NCBI GenBank assembly: GCA_038746265.1
Contig: JBCDKU010000001.1
Span: forward strand, 54,281-118,280
Direction of reading: 5' to 3'
Length of the DNA stretch: 64,000 nucleotides
Source: Planctomycetota bacterium
GTDB lineage: Bacteria > Planctomycetota > Phycisphaerae > Phycisphaerales > UBA1924
Positions within the stretch are counted from its first letter, which is position 1; the number at the start of each line of letters is the position of its first letter. Positions 1 through 64,000 of the stretch are shown in pieces. A program made the translations under genes and the position numbers. Under the pieces are notes generated by a model that did no database searches, was not told the DNA's origin, and saw only the letters and a list, made by a program, of their open reading frames with translations.

Positions 1-1
1 C

Positions 2-211
2 GGCGGCCACGTCATCGCCGTCGCCACCGAGGGCGACACCAACATCCGCGCCCTCGCCGAAGACGTCTTCGAAATCCCCGACTGCCCCGAACCCCTCAGC
101 CCCCTCCTCGCCGTCGTCCCCCTCCAACTCCTCGCCTACCACGCCGCCGTCCTGCGCAGTCACGACGTCGATAAGCCGAGAAACCTCGCGAAGAGTGTCA
201 CGGTGGAGTGA
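2..211 (+). CDS. glmS: glutamine--fructose-6-phosphate aminotransferase, C-terminal fragment (5' end outside window)
   Basis: Frame-2 translation ends ...[32 protein letters not shown], the canonical GlmS C-terminus. Stop TGA at 209-211. Confidence 0.9.
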
Positions 212-813
212 TGTTTAAGCGTGTCGCCGGCAAAACAATCGTTGCAAGCCTGGCCTGTTTGTCACTGTTCATCGCAGCGTTATGGACATCAAGTCGGTTC
301 TCAAAGTACGCGCTTGCTCGCTACGAGTATTGCATCACTTCAACAACGCATGAAGTGAAATCAAGCCAGCTGGTGCTTTTGCGCGACGGCATCGTTCTCG
401 AGGTCCACCACACACTCCGAGGGAACGAAGACGTGCTTAAGGCTCTCCAACTCGACGAGGACGCCCTCGGGACGAGTCGGGCGATCATTTCGCGCCTGAT
501 GCAACCTGATCGATATGACCGTTCGCGTGGACACCCACCAGCCGACTTCCCCGGCTTCGGCATGAACACCATCGCGCCAACTTCGAGACCTCTTCCTGGC
601 TGGGATCACGAGACTCTCAACTACTTCATTCTCCGCCTCGACTGGTGGCTCCTCACCGCCCTCCCCGCCACCCCCTGGCTCATCTCAACAGCTCTCCTCA
701 CCCGCCGCCAACTCCGCCGCCGCCACCGACGCAAGCACGGCCTCTGCCTGAACTGCGGCTACGAACTCAGCAAAGCAACACCCTGCCCCGAATGCGGCGC
801 AGGTGCTTCGTAG
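211..813 (+). CDS. membrane protein with C-terminal zinc-ribbon (tandem paralog 1 of 4)
   Basis: ORF 208..813. ATG 211 shares one base with the glmS stop (TGATG). N-terminal TM helix KTIVASLACLSLFIAALW, second TM WWLLTALPATPWLISTALL, basic RRQLRRRHRRKH, then CLNCGYEL-x6-CPECG. Confidence 0.7.
   Translation: MFKRVAGKTIVASLACLSLFIAALWTSSRFSKYALARYEYCITSTTHEVKSSQLVLLRDGIVLEVHHTLRGNEDVLKALQLDEDALGTSRAIISRLMQPDRYDRSRGHPPADFPGFGMNTIAPTSRPLPGWDHETLNYFILRLDWWLLTALPATPWLISTALLTRRQLRRRHRRKHGLCLNCGYELSKATPCPECGAGAS
642..749. repeat. 108-bp near-identical direct repeat, copy A (3' part of paralog 1)
   Basis: The stretch from ctggtggctcctcaccgccctccccgcc to cacggcctctgcct matches 1247-1354 with 3 mismatches, read by eye. 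Confidence 0.85.
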
Positions 814-830
814 ACGACTACCGTCCGGAG

Positions 831-1502
831 ATGAAGTTGTTCATGCTGCTCCGAAAGACCATCATCGCTGCAACCGCCATCCTCGCTGGTGCGGCAGCGA
901 TCGGATGGATCTACTCACAGTTCCGGTACGCGGAACTCCGACAGTCGCGACCAGTAGTGATCGCGCAGGAGCTGGTCGAGACGTCTTGGATCGTCGCTGC
1001 TGTTCCCGAAGGACCGATGGTCATCCGCTCAGTCAAGAAAACCCGCGTCGGCCCTGACTTCTCATTGGACAACGAGCCGAGCATCAAGACCGAATTCAAA
1101 GCAGTGCTCGCCGAGTCGAAGCTCGCGCCGATGCAACCGATCAGCGAGTTCTGGTCGTACGACCCCGACCGGGTAGGCTTCGCGCTTCAATCCGTCAGAA
1201 GCTCCGGAGGTCCAAGCTCCTCGGAGTCGTTCCTCGCCCACTTACCCTGGTGGCTCCTCACCGCCCTCCCCGCCACCCCCTGGCTCATCTCGACAGCTCT
1301 CCTCACCCGCCGCCAACTCCGCCGCCGCCACCGACACAAACACGGCCTCTGCCTCACCTGCGGCTACAACCTCCGCCTCCCTCTCCCGCCGTCTGAAAAC
1401 AGCCGAGAGGGCCGGGGTGAGGGCTCCCCCTCCTCCAACGCCTCCTCTGTCACGCCGAGAAGCGCCACCCCCTGCCCCGAGTGCGGTACGCTCCCCACCT
1501 GA
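831..1502 (+). CDS. membrane protein with C-terminal zinc-ribbon (tandem paralog 2 of 4)
   Basis: In-frame ATG 831 preceded by GGAG. TM helix IIAATAILAGAAAIGWIY. C-terminus WWLLTALPATPWLISTALLTRRQLRRRHRHKHGLCLTCGYNL, an insert of about 30 aa, then CPECG. The P-rich 645..830 extension overlaps paralog 1 and is not used. Confidence 0.7.
   Translation: MKLFMLLRKTIIAATAILAGAAAIGWIYSQFRYAELRQSRPVVIAQELVETSWIVAAVPEGPMVIRSVKKTRVGPDFSLDNEPSIKTEFKAVLAESKLAPMQPISEFWSYDPDRVGFALQSVRSSGGPSSSESFLAHLPWWLLTALPATPWLISTALLTRRQLRRRHRHKHGLCLTCGYNLRLPLPPSENSREGRGEGSPSSNASSVTPRSATPCPECGTLPT
1247..1354. repeat. 108-bp near-identical direct repeat, copy B (3' part of paralog 2)
   Basis: Same sequence as 642-749 apart from 3 substitutions. 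The flanking parts of the two genes are much more diverged. Confidence 0.85.
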
Positions 1503-1511
1503 GGCAGCACC

Positions 1512-2153
1512 ATCAAAAAACAACGAACCATCCTCGGCGTCCTGACCAAGACCTTCGTCGCGGCCACCGCGACCCTCGCCCTCCTCACCGCCGTCCTCTG
1601 GATCCTCTCCCAGTCGCAACGTTTCACCTACAAGCGTGAATCCAGCTTCCACGCCCAAGGCGTCTTCAGCAAAGGCGGCTTCGCGGTCTACAACTTCCCG
1701 GGTGGCCTTGACGTCAGCACCTACCGAGCCGAATACGACTCCGCCGAAGCCACCGAGTTCGGCTTCGAGCCCGACACCTCCCACTCCTTCAAGCGCGCCG
1801 CCCAGCCCGACAACGCCCGCGACTCCGAACGCTCCCGGCGCCAAATCGCACCGCGTCCGCTGCGCCACATCGGGGTGTACCGCCTGAATAACAACATGAC
1901 GCTGACAACCCAACGGAACGGGAAGTTGATCGTCGCCCATGGGTACTCGGTCGACTCGTTCCTCATCGACTGGTCCCTCATCATCACCCTCCTCACCCTC
2001 CCTCTGATCTTCTCCATGATCCTCCTCGCCGCACGCAAACTCGAACGCCGCAACCGACGCAAGAACAACCTCTGCCTCGACTGCGGCTACGACCTCGCCA
2101 ACCAGGCAACGGACACCACAACCTGCCCCGAGTGCGGTACCGTCACCGAGTGA
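1512..2153 (+). CDS. membrane protein with C-terminal zinc-ribbon (tandem paralog 3 of 4); start codon unresolved
   Basis: The first canonical start in this frame is GTG 1875. The homologous N-terminal TM helix (KKQRTILGVLTKTFVAATATLALLTAVLWILSQSQRF) is encoded at 1515-1626, in frame directly after the TGA (1500-1502) of paralog 2. Only ATC (1512, 1530) or CTG (1542) are available as starts. C-terminus: TM, RKLERRNRRKNN, CLDCGYDL-x10-CPECG. Confidence 0.55.
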   Translation: MKKQRTILGVLTKTFVAATATLALLTAVLWILSQSQRFTYKRESSFHAQGVFSKGGFAVYNFPGGLDVSTYRAEYDSAEATEFGFEPDTSHSFKRAAQPDNARDSERSRRQIAPRPLRHIGVYRLNNNMTLTTQRNGKLIVAHGYSVDSFLIDWSLIITLLTLPLIFSMILLAARKLERRNRRKNNLCLDCGYDLANQATDTTTCPECGTVTE

Positions 2154-2242
2154 TCGAGATCCCCCCCTCACCCTGGTCACGACGCACAGAGTTCACGCGC
2201 CGGTCCGCCGACTACCCCGACCCGCCGCCCGCCATCAAGCGC

Positions 2243-2608
2243 ATGCCCGAGTCCCAACTCCCGGCGACCGCCCTCACGATCACCGTGGGTGTCCTCATCA
2301 TCAGCCTGCTCGTCATGAGCACCGGCGGGCTCGTCAAAGGGCTCGAGGTCGTCGCCGCGATCGGCATCGCCACGTTCGTCTTCGCCTTCGCGGGCCTGCT
2401 CGTCGCCGCCCCGTTCGCCGTCTTCGCCACCAACCGAGCCCTCCGCTCGGTCATCCGCCGGCGCGCCAAGGTCTGCCCCCTCTGCGCCTACGACCTCCGA
2501 GGACGCCCCCCCGAATCCGCCCGATGCCCCGAGTGCGGTGAGATCGTCCCGACACGCGACGCCGTCCTCGTTTGGTGCCGCTTCGCCCGATCCAGGCGCA
2601 AGCCGTAA
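2243..2608 (+). CDS. membrane protein with C-terminal zinc-ribbon (tandem paralog 4 of 4, more diverged)
   Basis: ATG 2243 within ORF 2132..2608. Three hydrophobic helices, RSVIRRRAK, then CPLCAYDL-x9-CPECG. Confidence 0.6.
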   Translation: MPESQLPATALTITVGVLIISLLVMSTGGLVKGLEVVAAIGIATFVFAFAGLLVAAPFAVFATNRALRSVIRRRAKVCPLCAYDLRGRPPESARCPECGEIVPTRDAVLVWCRFARSRRKP

Positions 2609-2740
2609 CGCCAGATCCAGGCGCAAGCCCAAAGACAGCCCCACCCGCGCAACACCCGCGCCCCAAATCCGATAGCCCCCACCAACCAGACCCCGATATC
2701 ACTGTCCAAACACTCGCGCAACAGCTTGCGAGGAGCGCCC

Positions 2741-3385
2741 ATGCTGCACACCAAAGACCTCATCAAGCCCATCGACCTCGACACCATCATCACCCGATGG
2801 CCCGACTCGAACCCACAGCTCGAAGCCGCCGCCACCGAGCGCCTCACCCTCGCGCCGATCACCGAGGCCGACCGCCACCAGCTCACCGCGATCGTCGCGC
2901 GAAACCGCGCCCGCCTCGACCGCCTCATCCCCCTCCACGACGAACGCAACGGCGAGACCCCGAACGACTGGTTCGACAAGCAGCTCACCCTGCACGACCA
3001 GGCCGTCCGCAGCGGCAACGCGTGGCGCCGCGTCCTCCGCGACAACGAGACCGACGCCATCCTCGGCGCGGTCAACCTCAACGCCATCAGCCGCGGCCTC
3101 GAGTGCGAAGCCGACGCCTGCGTCTGGCTCGACGAACACGCCCAGCGCCAGGGCTTCGCCACCGAAGCCATCGCCGCCGCGCTCGCGATCGCCTTCGCCA
3201 TGCCCACCCGGGGCCTGGGCCTCACCGCCGTCCACGGCGGCATCCAGCCCGACAACTTCAAGAGCAAGCGCATCGCCGCCAGGTGCGGCTTCCGCCTTGA
3301 CCCCCGCAAGTCCTCCCACCTCCGGATCAACGGCCGCTGGATCAACCACGAATTCCACGTGGCAACCCCACCCATCACCGGCTGA
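2741..3385 (+). CDS. GNAT family N-acetyltransferase (RimJ/RimL-like)
   Basis: ORF 2726..3385 with ATG at 2741. RLTLAPITEAD..., acetyl-CoA motif region QRQGFATEAIAAALAIAF, and C-terminal NFKSKRIAARCGFRL typical of RimJ/L-type GNATs. Confidence 0.75.
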   Translation: MLHTKDLIKPIDLDTIITRWPDSNPQLEAAATERLTLAPITEADRHQLTAIVARNRARLDRLIPLHDERNGETPNDWFDKQLTLHDQAVRSGNAWRRVLRDNETDAILGAVNLNAISRGLECEADACVWLDEHAQRQGFATEAIAAALAIAFAMPTRGLGLTAVHGGIQPDNFKSKRIAARCGFRLDPRKSSHLRINGRWINHEFHVATPPITG

Positions 3386-3429
3386 CCCATTCCCCCGAAT
3401 GCCCAATGCCGAGTGCCGAGTGCCCCGCC

Positions 3430-4980
3430 TCACCACTGCTTCTTCTCCGTCCGGTACCCCGCGTCCAGGTTCTGCACCAGATACCGAAGCGCGTCCACCG
3501 CGTGATCCGAGCCGTCCTTCACCGGCTCCAATGACTCGGGCCGATCGCTCGGGTACCGGTACCGCTCGAGCGACTCGATCAGCTTCGCGCACCGCCGATG
3601 CACATACAGCCTCGGCGGCCCGCTCGCCGGCTTGAGCCGCGCACGCACCAGATCAAGCCCCGCGTTCACGCCCATCTTGCGGTCGCGCACGGTCAGCCCC
3701 GCCTTCCGCATCACCTGCACCGGGCTGAGCCCCGTCTGATCGCTCCGCTGCCGACCCGCCGGATCCACACCAACCCAGACCGGTGACGCGGGCCCGTTCG
3801 ACCCGATCGCCTCGATGTGCTTCGCCAGCACCTCGCCCGCGACCACCCGCTCATGGGCGATCCGCAGCACGCCGTCACCATCGACAGCGCCCCACAGGAC
3901 CACGGTCGGCGCGCGGATCCCGAAGTCCATCCCGCACACCCACGCACGACCGTCGCCCCCCTCGGACAGCGCCTCGACCACGTGAACCCTCGCGTCGAAC
4001 TCGGGCAGCACGCAGTCCGTTCGGCGGGGCCGATCGCCCAGCATCTCCGCCGCCCAGGTCTGCTCGCCCACGCGCGACTTGAGCGTCAGCGCATCCTCGA
4101 TCGGCACGTGCCCCGCCGCCTCGCCCCGCGCGTCACGCTCCTTGGCGCGCCCGCCGCACTCCGGCGCGAGCGCACAGCTCTCGCAGTCGTGCTCATCGCC
4201 GCACGCGCCGAGCACATCGACCACGCCCCACTTGAACAGCTTCCGCGACCCCTTCTCGCCCGCCTCGCGGACAAGCCGGTACATCAGGCCGTACGGGATG
4301 TGCATCGTGCTGAGGCACTCGATGGTGCCGGGCACGAAGACGTCGCCGCACATCTTGCTTCTCGTTGTGAGCTGCGCCGCCTCCCAGACCTCCGGATCGA
4401 ACAGCTCGACCTCGTCGCACCGCAGCTTCTGGACTCTCGTGCCGCGGACCGACCGCTGCGACTGCGTGAGCAGCTGCGCCCGCGAGCGGTTCACGAGCCG
4501 CAGCTTTTTCTCTGTGGGCTTGCCCTCGACGAGCGACTCGAGCTCGGGCTCCTCGAACAGCGTCCGCAGGTGCCCGTAGACGTGCTGGGCCTGCTCGAGC
4601 GAGCCCGCGAGGATGCGCACCTTGATCGTCGGCTTAAAGATCAGATCCAGCGCCGTCGCGACCGCCGCGAGGAACGTCTTGCCCCCGCCCCGGTTTGCCC
4701 ACACCACGCTGTCCGGGCTCGCGGGCGTCACCACGGGCAGCCCGCCCGAGTCGTCCAGCACGCCGCCGTCAAAGAACGCGTGCGCCAGGTAGTCGAACGG
4801 CGCCGCGTGCCCCTCGACGAGCGCGCTCGTCGGGAACACAAGCCCCATCACGTCGCGGCACCACGCGTGCAGCTCACCCGCCGTCTTCGGTCGCTCCCAG
4901 GGGCACTCGCCCGCCGACCACCGCTCCGCGCGCGACTTCGCCGCGCCCTTCTTCTGGTCCCCGTCTCTCGATCCGGTCAT
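3430..4980 (-). CDS. phage terminase large subunit (TerL)-like protein, apparently intact
   Basis: Walker A NRGGGKTF, Walker B LRCDEVELFD, nuclease motifs VCGMDFG, VGVDPAG and KDGSDHAVDALRYLV. GGAG lies 9 nt upstream of ATG 4980. Confidence 0.85.
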   Translation of the reverse strand: MTGSRDGDQKKGAAKSRAERWSAGECPWERPKTAGELHAWCRDVMGLVFPTSALVEGHAAPFDYLAHAFFDGGVLDDSGGLPVVTPASPDSVVWANRGGGKTFLAAVATALDLIFKPTIKVRILAGSLEQAQHVYGHLRTLFEEPELESLVEGKPTEKKLRLVNRSRAQLLTQSQRSVRGTRVQKLRCDEVELFDPEVWEAAQLTTRSKMCGDVFVPGTIECLSTMHIPYGLMYRLVREAGEKGSRKLFKWGVVDVLGACGDEHDCESCALAPECGGRAKERDARGEAAGHVPIEDALTLKSRVGEQTWAAEMLGDRPRRTDCVLPEFDARVHVVEALSEGGDGRAWVCGMDFGIRAPTVVLWGAVDGDGVLRIAHERVVAGEVLAKHIEAIGSNGPASPVWVGVDPAGRQRSDQTGLSPVQVMRKAGLTVRDRKMGVNAGLDLVRARLKPASGPPRLYVHRRCAKLIESLERYRYPSDRPESLEPVKDGSDHAVDALRYLVQNLDAGYRTEKKQW

Positions 4981-5019
4981 CCGTCGCTCCGTCGGGGGAT
5001 GTCGCGTGCGTCAAACTGT

Positions 5020-5217
5020 TCACCCCGCCCGGCGGCGTTCATCGATCTCAAGTCCCAGCGCGAGCAGCAGAGCACAGCTCCTCGTCTTGTGGTGCCGCCG
5101 CAGCACGCGGAGCACCGCGGTCCTTTCTTGTGCGGTTAAGAAGAACGTCAGCCCCACCCGCGCGTCCGCGGGCTCCGTGTCGGGCTTCGGCTTCGGGACA
5201 CGATCAGGCGTACGCAT
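5020..5217 (-). CDS. small ribbon-helix-helix-like protein
   Basis: Internal ATG 5217 of ORF 5020..5412, overlapping the upstream gene by 14 nt. RVGLTFFLT (beta strand), AQERTAVLRVLRR and RSCALLLALGLEI (two helices) fit a CopG/MobC-type RHH pattern. Third-position GC is fairly high. Confidence 0.5.
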   Translation of the reverse strand: MRTPDRVPKPKPDTEPADARVGLTFFLTAQERTAVLRVLRRHHKTRSCALLLALGLEIDERRRAG

Positions 5218-6550
5218 GAGCCACACTCCCCCCGCCGCACACCAGCGCCGCGACCCGCGCCGCGGCGGCGCGCATGACCTGAGCGGACGTCTCGAGCCAC
5301 CTCGTCCGCGCGCCGCTCTCACGCTTCCACCGCGCGACCTCGTGCGCAAGCCAGCTCGATTCCATGATCCGCTCGGCCTGCTTCCGCTCAACGAGCCGCC
5401 ACGCCTCGACACCGGCTTCCTCGATCGCGTCGAGCAAGCGGCGGTCGGCGTCGCCCGGCGCGAGCCGGTACCGCGTCATGCCCGCGGCATCAAAGAAGGG
5501 GCTTGCCGCGCCCATCACCGAGACCGCCTCGGTCGCTTGCGTCTCGGGCTCGGCGAGGTACACGCGGACCAATCCGCTCGCGACACCCAGCCCGCGCCAT
5601 CTCGGCGTGACAACAAAGCGCGAGATGCAGCGCAGCTCACGGTTCACACGCATCGCGGCGGCGTGCTTGTCGTCGGCGCTGTACCGATCCGGCCACGCGC
5701 GGTCGCGCCAGGAGCCGTTGAGCGTTGGATAGCTCGCGACCAGCACACCCGCGACATCGCCCGGGCGCGTGACGGCGCGGAGGACGCGCGACCACGTGGC
5801 CGGGCGACCGGCGCGGTAGTGATGATGGGCGAGCCCATCGAAGTCGGCGATCGTCCCGCGCTCGATTGTCGGCCGGCGTCGCAGCGCGAGCGGCCTGGTC
5901 TTCCGGGGGCGGGCGATCTCGCACGATCGCTCACGGAGCCGGAGGTTGAGATCCGGCGCGATCAGCGAAGGAAGGTCCTCGTGGGCCGAGGCGACAACGA
6001 GACGGAGACCGTTCGTTGATCGAGAAAGCCGTAGCCGAACGGCAGCGGCGACACACGCGGCCGTCTCGCGATCGAGGACGGACCCGAACTCGTCGGCGAG
6101 CAACCAGCCGGCGTTGGTTTGTTCTGCCCGGTGCAGCGCGATCGCAAGCGACAGGCGCGCGCGTTCGCCGTCGGAGAGCTGGCCCGGCGTCACCGCGAGG
6201 ACGCGGGCCTCTCCGAGACCGGCGGCGGTGAGCGCGGGCATCAGCTCGCTCGCGGCGAGGCCCTCGAACTGGTCGGCGATGAGGCGCTTCGGTGAAGGCG
6301 CTGCGACGACGACGGCATCGTCGCCGAGCGTCTCTGCGAGTGCGCGGAGGAGCCTGGACTTGCCGGCACCGGAGTGACCGCCGATCGTCGCGACCTCTCC
6401 CGGCTCGAGCTGCCTCAGCGCCGCGAGTGCTTCGTCGTGCGTCGGTGGGATGACGCTCCCGCGTTCGACTGTGACGCCGAACGGCGCGAGCGCTTCGAGG
6501 CAGCGGCGTGTGGGCCGCGTGCTTGCCGTGAACTGCGCGTGGTCTTTCAT
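5204..6550 (-). CDS. ABC-type ATPase fused to a GNAT-like acetyltransferase domain
   Basis: ATG 6550 (ATGA overlap with the upstream gene). Walker A GGHSGAGKS, signature-like QLSDGERARLSLA, Walker B WLLADEFG, H-loop ASAHED. The C-terminal half carries the GNAT motif-A-like RFVVTPRWRGLGVASGLV. The R/P-rich 6551..6745 extension is rejected. Confidence 0.7.
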   Translation of the reverse strand: MKDHAQFTASTRPTRRCLEALAPFGVTVERGSVIPPTHDEALAALRQLEPGEVATIGGHSGAGKSRLLRALAETLGDDAVVVAAPSPKRLIADQFEGLAASELMPALTAAGLGEARVLAVTPGQLSDGERARLSLAIALHRAEQTNAGWLLADEFGSVLDRETAACVAAAVRLRLSRSTNGLRLVVASAHEDLPSLIAPDLNLRLRERSCEIARPRKTRPLALRRRPTIERGTIADFDGLAHHHYRAGRPATWSRVLRAVTRPGDVAGVLVASYPTLNGSWRDRAWPDRYSADDKHAAAMRVNRELRCISRFVVTPRWRGLGVASGLVRVYLAEPETQATEAVSVMGAASPFFDAAGMTRYRLAPGDADRRLLDAIEEAGVEAWRLVERKQAERIMESSWLAHEVARWKRESGARTRWLETSAQVMRAAAARVAALVCGGGSVAHAYA

Positions 6551-7074
6551 GCCGCCACCTCTTCGCGTCGGCTCTCGGCGCGGGCGTGCTTGCGGGCGTC
6601 GGTCTCGGCGGCGAACAGCGCGGCGATGATGTCCTCGGCGCGGCGGATCTGGTGGATGGTGAGTTCGAGTTGGGCCGCCGTCTCGCGGAGGGTGCGGCCG
6701 TAGAGCACGCGGAGGGTCGCGATGCGGCGGCGTGTGGTCGGCCACTGCTCGCGGTTGCGGGCGACGAACGCGAAGCGCGGGTCGAGCACGCGCTTGATGA
6801 TGCGGCGGACGCGGGCGCGCAGGCGGCGGGGCGGGACCGAGAGCAGCGCCGCGATCTCGCTGATGCGGCGGTTGTCGCGGTAGATCGCGAGCATGAGCTC
6901 GCGATCATCGGGCTCGAGCACAACGGCCCGCAGAACAATGGTTTCGATCAGCTCGCGGTCGCGCCGGCGTCGAAGGTCGCTCGCCTCATCGGGGTCGAAT
7001 TGCGTGCCGCCGCGGAAGATCCGCGGTGGTGCTTTCGCTGTAACTCGTTGTTCTGACTTTGCTTGTCGTTCCAT
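6547..7074 (-). CDS. DNA-binding protein with two sigma-70 region-4-like HTH units (possible TerS-like or regulatory role)
   Basis: DRELMLAIYRDNRRISEIAALLSVPPRRLRARVRRIIKRV and RRRIATLRVLYGRTLRETAAQLELTIHQIRRAEDII both look like region-4/LuxR-type HTHs. It is the first gene of the TerL operon. Confidence 0.55.
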   Translation of the reverse strand: MERQAKSEQRVTAKAPPRIFRGGTQFDPDEASDLRRRRDRELIETIVLRAVVLEPDDRELMLAIYRDNRRISEIAALLSVPPRRLRARVRRIIKRVLDPRFAFVARNREQWPTTRRRIATLRVLYGRTLRETAAQLELTIHQIRRAEDIIAALFAAETDARKHARAESRREEVAA

Positions 7075-7102
7075 TGCTGCTCCGATCAGGCTTCGGCCTT
7101 TG

Positions 7103-7149
7103 TTCGCTATCCAGAGAACACCATACCCTTGCTTCGCTGATCTGAGAAC
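7103..7149. promoter_or_regulatory. two copies of a TTCGCT-N5-GAGAAC operator-like repeat, 30 bp apart
   Basis: Copies at 7103-7119 and 7133-7149. The first also forms the palindrome TGTTC-N10-GAACA (7101-7120). Both lie in the 133-bp AT-richer divergent intergenic region. Confidence 0.4.
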
Positions 7150-7157
7150 GATAGAAT
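7129..7157 (+). promoter_or_regulatory. sigma-70-like promoter TTGCTT-N17-TAGAAT reading toward the repressor gene
   Basis: -35 at 7129-7134, -10 at 7152-7157, 17-nt spacer. Operator repeat 2 occupies the spacer. Confidence 0.35.
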
Positions 7158-7207
7158 TGTGTTTTGTTTGGTATCGCAGGAAGATTGCGCACGGGGCCCG
7201 TCACTCG

Positions 7208-7987
7208 ATGCAGAAAGATCCGCAACAGACCTTCGGCGCGCGCATCCGAGCGGCCCGGACTGCCCGCGGGATGTCGCTGCGGCGGCTCTCGGAGCTCACC
7301 GAATGTGCGAGCGGGTACTTGTCGCAGATCGAGCGTGGCGAGCGGCCGCCGCCGAGCGCGGCGGTGATCGCGAAGCTGGAAGTCGCGCTATCGCTCGATC
7401 GCGGTGCACTCGAGTCCGCGGCGGGCTGGGAGCGGACGCCCCAAGCGGTGCGGGACGCGATCGCGGCGCTGGCGCGCGGCGGTCTGGACGCTGCGCACGG
7501 GTCGGGTGAACTGCGGCGGCTGATCGAGTCGTTCGGCGGGCGTGTCGATGAGGACGCGGAGCCGGTGCGGCGGGCGCTGCCGTTTGAGGTGCCGCTGATC
7601 AATCAGGTCGCGGCGGGCTACCCGGCGGGGTTCACGGATCTCGGGTTCCCGGCGAAGGTCGCGGACGAGTACGTGCGGACGACCGACGTGGGCGATCCGG
7701 ATGCGTTCGCGGCGCGGGTGGTGGGCGACTCGATGGAGCCCGTGTACCGCGAGGGCGACGTGGTGGTGTTCAGCCCTGCCCGGGACATCGAGGACGGGAG
7801 CGACTGTTTCGCGCGGCTCGAGCCCGATCACGAGAGCACGTTCAAGCGGGTGTACTTCGAGCGGGGCGACGCGGGCGAGGAACTGATCCGGCTGCAGCCG
7901 ATCAACAACCGGTACGCGCCGCGGACGCTGCCGCGCGAGCAGGTGGCGGGGCTGTACCGCGCGGTTTCGGTGACGCGGAGCGTGTGA
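7208..7987 (+). CDS. XRE-family HTH + S24 (LexA/CI-like) autocleavable repressor
   Basis: ATG 7208 in ORF 6893..7987. HTH_3-like FGARIRAARTARGMSLRRLSELTECASGYLSQIERGER, LexA-like scissile region NQVAAGYP, catalytic Ser in VVGDSMEP and Lys in TFKRVYFE. Confidence 0.85.
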   Translation: MQKDPQQTFGARIRAARTARGMSLRRLSELTECASGYLSQIERGERPPPSAAVIAKLEVALSLDRGALESAAGWERTPQAVRDAIAALARGGLDAAHGSGELRRLIESFGGRVDEDAEPVRRALPFEVPLINQVAAGYPAGFTDLGFPAKVADEYVRTTDVGDPDAFAARVVGDSMEPVYREGDVVVFSPARDIEDGSDCFARLEPDHESTFKRVYFERGDAGEELIRLQPINNRYAPRTLPREQVAGLYRAVSVTRSV

Positions 7988-8023
7988 GGGCGCGGCGATC
8001 GCGCGGGTACACTCAGTGAGGTT

Positions 8024-8097
8024 GCCCTCGTAGCTCAGCTGGATAGAGCGGCGGATTCCTAATCCGCAGGTCAGAGGTTCGAATCCTCTCGGGGGTG
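8024..8097 (+). tRNA. tRNA-Arg (anticodon CCT)
   Basis: Cloverleaf read by eye: acceptor GCCCTCG/CGGGGGT (G1-U72 and U5-G68 wobbles), D arm GCTCAGCTGGATAGAGC, anticodon stem GCGGA/TCCGC with loop TTCCTAA, T arm AGAGGTTCGAATCCTCT. No encoded CCA. Confidence 0.85.
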
Positions 8098-8118
8098 CTT
8101 GCGTGCGGGCGGCGGTGC

Positions 8119-8796
8119 TCAGTCGCCGAACCCGAGCGATGTGCCGAACTCGCTGACCTCGTTGAAGATCGAGTGGGCCGTGGCCTCGGCGGCGCCCATC
8201 GCGGCGGAGATGGTGCCGGTCGCGATCTCGGTCGCTCGCTCCAGCACCACCTGCAGCGCTGCGCGGACGCGGTTCGCGCCGCGGGCGAGCGCGCCGATGA
8301 GACGGCGGAGCAGACCATCGATGCGAGTGTGCAACGCCTGGATCGTGCGGTAGACGCGCTCGCGGGCGGGCTCGAGCGTCTGGGCGACGGCGATCGCGCC
8401 GCGCAACGCCGTGTTGATCGCGGTCGCGAGCGCGCGGCTGTTCTGGATCCGCCGCAGGATCGCCTGCTGGAAGCGGACGAGGCGTGTGATGATCGCCTGC
8501 ACGCGGCTCGCGAGGGCTTGTAGCGCGGCCGCCATCTGGTGGACGCCGCCGGAGACGACGGTACTGGTGGCGCGCGTGATGTGGGCGACGATGTCGAGTC
8601 CGACGCGGGCGAGCCGCTCGGCGAAGGTCACGATCCGGGCGATGCGGTCTGCGAGCGAGCGGAAGAGGTTCGCGACGTTCGTTGCGGCTCCCTGCGTGAC
8701 GGCGCGGAGTGCCTGGCGGAGCGCGGAGTCGTAGTCGCGCAGGGCGCGGTCGATGTTGCCGGCCGTGCGTTCGACGTCTTCGATGGTGATGGGCAT
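8119..8796 (-). CDS. hypothetical all-alpha, Ala/Arg-rich protein
   Basis: 225-aa ORF with heptad-like helical repeats (RALRQALRAVTQG..., AIITRLVRFQQAILRRIQ...). No signal peptide, TM helix or recognisable motif. Confidence 0.5.
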   Translation of the reverse strand: MPITIEDVERTAGNIDRALRDYDSALRQALRAVTQGAATNVANLFRSLADRIARIVTFAERLARVGLDIVAHITRATSTVVSGGVHQMAAALQALASRVQAIITRLVRFQQAILRRIQNSRALATAINTALRGAIAVAQTLEPARERVYRTIQALHTRIDGLLRRLIGALARGANRVRAALQVVLERATEIATGTISAAMGAAEATAHSIFNEVSEFGTSLGFGD

Positions 8797-8870
8797 CGCG
8801 TGTCCTTCCGTTCGGGGAAGGCAGCGACATGTACGCGCCGCGACTCACGCGCGGCTCTGTGAATCCGCGT

Positions 8871-11789
8871 TTACGGGCTCGGAACGCCCGCGCAGCCGCT
8901 GGTGAGGAAGGACGTGATGTCCTGGGCGTCGAGGAGGCCGTCGCCGTTCCAGTCGCCGGCGGGCTCGGCGGCGGCGATGAGGCGGAGCAGCTCGACGAGG
9001 TCGAAGACGTCGGTGGCAGCGTCGCCGCTGAGGTCGGTGCCGCAGCAGGGATCGGGCGTGACCTCGAGCGACGAGACGAGCTCGCCGCCGGCGACGCACA
9101 GCACCGCGCCGTCGGAGAACCGCACGCGGATCTCGTCGGGGCCGGGGTTCCAGGCGGCGTAGATGTGCTCGACACCGTTGAAGAACACCGCAGCCGCGGG
9201 GTGGTTCGCGGTGACGGTCGGATCGACGATCCCAAGTACGCCGAAGGCGCCGAGCCAGTGCTCGGCATGGGCCCGCGAGTGCCCGCCCTCGACCTCGTAG
9301 AAGGGGTTGGCGGATCTGAAGTTCAGGGCCGCGACGGGGTCGATCATGGCGAGCGCGGTGAGCGTGATGCTGGCCCAGTCGTTGACGTTGCCGCCGATGC
9401 GTGCGAGCAGGGCGTCGATTTTGTCGCGCAGCGCCGTGGGGTGGCGCGCGAGGTAGAGGCTCGTGGCGCTGATGGGCAGGAGGTTGATGCCGTGGATCAG
9501 CTCGGGGTCGCCGCTGAAGAAGGTCGAGAACGCGGCGCCGGCGTCCCACACGATGCCGGAAACAGGCAGCGGCGCGGTGATCGGGAAGACCTCGTCGTCG
9601 GCGTCGAACCAGTACTGCTCGATCGCTGCGGTCTCGGCGGCGGCGAGGTAGAGGCCCAGGTCGCGCAGCTTGGTGTTGCCGGTGGTCATGCCCCACAGCG
9701 CGAGCGAGGTGTTGAAGTTCATCGACTCGCTGCTGGATTCCTGGTTGTTGCCGATCGTGAAGGCGGCGTGCCCCGAGGCGTAGGAGTGAGCCGCGTAGGG
9801 ATCGAAATTGCGGAGGAAGGGGAAACGCTCGTCGGCGCGGTCGTGGTTGGCGACATCGGAGATCAGCAGCTCGACCGCGGGCCCGAAGCGCTGCGCCCAG
9901 TCGGGGTCGCGCATCGCGACGTGGGCGGCCGCCATGACGAAGTAGCCGAAGTGGAAGTGGTGGTCGTTGAGCTGCTGGTTGAAGCCGAACGACGGGTCGC
10001 TCGCGAGAAGGGTGTTCCAGAGCGGGTCGTACGAGAAGCCGATCTCGGGCTGCTGGACGCCGCAGTCGAAGGTGAATGAATCGAGCCGGATGAGCTCGCC
10101 GGGCGAGGGGGTATCGATTAGGAGGAAGATCGTGTTGGTCGCGGCGAGCTGGGACTGCGCACCGGGGAGCGTTCCGAGCGGGAGCTCGATGTACTGGTTC
10201 TCGCCGCCCGTGCCGCCGATGCCGCCCTCGGCGAGAACGGGCCCGCTCAGACTGCCGACACGGATCTGGAAGAGGCCCGAGCCCTCGCTCGCCGAGGCGT
10301 AGCGGAGCACGATGCGGTTTGGGAAGCGGCCGTCGAAGGCGATGTTGTCGAAGCGGATCCAGTCGCCGTCTCCGAAGCCGGTCACCGCCTGTCCGCCGCC
10401 GGGTGCCGCGCCGACGCTCACGCCGGAGGAGGCGTCGAACTGTTCTGCCTCGTAGGTCCCGCAGAATACCTGCGGCGGCGCGTCGGGATCAACAACCGTG
10501 AGCCAGTCGGTGAGCTCCTCGCGGAGGTGATCCAGAAAGCGGTCGGCGGCCTGCTGGTGCCCTGACCGCTCGGCGAGCCAGATCAGGTGCGCGAGCCTCG
10601 CGTAGGACTTGCCCGCGAAGTAGGTGTCGGGCGCGGGGCTGAGGTCTGACTCTCGGAAGACGTCATCGACGAGGTTGAAGATCTGGGCCTTCGTGAGCCC
10701 GCCGAAGTCAGAAAGCTCGGGCAGGGCGGGCAGCATCGGCGGCAGCGGGTAGCTCGCCGTGAAGGAGTTGGTCTGGGCTGCGCGCATCTCGCCGCGCGGC
10801 GTGGTGTAGCTGCCCAGATCGGTCACGACGTCGGAGTTGAGCCACTGGTGCCGGTAGAGCGCGACGATCGGCGTGGTGTGGTCGGTGCCCGGGGCGGGCT
10901 GGGTCTCGAAGGTGTAGGTCGCGCGGACCGCCGCCTCGGCGGGGCGGTAGTCCCACGCGATCCGCGTATCCGTCACGTACGCGAACGCGCTCGACCGGAA
11001 CCGCTGGAGCGTCGCGGTCGTTGCATCGGGGAGGATCGCGGCCGCGACGGGCGTAGGCTGCGAGATCGCCAGCGTCGCGGCGGTGCCCGAGATGTTCCAG
11101 TCGAGTCCCTCGGGCGCGAAGATGGCCATCGGGACACCGCCGATGCGGACGCCGATGGTGTCGCCCAGATCCGCGAAGAACTGGATGCCGCCGCCGCCGA
11201 AGCGGGCGCGGACGATGCCGTTGCCGTCGGGCGTCGCGAGACACTGGGCGAAGGGGAGCCCGCGCGCGAGCGTCATCTCGATGGAGCGGTTGCCGTCCTG
11301 CTGGAAGGCGGTGACGTGCCAGTCGCCCGAGTCTTTCACATCCACACGCGGCGAGTTCAGCCCGTCGAGCGTGAGCGTGATGCCGGGCTGGTTGATGTCG
11401 AAGAAGTGGTAGTACGCGACGGCGTCGATGAAGGGCGTCGGGTCGAAGCCGACGCGGACGCCGCCCCCGCCGAAGAAGGCCGAGAGCGGGTTGGGGTGCA
11501 TCGGGAAGCCGTACGACCCGTCGCGGTGCCAGATGGCGCTCGACCACCACTCGTTGGTCGGGATCGGCCCCGAGAAATCGGGTGTGACCGCTGGGATGGC
11601 GAGCGCGCCGGAGTTGGTCGAGGGACGCCCGAGGTTGGGCGCGGGCGAGGCGAAGACGCTGCCGTCACCGGCTCGGATCACGGACTGCGCCGGAGCCCAG
11701 GTTGTTGCGGCGGCGACGCACGCCAGCACGATCGCGAGCCGCAAGATCAGATTCCCGCACGCTCCGCGCGGTTGGGCAGCACAAGGCAT
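8871..11789 (-). CDS. secreted GH81 endo-beta-1,3-glucanase with CBM6/35-like insert and C-terminal dockerin-like tail
   Basis: ATG 11789 gives signal peptide LRLAIVLACVAAATTWAPAQS. GH81 motifs LNDHHFHFGYF and NNQESSSES. Insert YEAEQFD...GDGDWIRFDNIAF...IRLDSFTF (about 10020-10430). C-terminus GDWNGDGLLDAQDITSFLTSGC. Confidence 0.8.
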   Translation of the reverse strand: MPCAAQPRGACGNLILRLAIVLACVAAATTWAPAQSVIRAGDGSVFASPAPNLGRPSTNSGALAIPAVTPDFSGPIPTNEWWSSAIWHRDGSYGFPMHPNPLSAFFGGGGVRVGFDPTPFIDAVAYYHFFDINQPGITLTLDGLNSPRVDVKDSGDWHVTAFQQDGNRSIEMTLARGLPFAQCLATPDGNGIVRARFGGGGIQFFADLGDTIGVRIGGVPMAIFAPEGLDWNISGTAATLAISQPTPVAAAILPDATTATLQRFRSSAFAYVTDTRIAWDYRPAEAAVRATYTFETQPAPGTDHTTPIVALYRHQWLNSDVVTDLGSYTTPRGEMRAAQTNSFTASYPLPPMLPALPELSDFGGLTKAQIFNLVDDVFRESDLSPAPDTYFAGKSYARLAHLIWLAERSGHQQAADRFLDHLREELTDWLTVVDPDAPPQVFCGTYEAEQFDASSGVSVGAAPGGGQAVTGFGDGDWIRFDNIAFDGRFPNRIVLRYASASEGSGLFQIRVGSLSGPVLAEGGIGGTGGENQYIELPLGTLPGAQSQLAATNTIFLLIDTPSPGELIRLDSFTFDCGVQQPEIGFSYDPLWNTLLASDPSFGFNQQLNDHHFHFGYFVMAAAHVAMRDPDWAQRFGPAVELLISDVANHDRADERFPFLRNFDPYAAHSYASGHAAFTIGNNQESSSESMNFNTSLALWGMTTGNTKLRDLGLYLAAAETAAIEQYWFDADDEVFPITAPLPVSGIVWDAGAAFSTFFSGDPELIHGINLLPISATSLYLARHPTALRDKIDALLARIGGNVNDWASITLTALAMIDPVAALNFRSANPFYEVEGGHSRAHAEHWLGAFGVLGIVDPTVTANHPAAAVFFNGVEHIYAAWNPGPDEIRVRFSDGAVLCVAGGELVSSLEVTPDPCCGTDLSGDAATDVFDLVELLRLIAAAEPAGDWNGDGLLDAQDITSFLTSGCAGVPSP

Positions 11790-11993
11790 GTTCGGACACT
11801 CCCTCCGGCGGACTCGCCGTTGGAACAACCGTACGAGCGGACGCGATTCTGATCCAGCGAAATCGCCCCCGCCCGCGTGTGATCCGCCGCCGAACGTCCG
11901 CTATTCCGGGCGGTGTTCGCGCGCTGCAAGGTGTTGTTGAAACTGGGCTTTGCGGGTACACCAGAGGGGATCGCCCGACCGCCGGAGGCCCGC

Positions 11994-12583
<590 letters not shown>

Positions 12584-12587
<4 letters not shown>

Positions 12588-15151
12588 GCATCGAGCACAC
12601 CGAGATCGAGTGCGCGGCCGCCTCCGCCTTTGAAGAGGTCGTCGATCTCTCGCCCGCGGACCGCGCGCTGCGGCTCGACGCGCTCGATGCGCATGTGCGC
12701 TCGCGTGTGCTGGAATTGCTCGCCGCCGACGAGCGCGCAAGCGGGTTCCTCGAAGCCAAGCCCGCGCGCGACGACGCGATCGGCAGCGTTCTACGGGGCT
12801 ACGAGCTCACCGCGATCATCGGCGAGGGCGGCATGGGCCGTGTCTACCGCGGCGAGCGCGTGGACGGCGCGTTCGACCGGTCCGTCGCGATCAAGCTCAT
12901 CCGCCCGGGGCTCGTGGGCCGCGATCTCGTTGCCCGGCTCGAGCGTGAACGCCGGCTGCTCGCGTCGGTCGAGCACCCCGGTGTGGTGCGATTGCTCGAC
13001 GCGGGCATCGCCGACCACGGCGAGCCGTTTCTCATCATGTCGCTCGTCGAGGGCACGCGGCTCGATGACTACGCCGACACGCACACGCTCGACACGCGCG
13101 AGCGCGTCGGGCTTGTGAAGCAGGTCGCCGACGCCGTTGCCGCAGCGCACGCGGCGATGGTCGTGCACCGCGACCTCAAGCCCGCGAACGTGCTGGTGAC
13201 AGACGGGGGCGAGGCACGGCTGCTCGACTTCGGCATCGCCAAGTCGCTCGACACCGCGAGCGATCACACGCAGACGCAGGACGGCGCCCGCCGCATGACG
13301 CTGGCGTACGCGAGCCCCGAGCAGATCAAGGGCGAACCGATCACGGCCGCGAGCGATGTCTATGCGCTGGGCGTCATGCTCTACGAGTTGCTCGCGGGCA
13401 AGCGGCCCTTCGAGGTCGCGACGCTTCCCTGGCACGAGGCGTGCCGCGTGATCTGCGAGACGACGCCGCCCAAGCCGAGCGTTGTTGCAGAGATCGAGCT
13501 CGGCCGCGACCTCGACGCGATCATCATGCGCGCAATGGCCCGCGAGCCAGCGCGACGCTACTCGTCGGCCGAGCGGTTCGCGGACGATCTCCGGCGCTGG
13601 CTGGAGGGAAGGCCAGTCGAGGCGCGTCCCGACTCCGCGGCGTACCGCGCGAGCCGCTTTGCGGGGCGGCATCCGCTCGCGGTCGGCGCGGCGGGCCTCG
13701 CGCTGCTCGCTTCGATGACCGCAGCGGGGGTGTTTGCGTGGCAGGCGGGCGAGATCCGCGCCGAGCGGGACGCCGCCCGCGAGCGGTTCGACATGGTCCG
13801 CACGCTCGCCAACGAGATGATCTTCGGCGTGCACGACAAGCTCGTCGAGCTCGAGGGCTCGACCGAGAACCGCCGCGCCGTGGCCAAGACCGCGGCGGCG
13901 TACCTCGCCGAGCTGGGCGGGCAATCGACGGGCGATGCGGAACTCCTGCGAGAACTCGCCGCCGCCCACCAGCGTTTGGCGCAAGTGTTCGGCGGGCTTA
14001 CCTCGGGATCGACGGGTGACACCGACCTCGCGCTCGACCATGCGCGGCAGGCGGTGGCGTTGTTCGAGGAAGCCGAGCTGATCGCGGGCGAGACGACCGA
14101 CTCGAAGGCGTCGCGTGCCTCGGGTCTCGTGCAGCTCGGGTCGCTGCAGCAGCAGGCGGGCGAGCTCGCCGCGGCCGAGGAGACCTTCGAACGGGCCACG
14201 CGGATCGCGACGGGCTACGACCGCGCCGCGGCCGAGCTGCGGATCGGGTCGATCCGGCTTCTGCGCGGCGACGGCAGTGCCGATACCGAGCAGCGCTTCG
14301 GGCGCGCCGAGACGATTCTCGCGGGCCTGATCGCCGCGGGCGACGACTCCGACCGCACGGCGCAGAGCCACGCGACGGCCGCCGAGAAGCTGGGCGATCT
14401 CGCGGTGAACCGCGACGACCCCGAAGCAGCCCTCGCGAAGTACCGCGCGGCGCTCGATACCCGCCGCGCGATCGCGGAGCGTTCGGGCAATACCTACTTC
14501 GCGCGGCGCGCGCTCGCGATCGGTCTCGGCAAGGTCGCCGACGTGCTCGGGCATCCGTCGTATCCCAACGTGGGCGACGAGCCCGCGTCGCTCGCGGCGT
14601 ATCAGGAAGCGCTCGAGATCGGCCGCGCGATGGCCGCGACCGATCCCGCCGACATGAGCGCCAAGCAGGTTGAGGCATACTTCGAACGGCGCACCGGCAC
14701 GCTGCACTCGGTGCTGGGTGATCACGCCGCAGCCCGCGCGTGCATCGACCGCTCGCTCGAGTTGACCCGTGAGCGCGTCGCCGCCGACCCAGGCTCGGGC
14801 GGCGCGAAGCTCGATCTTGCGTCGGTCCTGATGCTCTCGAACGACTTCCACGCCGCCGCGGGCGAGCCGGGCAACGCGGCTGAGCTGCGCGAGGTCATCG
14901 CGATCGCCGACGAGATCCTGGGCGTCGCGCCGGACTATGTGAACGCCTCGCTCACCGCGATCGACGCCGAGCGCGCCCTCGCGCGGACGCTCGCCGAGAC
15001 CGACCGATCCGCGGCGGCGGACGCGGCGCGGTCGGCGCTGAGCCGGCTCCGTGCGCTCGACGATCGCGGCGTGCTCCGTGATGCGCAGCGCTCGATGATC
15101 GGCGAGACCGAGGCCCTGCTGGCGGAACTGCTCGCCGATTTCGGCACCTGA
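12584..15151 (+). CDS. Ser/Thr protein kinase with TM segment and TPR-like C-terminal region
   Basis: GTG 12584. GEGGMGRVYRG, VAIK, HRDLKPANVLV, DFGIAK, YASPEQ. TM helix LAVGAAGLALLASMTAAGVFAW, then long Ala-rich helical repeats. Confidence 0.85.
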
Positions 15152-15283
15152 AAATTTCTTCCACGGCTCTGTCGGCTTCTGCCTGAGTCCTTCGCGGTGC
15201 GGTGTGAACGGAGGCCGATCGCCGTCCTCCGCACGCACGACCCGTCCTGTCCCGTTGAGAGGACGCAGAGGAGGACCGCCACC

Positions 15284-17071
15284 ATGTTCAGGAAGACGCT
15301 CTCACGCACCCGCGCCATCACCGCCGCTGTCGGCTTCGCGGCCGTCGCGATGACCACCACCACCCACGCCCAGCCCGTCCCGGCCGGCACGGCGTTTACC
15401 TACCAGGGACGCCTCGCCGACAACGGCCAGCCCGTCGCGGGCCCGGTTGATCTCGCCTTCCGCCTGTACGACGAGGACGCCATGGGTCTTCAGATCGGCT
15501 CGACCATCTCGCTGCCCGGCTTCAACGACTTCAGCGCCGACGGCACGTTCTCCGTCGTGCTCGACTTTGGGCGCAACGCCTTCCTCGGTGACGCCCGCTG
15601 GCTCGAGATCGATGTCGAGGGCACGACCCTCACCCCGCGTCAGCCGATCACACCGACACCGTTCGCGCTCTTCGCGCTCGACGGCAACGAGGGACCCGCG
15701 GGCCCGCAGGGGCCACAAGGTCCACAGGGCCCCGAGGGCATGGTCGGGCCGATGGGCATGGACGGACCGCAGGGCGAGCAGGGCCCCGAGGGCCCGGTCG
15801 GACCGCAGGGCCTCGTCGGGCCTCCCGGGCCGCAGGGCATCCAGGGCCCGCCCGGCTTCACCGGCGCTCAGGGCATCCAGGGTCCGCCCGGCGACTCCCG
15901 CTGGGGCCTGAACGGATCGAGCACCTTCTACACCACCGGCAACGTCGGCATCGGCACCACCGCGCCCGCCGGCCCGCTCGCGGTCTTCGGCAACGACACC
16001 GACAATGCCATCCAGGGACGCAACAGCGGCGTGGGCGCGGGCGTCGGCGGCTGGAACACCCAATCGACCGGTATCCGCGACGGCGTCTTCGGTCGGTCGG
16101 ACAGCAACGCGGGCCGCGGCGTCTTCGGCTGGTCCACCTCGACCACCGGCAACACCGTCGGCGTGTTCGGTCAGACGCAGAGCAACTCGGGCGTCGCGCT
16201 GAGCGGCATCGCCACCGCGACCTCGGGCGACCCGGTCGCCGTCTACGGCGAGGTCCGCGCCGCCGGCGGCTTCGGCGCGTACTTCGAGGGACCCGTCGGC
16301 AGCCAGAACTACTTCCAGCGCTCCGTCGGCATCGGCACCACCAACCCGGGCCAGACGCTCAGTGTCGTCGGCAACAGCACCATCTCCGACTTCCTCGCCG
16401 TCGGCCAGACCGCAAACCCCGACGCCAAGCTCCTCGTCCGCGGCGACACCACGGGCGACGCCTTCCGCGTCCGTGTCGGCAGTTCCTCGAAGCTCGTCGT
16501 CAAGGACAACGGCGGCATGGCCGTCGGTTCGAACTTCTCGTCCGTCCCCGCCAACGGCATGCGCGTCGCCGGCAACGTCGGCATCAACGCCGACCCCGGC
16601 AGCACCACGCTCGTCATCAACGGCACCGCCTCCAAGCCCGGCGGCGGGCTCTGGGGCGTCTTCTCCGACCGCCGCCTCAAGCACCACATCGAGCCGCTCG
16701 AGTCGGGCGTGCTCGACCGCCTGCTCTCGCTCCGGGGCTACACCTTCGAGTACACGCCCGAGGCGATCGAATCGATGCCACTCGCACAGGGACGCCAGAC
16801 GGGCCTGATCGCGCAGGAGGTCCAGAAGGCGTTCCCTGAGTGGGTCGAGACCGCCGACGACGGCTACCTCTTCGTCGAGGAGAAAGGCTTTACCGCGATC
16901 CTCGTCGAGGCGCTCCGCGAGCTTGACTCCGAGAAGGACCGCGAGATCGAGCAGCTCCACGCCGCCGCCCGCGAGCGCGACGCCGAGATCAGCCGCATGG
17001 CCGACGAGCTCGAGGCGATGCGCACCGTCCTGCTCAACCTCGCCCAGAACCAGATGGGGTCGAGCCGATGA
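15284..17071 (+). CDS. secreted collagen-like fibre protein with C-terminal S74-type intramolecular chaperone (tail-fibre) domain
   Basis: ATG 15284 after GGAGGA. Signal peptide ...[12 protein letters not shown], 22 G-X-Y triplets, Gly-rich GVFG repeats, then [13 protein letters not shown]...[15 protein letters not shown] and a terminal coiled coil. Confidence 0.8.
15692..15889 (+). repeat. collagen-like G-X-Y triplet repeat (coding)
   Basis: [67 protein letters not shown]. Confidence 0.9.
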
Positions 17072-17466
17072 ACCGCTTCACACTCCTCCTCGCGAGCACG
17101 GTCTCATCCGTTGCGATCGCCCAGCCCTACACCCTCGCCGGCACGACCATCGACGGCGGCGGCGGGATCTCGACCACGACCCGGTTCGAGCTGGCCGGCT
17201 CGATCGGCCAGCACGACACCGGCGCCTCGTCCGGCGCGGGCCGCTTCACCGTCACCGCCGGCTTCTGGCGCTTCGGCGAGACCATGACTCAGCCCGACCC
17301 GATCGACTTCGACGGCAACGGCGTCGTCAACATCTCCGACCTGTTCGCCTTCATTAATGCCTTCACGATGACGCCGCCCGACCCGAACGCCGACTTCGAC
17401 GGCAACGGCGTCATCAACATCTCCGACCTGTTCGCCTTCATCCAGGCATTCACGTCGCAGCCGTAG
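17068..17466 (+). CDS. small secreted protein with two dockerin/EF-hand-like repeats
   Basis: ATGA overlap with the fibre gene. Signal peptide [22 protein letters not shown]...GSIGQHDTG...TAGFW motif, and twice DFDGNGV(V/I)NISDLFAFI(N/Q)AF. Confidence 0.7.
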
Positions 17467-17496
17467 CTCCCGCCCAGCGGCTCGATGTCCCAGTGG

Positions 17497-17515
17497 GACG
17501 GGCATCCTGCCCGTC
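17497..17515 (+). terminator. GC hairpin after 17068..17466 (no U-tract)
   Basis: GACGGGC-atcct-GCCCGTC, 31 nt after the stop. The left arm can alternatively pair with 17552-17564. Confidence 0.3.
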
Positions 17516-17837
17516 CGAGTGGCGTCCGGGAACCAAAGAGACCGGCTGGAAGCCCGTCCCACTGTGAGCGTTGGCATCCGTCCGGCCCAACTCCGGCACT
17601 CATCCTCGGCCCCCTGCGTTCCACCACCGAACGCGGGCGGCCGCTTTCGTCTCTCAGGTCCAAACCCCGGCTGAAGACCCCCCCACGTTTCGCCGATGCC
17701 ACACCGGACCGCGCCCTGTGGCGTGCGCACCACACGCGGACCGCCGCGAACACAACCGGGGCCCACGCAGGACGCCGAAGCCCGCACATGATCGGACCTG
17801 CCCGCGCGGCACGCCGGTTGAAGGACCTGTACTCGTT

Positions 17838-18344
17838 ATGACGAACACGACCCGCTTCCGCTTCGCCGCCCTCGCCGCCGCCGTCTGCACGGGCTTCGCC
17901 GCCGCGCAGCAGACCACGCCGATCATCCGCGACAGCCTCTCGAACAGGCTCACGCAGATCCGCGTCGAGCGGTCCCAGGCCAACGTGCAGTTCCGGGGCG
18001 CCAGCGCCGCGGTCGTCCTGCCCGGCGCGTCCGCGACATCACTCTCGCCGATCGGCTTCCGCCCGGAGTTTGACCGCAACAACCTCCGCATGGGCGTGCA
18101 AACCGGCCGCTTCGATGCCGTCGCGAACTCGTTCCCGGGCACGCCCCGGCCCGACCTGCGCAACCAGCGCCGCGTCTTCCTCTCGCCCAACGCGAACCAG
18201 ATCACGGTGTTCTCGGTCGGGCGCGGGTTCAACGCCGGCAGCGTCCGCAACGCCAACGGCACGTTCAGCCGCCGCGGCATCCCGCGCCGCTCGCCGATCC
18301 AGGGCGGCGCACCGAACCGCGCGCTGCCCTTCTGGCGCCGCTAA
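17838..18344 (+). CDS. hypothetical secreted protein
   Basis: ATG 17838 in ORF 17571..18344. Signal peptide FAALAAAVCTGFAAAQQ. No recognisable domain. Confidence 0.5.
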   Translation: MTNTTRFRFAALAAAVCTGFAAAQQTTPIIRDSLSNRLTQIRVERSQANVQFRGASAAVVLPGASATSLSPIGFRPEFDRNNLRMGVQTGRFDAVANSFPGTPRPDLRNQRRVFLSPNANQITVFSVGRGFNAGSVRNANGTFSRRGIPRRSPIQGGAPNRALPFWRR

Positions 18345-18367
18345 GCGTTCAGTAAGCTTCAGCCTGA

Positions 18368-19777
18368 TCAGTTCTCGCCGGCGTCGTTGACCGCGGCCTG
18401 GACCGCGTCGCGGACCTTGCCGATCAGCTCGTCGGGCTTCGTCTCGCGCGTCGTCGCCTCGCTGAGCCGGATACGGCCCTCGGCATCGATCACGACGAAC
18501 GACGGGAACAGACGCACGCGGAAGTCCCGCGCCGCCTTGTCCGCGCCCACGCCGCGGCCGCCCTCGCCGAACAGCGGCACAAAGCGGTAGCCGCCGTCGT
18601 TGACGACCTTCGCCACCGCGTCCTTGCTCCGCTCGTTGACGACCGGTGCGAACACCGTCACGCCGTCGTCCTCGAACTCTTCGGCGAGCGCATCCACCAT
18701 CGGGTGGAACGCCGTGGACTGCTGGCTCCACGTGCCCCAGAAGTACATCACGGTCACCTTGCCCGCGATCTCGTCGCTCGAGATCAGGTTGCCGTCGAGG
18801 TCCGAGAGCTCAAAGCTGGGCGCGTCCTGGAACCGCCCCTGCTGCTGCCGCCGCGCGAGCTCCCGCTCGCGGGCCTGACGCACGCGATCGGGCGTGTCCT
18901 GGTTCGGGACCGCCGCGTCCTCCGAGAGACCGATGTCGGCCTTGACGTACGCGTCCTCGGTCCATCCCTCGGGCACGATGATCTCGAGCTGCTCGGGCGA
19001 GATCCGCGGGTTCTGCTCGATGTCACGCAGCGTCTGCGTCAGCATCACCGAGATCCCCGAGCCGCCGCTGATGCGCTGCACGCGCCGAGGCAGACTGTCG
19101 GACTTCGAGATGAACCACTTCGTCGAGCCGCTCGGGATCGAGCCGTACTTCGAGAGCTCGCCGCCCGTCCCGCGGCGGCCGTACTCGACCGTCACGACAT
19201 CGCACGCCTCGCCGTTGATCTCTTCGGTGCCGTCGAGCGTGATCGTCTGCGCCTTGAGCTCGTCCTCGAACGGGTTCCGCAGCAACAGCTCGTTGATGAT
19301 GAGGAACGTGTGGTTCGTCTGGCTGGCGGGCGGGCGTGTCGAGAACACCTTGGTGATCACGCGCTCGTCCTCGACCTCTTTCCATGAGTCGAACTTGGGC
19401 CCGCGGAGCAGGTCGATCTTCTGCACGCCGCCGGGCGGGGCATCGACCTCGCCGATGATCCGCCGCAGCCACAGACCGCCGAGGCCCTGCTGCTTGGTCT
19501 GGATCATCTGGATGTAGCCCGAGCCCGTCGGGATCAGGTTCGCGAAGGGCCCCTGCGCCTCGCTCGTGAGCTCCACGCTGTACGCGAGCGACGCCAGCCC
19601 CTTGATCGTCGCCGCCGACCGCTCGAGCACCGCCTTCGCCTCGGCGTCCACCTTCTTCTCGGCCGCCCCCGCCGGCTGGCCCGGCTGAGCCGCCAGCGCC
19701 GCGGGCGTCACGCTCACGGTCGCCAGCACGCCGGCGGCGACCACGGTCCTCAGAATCCGATCGGCTGCTGCGAACAT
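18368..19777 (-). CDS. exported LolA-like / thioredoxin-fold (TlpA-like) protein lacking the CXXC cysteines
   Basis: ATG 19777 after AAGGAG. Signal peptide VVAAGVLATVSVTPAALAAQP. The C-terminal Trx fold GKVTVMYFWGTWSQQSTAFHP aligns to FWGEWCVPC of the paralog at 58263..59501. Confidence 0.65.
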   Translation of the reverse strand: MFAAADRILRTVVAAGVLATVSVTPAALAAQPGQPAGAAEKKVDAEAKAVLERSAATIKGLASLAYSVELTSEAQGPFANLIPTGSGYIQMIQTKQQGLGGLWLRRIIGEVDAPPGGVQKIDLLRGPKFDSWKEVEDERVITKVFSTRPPASQTNHTFLIINELLLRNPFEDELKAQTITLDGTEEINGEACDVVTVEYGRRGTGGELSKYGSIPSGSTKWFISKSDSLPRRVQRISGGSGISVMLTQTLRDIEQNPRISPEQLEIIVPEGWTEDAYVKADIGLSEDAAVPNQDTPDRVRQARERELARRQQQGRFQDAPSFELSDLDGNLISSDEIAGKVTVMYFWGTWSQQSTAFHPMVDALAEEFEDDGVTVFAPVVNERSKDAVAKVVNDGGYRFVPLFGEGGRGVGADKAARDFRVRLFPSFVVIDAEGRIRLSEATTRETKPDELIGKVRDAVQAAVNDAGEN

Positions 19778-19888
19778 CTCAAGCTCCTTGAGTCCTGCAA
19801 AGTCTGTCGCCAAAGTCCAGGCGTTCGTCGGGAACGATGCTATGCGGCCGCCAACCTGCCCCGGCCAGACCTGACCGATCTCGGTCCC

Positions 19889-20743
19889 CTACCTCAGAAG
19901 GTCCGAAAGCGCAGCCCCGGGGTCGTCCTGACGCATCAGGTGCTCCCCCACGAGCACGATCCGGACCCCCACCTCCCGGAGCCGGGCCAGATCCGCCGGC
20001 TCCGAGATCCCCGATTCCGACACCAGGACGCCCGGATCGTCCACCAGATCCACCAGACGCGTCGTATGAGCGACGTCCGTCGTCATCGTCGTCAGATCCC
20101 GGTTGTTGATACCGAGCAGGCAGTAGCTGGGATGCGGGAACCCGACGTGCGGACGCACCCGCAGCAGATTCTCCATCGAGTGCACCTCGAGCAGCACCGT
20201 CAGACCCAGACGCTGGGCCAGGATCATCATGTCGATGATCTGCCCCTCCGTCAGCACCTCGGCGATCAGCAAGACCGCGTCCGCGCCCGCCGCCCGGCTC
20301 TCCCAGAGCTGGATCGGATCGACGATGAAGTCCTTCCGCAGGACCGGCAGCGGGGCCGCCTCCTTCACCCGCTGGATGAAGCTCAGGTGCCCGCCGAAGA
20401 AGGTCTCGTCCGTCAGGCAGCTGATCGCCGCCGCCCCCGCGGCGTGGTACCGCCGGGCGACCGCCGCTGGATCGAACCCATCGCCCTCATACTCTGGACG
20501 GATGAGACCCGCCGACGGACTCTGCCGCTTGATCTCCGCGATCACCGCCGTGGTGCCGTCGCCGCTACGCCCGCCCTCGGTCACGGCCCGGAAGAAGTTC
20601 CGCGGGGGCTCTGCCTGCGCGACCTCCGCCTCCAGCTCCGTCATCGACCGCGACGACTTGAGCCGCTCGACCTCCCCCCGCTTGTGCTCCACGATCTCGG
20701 CGAGCACCGCGGGCGGCACCGGATTCACGTCCTGGTCACTCAT
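19889..20743 (-). CDS. trpC: indole-3-glycerol phosphate synthase
   Basis: VIAEIKRQSPSAG, ISCLTDETFFGG, PVLRKDFIVDPIQ, NNRDL. Start ambiguous (20743, 20752 or 20767). Confidence 0.85.
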   Translation of the reverse strand: MSDQDVNPVPPAVLAEIVEHKRGEVERLKSSRSMTELEAEVAQAEPPRNFFRAVTEGGRSGDGTTAVIAEIKRQSPSAGLIRPEYEGDGFDPAAVARRYHAAGAAAISCLTDETFFGGHLSFIQRVKEAAPLPVLRKDFIVDPIQLWESRAAGADAVLLIAEVLTEGQIIDMMILAQRLGLTVLLEVHSMENLLRVRPHVGFPHPSYCLLGINNRDLTTMTTDVAHTTRLVDLVDDPGVLVSESGISEPADLARLREVGVRIVLVGEHLMRQDDPGAALSDLLR

Positions 20744-20792
20744 CGCGGGCATTGTTGCGGCCCTCACCCTCGCTTTCTTCGCGGGACCGGTG

Positions 20793-21710
20793 ATGGGCCA
20801 GGATGACGCCGTTCATGACGGCGTCGGCGCTTCGGAGCCGCAGGCCGACTCGACGTCCGCCCTCCTCGCCGGTCTCGCGATCTACTCGGGCTTCTCGCTC
20901 ATCAGCCTCGCGATCTGCATCTGGGGCGTCCGGTTGTTCTCGGGCCCGGGCCTTGACCGCAAGGGCGCCCGCGACCTCGACCCGATCCCCACAACCGCGT
21001 GGTTCGCTGCCGCCGGCCTCGCCTGGCTCGTCGTGCCCATCACCGCCGGCATCGGCGTCGGCATCGCCACTGCGTCGGGCGACGATCCCACCGAGACCAT
21101 CGCGGCCGCCGCGACCGACATCCGATTTCTCGGCCTCACCCAGTCCATCGCCTATGGCCTCAGCTCCATCGCCTGCCTCGCCCTCGCCTGGTTCATCGCA
21201 CGCAAGGCCCCCAACGCCGGCCTCCGCGCACGACCTGTTGACGCCATCGTCGGCCCCGGAACCTGGATGCTCATCGTCCCCTTCACGCTCGTCGCCGGGT
21301 CCATCGCCGCCCTCGCCGCGGCCGCGTTCGCGGGCGAGTCTCCCGAGCCCATCACCCACGACACCCTCCGCACCATCTCCGAAGAACGAAACAACCCGTG
21401 GATGTGGGGCCTCGCCCTCTCCGCGACCGTCGGCGCGGGCGTCGTCGAAGAGATCACCTACCGCGGCCTACTCCAATCGGGCTTCCGCCGCCTCACCAAA
21501 AGCCCCTGGGCCGCCATCGTCGCGACCTCGACCATCTTCACGCTCATGCACTGGTCGGTCGTCGCCGAGGGACGCCACGCGCTCGCCGTGATCTTCGTGC
21601 TGTCCATCGCGCTCGGCGCTGCCTTCGAGCGCACCAAGTCCATCGCCGTCCCGATCATCGCGCACGCGATGTTCAACGCCATGCAGATCCTCGCGGTCCT
21701 CGCCGGCTGA
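20793..21710 (+). CDS. CPBP family intramembrane glutamic endopeptidase (CAAX protease-like)
   Basis: VVEEITYRGLL, IFTLMHW and IIAHAMFNA motifs with multiple TM helices. The ORF-track start at 20229 is antisense to trpC and is rejected. Start is 20790 (GTG) or 20793 (ATG). Confidence 0.75.
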   Translation: MGQDDAVHDGVGASEPQADSTSALLAGLAIYSGFSLISLAICIWGVRLFSGPGLDRKGARDLDPIPTTAWFAAAGLAWLVVPITAGIGVGIATASGDDPTETIAAAATDIRFLGLTQSIAYGLSSIACLALAWFIARKAPNAGLRARPVDAIVGPGTWMLIVPFTLVAGSIAALAAAAFAGESPEPITHDTLRTISEERNNPWMWGLALSATVGAGVVEEITYRGLLQSGFRRLTKSPWAAIVATSTIFTLMHWSVVAEGRHALAVIFVLSIALGAAFERTKSIAVPIIAHAMFNAMQILAVLAG

Positions 21711-21784
21711 GGCCCGGCTGAAGCCCGCCGAGGCCTGCTTCAAGCATCGAGACCCACCCAACCACCCGTCTACCCTTGCCTCCC

Positions 21785-22861
21785 ATGCCCGAAACCAACA
21801 CCTCCAAGCCCCGCATCCTCACCGGCGACACACCCACAGGACGCCTCCACCTCGGGCACTGGGTCGGCTCCGTCGAGAACCGCGTCCGTCTGCAGGACAA
21901 GTACGACTGCTACTTCCTGCTCGCCAACATGCACGCCTACACCACGCGCGCCGACCAGCCAACCGACATCCGCGAGTCCACCATCGAGATCGTCAAGGAC
22001 TGGATCGCCTGCGGTATCGACCCCAACCAATCCACCATCGTCCTCCAGACCGAGGTCCCGGCGATCGCCGAGCTGACGTGGTTCCTCGCGATGCTCCTGC
22101 CCTTCAACCGCGTCATGCGCAACCCGACGCTCAAGACCGAGATCGAGGACAAGGGCCTGGGCGACAACTACCCCTTCGGCTTCCCCCTCTACGCCGTCGG
22201 GCAGTGCGCCGACATCCTCATCTTCCGCCCGGAGCTCGTCCCCGTGGGCGAGGACCAGGTGGCCCACATCGAGCCCTGCCGCGAGGTCGCCCGCCGCTTC
22301 AACCAGCTCTACTGCCGCGTCGATCCGCAAACAGAAGACGAGGACTACGTCGCCAGGGGCGGGCTCTTCCCGATCCCCAAGGCAGAGGTCGGCCGCGTGG
22401 GACGCCTCCCGGGCATCGACGGAAAGAAGATGTCCAAGAGCCTCAACAACGCGATCTTCCTCTCCGACAGCTTCAAGCAGATCAAGAAGAAGATCGGCCA
22501 GATCTATACCGGACGCCAGGCGATGGACGAGCCGGGCGACACCACCAACCTGCTCTTCGACTACGTCCGCTTCTTCGTCACCGATGCCGACCGCGTCGCC
22601 GAGCTCGAGAAGAAGTACGCCGCCGGCGACAACATCGGCGACGGCCACGTCAAGGCCGAGATTGCGGACGCGATCAACGCCATCATCGAGCCCATCCGCG
22701 AGAAACGAGCCGAGCTCGACACCCCGGCAGGCGAAGCCAAGATCCTCGAGATCATCCGAGACGGCACCCGCCGAGCCAACGAGATCGCCGAAGAAACTCT
22801 CTACCTCGCGAAGAAGGCGATGAAGCTCGACTTCGGCAAGCGCGTGCTGGACTTGAAGTAA
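21785..22861 (+). CDS. trpS: tryptophan--tRNA ligase
   Basis: TGDTPTGRLHLGHW (HIGH), KMSKSLNN (KMSKS), and overall class-I TrpRS layout. Confidence 0.9.
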   Translation: MPETNTSKPRILTGDTPTGRLHLGHWVGSVENRVRLQDKYDCYFLLANMHAYTTRADQPTDIRESTIEIVKDWIACGIDPNQSTIVLQTEVPAIAELTWFLAMLLPFNRVMRNPTLKTEIEDKGLGDNYPFGFPLYAVGQCADILIFRPELVPVGEDQVAHIEPCREVARRFNQLYCRVDPQTEDEDYVARGGLFPIPKAEVGRVGRLPGIDGKKMSKSLNNAIFLSDSFKQIKKKIGQIYTGRQAMDEPGDTTNLLFDYVRFFVTDADRVAELEKKYAAGDNIGDGHVKAEIADAINAIIEPIREKRAELDTPAGEAKILEIIRDGTRRANEIAEETLYLAKKAMKLDFGKRVLDLK

Positions 22862-22873
22862 GAGGTCTCGGTC

Positions 22874-23593
22874 ATGTCACCTGGGCTCTCCGTGAAACAC
22901 CGTGCGACGTCGATATGGCGTGCGTGCCCGTTCGCGAGTGCCGAGATCGACTTTGCCTACCACTCTCCGCGAGTTCTCTCAAGAGATGCCGTCGACAGTG
23001 CGGCACCTGTCGTTTTTTTGGGAGTGCTAGGGCTGCTGATCTCTTTGGTAGCACCGATGCTCCTGTTCGAGCACGCGCGGTCGAATCCATCGACGTTCTC
23101 TTGGCCGACACCTCAGATCTGCGCTGTGTTGGTCGCGATCGCCGCAGGTCTTCCATGTCTTGCGCTCGGCTGCATCCCGGCACTCTGGTACTGGAGTCAT
23201 CGAAAGGTGCTGGAACTTGTCGAAGCGGAAGACGGACCGCAATTCACCCTGATCTACCGTGACATGTTCTCACGCAAAGGGACCGTGATCGCAGAACAAC
23301 CGATGAGCGCGTCTCGCCTCGAAGTCTGCGTGCTCGAGCTCACCGATAGACCCAAGGTTCCGGGCGCAAAGGGATGGTGCGTTGCGCTTCGAGGACCAAA
23401 CTTCGACTACGTGCTCGCGTGCGCAGACTCCGTCGAAGCGATCGATGAGTTCATTCCGCGGTACCGAGGACTCGAAATCGAGACCACGGACAACATGCTC
23501 ACATTCCTTGGGTTTCGGAGCTTGCTGCCGATGGGCTCGCGGGTTTCTCGCTATCTCGGTCGCCCTGCGGACGATCATGACAAGACATCTTGA
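22874..23593 (+). CDS. hypothetical two-TM membrane protein (lower-GC gene)
   Basis: ORF 22874..23593. TM helices VVFLGVLGLLISLVAPMLLF and ICAVLVAIAAGLPCLALGCIPALWYW, followed by a soluble domain of about 130 aa. One sampled line counted about 58% GC. Confidence 0.5.
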   Translation: MSPGLSVKHRATSIWRACPFASAEIDFAYHSPRVLSRDAVDSAAPVVFLGVLGLLISLVAPMLLFEHARSNPSTFSWPTPQICAVLVAIAAGLPCLALGCIPALWYWSHRKVLELVEAEDGPQFTLIYRDMFSRKGTVIAEQPMSASRLEVCVLELTDRPKVPGAKGWCVALRGPNFDYVLACADSVEAIDEFIPRYRGLEIETTDNMLTFLGFRSLLPMGSRVSRYLGRPADDHDKTS

Positions 23594-23597
23594 GAAC

Positions 23598-24809
23598 TCA
23601 ATCCCGCCCCAACAACCCACCGCGCAGCACCACCGCGTCCTGCACCGGCCCGAACTCGCCCGCATCAAGCACCAGACGCAGCAACCGTCCGCCCGCACCT
23701 ACACCGGGTAGCTCGACCGACACCGTCGCATCCGGTGTGCCCGCCGTGAGCCGCGTGGACGACAGCGTCTCGACCGATCCGGTCGAGAGCACGACCTCAA
23801 CACGCAAAACACAATCAGCCCACGGCCCCGGGCTCCCGCCCAGCATGCGGACCAGGCTCGCCGTGACCGCGAGCCGCGCGTCCTCCGGCTGCAGCCGCCA
23901 ATCGACTGCCATCGGCCCGGGAAGCGAGATATCCGCCGCGCCGAGCGGCGTCGCCAGCACGTCGCCCACCGCGGGCATCTCCGTCCACCGCCGCGTCGGA
24001 TCGGGCAGCACCCGCGCGATCGGTCGGGCAGCGAGCGCATCGAGCGCCCCCGCGTCCGGCGCGTACGCCAGCACGCGGTCCGCCGTCAGCGACATCGGCT
24101 CGGGCTGCTCGAGCCCGAGCGACCCGCCCGCCGGCAGCCACGGCACGATCGAAAGCACCGACCCGTCATCGAGCCACACACGCGGACCCTCGGGCGACAC
24201 CCGCGCGTTCGCGAGCCCGATCCCCGCGACACGGCTCAGCGGGATCGTCCGGTCGCCCGCCTCGGTCTCGATCTCGATCGACTCACCCATCGCGAGCACG
24301 AACCCCGACACCCCATCACCGTTGGTCAGCGCGACGAAGTCGTCCTCCGGATTCGCGCGCGACCCGATCTCGCGCGCGAGCTGACCCGAGAGCACACGTC
24401 CCGCGCCGAGCACGATCGCCGAGATCTCGTCCAGCGGCACCGACGCCGTCCCGAGCCCGCCCAGGTCGATCGCCAGCGCCTCGCCGCCCTCGCCCTGCGA
24501 CGCGAGCAGTCTTCCGATCAGCCGCTGCCCATCGATCGTCTCGATCAGGGCGACCGCCCCCGACGCCCCGGGCGGGATCGCGGGCCGCGCGGTCGTCCCA
24601 GGCCGCGCCCCGAACGCCGCGAGCCGGTCCCATCCGATCGTCCGCCGACGCCCGATGTCGTCCTCGAACACCACGCCCTGCGGCGTCAGCTCGAGAATCT
24701 CCACCGATGTCGAACCAAGATCGCGATCAAGCAGCACGCGCGGCTGCTGCGCGCACGCGATCGACGCGAGAAGACCGAGCAAGATGGATGGTATTCGCCT
24801 GAGCATCAT
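23598..24809 (-). CDS. hypothetical exported protein (last gene of the Bat/VWA-like operon)
   Basis: Signal peptide ILLGLLASIACAQQP. ATGA overlap with the upstream gene at 24806-24809. Confidence 0.55.
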   Translation of the reverse strand: MMLRRIPSILLGLLASIACAQQPRVLLDRDLGSTSVEILELTPQGVVFEDDIGRRRTIGWDRLAAFGARPGTTARPAIPPGASGAVALIETIDGQRLIGRLLASQGEGGEALAIDLGGLGTASVPLDEISAIVLGAGRVLSGQLAREIGSRANPEDDFVALTNGDGVSGFVLAMGESIEIETEAGDRTIPLSRVAGIGLANARVSPEGPRVWLDDGSVLSIVPWLPAGGSLGLEQPEPMSLTADRVLAYAPDAGALDALAARPIARVLPDPTRRWTEMPAVGDVLATPLGAADISLPGPMAVDWRLQPEDARLAVTASLVRMLGGSPGPWADCVLRVEVVLSTGSVETLSSTRLTAGTPDATVSVELPGVGAGGRLLRLVLDAGEFGPVQDAVVLRGGLLGRD

Positions 24810-25897
24810 TTCTGAAAGATCGGCAGATACCGCTTCGGCATCTGCAGCACGATCAGCGCCATCGCTGTCCCGTACTCACGCCCAACAGTCGGATCGTCCC
24901 ACGACCCATCCTCGAGCTGGCTCTGGAGCAGCTCCTCGCGCACCGCGGGCCACCACCGCGCCCAGTTGTCGCCCCCCGCAAGGAACATCGCCTGCACGGC
25001 GTAGTAGTGCCCGTAAAAATAGTGCGCCCGCGTGCGGTTCCCGCGACCCGGGAACGCCGCACGCTCGAGGTAGTCCAGGCCGCGATCGATCGCGACATCG
25101 TCGTAGATGCCCGCGTAGTACAGGCTCGCGACACCCGCGGCAGATCGGGGCCACGCACTCGACCCGCCGTCCGCCTGGTACCGGAACCCGCCGTCGCGGT
25201 TCTGGCAGCGGCGCACATACTCAACCGCCTTGTCGATCACCGCGGCATCGACCTCAAGCCCCGCGTTGCGCGCCGACCGCAGCGCCATGATCTCGCAGAT
25301 CGTCACCGACACGTCCGCGTCGTAGGGCACCGGGTTGTACCGCCAGCCGCCCTCGTCGTTTTGCGTGCGCTCGATCAGGCGGATCGCCTTGACGAGCGCC
25401 TCGTGCGTGCGGGCCGCGAGCTGCGTGTCCGCGCCGCCCTGCGTCATGCCGTAGACCTCGCCCAGGAACAACGTCGCGAACCCGTGCCCGTACATCGGAC
25501 CGTGCGCCGCGTCCGACGCGATCAGCCCGTTCTCGGCGACGTTGTCCACGACGAAGCGCACGCCGCGGTCGATCATCTCGCCGTACTCGCCCCGGCCCGG
25601 CAGGTGCCCGTCGGCCATGAACGCCAGGCACGCGAGCGACGTGATCGCGACGTTCTTGCCGAACCGGCCGCCCTCGAACGACCCATCCTCGGCCTGCCGC
25701 TCCGCGAGGTACGCGAGCCCGCGCTCAACCGCGCGATCGAGCTCCGCGGTGATCTCACCCTCGAGCGCGTCGTTCGCGGCCGAGTTGCCGAACGCCTCGG
25801 GCCGATCATCGACATCGGAGAGCGCGCCCTGCGCCAGCGCCGAACCTGAACAGAGCAACGCGGCCATGATCGCGAGTGTCTTCACAGAGCCAATCAT
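24806..25897 (-). CDS. prenyltransferase/squalene-oxidase-repeat (alpha-alpha toroid) protein, exported
   Basis: ATG 25897 (ATGA overlap). Signal peptide LAIMAALLCSGSALAQG. Repeats QAEDGSFEGG, QNDEGGWRYN, QNRDGGFRYQ, QLEDGSWDD. Confidence 0.7.
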   Translation of the reverse strand: MIGSVKTLAIMAALLCSGSALAQGALSDVDDRPEAFGNSAANDALEGEITAELDRAVERGLAYLAERQAEDGSFEGGRFGKNVAITSLACLAFMADGHLPGRGEYGEMIDRGVRFVVDNVAENGLIASDAAHGPMYGHGFATLFLGEVYGMTQGGADTQLAARTHEALVKAIRLIERTQNDEGGWRYNPVPYDADVSVTICEIMALRSARNAGLEVDAAVIDKAVEYVRRCQNRDGGFRYQADGGSSAWPRSAAGVASLYYAGIYDDVAIDRGLDYLERAAFPGRGNRTRAHYFYGHYYAVQAMFLAGGDNWARWWPAVREELLQSQLEDGSWDDPTVGREYGTAMALIVLQMPKRYLPIFQK

Positions 25898-26604
25898 CGG
25901 TCGTCCTCCTCGCCGCGCTCGGCCAATCTGCGGTAATACGCCCGCGTGAGCTCCTCGTAGAGCGAGCTGAACCGCTCGCTGAGCCCCTGGGTCAGGGCCC
26001 CGCGGACGCGCTCGGGCAGGTTGCCCCACTCCGCGCCTGCCGCCACCGCCTCGGGGCTGAGCTCGCCCTGCTGCAATCCGGGCGGCTGCGCCTCGCCCTG
26101 GTTCTCGGAGTTGCCCGCCTGATCGTTCTGGGCCTGCTGCTGTTGCTGCTGGTTCGGCTGCTGCTGCTGCTGCGAGGAACTCGACGAGCTTGACGAGCTG
26201 CTCGAACTCGACGACTGGTTGTTCTGCGCCGAATCGATCACGAGATCGAGCTTGCGCAGGATGTCCTCCTGAATGCGCTGCGTGCCGATCCCCGTGTCGT
26301 GGGCCGCGGACGCGAGCCGGTCGGCGGTGTCCTGCATGAGCTGCTGCGCCTGATCGAGCTCCTGCGTCGCCTCCGCGCCGCTCAGCTCGCGTTCAAGCTG
26401 CTGCCCCGCGAGCTCATCGGGATCGATCCGGATCGCGCCCGACTCGGCCGTCACCTCGCTGGCTTCTTTCAACCCGAGCAGCACATCAAGATCCGGCAAT
26501 CCGGGCGGCGGGGTTGTCGGCGGTGTTGACTGCGCCGGCTGCGCGATCGCCGAACCGGCGATCGCCACGATGACAAGCGTCGTCAGCTTCACGGCACGCT
26601 TCAC
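25894..26604 (-). CDS. secreted protein with poly-Ser/poly-Gln tract
   Basis: Signal peptide LTTLVIVAIAGSAIAQP. Central run of about 14 Ser followed by QQQQQPNQQQQQQ. 4-nt overlaps at both ends. Confidence 0.6.
   Translation of the reverse strand: MKRAVKLTTLVIVAIAGSAIAQPAQSTPPTTPPPGLPDLDVLLGLKEASEVTAESGAIRIDPDELAGQQLERELSGAEATQELDQAQQLMQDTADRLASAAHDTGIGTQRIQEDILRKLDLVIDSAQNNQSSSSSSSSSSSSSSQQQQQPNQQQQQQAQNDQAGNSENQGEAQPPGLQQGELSPEAVAAGAEWGNLPERVRGALTQGLSERFSSLYEELTRAYYRRLAERGEEDDR
26128..26217 (-). repeat. coding low-complexity tract (CAG/CTG-type Gln run plus mixed-codon Ser run)
   Basis: ctgctgctgttgctgctg...ctgctgctgctgctg followed by 14 consecutive Ser codons (complement). Confidence 0.8.
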
Positions 26605-29600
26605 GGCTGACCTCCCGGAGGCGCGGGCGGCGCGTTGCCTCCCTGCTGTTCCTGCTGCTGCTCGCGGATCTGCTCGATCAGGTCGCGCGCGGTGTCGGCG
26701 ATGCGCTGCTGCATGTTGCCGAGCGATTCCGGATCGATCGAGCCCACGCGGCTTTCGCCCGATTCATCGACGAGCCGTGTCAGGTCCGCGACCTGCTTCT
26801 GGAGCGAGCGGAGCAGCTTGAGCTGCTGGATGTTCTCGATGAGCGCGTCGGGCTGGCCCGAGCCGCCGCCGCCGCCACCCCCGCCGCCGCCCTCGCTGAA
26901 CTCGTCCTCGGGCTGCTGCTGGTCGTCGCGGAGCGATTCGATCAGGCTGATGAGCACCTCGATCGCGCGCGACTGCGTCTGCACGACCGTGTCGGTCGCG
27001 CGGCCGCGCCGCAGCGCCGCGCCGGCCGCCCCCATGAGCCCGTCGAGCTGCTCGTGGGCGAGCTCGAAGACGATCGCGTCTTCCAATCCCTCGGTCGCGC
27101 CGAGTGCTTCCTGCAGTTGCTCCTGCAGGGTTTGCTGCCGCGTGCCGATGCCGCGGACCTCGCCGCGCTCGCGGCGGGCGAGGTCGCGCCCGACGAAGGT
27201 CTCGGTCTCGCCTCGGAGCGCGAGCTGCTGCTCGAGCGCGTCGCGGTAGGCCTGCTGCAGCTCGCGCTTCGCGCGGTCCTGCTCGCGCTGCTGCGCGTCC
27301 TCCTGAGCTTGCTTGGCGATCTCGAGCGCTTCCTGCAGCTTCGCGAGCGACGTCCGCTCGTCTTCTTCGGCGCCGACAAGGTCGGGCGGGCCCTGCCGCA
27401 GGAACGTGATCGCGGTGGTCTGCGCTTTCAGGGCCTCGTCGAGCAGGCCCGCGATGCGGTCGAGCTCCTCGAACTGCATCTCGGCCGCCTCGGCCGCGAC
27501 GCCGAGCGTGTTGCCGTTGAGCTCGATCATGCCGGCCGCGAGATTGATGTTCGCGCCGCCCTTGGCGAGATCGAGCCGTGTCAGCTCGTCGCGCTGGGCC
27601 TTGACAAGCTGTTCGAGCGACTCGGCCAAGTCCGCCGCTTGGCGCTGCAGCTCGCGATCGCGGTTGCGGGCGGCGTTGTCGAGTTCTTCGAGGGCCTGCT
27701 CGAGCGCGTCGATCGCCTCGTCCTGCTGCTGGCGGGCCGAGGTGGTCTGGTTGTTCTGGATCTGCTCCGAGGCTTCTTCCAGCTTCTGCGGCACCTGCGC
27801 CTCGCGGCCCGCGCTCGCGGCCTGCTGCATTGCGGACGCCTGCGCGGGGTCTGCCTGCTGCATCTGCTGGGCCCGCTCGCTCAGCTCGTCGAGCGCCTGC
27901 TCGGCGCGTTCTGCCAGCTCGCGCTGGCGCTGCGCGATCTTCTCGAGGTCGGAGAGCTGCCGCTCGGTGAGGTCGTCGGTGGACTGCCCGAGCGTCTCGG
28001 CGCCGAGGCGTTCGGTGTCCTCGGCGAGCTCGCGCTGGTCTTCGAGCAGCCGCTCGACCGACCGGCGCACGAGCCAGCCGTCCTCGCCGCGATCGAGGAG
28101 CCGCACGAGGCTGCCGAGCTGGTCGCGGACTTCGGACTGGGCTTCGGAAGCCTGCTGCTCGGCGGAGCGCTGTTCCTCGTCCCGGCCCTGCTCAGCGTTC
28201 TGCTGCGCCTCGCCCAGCTGCTCGGCGGCGCGGTTGGACTGCTCGCCCGCCTCGGCGAGCATCCGCTCGGCGTCGTCGAGCAGGCCCTCGAGCGCTTCGT
28301 CTTCGAGGCCGTTGCGTTCGCGGCGCTCCTGGAGTTGCTGGAGCGCTTCGAGCTGGACGCCGAGGCGTTCGCCGAGACCGGCCTGGGCTTCACGGGCGGC
28401 GTCGCGCTGCTCGGTCTGTTCCTGTTCCGAAAGGTCTTCTTCCGAGTCCGACGCGACGCGGCGAGCGGCTTGCTCGACGTCGGCTTGCTGCTCGTCGAGA
28501 CGGATCGCGGCGCGGCGGACAGACTGGAGCTGATTGCGGATCTGCTCGATCAGCTCGGCTTCGCCGATAATGCGGAGCACGCGGATCGCCGAGCGGCCCG
28601 GGTCGCGCGAGGTCTCGCGCGGGTCGTACACATCGGCGGCGAGCGCGGTGATCCAGACCTCGTCGCCCGGATCGACGTCGAGCGTCGAGAGATCGAGCGC
28701 CGTCGTCAGTGTCGCGGCGCGTTCGGGCTCGCCCGACATGACATCGAACGTGCGCTCGGCGATGACCACGCCCTCGTCGTCCTCGCTCGCGAGTTCGGGC
28801 GCAGCGCCGACGGAGCCCGCGGGCGGGCGGGCGATCTGCTGGAGAAGCCAGACGCGCTCGAGCGCGAGGTCGTCGCGGCCCTCGCCGAGCAGATCGACGA
28901 CAGCGGTCGCGAGCACGCGCTCGTCGCGGGCGGGCTCGGTGACGGCGGCGGTCGCGACCTGATCGGCGGCGACATCGAACGCGAAGACGGCTTCCTCGCG
29001 GCTGGTGAGGCCGTCGATGCCCTCGACGGAGACCGCGAGCCGTGCCGAGCGGGCAACGATGCCGCGGACGGCGATCGCGGCCTCGCTGTGCTCGACGGTG
29101 AACTGACCCGAGGCGAGCAGCGGGTCGAGCCACGCAGGGTTGCCGTCGGATGCGGCGAGCGGCTTGGTGAAGGCAAGGTCGAGGCTGATCATGGAGCCTT
29201 CGAGGATGGGGCCGATGACGCCGCGCTCGTCCTGACCGTCGCCGAGGTCGATCTCGCCGCCGACGAAGGAGGTGCCGGCGAGCAGGCCCTGGGCGTACTG
29301 GGGCGGTGTGACGGAGGCGGAGGCGGACGCGAGCGCGGGGGGATCGACGACGCGGACGCGGCGGGTGCGCGTCTGGTCGTCCTCGGTTTCGAGGGTGATC
29401 TCGACGACGCGCTCCGCGCCGGCGTCGGACTCGAACGCGCCGGGCTCGATGAGGCGTTCGAAGAGCCTGCCCCGGCGTCCGTCGAGCGCGGCGGCGTCGG
29501 CGGACTGGGCGGCGAGCACGACGCGGCGTTCCTCGGAGCGGCGGCCGTTCTCGATGATGCGGTAGCGGGCGACGACCTCGGTGCGCTCGGGGTTGGCTGT

Positions 29601-30359
29601 TGGCTTGAGCAGCACCGCGCGGATCGGGAGGGCGCGATCGGAGGGGTGTACCTCGGCGAGCGCGACGGGCTCGACGTCGGTGCGGCTCGGCCAGCGGACG
29701 TCGCGCCAGGGCGTGAGCGTGCGGGCGAGGCCCGTCGAGGACGCGGTCGGGAAGGCGATCAGGAGTGTGAGCGCGACGGCGAAGCCGCCGACGGCCATGC
29801 CCGCGCCGCGCCAGCCGGCGGCGGGCCGGACGAGGCGGCGGATCGCGTGCGACTTCTTGAAGGCGGCGAGGGCACGCTCGGTGGTCTCGGCGCGCAGGTC
29901 GGCTGTCATCGGGCCCGGGTCGTGGCGGTCGCGTTCGAGCTCGAGGGCGCTGGTGAGCAGCCCGTCGAGGCCGCCGGCTCGGTCGGCTTTCTCGCCGCGG
30001 GCGGCGGCTTGCTCGGCGTGCTTGTCGAGCTTCTCGAGGCGCAGCGCGAGAACAGACAGGCGCGGGCGGAACTTGATGGCGGGCAGGAGCTCCTTGAGGA
30101 GCCAGAGCGCGAGCAGCGCGAGGAGGCTCGCGAGGATGAGCCAGCGGAAGGCGGAGGGGAAGCGGAGGAAGAAATCGATCAGGCCCGCGACGGCGAGGGC
30201 GGCGACGGCGCCGCCGATGAGCAGGCCCGTCGCGTGGGCGAGGAGCATGAGCTTGGCGCGTCCGCGTGCGTCGCGGAGGGCGCGGCGGACCGGGCCGAGC
30301 CGCCGGGGAGCGTTGGTGCTCCTGGCGTTCGGCGTGTTGCTCTTGGTCTTGCTCGGCAT
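26601..30359 (-). CDS. large membrane-anchored coiled-coil protein (DUF4175-like by architecture)
   Basis: ATG 30359. Two N-terminal TM helices (LLIGGAVAALAVAGLIDFF, WLILASLLALLALWLL), a middle beta-rich region, about 600 aa of E/Q/R/A-rich coiled coil, and a Gly9 run. Its position after BatA/VWA genes fits known MoxR-DUF58-BatA-DUF4175 clusters. Confidence 0.6.
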   Translation of the reverse strand: MPSKTKSNTPNARSTNAPRRLGPVRRALRDARGRAKLMLLAHATGLLIGGAVAALAVAGLIDFFLRFPSAFRWLILASLLALLALWLLKELLPAIKFRPRLSVLALRLEKLDKHAEQAAARGEKADRAGGLDGLLTSALELERDRHDPGPMTADLRAETTERALAAFKKSHAIRRLVRPAAGWRGAGMAVGGFAVALTLLIAFPTASSTGLARTLTPWRDVRWPSRTDVEPVALAEVHPSDRALPIRAVLLKPTANPERTEVVARYRIIENGRRSEERRVVLAAQSADAAALDGRRGRLFERLIEPGAFESDAGAERVVEITLETEDDQTRTRRVRVVDPPALASASASVTPPQYAQGLLAGTSFVGGEIDLGDGQDERGVIGPILEGSMISLDLAFTKPLAASDGNPAWLDPLLASGQFTVEHSEAAIAVRGIVARSARLAVSVEGIDGLTSREEAVFAFDVAADQVATAAVTEPARDERVLATAVVDLLGEGRDDLALERVWLLQQIARPPAGSVGAAPELASEDDEGVVIAERTFDVMSGEPERAATLTTALDLSTLDVDPGDEVWITALAADVYDPRETSRDPGRSAIRVLRIIGEAELIEQIRNQLQSVRRAAIRLDEQQADVEQAARRVASDSEEDLSEQEQTEQRDAAREAQAGLGERLGVQLEALQQLQERRERNGLEDEALEGLLDDAERMLAEAGEQSNRAAEQLGEAQQNAEQGRDEEQRSAEQQASEAQSEVRDQLGSLVRLLDRGEDGWLVRRSVERLLEDQRELAEDTERLGAETLGQSTDDLTERQLSDLEKIAQRQRELAERAEQALDELSERAQQMQQADPAQASAMQQAASAGREAQVPQKLEEASEQIQNNQTTSARQQQDEAIDALEQALEELDNAARNRDRELQRQAADLAESLEQLVKAQRDELTRLDLAKGGANINLAAGMIELNGNTLGVAAEAAEMQFEELDRIAGLLDEALKAQTTAITFLRQGPPDLVGAEEDERTSLAKLQEALEIAKQAQEDAQQREQDRAKRELQQAYRDALEQQLALRGETETFVGRDLARRERGEVRGIGTRQQTLQEQLQEALGATEGLEDAIVFELAHEQLDGLMGAAGAALRRGRATDTVVQTQSRAIEVLISLIESLRDDQQQPEDEFSEGGGGGGGGGGSGQPDALIENIQQLKLLRSLQKQVADLTRLVDESGESRVGSIDPESLGNMQQRIADTARDLIEQIREQQQEQQGGNAPPAPPGGQP

Positions 30360-30537
30360 GTGTCCCCCGGCGGGTGAGCGTTTCGCCCTGCCCGCCTCCA
30401 TGATGACAGATTCGGCTCGGCGGGCGGTTCCGGTTCGGTCTCACCCGCGCCGACCCCAGATTGTTGCGTGCGGCGGGGTGCGGCCGCAAGGGAAATAGCC
30501 GTACAAACCACAAAACGGCGCACGGCGGTGGTCTGTG

Positions 30538-32895
30538 TCAGGACAGTCGGATGATTTTGCGCCCGATCCATTCCAGTCCGGCGAGAAGAACGAGGGCGAT
30601 CAGGAACGGGGGCGTGTCCCAGAGGGTGGCGATCTCGGGGGCGGCGATGATGGTGCGAGAGCGGTTGGGGAGCAGGTCGGGCAGGGTGTCGAGGGCGGTG
30701 GGCAGGATGACGGCGCCGCCGGTCTGCTCGGCGAGCTCGGCGAGGAGGGCGTGGTCGGTTTCGGGCTGGCGGAGCTCGTCGTCGGCGGCGACGACGGTGG
30801 CGATGAGTTCGAGCCCGAGCCCGGCGAGGAGGGGTTCATCGGCGCGGAGGGCGTAGCTGCCCGGGCGCTGCGGGAACCAGGTCGCGAGGTATTCGGCGGA
30901 GCCCCGCTCGCCCGCGATGGTGTCGGCGGCGCCCGATTCGAGCTCGAGGGTCTCGCGGGTGCCGTCGTTGGATTCGACGATGACGGTGACGGACGCGGGC
31001 GCGGCGTCGAGGAGCGCCTGATCGAAGAGGCGGACGGCGACGGTCGCGGGCGCGCCGGCGACGGGTTCGTCGGGCGCGACCTCGAGGACGGCGCGCTGGG
31101 CGGCGCGCTCAACGCGCTCGCGGGCGAGCAGGCGGAGCATGGGGAGCCAGAAGCGTTCGATGAGGTCCTCGCCGCGGCCGTAGCGCCAGCGCCAGATCTC
31201 GTCGGTGGCGACATAGATCACGCGGCCCGCGCCGAAGCGCATGGAGAGGACGGCGGGCGAGGCGGGGCCCCCATCGACGGGGATGGCGGAGGCGAAGGTC
31301 TCGGCGGCGGGCTTGAGCGTGCTCGGCGGGATCGCTTGGGCCCAGCGGAGGCGGGACCATCCGGTGCGCGGGTCGGAGACCCTGCCGGCCCAGATCTCGC
31401 CCGAGCCCTGCTCGCCGGCTTCTCCCAGTTCGAGCAGGCCCAGGCGTTCGGCGGCGATCTCGCGGCGGACGGTGACGTCTCCATCGATGAGGTCGAGCCC
31501 TGAGGGGTTGGAGCCCGAGCCCTGGGCGCTGACGCGCATGGGGAGCAGGTCGTCCATGGGGGTGTCGCGCCAGGAGCCGGGCGTGGCGCTGGGGCCGCCG
31601 AGCCAGAGAAGGCCCGCGCCGCGGTCGGCGATGTGCCGCTTGAGTGTCTCGAGCTGCTCGACGCCCAGGAGTTCGCCGCGCATGTCGCCCAGGATGACGA
31701 CGTCGAAGCGGTCCCACTCTTCGGGTGAGACGGGCAGGGTGTTGATGATGATGTCGCCCTCCTGCTGGTAGCGGCGGGCGGCGGCGAGGATGAGCGAGGA
31801 GCTGGAGATCGAGCCTTCGCGGAGCAGCAGGCCCTTGAGGTAGCGCTGCTCCCAGCGGGGCGCGCCGTCGAGGTAGAGCACGCGGATGGGGCCCGAGACG
31901 ACCTCGAGGGTTTGAGCAACCGCGTTGTTGGACGCGATGAGGTCGCCCGGGATGCCTCCATCGGCGAGCCGGACGATGAGCTCGCGCTCGCCGGCGGTGT
32001 CGATCTTGGTGGAGAGCAGGGCTTCGCCCGTATCGCTTGCTTCGGTGCGGTCGAGGACGAGGCCTGTCGAGGCTTCGACGAGCTCGACGATCGCGCCCTC
32101 GGGGGAGCCGCCGCCGCCGAGGCGGTCGATCTGGACTCGGAAGGGCACGACGTCCTCGGCGAAGACGACGGAGGGTGCGCGGACGGCGCGGACGGACCAG
32201 TCGGTGCGGGGCTCGGGGCTGCCGAGCGGGACGACAAAGACGGGGACCTGCTCTGCCTGGAGCCGGTTGAGGATGCGGCGGCTCGGGGGCTCGGCGGCGC
32301 GTCCGTCGCTGAAGAGGACGACGCCCGAGACGGGCTTGGCGGCGACCTTGCGGAGCGCGCCGTCGAGGGCGGCGTTGATGGAGGTGCGGCGGCCCGCGGG
32401 GTCGAGCAGGGTCGGCGCGCCCGTTTGGGTGCTGGCGAGGTCGTAGGTGGTGGCGTCGAAGCCGATCCAGGAGAGGCGCTTGTCGCTGTTGAGCGTGTCG
32501 AGCGTCGGGGCGGCGGTGGTGAGCGCGGACTGGAGCTCGCTTTCGCGTGTGCCGAGGTTGTCCGGGGCGTCGGGGATGGTCATGGAGACCGAGCGATCGA
32601 CGACGCCCACGACCCAGTCGCGTTCGACGGAGCTGCGGGAGCGTTCGAGGCGCGGGCCCGCGAGCATGACGGCGAGCAGGACGATCACGAGGGCGCGGAG
32701 GCCCGCGAGGGCGACGCGGGCGCGGGAGGGCGCTTCGAGGCGGGTGTAGCTCCAGGCGGCGAGGGCGATCGCGGCGACGACGACGAGGGCCCAGAGGTAG
32801 GCGGGGAGGGGTCGGTCCCAGCCGAGCTGGACGCCGTCGGCGCCGAAGCCGAGGCCGTCTGCCAGACCGAAGATGGAGTTGAGGAGGTCGTTCAC
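30538..32895 (-). CDS. membrane VWA-domain protein with GATase1/ThuA-like domain (BatB-like)
   Basis: GTG 32895 (GTGA overlap). TM helices, MIDAS-like VVDRSVSMT, FDVVILGDM...GAGLLWLGG, and a C-terminal TM. Confidence 0.6.
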   Translation of the reverse strand: MNDLLNSIFGLADGLGFGADGVQLGWDRPLPAYLWALVVVAAIALAAWSYTRLEAPSRARVALAGLRALVIVLLAVMLAGPRLERSRSSVERDWVVGVVDRSVSMTIPDAPDNLGTRESELQSALTTAAPTLDTLNSDKRLSWIGFDATTYDLASTQTGAPTLLDPAGRRTSINAALDGALRKVAAKPVSGVVLFSDGRAAEPPSRRILNRLQAEQVPVFVVPLGSPEPRTDWSVRAVRAPSVVFAEDVVPFRVQIDRLGGGGSPEGAIVELVEASTGLVLDRTEASDTGEALLSTKIDTAGERELIVRLADGGIPGDLIASNNAVAQTLEVVSGPIRVLYLDGAPRWEQRYLKGLLLREGSISSSSLILAAARRYQQEGDIIINTLPVSPEEWDRFDVVILGDMRGELLGVEQLETLKRHIADRGAGLLWLGGPSATPGSWRDTPMDDLLPMRVSAQGSGSNPSGLDLIDGDVTVRREIAAERLGLLELGEAGEQGSGEIWAGRVSDPRTGWSRLRWAQAIPPSTLKPAAETFASAIPVDGGPASPAVLSMRFGAGRVIYVATDEIWRWRYGRGEDLIERFWLPMLRLLARERVERAAQRAVLEVAPDEPVAGAPATVAVRLFDQALLDAAPASVTVIVESNDGTRETLELESGAADTIAGERGSAEYLATWFPQRPGSYALRADEPLLAGLGLELIATVVAADDELRQPETDHALLAELAEQTGGAVILPTALDTLPDLLPNRSRTIIAAPEIATLWDTPPFLIALVLLAGLEWIGRKIIRLS

Positions 32896-35162
32896 GCGCG
32901 GGCCGCCTCTCGTGCTCGGTCCTGGATGGGCGTCGCGGAGGTGCCCTTGAGGGCGTGGCTGGCGTAGCGGGCGAGGATCAGCTCGGCGAGCCCGACCGCG
33001 AGTGCGAGGGCGAGCAGGGGCATGTCCCACGGGGTGCGGTCGTTGGTGTCCACGGCTGCCTGGGTGTTCTCGGCGGGTTCGCCCTCGGCGGCGAGCCAGC
33101 GGACGGCGACGGGACCCGTCTGCGCTTCGGCGCCGGTGAGCCAGGCGGTGACGAGGTCGCGGTCGTTGGGGGCGGTCTCGGAGGCCTGCGGGTCGTGGCG
33201 GACGAGCAGCAGGCCCTGGTCGCGTGATTCCTCATCGACGGCGCGCCACCAGCCGGCGGTGCGGAGGGGCGGGGTGACGCCCGGCGCGACGCGTTGGCTG
33301 CGCTGACCCCGGACGATCTCGGTGGTGCGCGGCGGCAGGAGCGTGGTGCTCGCGCGGTCGCCCGCGGTCGCGGCGCGGGCGGAGGTAGACGCGCCGACGC
33401 CCGATCTGACGAGCTCCTGCATGAGCGGGACGAACAGGGGTTTGGCGGCGAGCTCGGACCAGGTGGGGTCGATCGCGGTGGTGAAGAGGGTGATCGTGCC
33501 CCGGGAGCTGGGCGGAGTGATCTGGGCGGCGATGGGCGAGCCGGTTTCGGTGACGAGCAGGGGGCGCACGGACTCGGATGAATCGAGGTCGAGGCGCTGG
33601 AAGACGCGGACGGCGCCGGCGAGCGCGGGGAGCTCGCCCTGCAGGAGGGCGAGGGGGGAGCTGTCCTCGATCGTGAACTCGGTGGCGAGGCGCTCGGGGG
33701 CCGGGGGCTCGGTGATGTCGCGCGCGACGGCGAGGTCGGTATCGATCGCTTCGGCGAGGGCATCGGGCCAGGTGTTCGCGCCCTTGGCGGCGGGGGGCGC
33801 GATGATCAGTGGCTTGCCCGCGCGGACGAAGGTCGCGAGGCGGGCCCAGCTTCCGGCGTTGACGAGGTCGGGGCGGAGAACGACGACGGCGTCGAGCTGC
33901 GCGAGGCGGGGGGCGTCGAGGGAAGCGGGGTCGAGATCAACGGGCTCGATGCCCGCGGAGAGCTCGGGGGTGGGGCGGAGGGCGGCGCGGACCCAGTCGG
34001 CGGGCTCGAAGTCGTTGACGCCCACGCGGCGGCCGAAGCGGGCGCGGGCGACGACGCCCACGCGGAGCTCGCGCTTGAGCTCGATGGCGGCGAGCTGGGT
34101 GTCGTCGGCGGTGATGGTGTTCTGCAGGTCGGTCGATTCGACGGCGGCCTCGACGAGGAGCGCGCCGTCGCGGCGGATCTCGTCTAGGCGGGGGAGGGCG
34201 AGCGTGACGGCGGCGACGCGGTCGCCCGGCTCGAAGCTCACGCGGGCGCGGGTGACGCGGGCGTCGCCCGTGGGGGTCTCGGTCTCGCCCGGCTCGCGGA
34301 GGCGGAGGGTGACGGTCGCGGTCGCGGCGGCGGCGGACGAGCCCTCGTCGCGCCCGACGACGACGCGGACCTGGCGGACGGACGCGCCGGGCCCGGTGAT
34401 CTGGACGCGGCGGACGGGCTCGACGAGCTGGATCCAGGCGTTGCCCGCGGCGGCGCCGGCGGGTGTGATCGCGGAGAGCGAGACCGCGCCGTCCTGTGCG
34501 AGGGCGGCGAGGGAGTCGGCGTCGGTGATGGAGCCGCTGCGGAAGCCCGAGAGCAGGACGACGGTCGCGCGGGTGGCGCCCGCGTCGTCCTGGGTGGTCG
34601 CGCCCTCGACGGCGGCGGTGGCGGCGGCGATGGCTTCGGGCCAGTTCGCGCGGCTGTCGGTGGGCTGGGCGTTGGTGATGAGACGGCCCACGGCGGCGAG
34701 ATCGGTGGAGGCGGGCGTGACGACGGGGTCGGCGGGGCCTCCCGCGAGGATCAGCGCGGCGCGGTCGCCTCTGCCGACATCGAGCGAATCGAGGACGGTG
34801 GCTGCGACGGCTTTGGAGCGGTCGAGCTCGGTGGAGCCGTCGGCGGTGGCGACGCGGCTGGTCAGGGAGTTATCGAGGACGAGGACGACGGTGCGGGGGC
34901 CCGCGCCGCCCAGCGCGCCTTCTCCCAGGAGCGGCCTGCCGATGGCGAGTGCGGCGAGGGCGATGAGCAGGCAGCGGAGTGCGAGCAGGATGAGCTGCTC
35001 GAGCTGCATGCGGCGGCGCTGCTTTTTGTACGCCTCGATGAGGAAGCGCATGGCCGCGAACTTCATGGGTTTGCGGCGGCGGCGCATGAGGATGTGGATG
35101 AGGATCGGGATCGCGACGGCGGCGAGGCCCGCGCCGAGCAGGATGGGGTTGAGGAAGCTCAT
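32892..35162 (-). CDS. BatA-domain (aerotolerance-regulator N-terminal double-TM) protein
   Basis: MSFLNPILLGAGLAAVAIPILIHILMRRRRK...QLILLALRCLLIALAALAIGRP, then VVLVLDNSLTS. C-terminal TM. Confidence 0.7.
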   Translation of the reverse strand: MSFLNPILLGAGLAAVAIPILIHILMRRRRKPMKFAAMRFLIEAYKKQRRRMQLEQLILLALRCLLIALAALAIGRPLLGEGALGGAGPRTVVLVLDNSLTSRVATADGSTELDRSKAVAATVLDSLDVGRGDRAALILAGGPADPVVTPASTDLAAVGRLITNAQPTDSRANWPEAIAAATAAVEGATTQDDAGATRATVVLLSGFRSGSITDADSLAALAQDGAVSLSAITPAGAAAGNAWIQLVEPVRRVQITGPGASVRQVRVVVGRDEGSSAAAATATVTLRLREPGETETPTGDARVTRARVSFEPGDRVAAVTLALPRLDEIRRDGALLVEAAVESTDLQNTITADDTQLAAIELKRELRVGVVARARFGRRVGVNDFEPADWVRAALRPTPELSAGIEPVDLDPASLDAPRLAQLDAVVVLRPDLVNAGSWARLATFVRAGKPLIIAPPAAKGANTWPDALAEAIDTDLAVARDITEPPAPERLATEFTIEDSSPLALLQGELPALAGAVRVFQRLDLDSSESVRPLLVTETGSPIAAQITPPSSRGTITLFTTAIDPTWSELAAKPLFVPLMQELVRSGVGASTSARAATAGDRASTTLLPPRTTEIVRGQRSQRVAPGVTPPLRTAGWWRAVDEESRDQGLLLVRHDPQASETAPNDRDLVTAWLTGAEAQTGPVAVRWLAAEGEPAENTQAAVDTNDRTPWDMPLLALALAVGLAELILARYASHALKGTSATPIQDRAREAARA

Positions 35163-36187
35163 CCGTGCTTGCTCCGCTTGAGCAGGGCGTTGCGGCGGGC
35201 GACGTAGGCGGCGAGGGGCGGGCCCAGCCAGTCGTGGGTGCCGAACTGCTGGACGTCGAAGCCGAAGGAGCGGAAGAGCTTGTCGAGCTTGCGGTTGTGC
35301 TCGGAGATGGCGTCGAGGTAGCCCGCGCGGAGGGCGCGGGGATCGACCCGGAGCGTGCCTTCGCCCTCGAGGCCCTCGAAGGGCGCGGCGTCGGCGAAGG
35401 CGAAGTCGGTCTCAGAGCGGTCGAGGATCTGGAAGGCGATCACGTCGTGCCCGCGGTGCTTGACGCGGGCGAGGGCGGTGCGGACGGCGTCGAGATCGGT
35501 GAAGAAGTCGCTGATGACGACGAGCATCGCGCGGTTGGTGATGGAGCCCAGCACCTGATCGATCGCGCGGGGGAAATCGGTCGGGGCGTCCACGGTCTCG
35601 GTGGAGAGCGCACCGACGATCTGTCGCCACGTGCCGCGGCTGCTGGAGCGGCCGACCATGGCGCGGATCTCATCGGCGAAGACGACGAGCCCGGAGCGGT
35701 CGCCCTGTCGCAGGGTGACGTAGGAGAGGGCCGCGGCGAGCGCGGTGGCGTGGTCGAACTTGGTCCAGTTGGTGCGGCCGTCGAGTGACTGCTTGGCGCC
35801 CTCGCCCGAGGCGGACTCGAAGCTTCGGGTGCCGTAGTTCATGGAGCCCGAGCTATCGACCAGGACGACGAGATCGAGGTTGGTTTCCTGCTGGTACTGC
35901 TTGACCTGGAGCTTGTCGGTCTTGGCGTAGACCTTCCAGTCGAGGTGGCGGAGGTCATCGCCCGGCGAGTAGGCGCGGTGCTGGGCGAACTCGACGGAGA
36001 CGCCGCGGTAGGGCGAGCGGTGCATGCCGCTCATGACGCCCTCGACGATCATCTTGGCGCGGAGCTCGAAGGAGCCGAGTCGGGCGAGGGTCTGGGGGTG
36101 CAGGTAGAGCGACGCGTCGGGCTGCTTGGCGTCGGCGGATGAGGCGGCGCTGGATGTCGATCGCTGTTCCGCGGGTGCGGCGTCCAT
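35159..36187 (-). CDS. DUF58 family (VWA-like) protein
   Basis: SPYRGVSVEFAQHRAYSPGDDLRHLDWKVYAKTDK and VVLVDSSGSM. Confidence 0.8.
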   Translation of the reverse strand: MDAAPAEQRSTSSAASSADAKQPDASLYLHPQTLARLGSFELRAKMIVEGVMSGMHRSPYRGVSVEFAQHRAYSPGDDLRHLDWKVYAKTDKLQVKQYQQETNLDLVVLVDSSGSMNYGTRSFESASGEGAKQSLDGRTNWTKFDHATALAAALSYVTLRQGDRSGLVVFADEIRAMVGRSSSRGTWRQIVGALSTETVDAPTDFPRAIDQVLGSITNRAMLVVISDFFTDLDAVRTALARVKHRGHDVIAFQILDRSETDFAFADAAPFEGLEGEGTLRVDPRALRAGYLDAISEHNRKLDKLFRSFGFDVQQFGTHDWLGPPLAAYVARRNALLKRSKHG

Positions 36188-36221
36188 GGTGTGATGGTAC
36201 CGGCGGGGGCGCGGGGCGCGG

Positions 36222-37253
36222 CTACTTGCCGAAAATGCCCTTGTTGATCGCGCCGGGGGCGGACAGGACCTCCGGCGCGGGCTGTGCGGCGTCGGTATCG
36301 GCGAACCAGCGTTCGATCTCGGCGGTGACGGCGTTGGTGACCTCGGTGCCGTCCACGGGCGAGACGACCGACGCGCGGACCTTGACGGTGATGCGGCGGC
36401 GGTGCGACCAGACGCGGCCCTCGGAGGGCAGATAGGCGAGCTCGGACTCGATGGCGGACTCGAGGAGCTTGACGGTGCCGCCGAAGCGCTCGCCCTGTGC
36501 GCCGAAGATGTCGAGGACGCGGCCCGTGCCGGTCGCGATGAGGACGGTCACGCCGTCGCGCTGTTCGGTGCCGACGACGGTGTAGGTCTCTTCGAGCTGG
36601 AGGTCGCCCAGCGAGTTGGCGGGCTCGCCCCCGGTGATGGTGAAGGTGTCGCCGGGCTCGAGCTCGGCGGCGGGGAGCAGGCGGAGCTTCTGGGTGAGCA
36701 GGTTCGCGAAGCGCTGGGCGGGCCATTCCTCGTTCTTGACGCGGAACTGGTTGACGAACTCGCGGCCGTGGCCCTCAAGAAAGTCGATCATGCCCCACAG
36801 GAACCGCTCGTGGGACTTGGGATCGATGGCGATGACGCGGCCGTCTTCGGTGACGCGGGTGGTGAGGGCGAGGTCCTTCATCGCGGTCCAGTCGCGGATG
36901 AGCGGGGCGAGGACGTACTGCGAGTTCTCGCGGTCGCGCTGGTCGATGTATTCGAAGAGGAGGTTCCCGTCCTGCTCGACGCGGGTGTTGACCTCGCCGA
37001 AGGTGATGGGCAGGCGTCCGTCGTCGGTGGGTAAGCCGATGGTGTGGGATCGGATCTCGGTGGTGACGTTGGACTGGACGCCGGCGTTGGAGATGCCGGT
37101 GGCGGCGAAGCGTCGCCAGGTGATGTAGGTCTCGGGGTTGGCGTGCTCGAAGCGCCAGGAGAGGTCGGTTGAGTCGGTGGTTGGTTCGGCCTTCGGCGCA
37201 TCAGCACGAGCGGCGAGCGTTCCGATGGCGGTGAGGGCGATCGCGGCGAGCAT
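36222..37253 (-). CDS. hypothetical secreted protein (first gene upstream of DUF58)
   Basis: ATG 37253 gives signal peptide MLAAIALTAIGTLAARADA. The longer ORF-track start would overlap pfk. Confidence 0.5.
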   Translation of the reverse strand: MLAAIALTAIGTLAARADAPKAEPTTDSTDLSWRFEHANPETYITWRRFAATGISNAGVQSNVTTEIRSHTIGLPTDDGRLPITFGEVNTRVEQDGNLLFEYIDQRDRENSQYVLAPLIRDWTAMKDLALTTRVTEDGRVIAIDPKSHERFLWGMIDFLEGHGREFVNQFRVKNEEWPAQRFANLLTQKLRLLPAAELEPGDTFTITGGEPANSLGDLQLEETYTVVGTEQRDGVTVLIATGTGRVLDIFGAQGERFGGTVKLLESAIESELAYLPSEGRVWSHRRRITVKVRASVVSPVDGTEVTNAVTAEIERWFADTDAAQPAPEVLSAPGAINKGIFGK

Positions 37254-37342
37254 GACCGTCTCCCAAGTGTGAATGGAATCTCTCTGATGCGTGCCGCCAC
37301 CACGCGGCCCCGCGGCTGTCTCCTGCCGGTAGCCTAGCGCGC

Positions 37343-38473
37343 ATGAAACGCCCCTCACATTCGGCACCGAAGCGGATCGGGATCCTGACCGGCGGCGGTG
37401 ACTGCCCCGGGTTGAACGCGGTCATCCGCGCGGTGGCGAAGGACGCGCTGTACCACGACATCGAGGTTTTCGGGATCGAGGACGGGTTTCTCGGGCTGAT
37501 CGAGGACCGGATCCAGCCGCTGCGGCGGGAGCACGTCTCGGGGATCCTGACCCAAGGAGGGACGATCCTGGGGTCCTCGAACAAGGCGGACCCGACGAAC
37601 TTTCAGGTCGGGAACGACGCGGACGGCAAGCCGATCATGAAGGACATGACCGAGGTGTGCATGACGCACCTCGAGGCGTCGGGGATCGAGGCGCTGGTGG
37701 TGATCGGGGGCGACGGGACGATGTCCTGCGCGAAGCCCTTCGCGGACCGCGGGATCAACTGCGTGGGCGTGCCCAAGACGATCGACAACGACCTGTGGGG
37801 CACGGACATGACGTTCGGGTTCACGACGGCCGTCGCGAATGCGACGGACGCCTTGGACAAGGTGCACACGACGGCAGCGAGCCATAACCGGGTGATGGTG
37901 GTCGAGGTGTTGGGGCGCAACGCGGGGTGGCTCTGCCTGCACGCGGGTGTGGCGTCGGGCGCGGACGTGCTGCTGCTGCCGGAGATCCCGTTTGATCTCG
38001 AGGAGATCAAGGAGGTCGTGGAGGTGCGCGCGAACCGCGGGCGGCGGTACACGATCATCTGCGCGAGCGAGGGCGCGAAGCCCAAGGGCGGGGACGTGAT
38101 CGTTGAACGGATTGTGGAGGACGCGCCCGATCCCGTGCGGCTCGGCGGCGTCGGCAAATACGTCGCGGATCAGGTCGAGGAGATGACCGGCGTCGAGTCG
38201 CGGTATGTGGTGCTGGGTCACGTGCAGCGCGGCGGCACGCCCGTCGCGGCGGACCGGGTGCTGGCGACGCGGTTCGGGCACGCGGCGGCGCGGCTGATCA
38301 CGGCGGGTGAGAAGAACCGGCTTGTTGTGCTGCACGAGGGGGAGCTTTCCGACGTTGAGATTCAGTCGGCGGCGGGGAAGCAGCGGCTGGTCGAGCCGGA
38401 CGACAACGATCTGATCGATGCCGCGCGGTCGGTGTATACGAGCTTTGCGGATGGGAAGACCGGACGGTTCTGA
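37343..38473 (+). CDS. pfk: 6-phosphofructokinase (ATP/PPi specificity not resolved from sequence)
   Basis: GILTGGGDCPGLNAVIR, VVIGGDGT (Gly at the 104-equivalent), GVPKTIDND (Lys at the 124-equivalent), LGHVQRGG. Confidence 0.85.
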   Translation: MKRPSHSAPKRIGILTGGGDCPGLNAVIRAVAKDALYHDIEVFGIEDGFLGLIEDRIQPLRREHVSGILTQGGTILGSSNKADPTNFQVGNDADGKPIMKDMTEVCMTHLEASGIEALVVIGGDGTMSCAKPFADRGINCVGVPKTIDNDLWGTDMTFGFTTAVANATDALDKVHTTAASHNRVMVVEVLGRNAGWLCLHAGVASGADVLLLPEIPFDLEEIKEVVEVRANRGRRYTIICASEGAKPKGGDVIVERIVEDAPDPVRLGGVGKYVADQVEEMTGVESRYVVLGHVQRGGTPVAADRVLATRFGHAAARLITAGEKNRLVVLHEGELSDVEIQSAAGKQRLVEPDDNDLIDAARSVYTSFADGKTGRF

Positions 38474-38479
38474 TTGAGT

Positions 38480-38497
38480 CGCCTGCCTTCGCAGGCG
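38480..38497 (+). terminator. hairpin downstream of pfk
   Basis: CGCCTGC-cttc-GCAGGCG, 7 nt after the stop. No clear U-tract. Confidence 0.35.
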
Positions 38498-38578
38498 AGT
38501 GTTGAGTCGCTGGGCTGCGTGCAAAGGGTGTAAAGCCGCCGGCGCGCGATTCTACGCGCCGTGGCTTGATTGATTCGT

Positions 38579-39976
38579 TCAATCGATGACGTTTGTCCAC
38601 GGGCTCGTGGTGTCGTTCGAGGGACCGAAGAAGACGGATCCGATTCCTTGTGTCAGGTCGCCGACGATGTAGGAGCCGGTATCGCCTTCGGGGACCCCGG
38701 TGCTGCCTGCGAGCGAGATCTCGTTGCGTGTGACTCGGCTGAAACCCGCACCGATCTCGATGGCGGCGATACTCGACACCGTAAGACTGCCGCTGATGAC
38801 ATTCGAGTCGATCAGAGAGTCCTCGTCGATGGAGACGCCGAACCGAGTGAACCCATCGATGGTGTTCCCGGTGATCCTGTTGCGGCGAATGCCCGTGATG
38901 CCGTTGGCTCCCGAGTTGCGGATCTGACAGCCGATCACGCTGGCGCCGTCCTCGGCGAAGACGCCGTCGGCCTGGGCGAAGTTGACGAGGCAGTCGCGCA
39001 CGACGGATCCTGAGTTCGCGATGATGCCGGCCGAGCCCGCGGCTGCGGCGGTGCAGTTCTCGACGGTTGCTTCTGAGCCGATCTGAATGGCCGCGCCGTT
39101 GAGTGTGCGGTTGACGACACTGCCCGCGACGCGGGAGCTGTTTCCGCCGAAGATCCCGATGCCGCCGGCGTCGCGAACGCTGCAGTTGGTGATGACCGAG
39201 CCGTCCTGCCCGAAGATGCCGTCCGAGCCGACGTTCTGAACACGGCACGACTCGATGACCGCGATCGGTCCGGCGATGATGCCGAACCGTCCGGTGTTGT
39301 TGACGGCGACGCCGGTCGCGGTGCAGCGGCTGTTCATCTCGACACCATCGCCGCGATGATCGAAGACGACGCTGTTGCGGACGGCGGAGTCGTCGCCGAC
39401 GGTGATGCCGGCGGTGGTGCCGGTGCCACCGCTGCCCGCGATGCCGCCCCCCTCGACCGAACAATCTGTCACGACGGAGAGCCGCCCGGTCAGGATGCCG
39501 TTGAGGCCCGTGTCGATGACGCGGACGTTCTCGACGATCGAGCGCTGCCCGAGCGCGACGCCGTTCTCGCCGAAACCGCGGAGGGCTCCGTTCCTGACGC
39601 GGACGTTGTTCTGGTTGGGATCGGCCGAGACGCCGATGCCGTTGATGAGCGCGGTCTGGGCTGCGGCGGTGATGGTGAAGCCGTTGAGGTCGAGGGTGAC
39701 ATCGGAGGCGCTGATGAAGATCGCGGTCTTCGTGCCGGGCAAGTCGAGGTCGCGGTCGAGGTAGTAGGAACCGGGGGCGGAGATGACGAACTCGGCGAAC
39801 GAGTTCCCGGGGGTGTTGGCGGCATTGACAATGACCCGGGGTTCGACGTCCTGGAGGCTCGGGCCGGTATCCGAGACGGGCCCGGGCGGCGGGGTGAGCG
39901 GGCCGAGCGCGCGGACCTGTCCGAGTGCGGGCGCAGCAACAGCGAGAAACAACGCGGCGACGGAGCGACGATTCAT
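38579..39976 (-). CDS. secreted right-handed parallel beta-helix repeat protein
   Basis: Signal peptide AALFLAVAAPALGQ. Many units of about 22 aa of the type N..I....G.GI....S...V..C. Confidence 0.7.
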   Translation of the reverse strand: MNRRSVAALFLAVAAPALGQVRALGPLTPPPGPVSDTGPSLQDVEPRVIVNAANTPGNSFAEFVISAPGSYYLDRDLDLPGTKTAIFISASDVTLDLNGFTITAAAQTALINGIGVSADPNQNNVRVRNGALRGFGENGVALGQRSIVENVRVIDTGLNGILTGRLSVVTDCSVEGGGIAGSGGTGTTAGITVGDDSAVRNSVVFDHRGDGVEMNSRCTATGVAVNNTGRFGIIAGPIAVIESCRVQNVGSDGIFGQDGSVITNCSVRDAGGIGIFGGNSSRVAGSVVNRTLNGAAIQIGSEATVENCTAAAAGSAGIIANSGSVVRDCLVNFAQADGVFAEDGASVIGCQIRNSGANGITGIRRNRITGNTIDGFTRFGVSIDEDSLIDSNVISGSLTVSSIAAIEIGAGFSRVTRNEISLAGSTGVPEGDTGSYIVGDLTQGIGSVFFGPSNDTTSPWTNVID

Positions 39977-40145
39977 GGTGATCCCTTCTTCCTACGACTC
40001 TCTGCGGGCCCCGCCGGGATATGCCGGGAGGCGGCCCGTGTGGCTCAGTGTGGTCGCGGGCGCGGGCGCATGCAAGCCCTGATCCGGAGCCGGGGCAGAA
40101 ATCGGGCCGACCGATCCCCGAATACGTCTCCGGGAGGTCTCACTG

Positions 40146-40421
40146 ATGCACGCTGCTGCCTATGACTCGTCGATGAACGCCCGGGAACCCTATCGAGGGA
40201 TGGTCCGTCCGCTGAAGGACAAGACGCTGGCGTATCTGCTGCTGCTGGCGTGGTTCTTGGGCGTGGGCGGCGTGCACCGGCTCTACCTGGGCAAGTGGGT
40301 GACCGGGATCATCTGGCTGCTGACGCTCGGCCTGTTCGGGATCGGGCAGTTCATCGATCTGTTCCTGACCTCGGGGATGGTGGACCGGGAGAACGCGCGG
40401 CGGATCGCGGAGGGGTATTGA
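40146..40421 (+). CDS. TM2 domain-containing membrane protein
   Basis: LAYLLLLAWFLGVGGVHRLYLGKWVTGIIWLLTLGLFGIGQFIDLFL. Confidence 0.75.
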   Translation: MHAAAYDSSMNAREPYRGMVRPLKDKTLAYLLLLAWFLGVGGVHRLYLGKWVTGIIWLLTLGLFGIGQFIDLFLTSGMVDRENARRIAEGY

Positions 40422-40451
40422 CCGCCCGCGCACGCCCGCTAGCGTCCCTCG

Positions 40452-42383
40452 ATGACGGACGCGACCGGATCTTCGACCAGCTCAGTTTCTGAACCGATCC
40501 TCGGCATCGATCTCGGCACGACGAACTCGCTCGTGGCGTATGCGGATGCGTCGGGGCCGCGGGTGTTGTCGCTGGGTGGCGATGACGGGATCGTCCCGTC
40601 GGTGGTGCGGTATCTGGATGACGGGTCGCGGGAGGTCGGCCTCGCTGCTGCGGCGGCGGCGCTGGATCATCCGCTGACGACGATCTCGAGCGTGAAGCGG
40701 CTCATGGGGCGGTCGCTCGCCGATGCGGCGGGGGATGCGCGGTACCTGAGCTACCGGGTGGTCGAGGGGGAGCACGACACGGCACGGGTGGCGCTGCCGA
40801 TCCCGTCGATGGAATCGCCCACGGTTCTCAGCCCGCAGGAGGTCTCGGCGGCGATTCTTTCGGCGCTGCGGGTGCGGGCGGAGCAGGCGCTCGGGCAGCC
40901 GGTCTCGAAGGCGGTCGTGACGGTGCCGGCGTATTTCGATGATGCGCAGCGGCAGGCGACACGGGATGCGGGGCGGATCGCGGGGCTCGATGTCGTGCGG
41001 ATCGTGAACGAGCCGACGGCGGCGGCGCTGGCGTACGGGCTTGGTCTCGCGCGCGATTCGGAGCGCAGTCTCAAGTCGCGAAACGTGGTGGTCTACGACC
41101 TAGGCGGCGGTACGTTCGATGTCTCGGTGCTGCGGATCACGCCCGGCGAAGACGCGGACGAGCCGGCGTACTTCGAGGTGCTCTCGACCGCGGGCGACAC
41201 ACGGCTCGGCGGGGACGACGTGGATCACGCGCTGGTCGAGCTGTTCGCGCGGGAGATCCGGGACGCCTCGGGGCTTGCGATCGAGACCGCGGCGGATCTG
41301 CCGCCCCAGACGCGGAAGGCGCTGGTGCAGTTCGCGCGGGCGGTGAAGCACGAGCTCTCGAACAAGGACCGCGCGCAGGTGCGGATCGGCGTGAACGCGG
41401 ACTTCACCTACGACCGCGTGCTCGAGCGGGCGGAGTTCGATGAGCTGATCGCGCCGATGGTCGAGACCTCGCTCGCGGCGTGCCGTCGGGCGCTCGATGA
41501 TGCACGGGACGATCTCGGCGGCGAGGAGATCGACGCGGTGATCCTGGTGGGCGGCTCGACACGGATCCCGCTGGTGCGGGCGCGGGTCGCGGAGTTGTTC
41601 GGGGTGGAGCCCTACACGGCGCTCGATCCGGATCGCGTGGTCGCGCTCGGGGCGGCGGTGCAGGCGTCGGTGCTCGCGGGGACGCAGACGGGGGCGCTCT
41701 TGCTTGATGTCATCCCGCTCTCGCTGGGGATCGAGACGCAGGGCGGGGCGGTCGCGAAGCTGATTGTGCGGAACTCGACGGTGCCCGCACGGGCGACAGA
41801 GATGTTCTCGACGTCGGTGGACGGGCAGGTCTCGATCAAGCTCAATGTGGTGCAGGGCGAGCGGGAGATGGTCGAGGACTGCCGATCGCTGGGGGAGTTT
41901 CACCTCGCGGGTCTGCCGCCGATGCCGGCGGGGATCCCGCAGCTGGAGGTCGAGTTCCTTGTGGATGCGAACGGCGTGCTGAAGGTTTCTGCGCACGAGC
42001 GGCGGTCGGGCAAGCGGGCGGAGCTGCAGGTGGTGCCGAACCACGGGCTGACGTCGGACGAGGTCGATCGGATCGAGGCGGAGAGCTTCGAGCACGCAAA
42101 GGAGGACATGGCGCGGCACCGGATCGCGGACCTGATCACCAACGGCAAGCTCGATCTGAAGTGGATCGGCGAGCGATACCGGAAGTTCGAGTCGGTGCTC
42201 GAGCCCGAGTACCGCGAGAGCCTCGGGGCGAAGATTCAATCGCTGCAGCAGATGATCGGCATGGCTGAAACCGATTGGCGGTCGGTGGACGCGGACGCGT
42301 TCTACACCCTCAAGCAGGATCTGGACGAGGCGAGCGTGCGGCTGCAGGAAGTCTCGATCGCGGCGAGCCTGAAAGAGGACTGA
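40452..42383 (+). CDS. hscA: Hsp70-family chaperone, HscA-like
   Basis: [26 protein letters not shown] (HscA-like), [40 protein letters not shown]. Confidence 0.7.
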
Positions 42384-42423
42384 CGCAACCGCGGGCGTGA
42401 TTTCCAAGTAACGTCGTCCGGGC

Positions 42424-43404
42424 ATGCCGCGTTTGATGCTCAGAACGCTGTTGGTGATCACGCCGATCGAGATCGGGATGCTGGCGCTGTGCGCGGGCTT
42501 GTTCATTAACTGGGCCCCGCCCGAGTCGTGCGACCCGTCCGGCCCGGCGGCGGCGGAGCCGGAGAACGTTCTTGAGTTCGCGCCGGGTGTGCTTTCCGGG
42601 GCGATGCCGCACAAGGACGAGGGCTTTGATGCGCTGCGCGGTATGGGCGTCGTGACCGTGATCTCGGTGGACGGGGCCCGGCCCGATGTCGAGCGGGCGA
42701 GCGAGCGCGGGATGCGGTATGTGCATCTGCCGATCGGGTACGACGGGATCACGGGCGAGCGGGTCGCGGAGCTTGCTCGTGCGATCCGTGACGGGCGCGA
42801 GCGCGGGGTGGTGTACGTGCACTGCCATCACGGGACGCACCGCGGGCCCGCGGCGGCCGCGGCGGCGTTGGTGGCGCTCTGGGCGTGCTCGGTCGATGAC
42901 GGGCTGGCGATGCTGGATCGCGCGGGGACTTCGGCGGCATACTCGGGTTTGTTTGAAGCGGTGCGCGCGGCGGTGCGCGTGACGCCCGACGAGATCGAGG
43001 CTGTGGACGCGGACTTCCCGGAGATCGCGACGGTCTCGGGGTTGGTTGCCGGGATGGCCGCGATCGATCGGCACTGGGACCATCTCGAGGCGCTCAGGGT
43101 CAACGGGTGGCGGGCGCCGGCGGATCATCCGGATCTGGTCGCGGTCGCGGAGGCGGGGATCGTGGCGGATTACCTGCGCACTTTGAGCGAGCAGGCCCAT
43201 GAAGAGGCCCGCGAAGAGGCTGATGACGAAGCCGATGCGTGGCACGGTGAAGCTTTCGGCGCGGAGCTCACCGCGGCGCGGGTGAACGCCGAGATGCTGG
43301 AAGCGGTGCTGGAGCGCGGCGATATCCGGAAGGCCGACGCGCACTTCGGGTCGCTTGCTTCGCGTTGTGATGCGTGCCACGCGGCGTACCGCGATGGGCG
43401 TTGA
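42424..43404 (+). CDS. exported CX5R (PTP/DSP-fold) phosphatase-like domain fused to cytochrome c'-like (class II) domain
   Basis: N-terminal hydrophobic segment LLVITPIEIGMLALCAGLFI. P-loop VYVHCHHGTHRGP. C-terminal helical region ending FGSLASRCDACHAAYRDGR (CXXCH close to the C-terminus, as in cytochromes c'). Confidence 0.65.
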   Translation: MPRLMLRTLLVITPIEIGMLALCAGLFINWAPPESCDPSGPAAAEPENVLEFAPGVLSGAMPHKDEGFDALRGMGVVTVISVDGARPDVERASERGMRYVHLPIGYDGITGERVAELARAIRDGRERGVVYVHCHHGTHRGPAAAAAALVALWACSVDDGLAMLDRAGTSAAYSGLFEAVRAAVRVTPDEIEAVDADFPEIATVSGLVAGMAAIDRHWDHLEALRVNGWRAPADHPDLVAVAEAGIVADYLRTLSEQAHEEAREEADDEADAWHGEAFGAELTAARVNAEMLEAVLERGDIRKADAHFGSLASRCDACHAAYRDGR

Positions 43405-43410
43405 CCGGAG

Positions 43411-44454
43411 CTACGCGCCCACGCTCATCAGCACCTTGATGCCCTCGCCCGAGATCATGGTCTTGAAGGCGTCCTGGTAGTCGTCGATGCCGAAGTCCTC
43501 GTGGGTGACGATGTCGCGGAGCTGGACGCGGCCCGACAGCACGAGCTCTTCCATCTGGTACCAGGTCTCCCACATGCGGCGGCCGTTGATACCAAGCACG
43601 GTGCAGCCCTTGAAGATCACGTGCTTGTTGAAGTCGAAGGTGGGCGACTTGGCGAGCAGGCCCAGCAGCGCCGCGCGGCCGCCGTTGCGGAGGGCGTCGA
43701 AGCCCGTCGAGAGGCCCGCGTCGGAGCCCGACATCTCGAGGAGGACGTCCACGCCCTCGCCCCGGGTTGCCTTCTTGACCTCGTCGATCCAGCCCGTGCC
43801 CTCGCGGGCGTCGAAGGCTTCGACCGCGCCGAGCTTCCTGGCGAGTTCGAGGCGGCGAGGATCGATATCGGTGCAGAAGATGCGGGCCGCGCCGGCTGCT
43901 CGGGCGACGGTGACCGCCATGAGCCCGATGATGCCGACGCCCGAGATGAGGACGCTCTTGGCGGCGACGCCCGCTTCCATGACGGTGTGGACGGCGTTGC
44001 CGAGCGGGTCGAAGGTCGCGGCGACCCAGTCGGGGATCTCCGGGTGGATGGGCCAGACGTTGTCCTCGGGGACGGAGACGTACTCGGCGAAGACGCCGTC
44101 GCGGTCCACGCCCAGGATCCTGGTGTCGCTGGCGATGTGGGCCTGGCCGATCCGAGAAAGGAAGTCGTCGCCCGCGGTGATGTGGCCCTCGGCGGAGACG
44201 CGCTGGCCCTCGCTGACGCGGGTGACGGCGTCGCCCACCTTCGCGACGACGCCCGCGAACTCGTGACCGGTGACGATGCCGACGGGGATGCGTCCGGCGG
44301 CCCAGTCGTCCCACTCCCAGATGTGCCGGTCGGTGCCGCAGATGCCGGCCTTGTTGACGCGGATGAGGACGTCGCGCGGGCCGACCTCGGGGACAGGGCG
44401 GTCGGTGTCGAGGGTGAGCCCCTCGCCCGCCTGGGACTTGACGAGGGCCCGCAT
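43411..44454 (-). CDS. tdh: L-threonine 3-dehydrogenase (structural-zinc cysteines absent)
   Basis: Colinear with E. coli Tdh as recalled from memory: AGICGTDRHIWEWD, VTGHEFAG, FDPLGNAVHT, ISGVGIIGLM. Start by homology at 44454 (alternatives 44475, 44493). Confidence 0.85.
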   Translation of the reverse strand: MRALVKSQAGEGLTLDTDRPVPEVGPRDVLIRVNKAGICGTDRHIWEWDDWAAGRIPVGIVTGHEFAGVVAKVGDAVTRVSEGQRVSAEGHITAGDDFLSRIGQAHIASDTRILGVDRDGVFAEYVSVPEDNVWPIHPEIPDWVAATFDPLGNAVHTVMEAGVAAKSVLISGVGIIGLMAVTVARAAGAARIFCTDIDPRRLELARKLGAVEAFDAREGTGWIDEVKKATRGEGVDVLLEMSGSDAGLSTGFDALRNGGRAALLGLLAKSPTFDFNKHVIFKGCTVLGINGRRMWETWYQMEELVLSGRVQLRDIVTHEDFGIDDYQDAFKTMISGEGIKVLMSVGA

Positions 44455-44595
44455 CGTGGAGGGGATGGTGGTCATGCGGGCGATGCTAGACATGCACGGG
44501 GTGCGATCTGGGTGCTCGGACGTCTGTACCCAGGGAGTGGACTCCCTAAGCTTTGGTGTTTGGGGATCGTCAATGGCTTGCTTCCAGAAGGACCG

Positions 44596-44892
44596 TCAGT
44601 CGTCCGTTGAGATCGACTTCGGGCCCTCTTTGCCCGCGACGCGTTCCATGTAGCCGTCGCCCTTTTTCTCGTACTTGGTGAAGCCGAGGCGTTCGAGGTT
44701 GTCGTTGGAGAGGCTGCTCTTGGCCTTCATGTCCGACCACTTACCGGCGATGTTGGGGGCCTGCGGGACACGGTGGACGGGGCGGCCCTCGTGCTCGGTC
44801 AGGGCGTCTTCCTTGATGGACTGGACGAGCTCGAAGTGCTCGCCCGTGCCCTTTCCGTCGTCATCCAGGTACTCGTAGACGTAGGTCGGCAT
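44596..44892 (-). CDS. FmdB-family-like small protein without the zinc-ribbon cysteines
   Basis: ATG 44892. MPTYVYEY...GEHFELVQSIKEDALTE parallels the FmdB pattern MPxYEYxCxxCGxxFExxQS...L..CPxCG, but no Cys is present. Confidence 0.5.
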   Translation of the reverse strand: MPTYVYEYLDDDGKGTGEHFELVQSIKEDALTEHEGRPVHRVPQAPNIAGKWSDMKAKSSLSNDNLERLGFTKYEKKGDGYMERVAGKEGPKSISTDD

Positions 44893-44956
44893 GGGGGATT
44901 GTTGGCTCTGGATCAACACCGGGCACACACAGGCGGGACGCCTGTGCCACCTCTCT

Positions 44957-45283
44957 TTAGCCGAACATCTGGCCCGTTTCGACGTCCTGCATGCGCCAGC
45001 CGGCGGAGCGGCAGAGGCGGATCAGGACCGGGGCGGCGAGGTCGGGGTCGTAGCAGTCGATCAGGACCTGGTTCACGATCGCGTTCCCGATCGGGACGTC
45101 CACGTACATGCCGGGGCCGAAGAGGCGGCGGGTGTAGCCGCCCTCTTTCTCGGGGGCGCCGTCCACAGCGGTGTTGAACTTCGCGAGGTGGTGCGTGACG
45201 TCCTCGACCGAGCCGAGCGGGCGGTCGGAGTTGGGGTCGTCTCCCTCGCGGTTGATGAGGACGAGTTGCTTGCGCTTGCCCAC
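44957..45283 (-). CDS. hypothetical protein
   Basis: 108-aa ORF with ordinary composition and no recognisable motif. Same strand and tight spacing with the response regulator. Confidence 0.45.
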   Translation of the reverse strand: MGKRKQLVLINREGDDPNSDRPLGSVEDVTHHLAKFNTAVDGAPEKEGGYTRRLFGPGMYVDVPIGNAIVNQVLIDCYDPDLAAPVLIRLCRSAGWRMQDVETGQMFG

Positions 45284-45295
45284 GGGAGCCGGTCC

Positions 45296-45790
45296 TTACT
45301 CGTCTTCGTCCTGGTCGTCGTCGCCGTCATCATCGATGTCGTCGTCGTCCGCGTCTTCGAGGTCCTCGTCGAGCTCGCCCGACTCGATGCGCTCTTTCAT
45401 GATGTCGGCGAGCAGCTCGGCGATGAGCGAGATGAGGTGGCCGATCGGGACGGGCTTGATGAGGTAGCCGTCCACGCCCATCTGCTCGGCGTACTGCTGG
45501 TGGCGCTTGCCCTCGTTGGCGGTGCACATCACGACGTAGGGCGAGTCATCGCGGCCCTTGATCTCTTCCAAGGCAAAGAAGCCCGAGCGGCCCGGCAGCA
45601 TCATGTCGAGCACGACGAGGTCGGGCTGTTTCTCGATGCACAGCGCGACCGCGGCGTTGCCGTCGGCGGCGGTGATGGTGCGGGCGCCCTCTGCCTGGAG
45701 CGCGACGTTGAAGGACTGGAGCACGTCGCGGTCGTCATCGACGATCAGGACGCGGGCGCCGGCGAGCCGGCCGAGTTGATGCTGCGCCAT
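45296..45790 (-). CDS. single-domain response regulator (CheY-like) with poly-acidic tail
   Basis: LIVDDDRD, LVVLDMMLPG (phospho-acceptor Asp), YLIKPV. C-terminal DEDLEDADDDDIDDDGDDDQDEDE. Confidence 0.8.
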   Translation of the reverse strand: MAQHQLGRLAGARVLIVDDDRDVLQSFNVALQAEGARTITAADGNAAVALCIEKQPDLVVLDMMLPGRSGFFALEEIKGRDDSPYVVMCTANEGKRHQQYAEQMGVDGYLIKPVPIGHLISLIAELLADIMKERIESGELDEDLEDADDDDIDDDGDDDQDEDE

Positions 45791-45817
45791 GTCGAGGGCC
45801 TTTCTGCGGGCGGGACT

Positions 45818-46942
45818 TTAGGGCAGGCGGTCCTTGCCGTTCTCTTTGAGCCAGGCCCGGTCGCGGTCGGAGCGGTCCACGATCGCCTCGACATCGGCAT
45901 CGGTCATCCAGGGCAGCTCGGCGAGCTTGCGGCGGAGGCTGTCGGGGAAGGGCTTGTTGTCGCGTTCGTGCTTCGGGCGGCTCTTCCAGATGCGGTGCAT
46001 CCACAGGTACTGCTCGGGGTGGCGCTTCACGGACATCTCGAGCGCGCGGCGGTAGCGGGCGGTGAGGTAGAAGAGCGGGTCGGGGGCCGCCATGTACTCC
46101 TCGGGCGTGATGGCGTCTTCCATCGTGAGGTGGAACCGGGCGCCGCCCGCGAGGTTGCCGAGCGAGCGGCCGTCCTCGTCGTGGGCGTTGTCGTCCCAGC
46201 CGATGCGGTGCGCGGAGGACACGATCACATCGGCCTGCTGCTGCATGGCGACGAGGCCGATCGACTTGTAGCTGGACGCGAGGCGACCGAAGTAGGGCGT
46301 GAAGAGTCCGCGGTCGCCCGCGTTCTGATCGGCGACGAACGCGGGGCGTCCGCCGGCGGCCATGAGCTTGGGGACCTCGGCGGCGGCGCGGTTCTTATCG
46401 AGCAGTTCGAGCCCGCGCTCGCGGCGGACACGGCGGACCCAGGTGTCGAGCGGCGGCAGGTCGAGGGGCCGGTAGATCGCGGTGGTCGGGACGCCGATGA
46501 CGCCGACGGAGGTGCCGAGGATCTCCCAGTTGCCCATATGCCCGGTGACGAAGACGGTGGGCTTGCCCTTGTAGAGCGAGCGGAGCAGGTCGCCGATCTC
46601 ACCGAGCTCGACGTACCGCGACCACGTCGTGCGGTTGATCATGCGGGGCGCCATCGCGATCTCGACGGCGAGCATCGCGAGGTGCTCGTAGCTGCGGAGG
46701 ACGAGCTCGTGCGCGCCGTCCTGGTCGAGTTCGGGGAAGGCCTGCATCACGCGCTCCGCGCCGCGCGTGACGCGCTTGCGGTTGATCGAGGACCCGCCGA
46801 ACGCGCGGCCCACGATGCGCGCGGTCTCGAGCGAGGGCTGGAGCCCCGCGACGAGCGGCAGGGTCAGCCCCGCGCGGATGCCGACGTAGGCGGCGCGATG
46901 CTGGATCTGCTTGAGCAGTGATGGTGAGGCGACGGCGGTCAC
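45818..46942 (-). CDS. lipid A biosynthesis (LpxL/HtrB-family) lysophospholipid acyltransferase
   Basis: FVTGHMGNWEILG (HX4E), ADQNAG, PYFG. About 60-aa extra C-terminal tail. Confidence 0.7.
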   Translation of the reverse strand: MTAVASPSLLKQIQHRAAYVGIRAGLTLPLVAGLQPSLETARIVGRAFGGSSINRKRVTRGAERVMQAFPELDQDGAHELVLRSYEHLAMLAVEIAMAPRMINRTTWSRYVELGEIGDLLRSLYKGKPTVFVTGHMGNWEILGTSVGVIGVPTTAIYRPLDLPPLDTWVRRVRRERGLELLDKNRAAAEVPKLMAAGGRPAFVADQNAGDRGLFTPYFGRLASSYKSIGLVAMQQQADVIVSSAHRIGWDDNAHDEDGRSLGNLAGGARFHLTMEDAITPEEYMAAPDPLFYLTARYRRALEMSVKRHPEQYLWMHRIWKSRPKHERDNKPFPDSLRRKLAELPWMTDADVEAIVDRSDRDRAWLKENGKDRLP

Positions 46943-46960
46943 GGGGAGAGGGTATGCGAA

Positions 46961-46991
46961 TCAAAAAAGAACCCCCAGCTTGCGCTGGGGG
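46961..46991 (-). terminator. rho-independent terminator of 47025..48395
   Basis: On the minus strand: CCCCCAGC-gcaa-GCTGGGGG followed by TTCTTTTTTG. Lies 34 nt after the stop. Confidence 0.8.
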
Positions 46992-47024
46992 CTCGTTGAA
47001 TCCAAGTCATCCGGAGAGACCTTC

Positions 47025-48395
47025 TCAATCCGGGAAGTCGCCCACCAGTGTGCGGAGGCGGTTCTCGCTCAGGACCGGGAGGGAGGTCGCCTGGGCCTTG
47101 CGGAGCAGCTCGTCGTAGCGCTCGATCTCCTGGCGGAGGCGGACGTACTCGAGCACGACCTCGCGCGGGGAGTCGGGCGAGGGCGCGACCGGAAGCTCCG
47201 GGCGGGCGCCGAGGACGAGGAAGTCGGTGTCGCCCGCGATGTCCTGCTGGACGACGCCGCCCCAGCGGTTGATGAGGTTCTCGACGTCGCCGCGCTCAAG
47301 GGCGGAGCGGATGCCGTCGCCGTTGATGTCGAAGGTGCCGTAGACGACCATGCGGTAGACCTTGTTGGGGTCGTAGAGCGGGTTGGCGATCTTGTCGCCG
47401 CGGACGATGGGGTTGCCCGCCGAGGAGCGGAGGATGCGGGCGCGGGCGCTGTTCTGGCTGATCTGGATGACCTCGATCGAGCCCTTGCCGGGGGCGTAGA
47501 CGCCGGTCTGGGGGTCGGGGAGGATGTCGCCCGCGAGGGAGTAGACGCTGAAGGTCTGGCCGATCTGGACCTTCTGGCGGCGGCCCAGATCGATGATCAC
47601 GACGTTCTGGACGGGGTCGATCTCAACGACCTCGCCGTCGATGAGCGCGAACTCATCGGGCGGGCTGATCGAGTTGCCGCCGCCCTCGCCGCGGGCTCGG
47701 GTGAGCTGGTCGCGGAGGACGAGGACGGTCTGGTTGAGGTTGGAGATGGTGTCGTCGCGGGTGTCGATCTGCGATTCGTAGGAGCTGCGGAGCTCGTCGC
47801 GGGCCGAGGCGAAGCCCAAGGTGGCTGCTTCGATATCGGCGTCGTACTCATCGACGCGGTCCTCGATCGAGCCCACACGGGTGCGCTCCTGCTGGACGGA
47901 CTGGTCGAAGTCGGAGCGGATCTGCCCGACGCGGTTGGCCTCGGCCTCGGCGTTGGCGATCGCGGTCTGGGCGCGGCGGGTCGCGGCGTCCACCTCGCTG
48001 TTGAGGCGGGCGATGGTCGCGTTGTTGGACGCGATCTGGCCCGCGAGCGGGCCCTCGACGCCGCCCGTGCGGTCGGCGACGAGCGTCTTGAGCGATTCCA
48101 TGTCGGCGTCGCCCGAGCCGATGATCATGGTCTTGAGCTCGGCGTTCTCGCGGAGCAGGAAGTCCACGAGCGAGCTGCGGCCCGCACGCTCGAGGTTGGT
48201 GCGAACGCGGTCAGCGGTCAGCTCGGTGGCGCGGATGATGCCGTCGTACTCGGCCTTTAGGCGGTCGTACTCGCGGGTCTTCTCCGACGCGGCGGAGAAC
48301 TCGGCGACCGCGACGACGAAGAACCCGACCATCAGCATCGCGAGGATGATGGTCGAGATGACGAGCGCCATGTTTCCGCTGCCTCGAGCTGCCAT
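47025..48395 (-). CDS. hypothetical membrane-anchored coiled-coil protein
   Basis: N-terminal TM LVISTIILAMLMVGFFVVAV, about 200 aa of coiled coil, and a globular C-terminal half with no confident domain call. Confidence 0.55.
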   Translation of the reverse strand: MAARGSGNMALVISTIILAMLMVGFFVVAVAEFSAASEKTREYDRLKAEYDGIIRATELTADRVRTNLERAGRSSLVDFLLRENAELKTMIIGSGDADMESLKTLVADRTGGVEGPLAGQIASNNATIARLNSEVDAATRRAQTAIANAEAEANRVGQIRSDFDQSVQQERTRVGSIEDRVDEYDADIEAATLGFASARDELRSSYESQIDTRDDTISNLNQTVLVLRDQLTRARGEGGGNSISPPDEFALIDGEVVEIDPVQNVVIIDLGRRQKVQIGQTFSVYSLAGDILPDPQTGVYAPGKGSIEVIQISQNSARARILRSSAGNPIVRGDKIANPLYDPNKVYRMVVYGTFDINGDGIRSALERGDVENLINRWGGVVQQDIAGDTDFLVLGARPELPVAPSPDSPREVVLEYVRLRQEIERYDELLRKAQATSLPVLSENRLRTLVGDFPD

Positions 48396-48657
48396 GTGTT
48401 GCTCCGGTTGCTGCGGGCGGCTCGCCCCGCGGTGCTGATGCCCCGCCGTCCCGGTGGTCGCGGCGTGGTCGTGGTTCGTGCTGCATGAATCGTGAACTGG
48501 ACGCCGCGGCCGTGCGTGCGGTCCTCTCAGACTCGTTCGCCCGCCGCGGCCCCCCGGTTCCGCTTCGGACGCCGCCTGCGCGGCGAGGGCAGAGTATCTG
48601 CGCTGGCGCGGCCCGCGTCAACGCGACGACGTGGTTCTGGGTCCGTACGAAATCCGA

Positions 48658-49620
48658 TCAGGACTCGGCGTTCGCCGCCTTGGCCAGCATCGCCGCCCCG
48701 ACCACGCCCGCGTCGTCCTCGAGCTTCGAGGCGACCACCTCGATCCCCTTCATCGACGACGGGAAGACCTCGCGGCGGACGGTCTCCTTCACGCGGCTCA
48801 CGAAGGGCTCGCCGATCGCCTCGGTCAGCCCGCCCCCCATGACGATCAGGTCGAGGCCCATGACCGTCGCGTGGGCGGCGATCGCGCAGCCGAGCCCCTC
48901 TGCCGCGTCGTGGATGAGGTTCATCACGAGCGCGTCCTTCGCGGCGTAGGCCTTGCCGAGCACCTTGGACTTGATCTTCTCGAGATCGCCCCCGGTCAGC
49001 TCGGTGATCACGCTCTCGGCGTCGGCCCGGATCATCGCCCGGGCTCGGTTGCACAGGGCGGTCCGGGAGTAGAGCTGCTCGACCGACCGCAGGCCCGGCG
49101 GGTTGCGCGGGAGGGCGGGCGTGTGACCGATCTCGCCCGCTGACCCGGTGCGGCCCGAGCGGAGCTTGCCATCAAGCACGAGCCCGCCGCCCACGCCGGT
49201 GCCGACCCAGACGCCCATGACGTCGGTCGCGCCCTTGGCAGCGCCGGCGGTCACCTCGCCCCAGATCGCGACGTTGACATCGTTCTCGACGGTGACGGGC
49301 TTGCCGAGCTTGGTGCTCAGGAGGTCCTTGAGCGGGACGCCTTTCCAGCGGAGGTTGGGCGCCTCGATGACGATGCCCCCGGGCTGCTCGATCGGGCCCG
49401 GGGCGCCGATGCCGACGCAGGCGACATCGGCGAGCTTGACCGAGGCAGCCTCGCAGGCTTCCTCAACGCCGCCCGCGATGCAGTCCACGATGCCCTCGGG
49501 CCCGTCGGCGACGGGCGTCTTGCGCTTGGATCTGCTGAGGACGTTGCCGTCGCTGTCGGTGACGCCGATCTGGACGTTGGTTCCGCCGAGGTCGATGCCG
49601 ACGATAGGGTCTGCCGCCAT
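48658..49620 (-). CDS. ROK-family sugar kinase (glucokinase-like) lacking the Cys zinc motif
   Basis: GIDLGGTNVQIGV, ENDVNVAIWGE, GTGVGGG, SAGEIGH. The expected CxCGxxGCxE is replaced by PPGLRSVEQ. Confidence 0.75.
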   Translation of the reverse strand: MAADPIVGIDLGGTNVQIGVTDSDGNVLSRSKRKTPVADGPEGIVDCIAGGVEEACEAASVKLADVACVGIGAPGPIEQPGGIVIEAPNLRWKGVPLKDLLSTKLGKPVTVENDVNVAIWGEVTAGAAKGATDVMGVWVGTGVGGGLVLDGKLRSGRTGSAGEIGHTPALPRNPPGLRSVEQLYSRTALCNRARAMIRADAESVITELTGGDLEKIKSKVLGKAYAAKDALVMNLIHDAAEGLGCAIAAHATVMGLDLIVMGGGLTEAIGEPFVSRVKETVRREVFPSSMKGIEVVASKLEDDAGVVGAAMLAKAANAES

Positions 49621-49686
49621 GTGCCTGCTCCCTGCCTGTACGCCGGTTCTGAACGTCCCGGAGCGTGCGTGACTGTCTGTAGCGCT

Positions 49687-50652
49687 CTAGATGAGCGTGG
49701 TCATGATGACGCGCGTGTCCACCGCGGCGTCCTGGATTGCCTTGGTGCGGGCCTCGATGCCCTCGTCGCCCCCGCCCACGACGAACAGCGTGCTGCCCGA
49801 GCCCGAGACGTGGACGTGCACGCCGCCCAGCACCTCGCGGATGGACGCGTGCAGATCCTTGAGCTCGGGGCGGACGCGGAAGGCCGCGTCCTCGAGCTCG
49901 TTGAAAAGGTAGCTGTTGTTGATGGTCTTGAGCTTGGCGGTCTCCTCGACCATCCCGGCGCGGAGGCCGCGGGTCGGGGCGTCGTCGAACGCGCGGTAGA
50001 CCTCGGCGGTCGGGCAGCCAAAGGGTGGGCAGATCAAGATCAGCTCGGCCTGCGAGCGCTCGACGCGGCGGATGCGGCGGCCCAGCTCATCGACGACGCC
50101 GGGCCGTGCGGCGCCGCCCGGCTCGATGGTCTCGGTCGTGCCCTCGTTGGTGGGCTCGGAGCCGTCGTCGATGAAGAAGGGGATATCGGAGCCCAGCTCT
50201 GCCGCGATCGCGCGGAGCTTGTCCTGCCCGAGGTTCATCTCGAAGAGTGCGTCGATGCCCCGGATGACGGCGGCGGCGTCCGCCGACCCGCCCCCGAGCC
50301 CGCCGCCCGCGGGGATGCGCTTGCGGACGGTGATCGACACGGGCAGGTTCGTGCCCGCCTCCTGCTCCATAAGCCGGACGGCCCGGAGCGTGAGGTCGTT
50401 GGCGACGAGCCAGTTGATCTGCATGCCCTCGCCGACGACCTCGACCCGTGCTTCTGATGGGGCGTCTGCGCCCTCGGCCGTCCGCTCGATCTCGATGGTG
50501 TCGTAGACGTCCACGCAGGACATGAACGTGGAGATCGGGTGCATGCCGGCGTCGGGGCCGGCGTCGGGACCATCCGGGATCGCGGGCCCGACGGAGAGCG
50601 CGAGGTTCACCTTCGCGTAGGCGTGGAGGGTGAGGCGAGGCATGAGGGCCAT
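49687..50652 (-). CDS. ispE: 4-diphosphocytidyl-2-C-methyl-D-erythritol kinase
   Basis: ATG 50652 (or 50643). AYAKVNLALSV and KRIPAGGGLGGGSADAAAV. The long R/H-rich N-terminal extension of the ORF track is rejected. Confidence 0.85.
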   Translation of the reverse strand: MALMPRLTLHAYAKVNLALSVGPAIPDGPDAGPDAGMHPISTFMSCVDVYDTIEIERTAEGADAPSEARVEVVGEGMQINWLVANDLTLRAVRLMEQEAGTNLPVSITVRKRIPAGGGLGGGSADAAAVIRGIDALFEMNLGQDKLRAIAAELGSDIPFFIDDGSEPTNEGTTETIEPGGAARPGVVDELGRRIRRVERSQAELILICPPFGCPTAEVYRAFDDAPTRGLRAGMVEETAKLKTINNSYLFNELEDAAFRVRPELKDLHASIREVLGGVHVHVSGSGSTLFVVGGGDEGIEARTKAIQDAAVDTRVIMTTLI

Positions 50653-50748
50653 CGTAACGAGCCCTCGGCGCGAGCCGGGGGTTGGCAGGCAGAAGACCCC
50701 TCGCTCGCGCGATGGGCTCGTTGTCGAGGTGTTGCGTATCTTGGCAGC

Positions 50749-51351
50749 GTGTCGCCGAAGACCCGGTTTTGCGTGTGGATGGTGGCGGTGGGGTTGCCGC
50801 TGGTGGGGGCGCCGCTGGCGCTGGTCGATGGATGCGCGGGGGTGGTTGTGCCTTCGGTGCTCGCCGCGGCCGGGTTGCTGATGCAGCTTTGGTTGCTGGT
50901 GACAACGCCGGTGGATGCGATCAAGCTGCGCTATTCCGTGAGCGTTATCGCGATCGCGGCCGGAACCTTCTGGGTTCAGAGCTTCGCGACTGCGAGGCTT
51001 TGGAGTGACCCGGAGCAAGCAGAGGCCGCCGGCTACGCGTCGCCCGTAGTGCTCGTTCTGCTTCTCTGCTTCCCGGTCGTTACGACGCGGTTCCGTTGCG
51101 TCGGGCTCGTCGCGATCCGGACCCCGCCGAGTCCTTGGTGGATGGCCCTGCCCCTCTGGTGGCCGTCCGTGACGTACAACGCTTTCGGGTTGACGTACGT
51201 CTTCGGCTTCCTGCTCGCGTTGTCGATGGTCGCTCGCGTGATATCGCGGGTATCGCCTCGACTCGTCCTTGCGGCGACGCTCGGGTTTGTTGCAATTGCG
51301 GCGGTGCTGCTCGGTGTCGCGTTGTCCTGTTCAGAAGCGGCGGTGAACTAG
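50749..51351 (+). CDS. hypothetical polytopic membrane protein
   Basis: GTG 50749 in ORF 50539..51351. Six hydrophobic helices and no motif recognised. Confidence 0.45.
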   Translation: MSPKTRFCVWMVAVGLPLVGAPLALVDGCAGVVVPSVLAAAGLLMQLWLLVTTPVDAIKLRYSVSVIAIAAGTFWVQSFATARLWSDPEQAEAAGYASPVVLVLLLCFPVVTTRFRCVGLVAIRTPPSPWWMALPLWWPSVTYNAFGLTYVFGFLLALSMVARVISRVSPRLVLAATLGFVAIAAVLLGVALSCSEAAVN

Positions 51352-51360
51352 ACTGTCAGT

Positions 51361-52533
51361 ATGCCCCCCACCGTCGCCGATCTTGCCGCTGTTCTGAACG
51401 ACATCGCCCCGCTCGACGGCGCGGAGCCCTGGGACAAGGTCGGGCTGCACGTCGGCGACGAGTCGGCCCAGCTTTCGGGCCCGGCGCTGCTCACGATCGA
51501 CCTCACCGAGCCCGTCGTCGATGAAGCGATCAACATGCGGGCCTCGGCGATCGTCGCGTACCACCCGCCGATCTGGGAGCCGATCGAGCGGCTTACCGGC
51601 TCGACGCGGACCGCACGGATCGTCGCGAAGGCGATCGCGCACGGGATCGCGATCCACTCGCCGCACACGGCCCTCGACAACGCCGAGGGGGGCGTGACGG
51701 ACTGGCTCTGCGAGGGGCTCGCGGGGCTTGCGGAGGGCGAGTCGCCCGGCGGGCGGATTCAGGGGGACGTCCGCGGGCTCGAGCCCCACCCGGTGCACAA
51801 GGCGTCGCAGGAGGTCAAGATCGTGACCTTTGTGCCCGATTCGGCCGTCGAGCAGGTCCGCAACGCGCTCGCGACCGCGGGCGCGGGCCGTATCGGAGAC
51901 TACGAGGTCTGCTCGTTCAGCCTGGTCGGCAAGGGGACGTTCTTTGCGGGCGGCAGCACGAACCCCGCTGTTGGCTCGAAGCACAAGCTCGAGACGGTGG
52001 ACGAGCACCGGCTCGAGATGGTCTGTTCGAAATCGGGCCTGCCGCTCGCGATCGAGACGCTGCGGCAGTTCCATCCCTACGAGGAACCCGCGTACGACAT
52101 TTATGAGCTCATCCCCGAGCCCCGCCGATCGACCGGCGCGGGGCGTCGGCTCGTTCTCGATCAGCCCGCGACGCTGGCCGAGCTGGGCCGGCGGCTGCGG
52201 ACGCACCTCGGCCGGGCCCGCATCAAGCTCGCGCTGGTCGAGCCCGACAACGACAAGCCGATCACGCACCTGGGCGTATGCCCCGGCGCGGGGTCGTCGC
52301 TCGTCGAGCTCGCGACGCGCGAGGGCTGCGAGGCGTTCGTCACGGGCGAGATGAAGCACCACGAGATCCTCGCCTCGCTCGACCGCGGCACGAGCCTGCT
52401 CCTCGCGGGCCACACCAACACCGAGCGCGGCTACCTGCCGCGGTTGGCATCGAAAGTCTCGGCCCAACTGCCCGCGCTGACGATCGCGATCTCGAACGCG
52501 GACCGGGACCCGCTGACGGTGCTGACGGACTGA
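51361..52533 (+). CDS. Nif3-like dinuclear metal centre protein
   Basis: DKVGLHVGD, IVAYHPPIW, IHSPHTALDNAEGG, an inserted domain of about 100 aa, and C-terminal AGHTNTERGYL. Confidence 0.8.
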   Translation: MPPTVADLAAVLNDIAPLDGAEPWDKVGLHVGDESAQLSGPALLTIDLTEPVVDEAINMRASAIVAYHPPIWEPIERLTGSTRTARIVAKAIAHGIAIHSPHTALDNAEGGVTDWLCEGLAGLAEGESPGGRIQGDVRGLEPHPVHKASQEVKIVTFVPDSAVEQVRNALATAGAGRIGDYEVCSFSLVGKGTFFAGGSTNPAVGSKHKLETVDEHRLEMVCSKSGLPLAIETLRQFHPYEEPAYDIYELIPEPRRSTGAGRRLVLDQPATLAELGRRLRTHLGRARIKLALVEPDNDKPITHLGVCPGAGSSLVELATREGCEAFVTGEMKHHEILASLDRGTSLLLAGHTNTERGYLPRLASKVSAQLPALTIAISNADRDPLTVLTD

Positions 52534-52546
52534 CCAGATCGATCTC

Positions 52547-52603
52547 TACCGAGTTTACGCGGGTTTACTATGATTTGATAAATCAAGGTAAACTCGGTAT
52601 ACT
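52547..52603 (+). promoter_or_regulatory. near-consensus promoter TTGATA-N17-TATACT embedded in nested palindromes
   Basis: -35 at 52575-52580 and -10 at 52598-52603. A perfect 12-bp inverted repeat TACCGAGTTTAC (52547-52558) / GTAAACTCGGTA (52588-52599). Inner palindrome GATTTgatAAATC (52572-52584). The ATG at 52610 lies 7 nt after the -10. Confidence 0.5.
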
Positions 52604-52609
52604 TGGGTC

Positions 52610-53815
52610 ATGGACCCGAGGCACAATCCGTATGTCCCGAGTGCCGGCAGTCCGCCGGCGGAGCTCGCGGGGCGCGAGATGCTGATCGAGGCGGTGGACG
52701 TCGTGCTGCACCGCGTGCTCGCGGGGCGATCGACCAAGAGCCACATGCTCATCGGGCTCCGCGGCGTGGGGAAGACGGTGCTGCTCGCCGAGTTCCGGAA
52801 GCTCGCGGAGGGCATCCAGGCGCAGGGGCGTCCGCTCCAGACGGTTCGGATCGAGGCGCCAGAGAAGAAGTCGCTCCCGGCGATGCTGCTCCCGGACCTG
52901 CGGCGCGTGCTGCTCAAGCTCTCGCTCTCGGAGCGGAGCAAGGAGCTCGCAAAGAGGGGGCTGCGCGCTCTGGCGAGCTTCGCGAAGCTCAAGACCAAGT
53001 ACGACGACATCGTGATCGAGCTCGATCTTGCGCCGGAGCTTGGTCTTGCCGATTCGGGCGACCTGGAGACCGATCTCATCGACGTCATCGAGATCACGGG
53101 GATGGCGGCTCAGAAGGCCGGCGGCGGCGTCGCGATGTTCATCGACGAGCTGCAATATGTCGAGGAGAACCAGCTCGCGGCGCTTATCACCGCGCTGCAC
53201 CGCTGCTCGCAATCGCAGCTCCCGGTGGTGCTCTTCGGCGCAGGACTCCCGCAGCTGCGGGGCCAGATGGGCAAGGCGAAGTCGTACGCGGAGCGGCTCT
53301 TCGAGTTCGCTGAGATCACAGAGCTGAACCGGGCGGACGCGAGGCGGGCGATCACAAAGCCCGCAGAAGAAGAGCGGGTGGTGTTCGAGGATGCCGCGCT
53401 CGATGAGATCGTGCGGGCGACGCAGGGCTACCCGTACTTCCTTCAGGAGTGGGGCAAGCACGCCTGGGACACCGCGGACGCGTCGCCGATCACGCTTGCG
53501 GATGTCACGAACGCGACGAAAATCGCGATCGCCGAGCTCGACAAGAGCTTCTTCAGCGTGCGGTTCGATCGCCTGACGCCCTCTGAGAAGGTCTACCTCA
53601 GGGCGATGGCCGAGCTCGGGCCGGGCCCGCACCGATCGGGCGATATCGCGGAACTGCTCGGCAAGACGTCTCAGACCGTGGCTCCGACACGGGCCCGGCT
53701 GATCGAGAAAGGCATGGCCTATAGCCCCGGCCACGGCGACACGGCGTTCACGGTGCCGCTTTTCGATGAGTTCATGAAGCGGACGATGCCGGGGGAGGAA
53801 TGGCGGGCGGGGTGA
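52610..53815 (+). CDS. AAA+ ATPase (Arch_ATPase/AAA_16-like) with C-terminal winged-helix domain
   Basis: LAGREMLIEAV..., Walker A GLRGVGKTVLL, Walker B VAMFIDELQYV, sensor-like VLFGAG. C-terminal LTPSEKVYLRAMAELGPGPHRSGDIAELLGKTSQTVAPTRARLIEKGM resembles a wHTH. Confidence 0.7.
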   Translation: MDPRHNPYVPSAGSPPAELAGREMLIEAVDVVLHRVLAGRSTKSHMLIGLRGVGKTVLLAEFRKLAEGIQAQGRPLQTVRIEAPEKKSLPAMLLPDLRRVLLKLSLSERSKELAKRGLRALASFAKLKTKYDDIVIELDLAPELGLADSGDLETDLIDVIEITGMAAQKAGGGVAMFIDELQYVEENQLAALITALHRCSQSQLPVVLFGAGLPQLRGQMGKAKSYAERLFEFAEITELNRADARRAITKPAEEERVVFEDAALDEIVRATQGYPYFLQEWGKHAWDTADASPITLADVTNATKIAIAELDKSFFSVRFDRLTPSEKVYLRAMAELGPGPHRSGDIAELLGKTSQTVAPTRARLIEKGMAYSPGHGDTAFTVPLFDEFMKRTMPGEEWRAG

Positions 53816-53832
53816 GGGGGTCGGGCTGGGCG

Positions 53833-55026
53833 TCAGGGGAGGTCGTAGCCTCGGACGCCGTCTTTGGTGGTTTGGCCGGGTGTCCAAAGCGACAACCCCA
53901 CTCGGGATCCGGACGCCGTCGTGACACCTCCACCGAGGCCGGGATAGAGCTCTTCGTTTGTCGCCGAGTCCGCGCTGCCATCCGCCAGACTGAACGATCC
54001 GCGGTGTGTGCGAGAGGGCCACGTATGGTCTGTTCCGTCGTAGGACCAGTTTGAGTGGAGCACCTTACGAGACGGGAAGACAACTTCATCCGGTCGGGTG
54101 GCTCCGTAAGCGAGATTCGACGGATTTCGGGTTTTGAGGCTCCAGAACTCCGGCCGGAAGATGAACGATGCCGAATATTCGTAGAGCGACACTTCTCCTG
54201 AACGGACCCGCGGGACATCAAAGGCTGGATGATACTTGCTTCCGCCGTAATAGTCGCCCGCAAGACTCCCGCCCCATGAGTACACCTGAGACTGGTACGC
54301 GAGAAGCGGATCGGCGTTCGATGCCGAGCGATCGTGAGGTATCTGCCCAAGCTGAGGAAAGTATCCGCCGTTGTCGTTGGCATACGCGTGAAAGACCGAC
54401 GCGTGAGTACGGAGGTTGGCCTGCACGACGAGTTCGTCTGCGCGATCTCTGGTTACTCGTACAACCGGCAACAGGATCGCAAGGAGTACGCCGATCACTG
54501 TGATGACAACGACCGTTTCCAAGAGCGTGAACGCGGGGACCCTCGTCGCTGACCCATGACTGCGATCCACCCCGTGATGACCAAGACGACCGCAAGCCTT
54601 GCAACGCCACGCTGACGGTGCCGCAAGAATTGTCATGAGAAGAAGACCGCCGTTGCGAGCAATCACAGCGAGACCGCTTTCACGGAACGCGATCCACGCG
54701 CTGAGCTTTCCAAAGCACCCGCAGTCGGGAGCGGCACCGCGGGTCAGTTCTATCGCATATCCAACTGTCAATGCGGACAGGAGCATCGCCACGAGACAGA
54801 TGACCCATCGACGCGTCGGAGACAGAAAGTACGCAAGCCCGGCGGCGAGCTCAGTGCCAGGGAGCGACGTTGAAATGAGCCCTACGGACCAAGCGGGGAT
54901 CGTTTGCCACCCTCGAAGCGTTGCCGCAAAGCTCGCGACGTCGCTGAGCTTCAACAAGCCAGCAACGATCAGCGACACGGCGACGAAAGCACCGCACAAG
55001 TAGCTGATCCGAAAGAGCCATTTCAT
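53833..55026 (-). CDS. single ORF encoding a MauE/DoxX-like 4-TM domain followed by a prepilin-type (DUF1559/H-X-DG-like) pseudopilin
   Basis: N-terminal 150 aa: VSLIVAGLLKL..., LPGTELAAGLAYFL, APDCGCFGK (MauE hallmark). Then RVPAFTLLETVVVITVIGVLLAILLP (prepilin methylation motif) and C-terminal THRGSFSLADGSA. No stop codon lies between the two halves. An in-frame GTG at 54570 could start a separate pilin. Confidence 0.6.
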   Translation of the reverse strand: MKWLFRISYLCGAFVAVSLIVAGLLKLSDVASFAATLRGWQTIPAWSVGLISTSLPGTELAAGLAYFLSPTRRWVICLVAMLLSALTVGYAIELTRGAAPDCGCFGKLSAWIAFRESGLAVIARNGGLLLMTILAAPSAWRCKACGRLGHHGVDRSHGSATRVPAFTLLETVVVITVIGVLLAILLPVVRVTRDRADELVVQANLRTHASVFHAYANDNGGYFPQLGQIPHDRSASNADPLLAYQSQVYSWGGSLAGDYYGGSKYHPAFDVPRVRSGEVSLYEYSASFIFRPEFWSLKTRNPSNLAYGATRPDEVVFPSRKVLHSNWSYDGTDHTWPSRTHRGSFSLADGSADSATNEELYPGLGGGVTTASGSRVGLSLWTPGQTTKDGVRGYDLP

Positions 55027-55571
55027 TCCGGCTGCGAATCACATGGGTCGTTGGGATCCACAAGCGGGTCTGGCTCAGTGACCTCCTCGTCCGGATCGCA
55101 AGGATCACTCCCACCGCCGCCGCCGCCGCTCGTATCGTCGCAGGCGCCGGTACCGAGAACACTTGTCCGCGAAATCTGACTCACTCCCTGTCCGGGCGTT
55201 CCGGGGATCGGCTTCCACATGTACTCGAGCTCATCCAGATCGAATTCGCATCGGTATTTTTGCCACAGGCACTCGAAGGCGGGGTTAACACTCACCGGAG
55301 GCCCTTTATAGATTCCATCAGGATCTTGCACCGCGTGAAAGACCGTCAGCTGGATTGGTGTCAGCGGTGTAAAAGGATGGGCTACGCCGGCGCACTGGCC
55401 CCTTGTTGCCGCGGGGTTCGGGACTTGGCCCGGCACCGCGCAGACATATGGATATGTCTGCCTGTAGCACTCGGTCACCGCCATAGCCGAGAGCCCGGCA
55501 ATAGCAAGAGCTACGGCACACGTTTCTTGAAATCGAAGCTGTCCCATATCTGATACCCCTATCCGAGTCAT
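55023..55571 (-). CDS. small Cys-rich secreted protein
   Basis: Signal-like CAVALAIAGLSAMAV, nine Cys, a Gly6 run and an acidic Pro-rich tail. ATGA overlaps at both ends. Confidence 0.55.
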   Translation of the reverse strand: MTRIGVSDMGQLRFQETCAVALAIAGLSAMAVTECYRQTYPYVCAVPGQVPNPAATRGQCAGVAHPFTPLTPIQLTVFHAVQDPDGIYKGPPVSVNPAFECLWQKYRCEFDLDELEYMWKPIPGTPGQGVSQISRTSVLGTGACDDTSGGGGGGSDPCDPDEEVTEPDPLVDPNDPCDSQPE

Positions 55572-56827
55572 GATCTTCTGGCTCGCAGGAAGGCTGCGAC
55601 ACCAACAACCGCAGCGATCGCTCCGCCGCCAAACACGAGCGCGAGCGTGTTCTGTCGTTCCTCAGCTCGTTTGGTTGGCATGAGGGGCGCATCGACGACA
55701 CCAACCGTTGTTTCGAGGTCCGTCGAAAGCAGCTTGCCGGTTCGCCCGTCGGACCCTCGGAAGTCAGCGACCGAGTCAACATTGATCGGTCCGTGCAGAA
55801 GGTCTTCGGCGTTCCTTGGCGGCTCCAGCAGCGCGAGCAGCCGCTTAGGCTCGATCCTCCGAGCCTCAAGCAGTTCGTAGCCAATCGCCGTTTGCGGCGT
55901 ATCGGAACTGGTCACATCTCCGCTCGCTCGACTGAGAGACCAATCGACGCGGCGGTACGCGCGAATCAGGTCGTTTCCGAGTTCGTGTCCCAGACCATCC
56001 GAGAGGCCGCGATCAGTGACAAGACTCTCGGAGGGCGGGATGCGCCCCTCCCTCCCCATGAAACGACTCCTGTCGAGCAGTGGGGCACCGCGCGCACTGA
56101 AACCTCCGCCGAATCGGAACCGACGCAGCCACGGATCGTCCTCCTCCGTCGCTCCCGGCGCCGGGATGGCAACTGTCGCCGCCCATCTGTCGTTCTCAAC
56201 AAGACCAATATCGAGGATTCTGACGCCGTTGAGCGGACGACGGGGCGCGAAGATTCCCGCCCGAAATGTTCGGACACCACGAAGGGCTGTTCGCAGCGAG
56301 CCGTGGATGTCAAATCCAGCTGGAACGGCTTCTTCTGGTCCGACCAGCGTGAGACCATCGACCGAGCCAGATGGATCGCGCACCAATCGCCAGCTGACAT
56401 CTTCGCCCACAGCGTGATCTACACCGAGGGTTTTGGGCGACGACCGCGCGACCCGCCCCGACCCGTCTTCGCCGATCCAAAGTGAGTATTCTGACCAAGA
56501 CTCGTCAGGGGTCCGGGCGGCCCGCTCCATTTGATAGAGGGGCTGTTCTGGGTGCTCTGGTCGGTTGCTGACTCGTCGCTCGAGCGCTTGGAATTGTTCA
56601 TCCGTCATGACCGGCAGGATGGTCTCCCGCCACCGCCACATCGTGTTGGTCAGGTCGAACTCGCGGGGCTCGGTCAGGCGTTCCATGAGCCAGGCTCGGA
56701 CGCGCTCTTCGAGTTCCGCTTCGGTCGGCTGCGATGACCCGCTCGGCTGCGCTGCCGCCAAACCCTGCGGCACCAGCAGCATGAGTCCCGCGATAAGTCC
56801 GATTAATCCCCTTGATCCGCCGTTCAT
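55568..56827 (-). CDS. exported protein with C-terminal TM anchor and basic tail
   Basis: ATG 56827 gives signal peptide LIGLIAGLMLLVPQGLAAAQP. C-terminus LALVFGGGAIAAVVGVAAFLRARRS. The ORF-track start at 57544 would overlap rplM and is rejected. Confidence 0.6.
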   Translation of the reverse strand: MNGGSRGLIGLIAGLMLLVPQGLAAAQPSGSSQPTEAELEERVRAWLMERLTEPREFDLTNTMWRWRETILPVMTDEQFQALERRVSNRPEHPEQPLYQMERAARTPDESWSEYSLWIGEDGSGRVARSSPKTLGVDHAVGEDVSWRLVRDPSGSVDGLTLVGPEEAVPAGFDIHGSLRTALRGVRTFRAGIFAPRRPLNGVRILDIGLVENDRWAATVAIPAPGATEEDDPWLRRFRFGGGFSARGAPLLDRSRFMGREGRIPPSESLVTDRGLSDGLGHELGNDLIRAYRRVDWSLSRASGDVTSSDTPQTAIGYELLEARRIEPKRLLALLEPPRNAEDLLHGPINVDSVADFRGSDGRTGKLLSTDLETTVGVVDAPLMPTKRAEERQNTLALVFGGGAIAAVVGVAAFLRARRS

Positions 56828-57115
56828 TTCCCCAGCATAAACACCCCTCCCTAGTCCACAAAGCGAATTCGACCGATCGATCCAAAATCCTCGGATCTGA
56901 GGGACGAGGCGCCTGCCTATCGCTGCCGCCTTGTCTCGGTCCCAGCCCCCGCTACCATTACGGTCCCGAATCCGTCTTCGGCGGATCCGAACCCGAAACC
57001 CTGCCGTCTGGACCGCCTTTGGCTTTCCTGTCGGCCCGCCCCGCCCGGTAGGCGGCGTATCGAAGCACCCGAGCGTGGGGCACCGGCCTCGCGTCTCTGC
57101 ACGCAGGAGTCCGTC

Positions 57116-57577
57116 ATGTCCAAGGGACACGCCACGCACCTTCGCCGTCAGACCTGGATGGCGACCAACCCGGGGCAGGTCAACCGCATCTGGCGTCACG
57201 TCGATGCGACCGACGTGCCGCTGGGCCGTCTTGCCTCTGAGATCGCGATCGTGCTGATGGGCAAGCACCGCCCGGAGTACACGCCGCACGTGGACACGGG
57301 CGATTTCGTCATCGTGACCAACGCGAGCTCGGTCGGGCTGACCGGCAAGAAGGCCGAGCAGTCGATGGTCAAGCGGTACTCGGGCTACCCGGGCGGCCTG
57401 AAGCTCGAGTCGTTCGGCTCGGTGCGTGAGCGCAAGCCGGAGCGTCTGATCGAGCTGGCGGTCCGCCGCATGCTCCCGAAGAACCGTCTTGGGCGTCAGA
57501 TGCTCAAGAAGCTGAAGGTCTACCCCGGTGCCGAGCACCCGCACGACGCCAACAACCCCGTTCCCCTCAAGGGCTAA
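57116..57577 (+). CDS. rplM: 50S ribosomal protein L13
   Basis: [38 protein letters not shown]. Typical L13 throughout. Confidence 0.9.
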
Positions 57578-57626
57578 TCCAGAACCGAACCACGGAGACA
57601 GCCCTCAAGAAAGGGGCGATTGAACC

Positions 57627-58166
57627 ATGTCCGAAACAGGCTTCCAGACGACGATCACCAACCCCGACCTCGCCGGCGAGAACCTCATGCCCGAGGCCGC
57701 CCCGGAGCAGGAGGTCCGCGCTGTTCCCGACCCGATCCCGGCCGACAAGCACGGCTGGTGGTGGGGCGTGGGTCGCCGCAAGTCCGCGGTTGCCCGCGTG
57801 CGTCTGCGTCCGGCGAAGGAGGGCGAGGGCAAGGGCGTCGTGCACGTCCAGATCACCCGCAAGAAGTTCAAGACCATCGAGGAGTACCTGTCGGGTCCGC
57901 GTGACCGCACCGATGCGTACGCCCCGCTCGAGCTGACCGGGCTCAAGGGCGACCTCGATGTGTTCATCCGCTGCACCGGCGGCGGCACGACGGGCCAGGC
58001 TCAGGCGATCCGCCTCGGCATCGCCCGCGCTCTGGTCGGCTTCGACCCGAACCACGAGAAGGCGCTCCGCGACGCGGGCTTCCTGAGCCGCGACGCCCGC
58101 AAGGTCGAGCGGAAGAAGTACGGTCAGCCCGGTGCTCGCCGTCGCTTCCAGTTCTCGAAGCGCTAA
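57627..58166 (+). CDS. rpsI: 30S ribosomal protein S9 (with an N-terminal extension of about 45 aa)
   Basis: GRRKSAVARVRL, GGGTTGQAQAIRLGIARAL, DARKVERKKYGQPGARRRFQFSKR. Confidence 0.9.
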   Translation: MSETGFQTTITNPDLAGENLMPEAAPEQEVRAVPDPIPADKHGWWWGVGRRKSAVARVRLRPAKEGEGKGVVHVQITRKKFKTIEEYLSGPRDRTDAYAPLELTGLKGDLDVFIRCTGGGTTGQAQAIRLGIARALVGFDPNHEKALRDAGFLSRDARKVERKKYGQPGARRRFQFSKR

Positions 58167-58198
58167 CTCGCCGGATTGCTCTGCATCCATGCCACGCC

Positions 58199-58232
58199 GC
58201 ACGGCCCGCTCAGGCGGGCCGTGCTGTTTTTT
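58199..58232 (+). terminator. rho-independent terminator of rplM-rpsI
   Basis: GCACGGCCCGC-tcag-GCGGGCCGTGC followed by TGTTTTTTGG. Confidence 0.85.
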
Positions 58233-58262
58233 GGTGCGCGGGCAAACCAAAGACGACCGCGG

Positions 58263-59501
58263 TTACTGCTTCGGGGACCGGACGAGGCGGCGGACCTCGT
58301 CGAGCGAGGGCTGGACAGCAGCGACGCGGCCCTGGGGATCGATGAGGTACTTCGTCGGGTAGCCCGAGACGAGGTAGGTGTCGCTCGGGGCGCGGCCTTC
58401 CATCAGCGCATGCGTCCATCGTGCGCGGTGGGTTCTCGCGGCTTCGAGGGCCTGCTCGCGGGAGCCGGTGACGAGGTATCCGACGATCTCGAACTCGTCG
58501 CGATCGAACGACTCCGACAGCGCGACGAGCTTGGGCATCTCGGCGATGCAGGGCACGCACCACTCGCCCCAGAAATCGACCAGGACCCACTTGCCGCGCT
58601 TCGAGTCGATCGAGAACTCGCCGCCTCGGAGCGTCTTGAGTTGTTCGACGGGAAAGGGCTCGCCCACGTCGAGGCTCGTCGAATCGACCGTCGCGTTCGC
58701 GGCGGGCGTGAAGGTCACGGTCGAGCCGTCGGGCGCGATCGCGACGCGGTAGATCGTGTTGTTGACGGCGACGCCGCGGGGAGCGCGGTTGGTCTCGCGG
58801 CTCGAGATCTCGTGGTTGAGCTCGCCGTCGAGGTCGAGATCGATCATGAGCAGGTCCTCGGGCCCGTTGAAGATGCCGTCGTGCTCCCAGTCGAAGATGC
58901 CGACGCGGTGGACCTGGCCACCGAAGTTCACCGAGTTCTCGCGGAAGCCGTAGCGGTTGTCCCAGATGAGCGTGTCGAGGCTGCCCTCGGCGCCCTCGCG
59001 TTGGAGGAGGACCTCCTGGATCCGCGGGAGGGGCTCGCGCTGGAAAAGCTCGTACCTCACGTCGGCGCCGTCCGCGCCCTTCACGGTGATGGGCGCGGCG
59101 AACCGGTCGCCGTCCTCGATCAGCGTGACGGGCTCTTCATCGGAGAGATCGGCATCCCGGTCGGCATCGACATACGCGAGCCGCTCGCCCTCGTGGATCT
59201 CGAAGCCGATCCAGAGCGCGGTGTCGGGTCCGCCGATGTAGATCTTGCAGACCGAGCCCTCACCCGACCGGAACGCGGGCGGCGTGAGCTCGGGGAAGGC
59301 ACTCGGGGCCTTCAGCAGCCTCGGGAGCGAGATCGCGTCGGGGAACAGGCGGCTGTGTGCGCCCATCTCGACGATCAGCGGCGCGGCTTTGGCTTTCTGC
59401 GCGTCCGGCTGATTCGCGTTGGTCTTGAACTGTCCGAGTGCGGAGACGGCCGACCACGCGAGGGTGATGAGGGCGACACATCGTGAGGCGTGCTTGATCA
59501 T
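58263..59501 (-). CDS. exported TlpA-like thiol:disulfide oxidoreductase with N-terminal extra domain
   Basis: Signal peptide VALITLAWSAVSALGQ. Trx fold WVLVDFWGEWCVPCIAEMPKL with an intact CXXC. Confidence 0.75.
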   Translation of the reverse strand: MIKHASRCVALITLAWSAVSALGQFKTNANQPDAQKAKAAPLIVEMGAHSRLFPDAISLPRLLKAPSAFPELTPPAFRSGEGSVCKIYIGGPDTALWIGFEIHEGERLAYVDADRDADLSDEEPVTLIEDGDRFAAPITVKGADGADVRYELFQREPLPRIQEVLLQREGAEGSLDTLIWDNRYGFRENSVNFGGQVHRVGIFDWEHDGIFNGPEDLLMIDLDLDGELNHEISSRETNRAPRGVAVNNTIYRVAIAPDGSTVTFTPAANATVDSTSLDVGEPFPVEQLKTLRGGEFSIDSKRGKWVLVDFWGEWCVPCIAEMPKLVALSESFDRDEFEIVGYLVTGSREQALEAARTHRARWTHALMEGRAPSDTYLVSGYPTKYLIDPQGRVAAVQPSLDEVRRLVRSPKQ

Positions 59502-59507
59502 GCACGC

Positions 59508-60026
59508 TCAGAGTACGGACCGGGTCGATCCCGTCGCGGTCACGGCAAGATTTCGTACGGAGCGCTCTCGGCGGCCGCCGAGCGAGACGGTGGAGACCGG
59601 TTCAAAGGTCAGTCCGAAGCCGTCGAGGATGGAGATCGGGTCGCGCTGCGGTGCGACGCGGAGCAGCGACTCGAAGGAGGACAGCGCGTCGATCTCGAGC
59701 AGGGCGCGCTCGCAGGTGCGGGCGACCTCGGCGGACGGCAGCGGCTCGGCGCGGAGGCGATCGAAGAAGCTGACCGAGCCGACGAGGGCCTGGTCGTGCT
59801 GCGGACGGGCCGCGGTCCGGTAACTCGTGACGCTCAGGATGGAGCCCGGCATCATCTGGCCCGAGGACCACACGCGGCTCGGGATGAGCGGGTTGGTCAT
59901 GGGCGTCTCGCGGAGCGGCGCGGCCGTGGGCTGGCCGACCGATTCGCTGATTCTCACGGGCTGAGCGAGCGCCGACGCCGCGGTGAGCAGCGTTGTTGCG
60001 GTTGTCAGGCGAGCGAACACAGGCAT
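59508..60026 (-). CDS. hypothetical secreted protein
   Basis: ATG 60026 gives signal peptide LTTATTLLTAASALAQP. No motif recognised. Confidence 0.45.
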   Translation of the reverse strand: MPVFARLTTATTLLTAASALAQPVRISESVGQPTAAPLRETPMTNPLIPSRVWSSGQMMPGSILSVTSYRTAARPQHDQALVGSVSFFDRLRAEPLPSAEVARTCERALLEIDALSSFESLLRVAPQRDPISILDGFGLTFEPVSTVSLGGRRERSVRNLAVTATGSTRSVL

Positions 60027-60184
60027 CGTCGAACCCCTTGGAACAGATCGCCGACATAACGCGTGTCGGCGGCGGGGCGATTGAAACACGCTTCGCACCC
60101 GAAGACAACAGCGGCGCGCGGAGATGAACGAGACTTTGACGTCCCGCGCGCACTTCTGGGGATTCCCGAATCGATGGAGTTTCG

Positions 60185-61501
60185 TCAGCCGCGGGCTTCG
60201 CGCTTGAGCTCGGTGCGGAGCGCGTCGGCCAGCAACTCGAACTGCGGCGGGGTGTTGTGCAGGTGCGCGCTCACGCGCATGACGCGGGTCCACACCGGGT
60301 CGAAGCCCCAGACGGGGACCTGGATCGCGTGGTTGGCGTAGATCGCATCCCAGAGCGTTTCTTCAAATTCGCACTCGGTCATGGGCCTCGGCGACGGGTT
60401 GGCGGGGAGCAGCAGCGAGTACATCGTGCCGACCATGTCGTCGGGGCAGGTCTGCGGGAGCCCGCACGTCTCGCGGATGGCGCGGGCGCCGGCGACCGCG
60501 ACGTCGTGGTTGCGGCGGTAGAGCTCGTCCCACCCGCCCGGGAGCTGCGCGCCCAGATGCTCGATCGCGTGGTGGACGACGAGGTTGCCCGTGTAGTCGC
60601 CCGTGCCGACGTAGTCGAAGTCGGCGAGGAAGTGGCTGCGGTCGGGGCGGTTGTGATGGACCCGGCAGGACTCGGCCGCGGGGCGGACGTGGGCTTGGCG
60701 CTCGGGCGTGCAGTAGACGAACCCGGTGCCCTTGGGCGTGCAGAGCCACTTGTGGCAGCTCGCGACGTAGAAGGTTGGGTCGAGGGCGGCGATATCGAGC
60801 GGGATCTGGCCCGGCGTGTGAGCGCCATCGATGATGGTGCCGATCCCACGCGCCTTGCAGGACTCGACGATGCGCTCGACGGGGAAGATCAGCGACGACG
60901 CGCTCGTGATGTGGCTGATGACGACGAACCTCGTGCGATCGGTCAGCAGCTCCTCGACCGCCTCGGCGACGACGTGCGGGCCGCAGACCGGGAGCGGGAC
61001 GCGGGCCGTCTTGACGACCGCGCCGGTGCGTGCGCACAGGCGGGTCAGCTCGTTGAAGGTTGCCTTGTACTCGTGATCGGTGACGACGATCTCGTCGCCC
61101 GGCTCGAGCTCTGGTTCGTAGCTGCGGATTGCGGCCGCCACGGCGTAGGTGCCGTTGCCGACGAAGGTCAGGTCCTTGGGCGGACAGTTGACGAACGCGG
61201 CGAGAGCCTGGCGGGCGGTGTCGGCGAGGCGTTCGAGCTCGACGACGAAGAACCGGGGCGGGTCGCGGTCGAGCACGTCGCGGAGCTCGTCCTGGCGCGC
61301 GCGGACGTACTCGGGGGTGACGCCGTAGCTGCCGTGGTTGAGCAGCGTGACGTTGTCGCCGACGGGCCAGACGGCTTGCTGGAGCGGGCCCTCGGCGAGG
61401 ATCTCGTGTGCCTGCCTGCCGGAGCGCCCGAGGCGTGGGCCGGCCTGGACTTGGACGGGGGTGCGGAGAGCGGTATCTGGAGCTGAGTTGGGCATGCGCA
61501 T
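60185..61501 (-). CDS. aminotransferase class-V-fold PLP enzyme (isopenicillin-N-epimerase/cysteine-desulfurase-like), paralog 1
   Basis: LLNHGSYG, VISHITSASS, IIDGAHTPG, ASCHKWLCTPKGTGF (PLP Lys). Confidence 0.75.
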   Translation of the reverse strand: MRMPNSAPDTALRTPVQVQAGPRLGRSGRQAHEILAEGPLQQAVWPVGDNVTLLNHGSYGVTPEYVRARQDELRDVLDRDPPRFFVVELERLADTARQALAAFVNCPPKDLTFVGNGTYAVAAAIRSYEPELEPGDEIVVTDHEYKATFNELTRLCARTGAVVKTARVPLPVCGPHVVAEAVEELLTDRTRFVVISHITSASSLIFPVERIVESCKARGIGTIIDGAHTPGQIPLDIAALDPTFYVASCHKWLCTPKGTGFVYCTPERQAHVRPAAESCRVHHNRPDRSHFLADFDYVGTGDYTGNLVVHHAIEHLGAQLPGGWDELYRRNHDVAVAGARAIRETCGLPQTCPDDMVGTMYSLLLPANPSPRPMTECEFEETLWDAIYANHAIQVPVWGFDPVWTRVMRVSAHLHNTPPQFELLADALRTELKREARG

Positions 61502-61577
61502 CGTGACTGTATCGGCGGCACCTCGCGCCGCCGTGCAGGCGCGGGGACAAGTTCGTGCGCACGAACCGGGAGGTCGG

Positions 61578-62891
61578 TTAGGCGTTTTGGAGTTCGGTCT
61601 GTTCGCGTTCGAGTTCGGTCCGCAGCGCGTCCGCGAGGTATCGATATTGATCGATGGTGTTGTACCGCTGGGCGGAGAGGCGGATGAAGCGGCGGCCGTC
61701 GAAGGCGCCGCCTCCGAGCATCGAGCCGGCGCGCCAGATCGGGACCTGAGTCTTGTGGCGCTCGAGCAGGGCGTCCTGCAGGGGGTCGGCGAACTGGGTC
61801 GGACGTTTGGCGTAGGCCGCGGCGAGATCAGGCGGGAGATCGGGGAGCGGGAGCATCGCGAGAGGCCCGATGAGTTCGGGATCGATCTGGGGTCGGAGGC
61901 CCAGCGATTCGGCGAGCAGGGCGCGGGCTTCGAGCACGAGATCGCGGTTGGCGGCGATGATCCCGGGCCAGTTCGTGCCGGTGAGCTCGGGCAGGCCGTG
62001 GATCGCGTCGGCGACGGCGAGCTTGGCGGTGGGGTCGTCGGTGCCGACGTAGTCGAACTCGAGGTTGAAGTGGCTGCGTTTCTTGCGGCCCGCGGTGGTG
62101 GTTGCGTCGTTGGAGAGGACCAGCGGGCGGAAGCGGTCGTGCAGGTCGGGCCTGACCCAGAGCACGCCCGCGCCCTTGGGGGCGCCGAACCACTTGTGGG
62201 CGTTGAAGGTGTAGAAGGGCGCGCCGAGGGCCGGGATCTGGAAATCGGTCGCGCCGGGGCCGTGGGCGCCGTCCACGATGACGGCGACGCCGCGCTCGGC
62301 GAGCGGGCCTGTCAGGCGGTCGATCGGGATGACGACGCCCGACGGGCTGGTGATGTGGCTGACGAGGACGAGGCGGGTGGTGTCCGACACGGCTGCGAGC
62401 AGATACTCGACGAGCGCATCGGCGGCCAGGGGCGGCTCGCCCGGCGGCGGGACCGGGAAGGGCTCGGTTCGGACCGTGCAGCCTCGGCGCTCGGCGAGGC
62501 GGTGGAGGTTGTGCATGCACGCGGGGTATTCGTGGCTGAAGGTCAGCAGCTCGTCTCCGGGCCGGAGCGGGCGGCTGGCGGGCGTGCCGACACCCTCGGC
62601 GGCGTTCTCGAGCATGGTCGCGACGCCCTCGGTGGCGTTGCGGCAGAAGACGTAGTCGGCGGGGTCGCCCCCCATCACCTCGGCGACGGCGGCGCGGGCG
62701 TGGTCGAGACGCTCCCAGAGCGTGATGTTGAAAAAGCGGACGGGCTCGCGTTCGATCTCGGCTCGGTAGCGCGACTGGGCCTCAAGGACGGTGCGGAGGC
62801 AGCCTCCGAACGACCCGTGGTTAAGGAAGACGATCTCGGGGTCGAGCGTCCAGGCGTGGGCGAGGTCGGAGCGTGGGGGGAGGGTGGTCAC
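61578..62891 (-). CDS. aminotransferase class-V-fold PLP enzyme, paralog 2
   Basis: FLNHGSFG, VSHITSPSG, IVDGAHGPG, FNAHKWFGAPKGAGV. Confidence 0.75.
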   Translation of the reverse strand: MTTLPPRSDLAHAWTLDPEIVFLNHGSFGGCLRTVLEAQSRYRAEIEREPVRFFNITLWERLDHARAAVAEVMGGDPADYVFCRNATEGVATMLENAAEGVGTPASRPLRPGDELLTFSHEYPACMHNLHRLAERRGCTVRTEPFPVPPPGEPPLAADALVEYLLAAVSDTTRLVLVSHITSPSGVVIPIDRLTGPLAERGVAVIVDGAHGPGATDFQIPALGAPFYTFNAHKWFGAPKGAGVLWVRPDLHDRFRPLVLSNDATTTAGRKKRSHFNLEFDYVGTDDPTAKLAVADAIHGLPELTGTNWPGIIAANRDLVLEARALLAESLGLRPQIDPELIGPLAMLPLPDLPPDLAAAYAKRPTQFADPLQDALLERHKTQVPIWRAGSMLGGGAFDGRRFIRLSAQRYNTIDQYRYLADALRTELEREQTELQNA

Positions 62892-62915
62892 GCGGTCATT
62901 GTGGCGGGGTACGGG

Positions 62916-63158
62916 CTACGCCGCGAGGTCGAGGGTTCGACCCAGGTTGGCGAGCTGCTCGCGCGGGGTGACGGGGTGGGAGCCGCGGAAGGCGTAGGTG
63001 GCGGGGCCCAGCGGAGTTCGGTCCGGCTCTGGCTCCGGTGTCGGGAAGGGCTTCGGCGGCTCGGGCTGGTTTGTGAGAGCGCCGTAGGCCGCGCGGATTC
63101 TGCCGGGGAGGCTCGGCGCGGGCGGGGTGTGGTCGAGGGTGAAGGGGGAAGTCGTCAT
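62916..63158 (-). CDS. possible small Pro-rich protein (80 aa)
   Basis: ATG 63158 inside ORF 62916..63377. Third-position G+C is very high in this frame (counted by eye). It ends 24 nt before the start of the aminotransferase gene. No homology is recognisable. Confidence 0.3.
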   Translation of the reverse strand: MTTSPFTLDHTPPAPSLPGRIRAAYGALTNQPEPPKPFPTPEPEPDRTPLGPATYAFRGSHPVTPREQLANLGRTLDLAA

Positions 63159-63327
63159 GGCGGGCGTCTCCGACGCGGGTGAACGGATGCGGGCGTCCTG
63201 CCCGCTGTCCGGGGCATCGGGCGGTTGGCGTGGCGTCGGTGAGCGGTAGGCTTGGTGATGAGCACATACGCCCGCGTCGCGCAGCGGCTGCGTCGCGCGG
63301 GCGCAGGATCGAGCCGGTGAGGTCGCG

Positions 63328-64000
63328 ATGGAACTGCCCAGCTTTCTCAGCAAGCACAAGAACCACCACCAGCACACGAGCTACCTGACGTTCATCAAGG
63401 GCGGGCTCGGGCTGATGGCCAACCCGGAGCACACGGCCTCGGTGTTCGACATGGAGGACGGGCTGCGGGGCTCGGGGGCGGAGGAGCAGTTCTTCGAGTT
63501 CACGAGCCAGGACCCGGCGGTGCAGGAGATCATCAAGGAGCGGTACCTGCAGTCGGTGCCCGACACCGAAAGGCTCGCGGACCTGCCCGAGGGCTCGCTC
63601 GGCAAGACCTACGTCACGCACCTGAGCACGATGGGCTTCGACCCCGACTACTACCGCAAGATCGATGTCCGAACGGACGTGGACTACGTGCTCATGCGGA
63701 TCCGTCAGACGCACGACATCTGGCACGTCGTGACGGGGTTCGACACGCACCCCCTCGGTGAGATCTGCGTGAAGGCGTGCGAGCTCGCGCAGACACACCG
63801 TCCGATGGCGGGGGCGATCTGCGCGGGCGGGCTGTACCGGTATCTCTTCAAGCAGCCGGGCGAGTTCAACCACTTTCTCGAGTCGGTCGCGGCGGGGTAC
63901 CGGCTCGGGATCCGGGCGAAGCCGCTGCTGGCGCAGAAGTGGGAGGAGCAGTGGGACCGGCCGGTGGATGAGATCCGCAAGGAGTTGAAGGTGACGCCGC
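63328..64000 (+). CDS. Coq4-family protein (3' end outside window)
   Basis: ATG 63328, open to the window end (not in the ORF track because no stop is reached). IRQTHDIWHVVTGFDTHPLGE matches the Coq4 HDxxH-x11-E zinc motif. Confidence 0.65.
   Translation, partial: MELPSFLSKHKNHHQHTSYLTFIKGGLGLMANPEHTASVFDMEDGLRGSGAEEQFFEFTSQDPAVQEIIKERYLQSVPDTERLADLPEGSLGKTYVTHLSTMGFDPDYYRKIDVRTDVDYVLMRIRQTHDIWHVVTGFDTHPLGEICVKACELAQTHRPMAGAICAGGLYRYLFKQPGEFNHFLESVAAGYRLGIRAKPLLAQKWEEQWDRPVDEIRKELKVTP

Follow-up and report, generated by a model that had tools for sequence, protein, structure and literature searches.

What does a bacterial chromosome do with an apparently intact viral terminase that has no viral genes around it? 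The question is raised by a compact operon within a 64-kb window (the whole stretch of DNA analysed), in which genes for a large terminase (TerL) and three further proteins lie divergent from a repressor gene (Table 1). A preliminary description had called this TerL an orphan and proposed three explanations: a packaging-only satellite, a domesticated SOS-induced DNA-processing module, or an anti-phage system with TerL as its effector. Its account of a tightly packed minus-strand operon is borne out, with all open reading frames in place, an ATGA overlap at 6547-6550 and a 14-nt overlap at 5204-5217, as is the tRNA-Arg(CCT) after the repressor. Searches by tblastn and profiles detected no head-locus portal or capsid family anywhere in the window, in agreement with the reported lack of structural, integration and replication genes at the TerL locus. 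The tRNA was considered as an integration landmark and rejected, its adjacency being unique to this window and unconserved elsewhere. A helical ORF that adjoins the tRNA is weakly tape-measure-like in PHROG comparisons.

Table 1. Features of the TerL operon, the divergent repressor gene and their shared promoter region.
Feature	Position	Strand	Description
TerL-like large terminase	3430..4980	-	516 aa; N-terminal ASCE ATPase, Cys4 insert, C-terminal RNase-H-like nuclease
Small protein	5020..5217	-	65 aa; strand-helix-helix (RHH-like) core, LTFFLT..ER..VLR.L....R..ALL.ALG
ABC-type ATPase::GNAT acetyltransferase fusion	5204..6550	-	448 aa; assigned by Pfam, PHROG and motifs
Tandem HTH protein	6547..7074	-	175 aa; sigma-70 region-4-like HTH and second HTH
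Candidate operator O1	7102..7119	.	palindrome GTTCGCTATCCAGAGAAC; 28 nt upstream of the HTH gene start codon
Probable second operator O2	7132..7149	.	CTTCGCTGATCTGAGAAC; one arm mismatch; 30 bp from O1
XRE-HTH + S24 peptidase repressor	7208..7987	+	inside ORF 6893-7987(+); most likely start ATG 7208
tRNA-Arg(CCT)	8024-8098		beside repressor

The terminase operon and its repressor

The TerL protein is a two-domain large terminase with intact motifs, and it is under selection. The ATPase domain carries RGGGKT (Walker A) and CDEVE (Walker B and catalytic Glu), the metal-binding insert comprises C260, C266, C269 and C275, and the acidic residues of the nuclease are D352, D406, D489 and D492; both Walker motifs and all four acidic residues are invariant in an alignment of 26 homologues. 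Eight PHROG families of large terminase subunits match the protein (top phrog_2, 3.6e-16), PHROG terminase nuclease families do so at 1e-9 to 1e-11, and the sole Pfam match, Terminase_6C, is sub-threshold. Foldseek comparison of the AlphaFold model returns large terminases as 29 of the 29 top PDB matches, the fold of the ATPase domain resembling those of T4 gp17 and D6E and the match to the P22 nuclease domain reaching a TM-score of 0.73. Profiles, predicted structure and conservation agree on the assignment, and the alternative that the protein is not a terminase fails. The protein belongs to a WANRGGGK/Cys4 TerL clade, and its C-terminal tail is also conserved among homologues, which would fit binding to one constant partner protein, for instance a portal. 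Identical proteins exist in public annotation for TerL (AAGI17_00280) and for the ABC::GNAT fusion (AAGI17_00290).

Estimates of dN/dS were restricted to the closest pairs because, in this GC3-rich lineage, saturation at synonymous sites drives up the values over all pairs. On this basis TerL gives 0.09-0.23, the HTH protein 0.04-0.19, the repressor 0.04-0.24 and the ABC::GNAT fusion 0.13-0.43. These values indicate purifying selection, and the earlier argument that an undecayed TerL speaks against prophage debris is upheld.

The remaining operon products are less readily named. The preliminary description credited the 175-aa protein with two sigma-70-region-4-like HTHs. The first is secure (Sigma70_r4_2, 9e-8, above the Pfam cut-off, with a match in 19 of 24 orthologues); the second is indicated by weaker HTH family matches found in orthologues only, many of which match HTH_23, HTH_38 or HTH_28. 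Such a protein may act either as a DNA-recognition subunit or as an activator of transcription. For the 65-aa protein, the reading frame stands, and the label RHH-like is pattern-based, reflecting a strand-helix-helix arrangement conserved among homologues; Pfam, PHROG and a further search gave no family match. It may bind DNA or serve as an accessory akin to a small terminase, and one homologue (P0092) is fused to the N-terminus of TerL. The ABC-ATPase::GNAT fusion was correctly recognized: it matches ABC_tran (2.9e-8) and, weakly, GNAT families in Pfam, as well as phrog_11143 at 1e-19, and retains Walker A, signature and Walker B motifs together with the GNAT acetyl-CoA motif R-x-x-G-x-G. 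Its predicted structure (pLDDT 92.7) has an ABC nucleotide-binding fold, for which a PDB fold search found nothing beyond generic transporter nucleotide-binding domains.

Judged by its domains and motifs, the divergent regulator is an autocleavable S24 repressor of the LexA/CI type. It matches Peptidase_S24 (9e-18) and HTH_31 (3e-10) in Pfam and phrog_4 (2e-31), and the Ala-Gly site, the GDSM Ser and the FKR Lys are conserved in 65 orthologues, a pattern that suggests RecA-stimulated self-cleavage. Identification as canonical LexA, the global SOS regulator, was rejected: the N-terminal domain is of XRE type with no LexA winged helix, and the lexA model TIGR00498 reaches 29.6 bits, where the cut-off is 110.95, and covers the S24 part alone. 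The promoter between the repressor and the operon contains a palindrome of the form GTTC-N10-GAAC (more fully GTTCAC-N6-GTGAAC; family consensus GTTCnCtnnatAGTGAACac) as a candidate operator to which the repressor would bind. O1 is the only exact copy in the window; among 1.36 Mb of related loci, 41 of 54 exact copies fall in the homologous intergenic region, an enrichment of more than 200-fold in the divergent promoter. O2 was found as a direct-repeat family (D1) with a spacing of 30 nt in this window. The LexA/CI-like switch proposed earlier is thereby substantiated in its divergent S24 gene, its conserved motifs and its conserved candidate operator.

Conservation of the block and a separate head locus

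At least 567 species genomes of Phycisphaerales type contain a TerL relative, of which the best 80 were examined in detail. At these species-level loci, TerL (80) is accompanied by the ABC::GNAT fusion in 73, the HTH protein in 70, the XRE-S24 repressor in 68, always counted as divergent from the TerL operon, and the small protein, directly upstream of TerL, in 54. The five-gene block recurs in 68-73 of the 80 loci. Its flanks are variable and mostly housekeeping, for example UbiA, ferredoxin, NusG-SecE-L33-EF-Tu or GAPDH. The GC content of the block matches that of its flanks. IMG/VR contains six TerL relatives only, the best a partial copy of 48% identity; this truncated copy (L083) lies on an uninformative contig. 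Vertical descent of the block is probable, mainly from synteny. The distances of TerL and of the genes beside it correlate only moderately (rho 0.3-0.55), and saturation makes this comparison uninformative.

The same lineage contains a second conserved locus, which encodes an SPP1-type portal, a scaffold-like protein, an SU10-type major capsid protein (MCP) with the HK97 fold and about five small proteins. The order portal-h188-MCP-h216-h135-h132-h100-h208 is conserved in 82 loci, with MCP identities of 60-81%. Profile matches in PHROG and the PDB back the portal and MCP assignments; the five small proteins matched nothing known, and PDB profile searches with h216 and h135 gave no match. The existence of this head locus means that TerL is an orphan only locally: the original term holds at the locus and fails for the lineage. 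In most genomes the two loci lie apart on the chromosome. Head genes occur within 10 kb of TerL in two of the 80 TerL loci (L066, L039), and in the MCP-anchored set the TerL block lies within 10 kb of the head locus in four cases (L122, L146, L151, L161), one of which (L151) has both contiguous on one contig. A TerL-family profile finds TerL in only three of the 82 head loci, always beside other genes of the block, and the called genes of two annotated head loci (L119, L120) contain no terminase domain.

In some more distant relatives the two gene groups lie together. Two distant TerL relatives (L118, L202) sit in compact chromosomal portal-MCP-TerL cassettes, the second with an XRE-S24 gene of 44% identity 5 kb away. 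In the viruses whose MCPs come closest (36-39% identity), a TerL of the same family lies 3-7 kb upstream. In a phage-like context (L201), the order is sigma4-HTH, ABC::GNAT, ParB, an unassigned 171-aa ORF, TerL, portal, several ORFs and capsid, and an XRE-S24 gene precedes the run by about 1.7 kb. One further TerL relative, of 37% identity, has only cellular genes around it. At the loci, no gene for a tail, for lysis or for a maturation protease was recognized, and in annotated examples the sequence within 10 kb of the TerL block and of the head locus contains neither replication nor integration genes. The S24 operator is absent upstream of the portal gene in head loci, and simple k-mer counts upstream of portal genes returned merely GC-rich palindromes and a start-codon artefact as shared motifs. 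A role for GTTC-N10-GAAC as a global SOS box was rejected, as no more promoter-located copies occur in the 1.36 Mb of TerL loci or in 0.94 Mb of head loci.

Proposed function of the block and competing explanations

The capsids encoded by the head genes are most likely served by the TerL of the block, which would then package DNA into a portal-containing procapsid; the conserved portal/MCP locus, with no terminase detected in it, is indirect evidence for this. With moderate confidence, the block is read as the packaging and control arm of a domesticated, phage-derived and apparently tail-less gene-transfer-agent (GTA)-like head-packaging system whose head locus is known from related genomes. 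Since the TerL block and head locus are usually separate, the system has no means of passing itself on whole; the split loci, together with the lack of recognized replication, integration, tail and lysis genes, make it functionally GTA-like and possibly tail-less. At the level of the lineage, the phage-derived genes are chromosomal and conserved under purifying selection, and no capacity for self-propagation is apparent.

A possible sequence of events can be outlined. The XRE-S24 repressor would bind the GTTC-N10-GAAC operators, which overlap the operon promoter, until DNA damage acting through activated RecA, or another trigger, caused self-cleavage at Ala-Gly, as the conserved motifs suggest. 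In the derepressed operon, the tandem-HTH and RHH-like proteins could supply DNA recognition in the manner of a small terminase, or activate the head genes, and the ABC-ATPase::GNAT protein, whose phage homologues adjoin TerL, could act as a terminase accessory. TerL would then cut DNA and pump it in trans into procapsids made from the unlinked head locus, and particles would presumably be produced. The fuller statement, that Phycisphaerae have an independently domesticated, tail-less GTA-like system in which a damage-cleavable repressor frees the terminase operon and TerL fills SU10-type capsids with cellular DNA, is offered tentatively, at somewhat short of even chances. A similar reserve applies to the part of it in which the ABC-ATPase::GNAT fusion represents a novel type of accessory to the terminase that some phages also use.

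Of the three explanations first offered, a domesticated SOS-induced DNA-processing module came closest. Domestication and S24 control are retained; the capsid locus, being outside the window, had been missed. In its strict form, TerL, guided by the HTH and RHH-like proteins and aided by ABC::GNAT, would cut or move chromosomal DNA upon damage independently of capsids, and the capsid locus would be an unrelated relic or serve another function. The self-contained TerL locus, usually far from head genes, the restriction of the S24 operator to the TerL-operon promoter and the solitary 37%-identical relative are in keeping with this, yet the head loci have no detected terminase except the block TerL, both gene sets stem from one viral lineage, the two are adjacent or fused in several genomes, and the conserved TerL tail would fit a partner such as the portal. 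We consider capsid-independent processing unlikely. Quite unlikely, too, is an anti-phage role in which infection or prophage induction would switch on TerL, with or without capsids, as a nuclease effector or packaging decoy. Defence islands frequently contain phage-derived genes under repressor control, and ABC::GNAT weakly matches the mad3 and mad8 ATPase models of PADLOC; however, PADLOC-DB 2.0 gave only weak, generic ATPase and HTH matches, with none for TerL, the HTH protein or the small protein, and NCBIfam likewise gave nothing specific. The near-universal, syntenic and strongly conserved distribution contrasts with the patchy, fast-evolving pattern of defence systems, and the neighbours are housekeeping rather than defence genes. 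The proposal of an anti-phage effector is accordingly not sustained.

The satellite proposal, in the form of a mobile capsid-forming island (cf-PICI-like) with its own heads and terminase and tails borrowed from helper phages, has a parallel in gene content: capsid, portal, head accessories, terminase and an SOS-type repressor, with no recognizable tail genes. It is very unlikely nonetheless, for annotated or clustered flanks contain no integrase, attachment site, primase or replication gene within 10 kb, the adjacent tRNA is unconserved, head and TerL genes occupy separate chromosomal places, the flanks have a matching GC content, and the block, set among housekeeping genes, recurs in the same arrangement in 68-73 of 80 genomes. 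An ordinary decaying prophage remnant with a still-open TerL frame might have explained the lack of structural genes in the window and the weakly tape-measure-like ORF beside the tRNA, but neither that ORF nor the tRNA accompanies the block elsewhere, and the breadth of TerL relatives (at least 567 genomes), recurrence of the block, invariant catalytic motifs and dN/dS far below 1 already refute it; its probability is negligible. Neither prophage decay nor a satellite nor any known defence system accounts for the block.

The GTA-like system appears not to have been described previously in Planctomycetota: literature searches on terminase, capsid or GTA in Phycisphaerae or Planctomycetes, and on COG2401 and DUF5309, found nothing relevant. 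Only a handful of independent GTA lineages are known, and we know of none in Planctomycetota. If correct, the reading would add a lineage in which a capsid-portal-terminase set has been kept across an order or class under an SOS-type switch, and would allow gene transfer to be studied in a phylum whose cell biology is unusual. The lack of recognizable tail genes could show whether a GTA needs a delivery apparatus, and the ABC-ATPase::GNAT gene, which lies beside TerL in phages and is unstudied, provides a concrete new hypothesis for a packaging accessory. On the practical side, whenever a Phycisphaerales MAG is screened, virus-prediction tools will come across these host genes, and a few copies are already in IMG/VR.

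Relation to known packaging and repressor systems

Known GTAs (RcGTA of Rhodobacterales and its alphaproteobacterial relatives, BaGTA, VSH-1, Dd1 and VTA) consist of head and terminase genes of phage origin that are fixed in the chromosome and that purifying selection has conserved throughout a large taxon; they include no replication or integration genes, are distributed over more than one locus and are tied in their control to host stress or SOS-type signals. The Phycisphaerae genes resemble these systems in being host-fixed, phage-derived, conserved under purifying selection and multi-locus, in lacking replication and integration genes, and, judged from the genes, in stress- or SOS-type control. 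They differ in an independent origin, marked by the SU10-type MCP, SPP1-type portal and WANRGGGK/Cys4 TerL clade; in the lack of recognizable tail, protease and lysis genes; in the placement of TerL apart from the head genes under its own S24 repressor; and in the occupation of the canonical small-terminase place by ABC::GNAT and the tandem sigma-4 HTH protein. The cf-PICIs likewise have their own capsid, portal, head accessories and terminase under repressor control, with no tail genes, and this combination is shared here. Unlike them, the present system showed no integrase, att site or replication module and consists of two split loci, and the block has a constant gene order across species genomes in housekeeping contexts.

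With respect to regulation, the repressor shares with LexA and lambda CI-type proteins an N-terminal HTH, a C-terminal S24 domain, the Ala-Gly site, the Ser/Lys dyad and a palindrome in a divergent promoter. In contrast to LexA, its DNA-binding domain is of XRE type, and the operator was found at the TerL promoter only, with no sign of a wider SOS regulon. The nearest parallel to the operon itself is found in SSU5-like phage-plasmids, Pseudomonas phage nickie and related uncultured phages, in which genes for an ABC ATPase and a GNAT directly precede those for a DNA-binding protein and TerL. The TerL of the SSU5-like and nickie phages is only about 24% identical to that of the window, and that of L201 is 37% identical. 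In the phages, ATPase and GNAT often have separate reading frames, accompanied by ParB or methyltransferase genes and followed by full head and tail modules, whereas in Phycisphaerae the two are fused in one chromosomal gene and the head genes lie elsewhere.

Composition and regulation of the terminase operon

The source metagenome-assembled genome of the window (Planctomycetota) has a GC content of ~70%, and the block matches its flanks in GC. The ORF listing reproduces the tightly packed minus-strand operon of the preliminary description, with its ATGA and 14-nt overlaps, and a protein search returned NCBI proteins AAGI17_00280 and AAGI17_00290 as identical to two window ORFs.

Features of the block and its surroundings in the window; operon genes, repressor gene and tRNA-Arg after the ORF listing or feature list, with occurrence counted over the best 80 loci (at least 567 genomes have a TerL relative)
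Feature	Position	Strand	Occurrence	Remark
Tandem paralogue array	208-2608			hydrophobic segment and C-terminal zinc-ribbon motif in each
GNAT (Acetyltransf_3) gene	2726-3385	+		convergent with TerL
TerL	3430-4980	-	80/80	ORF listing
Cys4 insert of TerL	4155-4202			residues 260-275
65-aa ORF	5020-5217	-	54/80	ORF listing; 14-nt overlap with ABC::GNAT
ABC::GNAT	5204-6550	-	73/80	ORF listing; ATGA common with HTH gene
HTH protein	6547-7074	-	70/80	ORF listing
Palindrome	7102-7119			28 nt upstream of HTH start codon; sole exact match in 64 kb
Second palindrome copy	7132-7149			one mismatch; spacing 30 bp
XRE-S24 gene	7208-7987 (most likely extent)	+	68/80	ORF listing; divergent from operon
tRNA-Arg(CCT)	8024-8098
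225-aa all-helical protein	8119-8796	-		adjoins tRNA-Arg

That the 516-aa product is an intact large terminase (TerL) is borne out by profiles, fold and catalytic residues alike. Pfam offers only Terminase_6C, below threshold; eight PHROG terminase families match (phrog_2, 3.6e-16), and the best 29 PDB matches of the AlphaFold model (pLDDT 74) are all large terminases, including those of D6E, T4 (gp17), P22, Sf6, SPP1 and T7. PADLOC holds no model for it. Walker A, Walker B, the nuclease residues D352, D406, D489 and D492, and a cluster of four cysteines (C260, C266, C269, C275) are invariant across 26 homologues. The cysteines (C-x5-C-x(2-40)-C-x5-C) form an insert that separates the ATPase domain from the nuclease domain, occurs in viral TerL relatives as well (L084-L088) and might coordinate zinc or an Fe-S cluster; we know of no such insert in structurally characterised terminases.

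Assignment of the second gene as an ABC-ATPase::GNAT fusion agrees with conservation of the Walker A, signature, Walker B and GNAT acetyl-CoA motifs and with a confident model (pLDDT 92.7) whose N-terminal half has the ABC nucleotide-binding fold. The HTH protein had been credited with two sigma-70-region-4-like domains: one exceeds the Pfam threshold and stands, and the other is based on weaker matches in orthologues. The 65-aa (RHH-like) protein matches no family; its strand-helix-helix core is conserved and common to 54 of the 80 loci. The divergent gene encodes, as described, an XRE-HTH and S24 repressor (HTH_31 plus Peptidase_S24) with conserved Ala-Gly site, GDSM and FKR motifs. Comparison with the LexA family model rules out a canonical LexA.

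A GTTC-N10-GAAC palindrome (consensus GTTCnCtnnatAGTGAACac) lies in the divergent intergenic region. Related loci totalling 1.36 Mb contain 54 exact matches, and 41 of these lie in this region (~1% of the sequence), strong comparative evidence that the palindrome is an operator of the adjacent repressor. The repressor would bind the palindrome and undergo RecA-dependent cleavage.

Conservation of the block among cellular genes

Protein searches returned more than 2,600 TerL homologues, the best 120 of which are at least 54% identical and come from Phycisphaerales-type MAGs, some of them Mb-sized chromosomes. When one genome was scanned for each species, at least 567 contained a TerL relative. 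The block recurs beside cellular genes, mostly without head genes alongside; its usual neighbours elsewhere are DUF6677, ferredoxin, UbiA and MetRS. On the complete chromosome CP060234, NusG-SecE-L33-EF-Tu lies beside it, and in the nearest relative (76% identity) it sits amid glycolysis and TCA genes. In the closest pairs, Nei-Gojobori estimates of dN/dS are 0.09-0.23 for TerL, with comparably low values for the remaining block genes. The breadth of this distribution, the recurrent block, its cellular flanks and the low dN/dS show that the block is not prophage debris and argue against a mobile element, and the synteny survey and selection estimates thus concur with the earlier argument from an undecayed TerL.

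The genes that flank the block in the window (GH81, ECF sigma, kinase and helical ORF) are not conserved at other loci, and tRNA-Arg was rejected as an integration landmark because its adjacency to the block is unique to the window. The convergent GNAT gene, conserved in the closest sub-lineage only (L001, L249, L250), is probably a lineage-specific neighbour outside the system. The 225-aa helical protein, weakly matching tape-measure PHROGs (phrog_5493, 9e-7) and ZorA models, is not kept beside the block in other genomes and may be an unrelated-prophage fragment or a compositional match. The zinc-ribbon type of the paralogue array (RRQLRRRHR.KHGLCL.CGY.L...CPECG) recurs in locus L066 (4614-5474), between head locus and terminase block.

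IMG/VR contains only six TerL relatives, the best of them shortened. In the sole close one (L083, IMGVR_UViG_3300034175_000195; 48% identity), TerL ends after the ATPase domain and is preceded by a GNAT fragment, with an AAA_25 protein on the same contig; decay or recombination may account for this copy. A contig titled 'Cyanobacteria bacterium CYA' (L013, RHKP01000007.1) carries a complete Phycisphaerales-type block with a 61%-identical TerL and is probably mis-binned. A 37%-identical TerL relative (P0360, ENA ERZ1426827) lies amid cellular genes (glmS-like, M16 peptidases), with module and head genes both missing within 10 kb.

A second locus encoding head proteins

An exhaustive search of 1.84 billion representatives gave 273 clusters of TerL relatives at E <= 1e-30, with identity down to ~37%. 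In a 40% relative on a cellular contig (L118), TerL directly follows an SPP1-type portal, an SU10-type major capsid protein (MCP) and a 222-aa protein; a second compact portal-MCP-TerL cassette (L202) lies 5 kb downstream of a 44%-identical XRE-S24 gene. Proteins of such cassettes served as probes for head genes in the original TerL-anchored set. In L066, a portal, a scaffold-like ORF, an MCP and four small ORFs end ~2 kb upstream of the locus's own XRE-S24 gene.

The MCP family exceeds 4,800 members, and its best 120 relatives (68-81% identical, annotated DUF5309 or SU10 MCP) come from Phycisphaerales and Tepidisphaera chromosomes. Two genomes and 80 contigs from metagenomes keep the order portal-h188-MCP-h216-h135-h132-h100-h208. 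PHROG profiles match the portal (5e-16) and MCP (6e-72), the latter also matching PDB capsid proteins, that of phage SU10 among them. Family and profile searches of the head-locus proteins recognised no tail, protease or lysis genes, and no S24 operator was found upstream of the head genes in these loci. The h216 gene (L119 11257-11907; alignment A6), which in most loci immediately follows the capsid gene and is also present in L118, encodes a conserved DxDGDG..D motif with weak EF-hand (polcalcin) matches.

TerL profiles match in only 3 of 82 head loci, always next to other genes of the module, and the called genes of two annotated head loci (L119, L120) include no recorded terminase domain. 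In L066, L039, L122, L146, L151 and L161 the two loci are at most 10 kb apart, those of L151 being contiguous; in a second MCP clade, HTH and ABC::GNAT genes lie near the portal. Describing TerL as "orphan" thus holds for the 64-kb window, where tblastn and profile searches did not find the head locus, but not for the taxon, in which that locus is conserved and sometimes adjacent. IMG/VR yields three MCP hits at ~60%, the next at 46% and lower, and viruses whose MCPs are 36-39% identical encode a TerL of the same family 3-7 kb upstream; TerL and head genes therefore derive from one viral lineage.

Phage origin and a probable domesticated head-packaging system

SSU5-like phage-plasmids and Pseudomonas phage nickie carry ABC ATPase and GNAT genes, often as separate ORFs, a short way upstream of those for a DNA-binding protein, TerL, portal and capsid; at least nine IMG/VR contigs have the fused form beside a TerL-like ORF. 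Such pairs, fused or split, sit directly beside TerL in SSU5-like phage-plasmids, Nickievirus and uncultured phages (L081, MZ779062; L082, NC_042091; L089-L115; L201), often accompanied by ParB-like genes; their database records give them no functional assignment. A phage-like array with a 42%-identical TerL relative (L201) runs from XRE-S24 through, ~1.7 kb downstream, sigma4-HTH, ABC::GNAT (36% identical), ParB, an unassigned 171-aa ORF, TerL and a Mu-type portal to two further ORFs, one an HDPD decoration protein, and a lambda-E-type capsid gene. These groupings identify the window operon as a phage packaging module.

Given conserved head loci in which no terminase was found, conserved terminase loci without head genes, shared taxon and viral ancestry, and occasional adjacency or fusion, the operon most likely provides packaging and control for a domesticated head-packaging system. 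DNA damage would trigger repressor cleavage, the HTH, RHH and ABC::GNAT proteins would serve packaging or control, and the system would produce particles, whose fate is likewise inferred. Full-text literature searches returned no description of such a system, which is classed here as a GTA-like domesticated phage element. With no replication or integration genes and usually split between loci, it would be unable to move as a unit, and such immobility is the defining logic of gene transfer agents (GTAs). Unusual features of the system are a gene set that appears to lack a tail, a separate terminase operon under its own repressor, and an ABC-ATPase::GNAT accessory found also in some phages.
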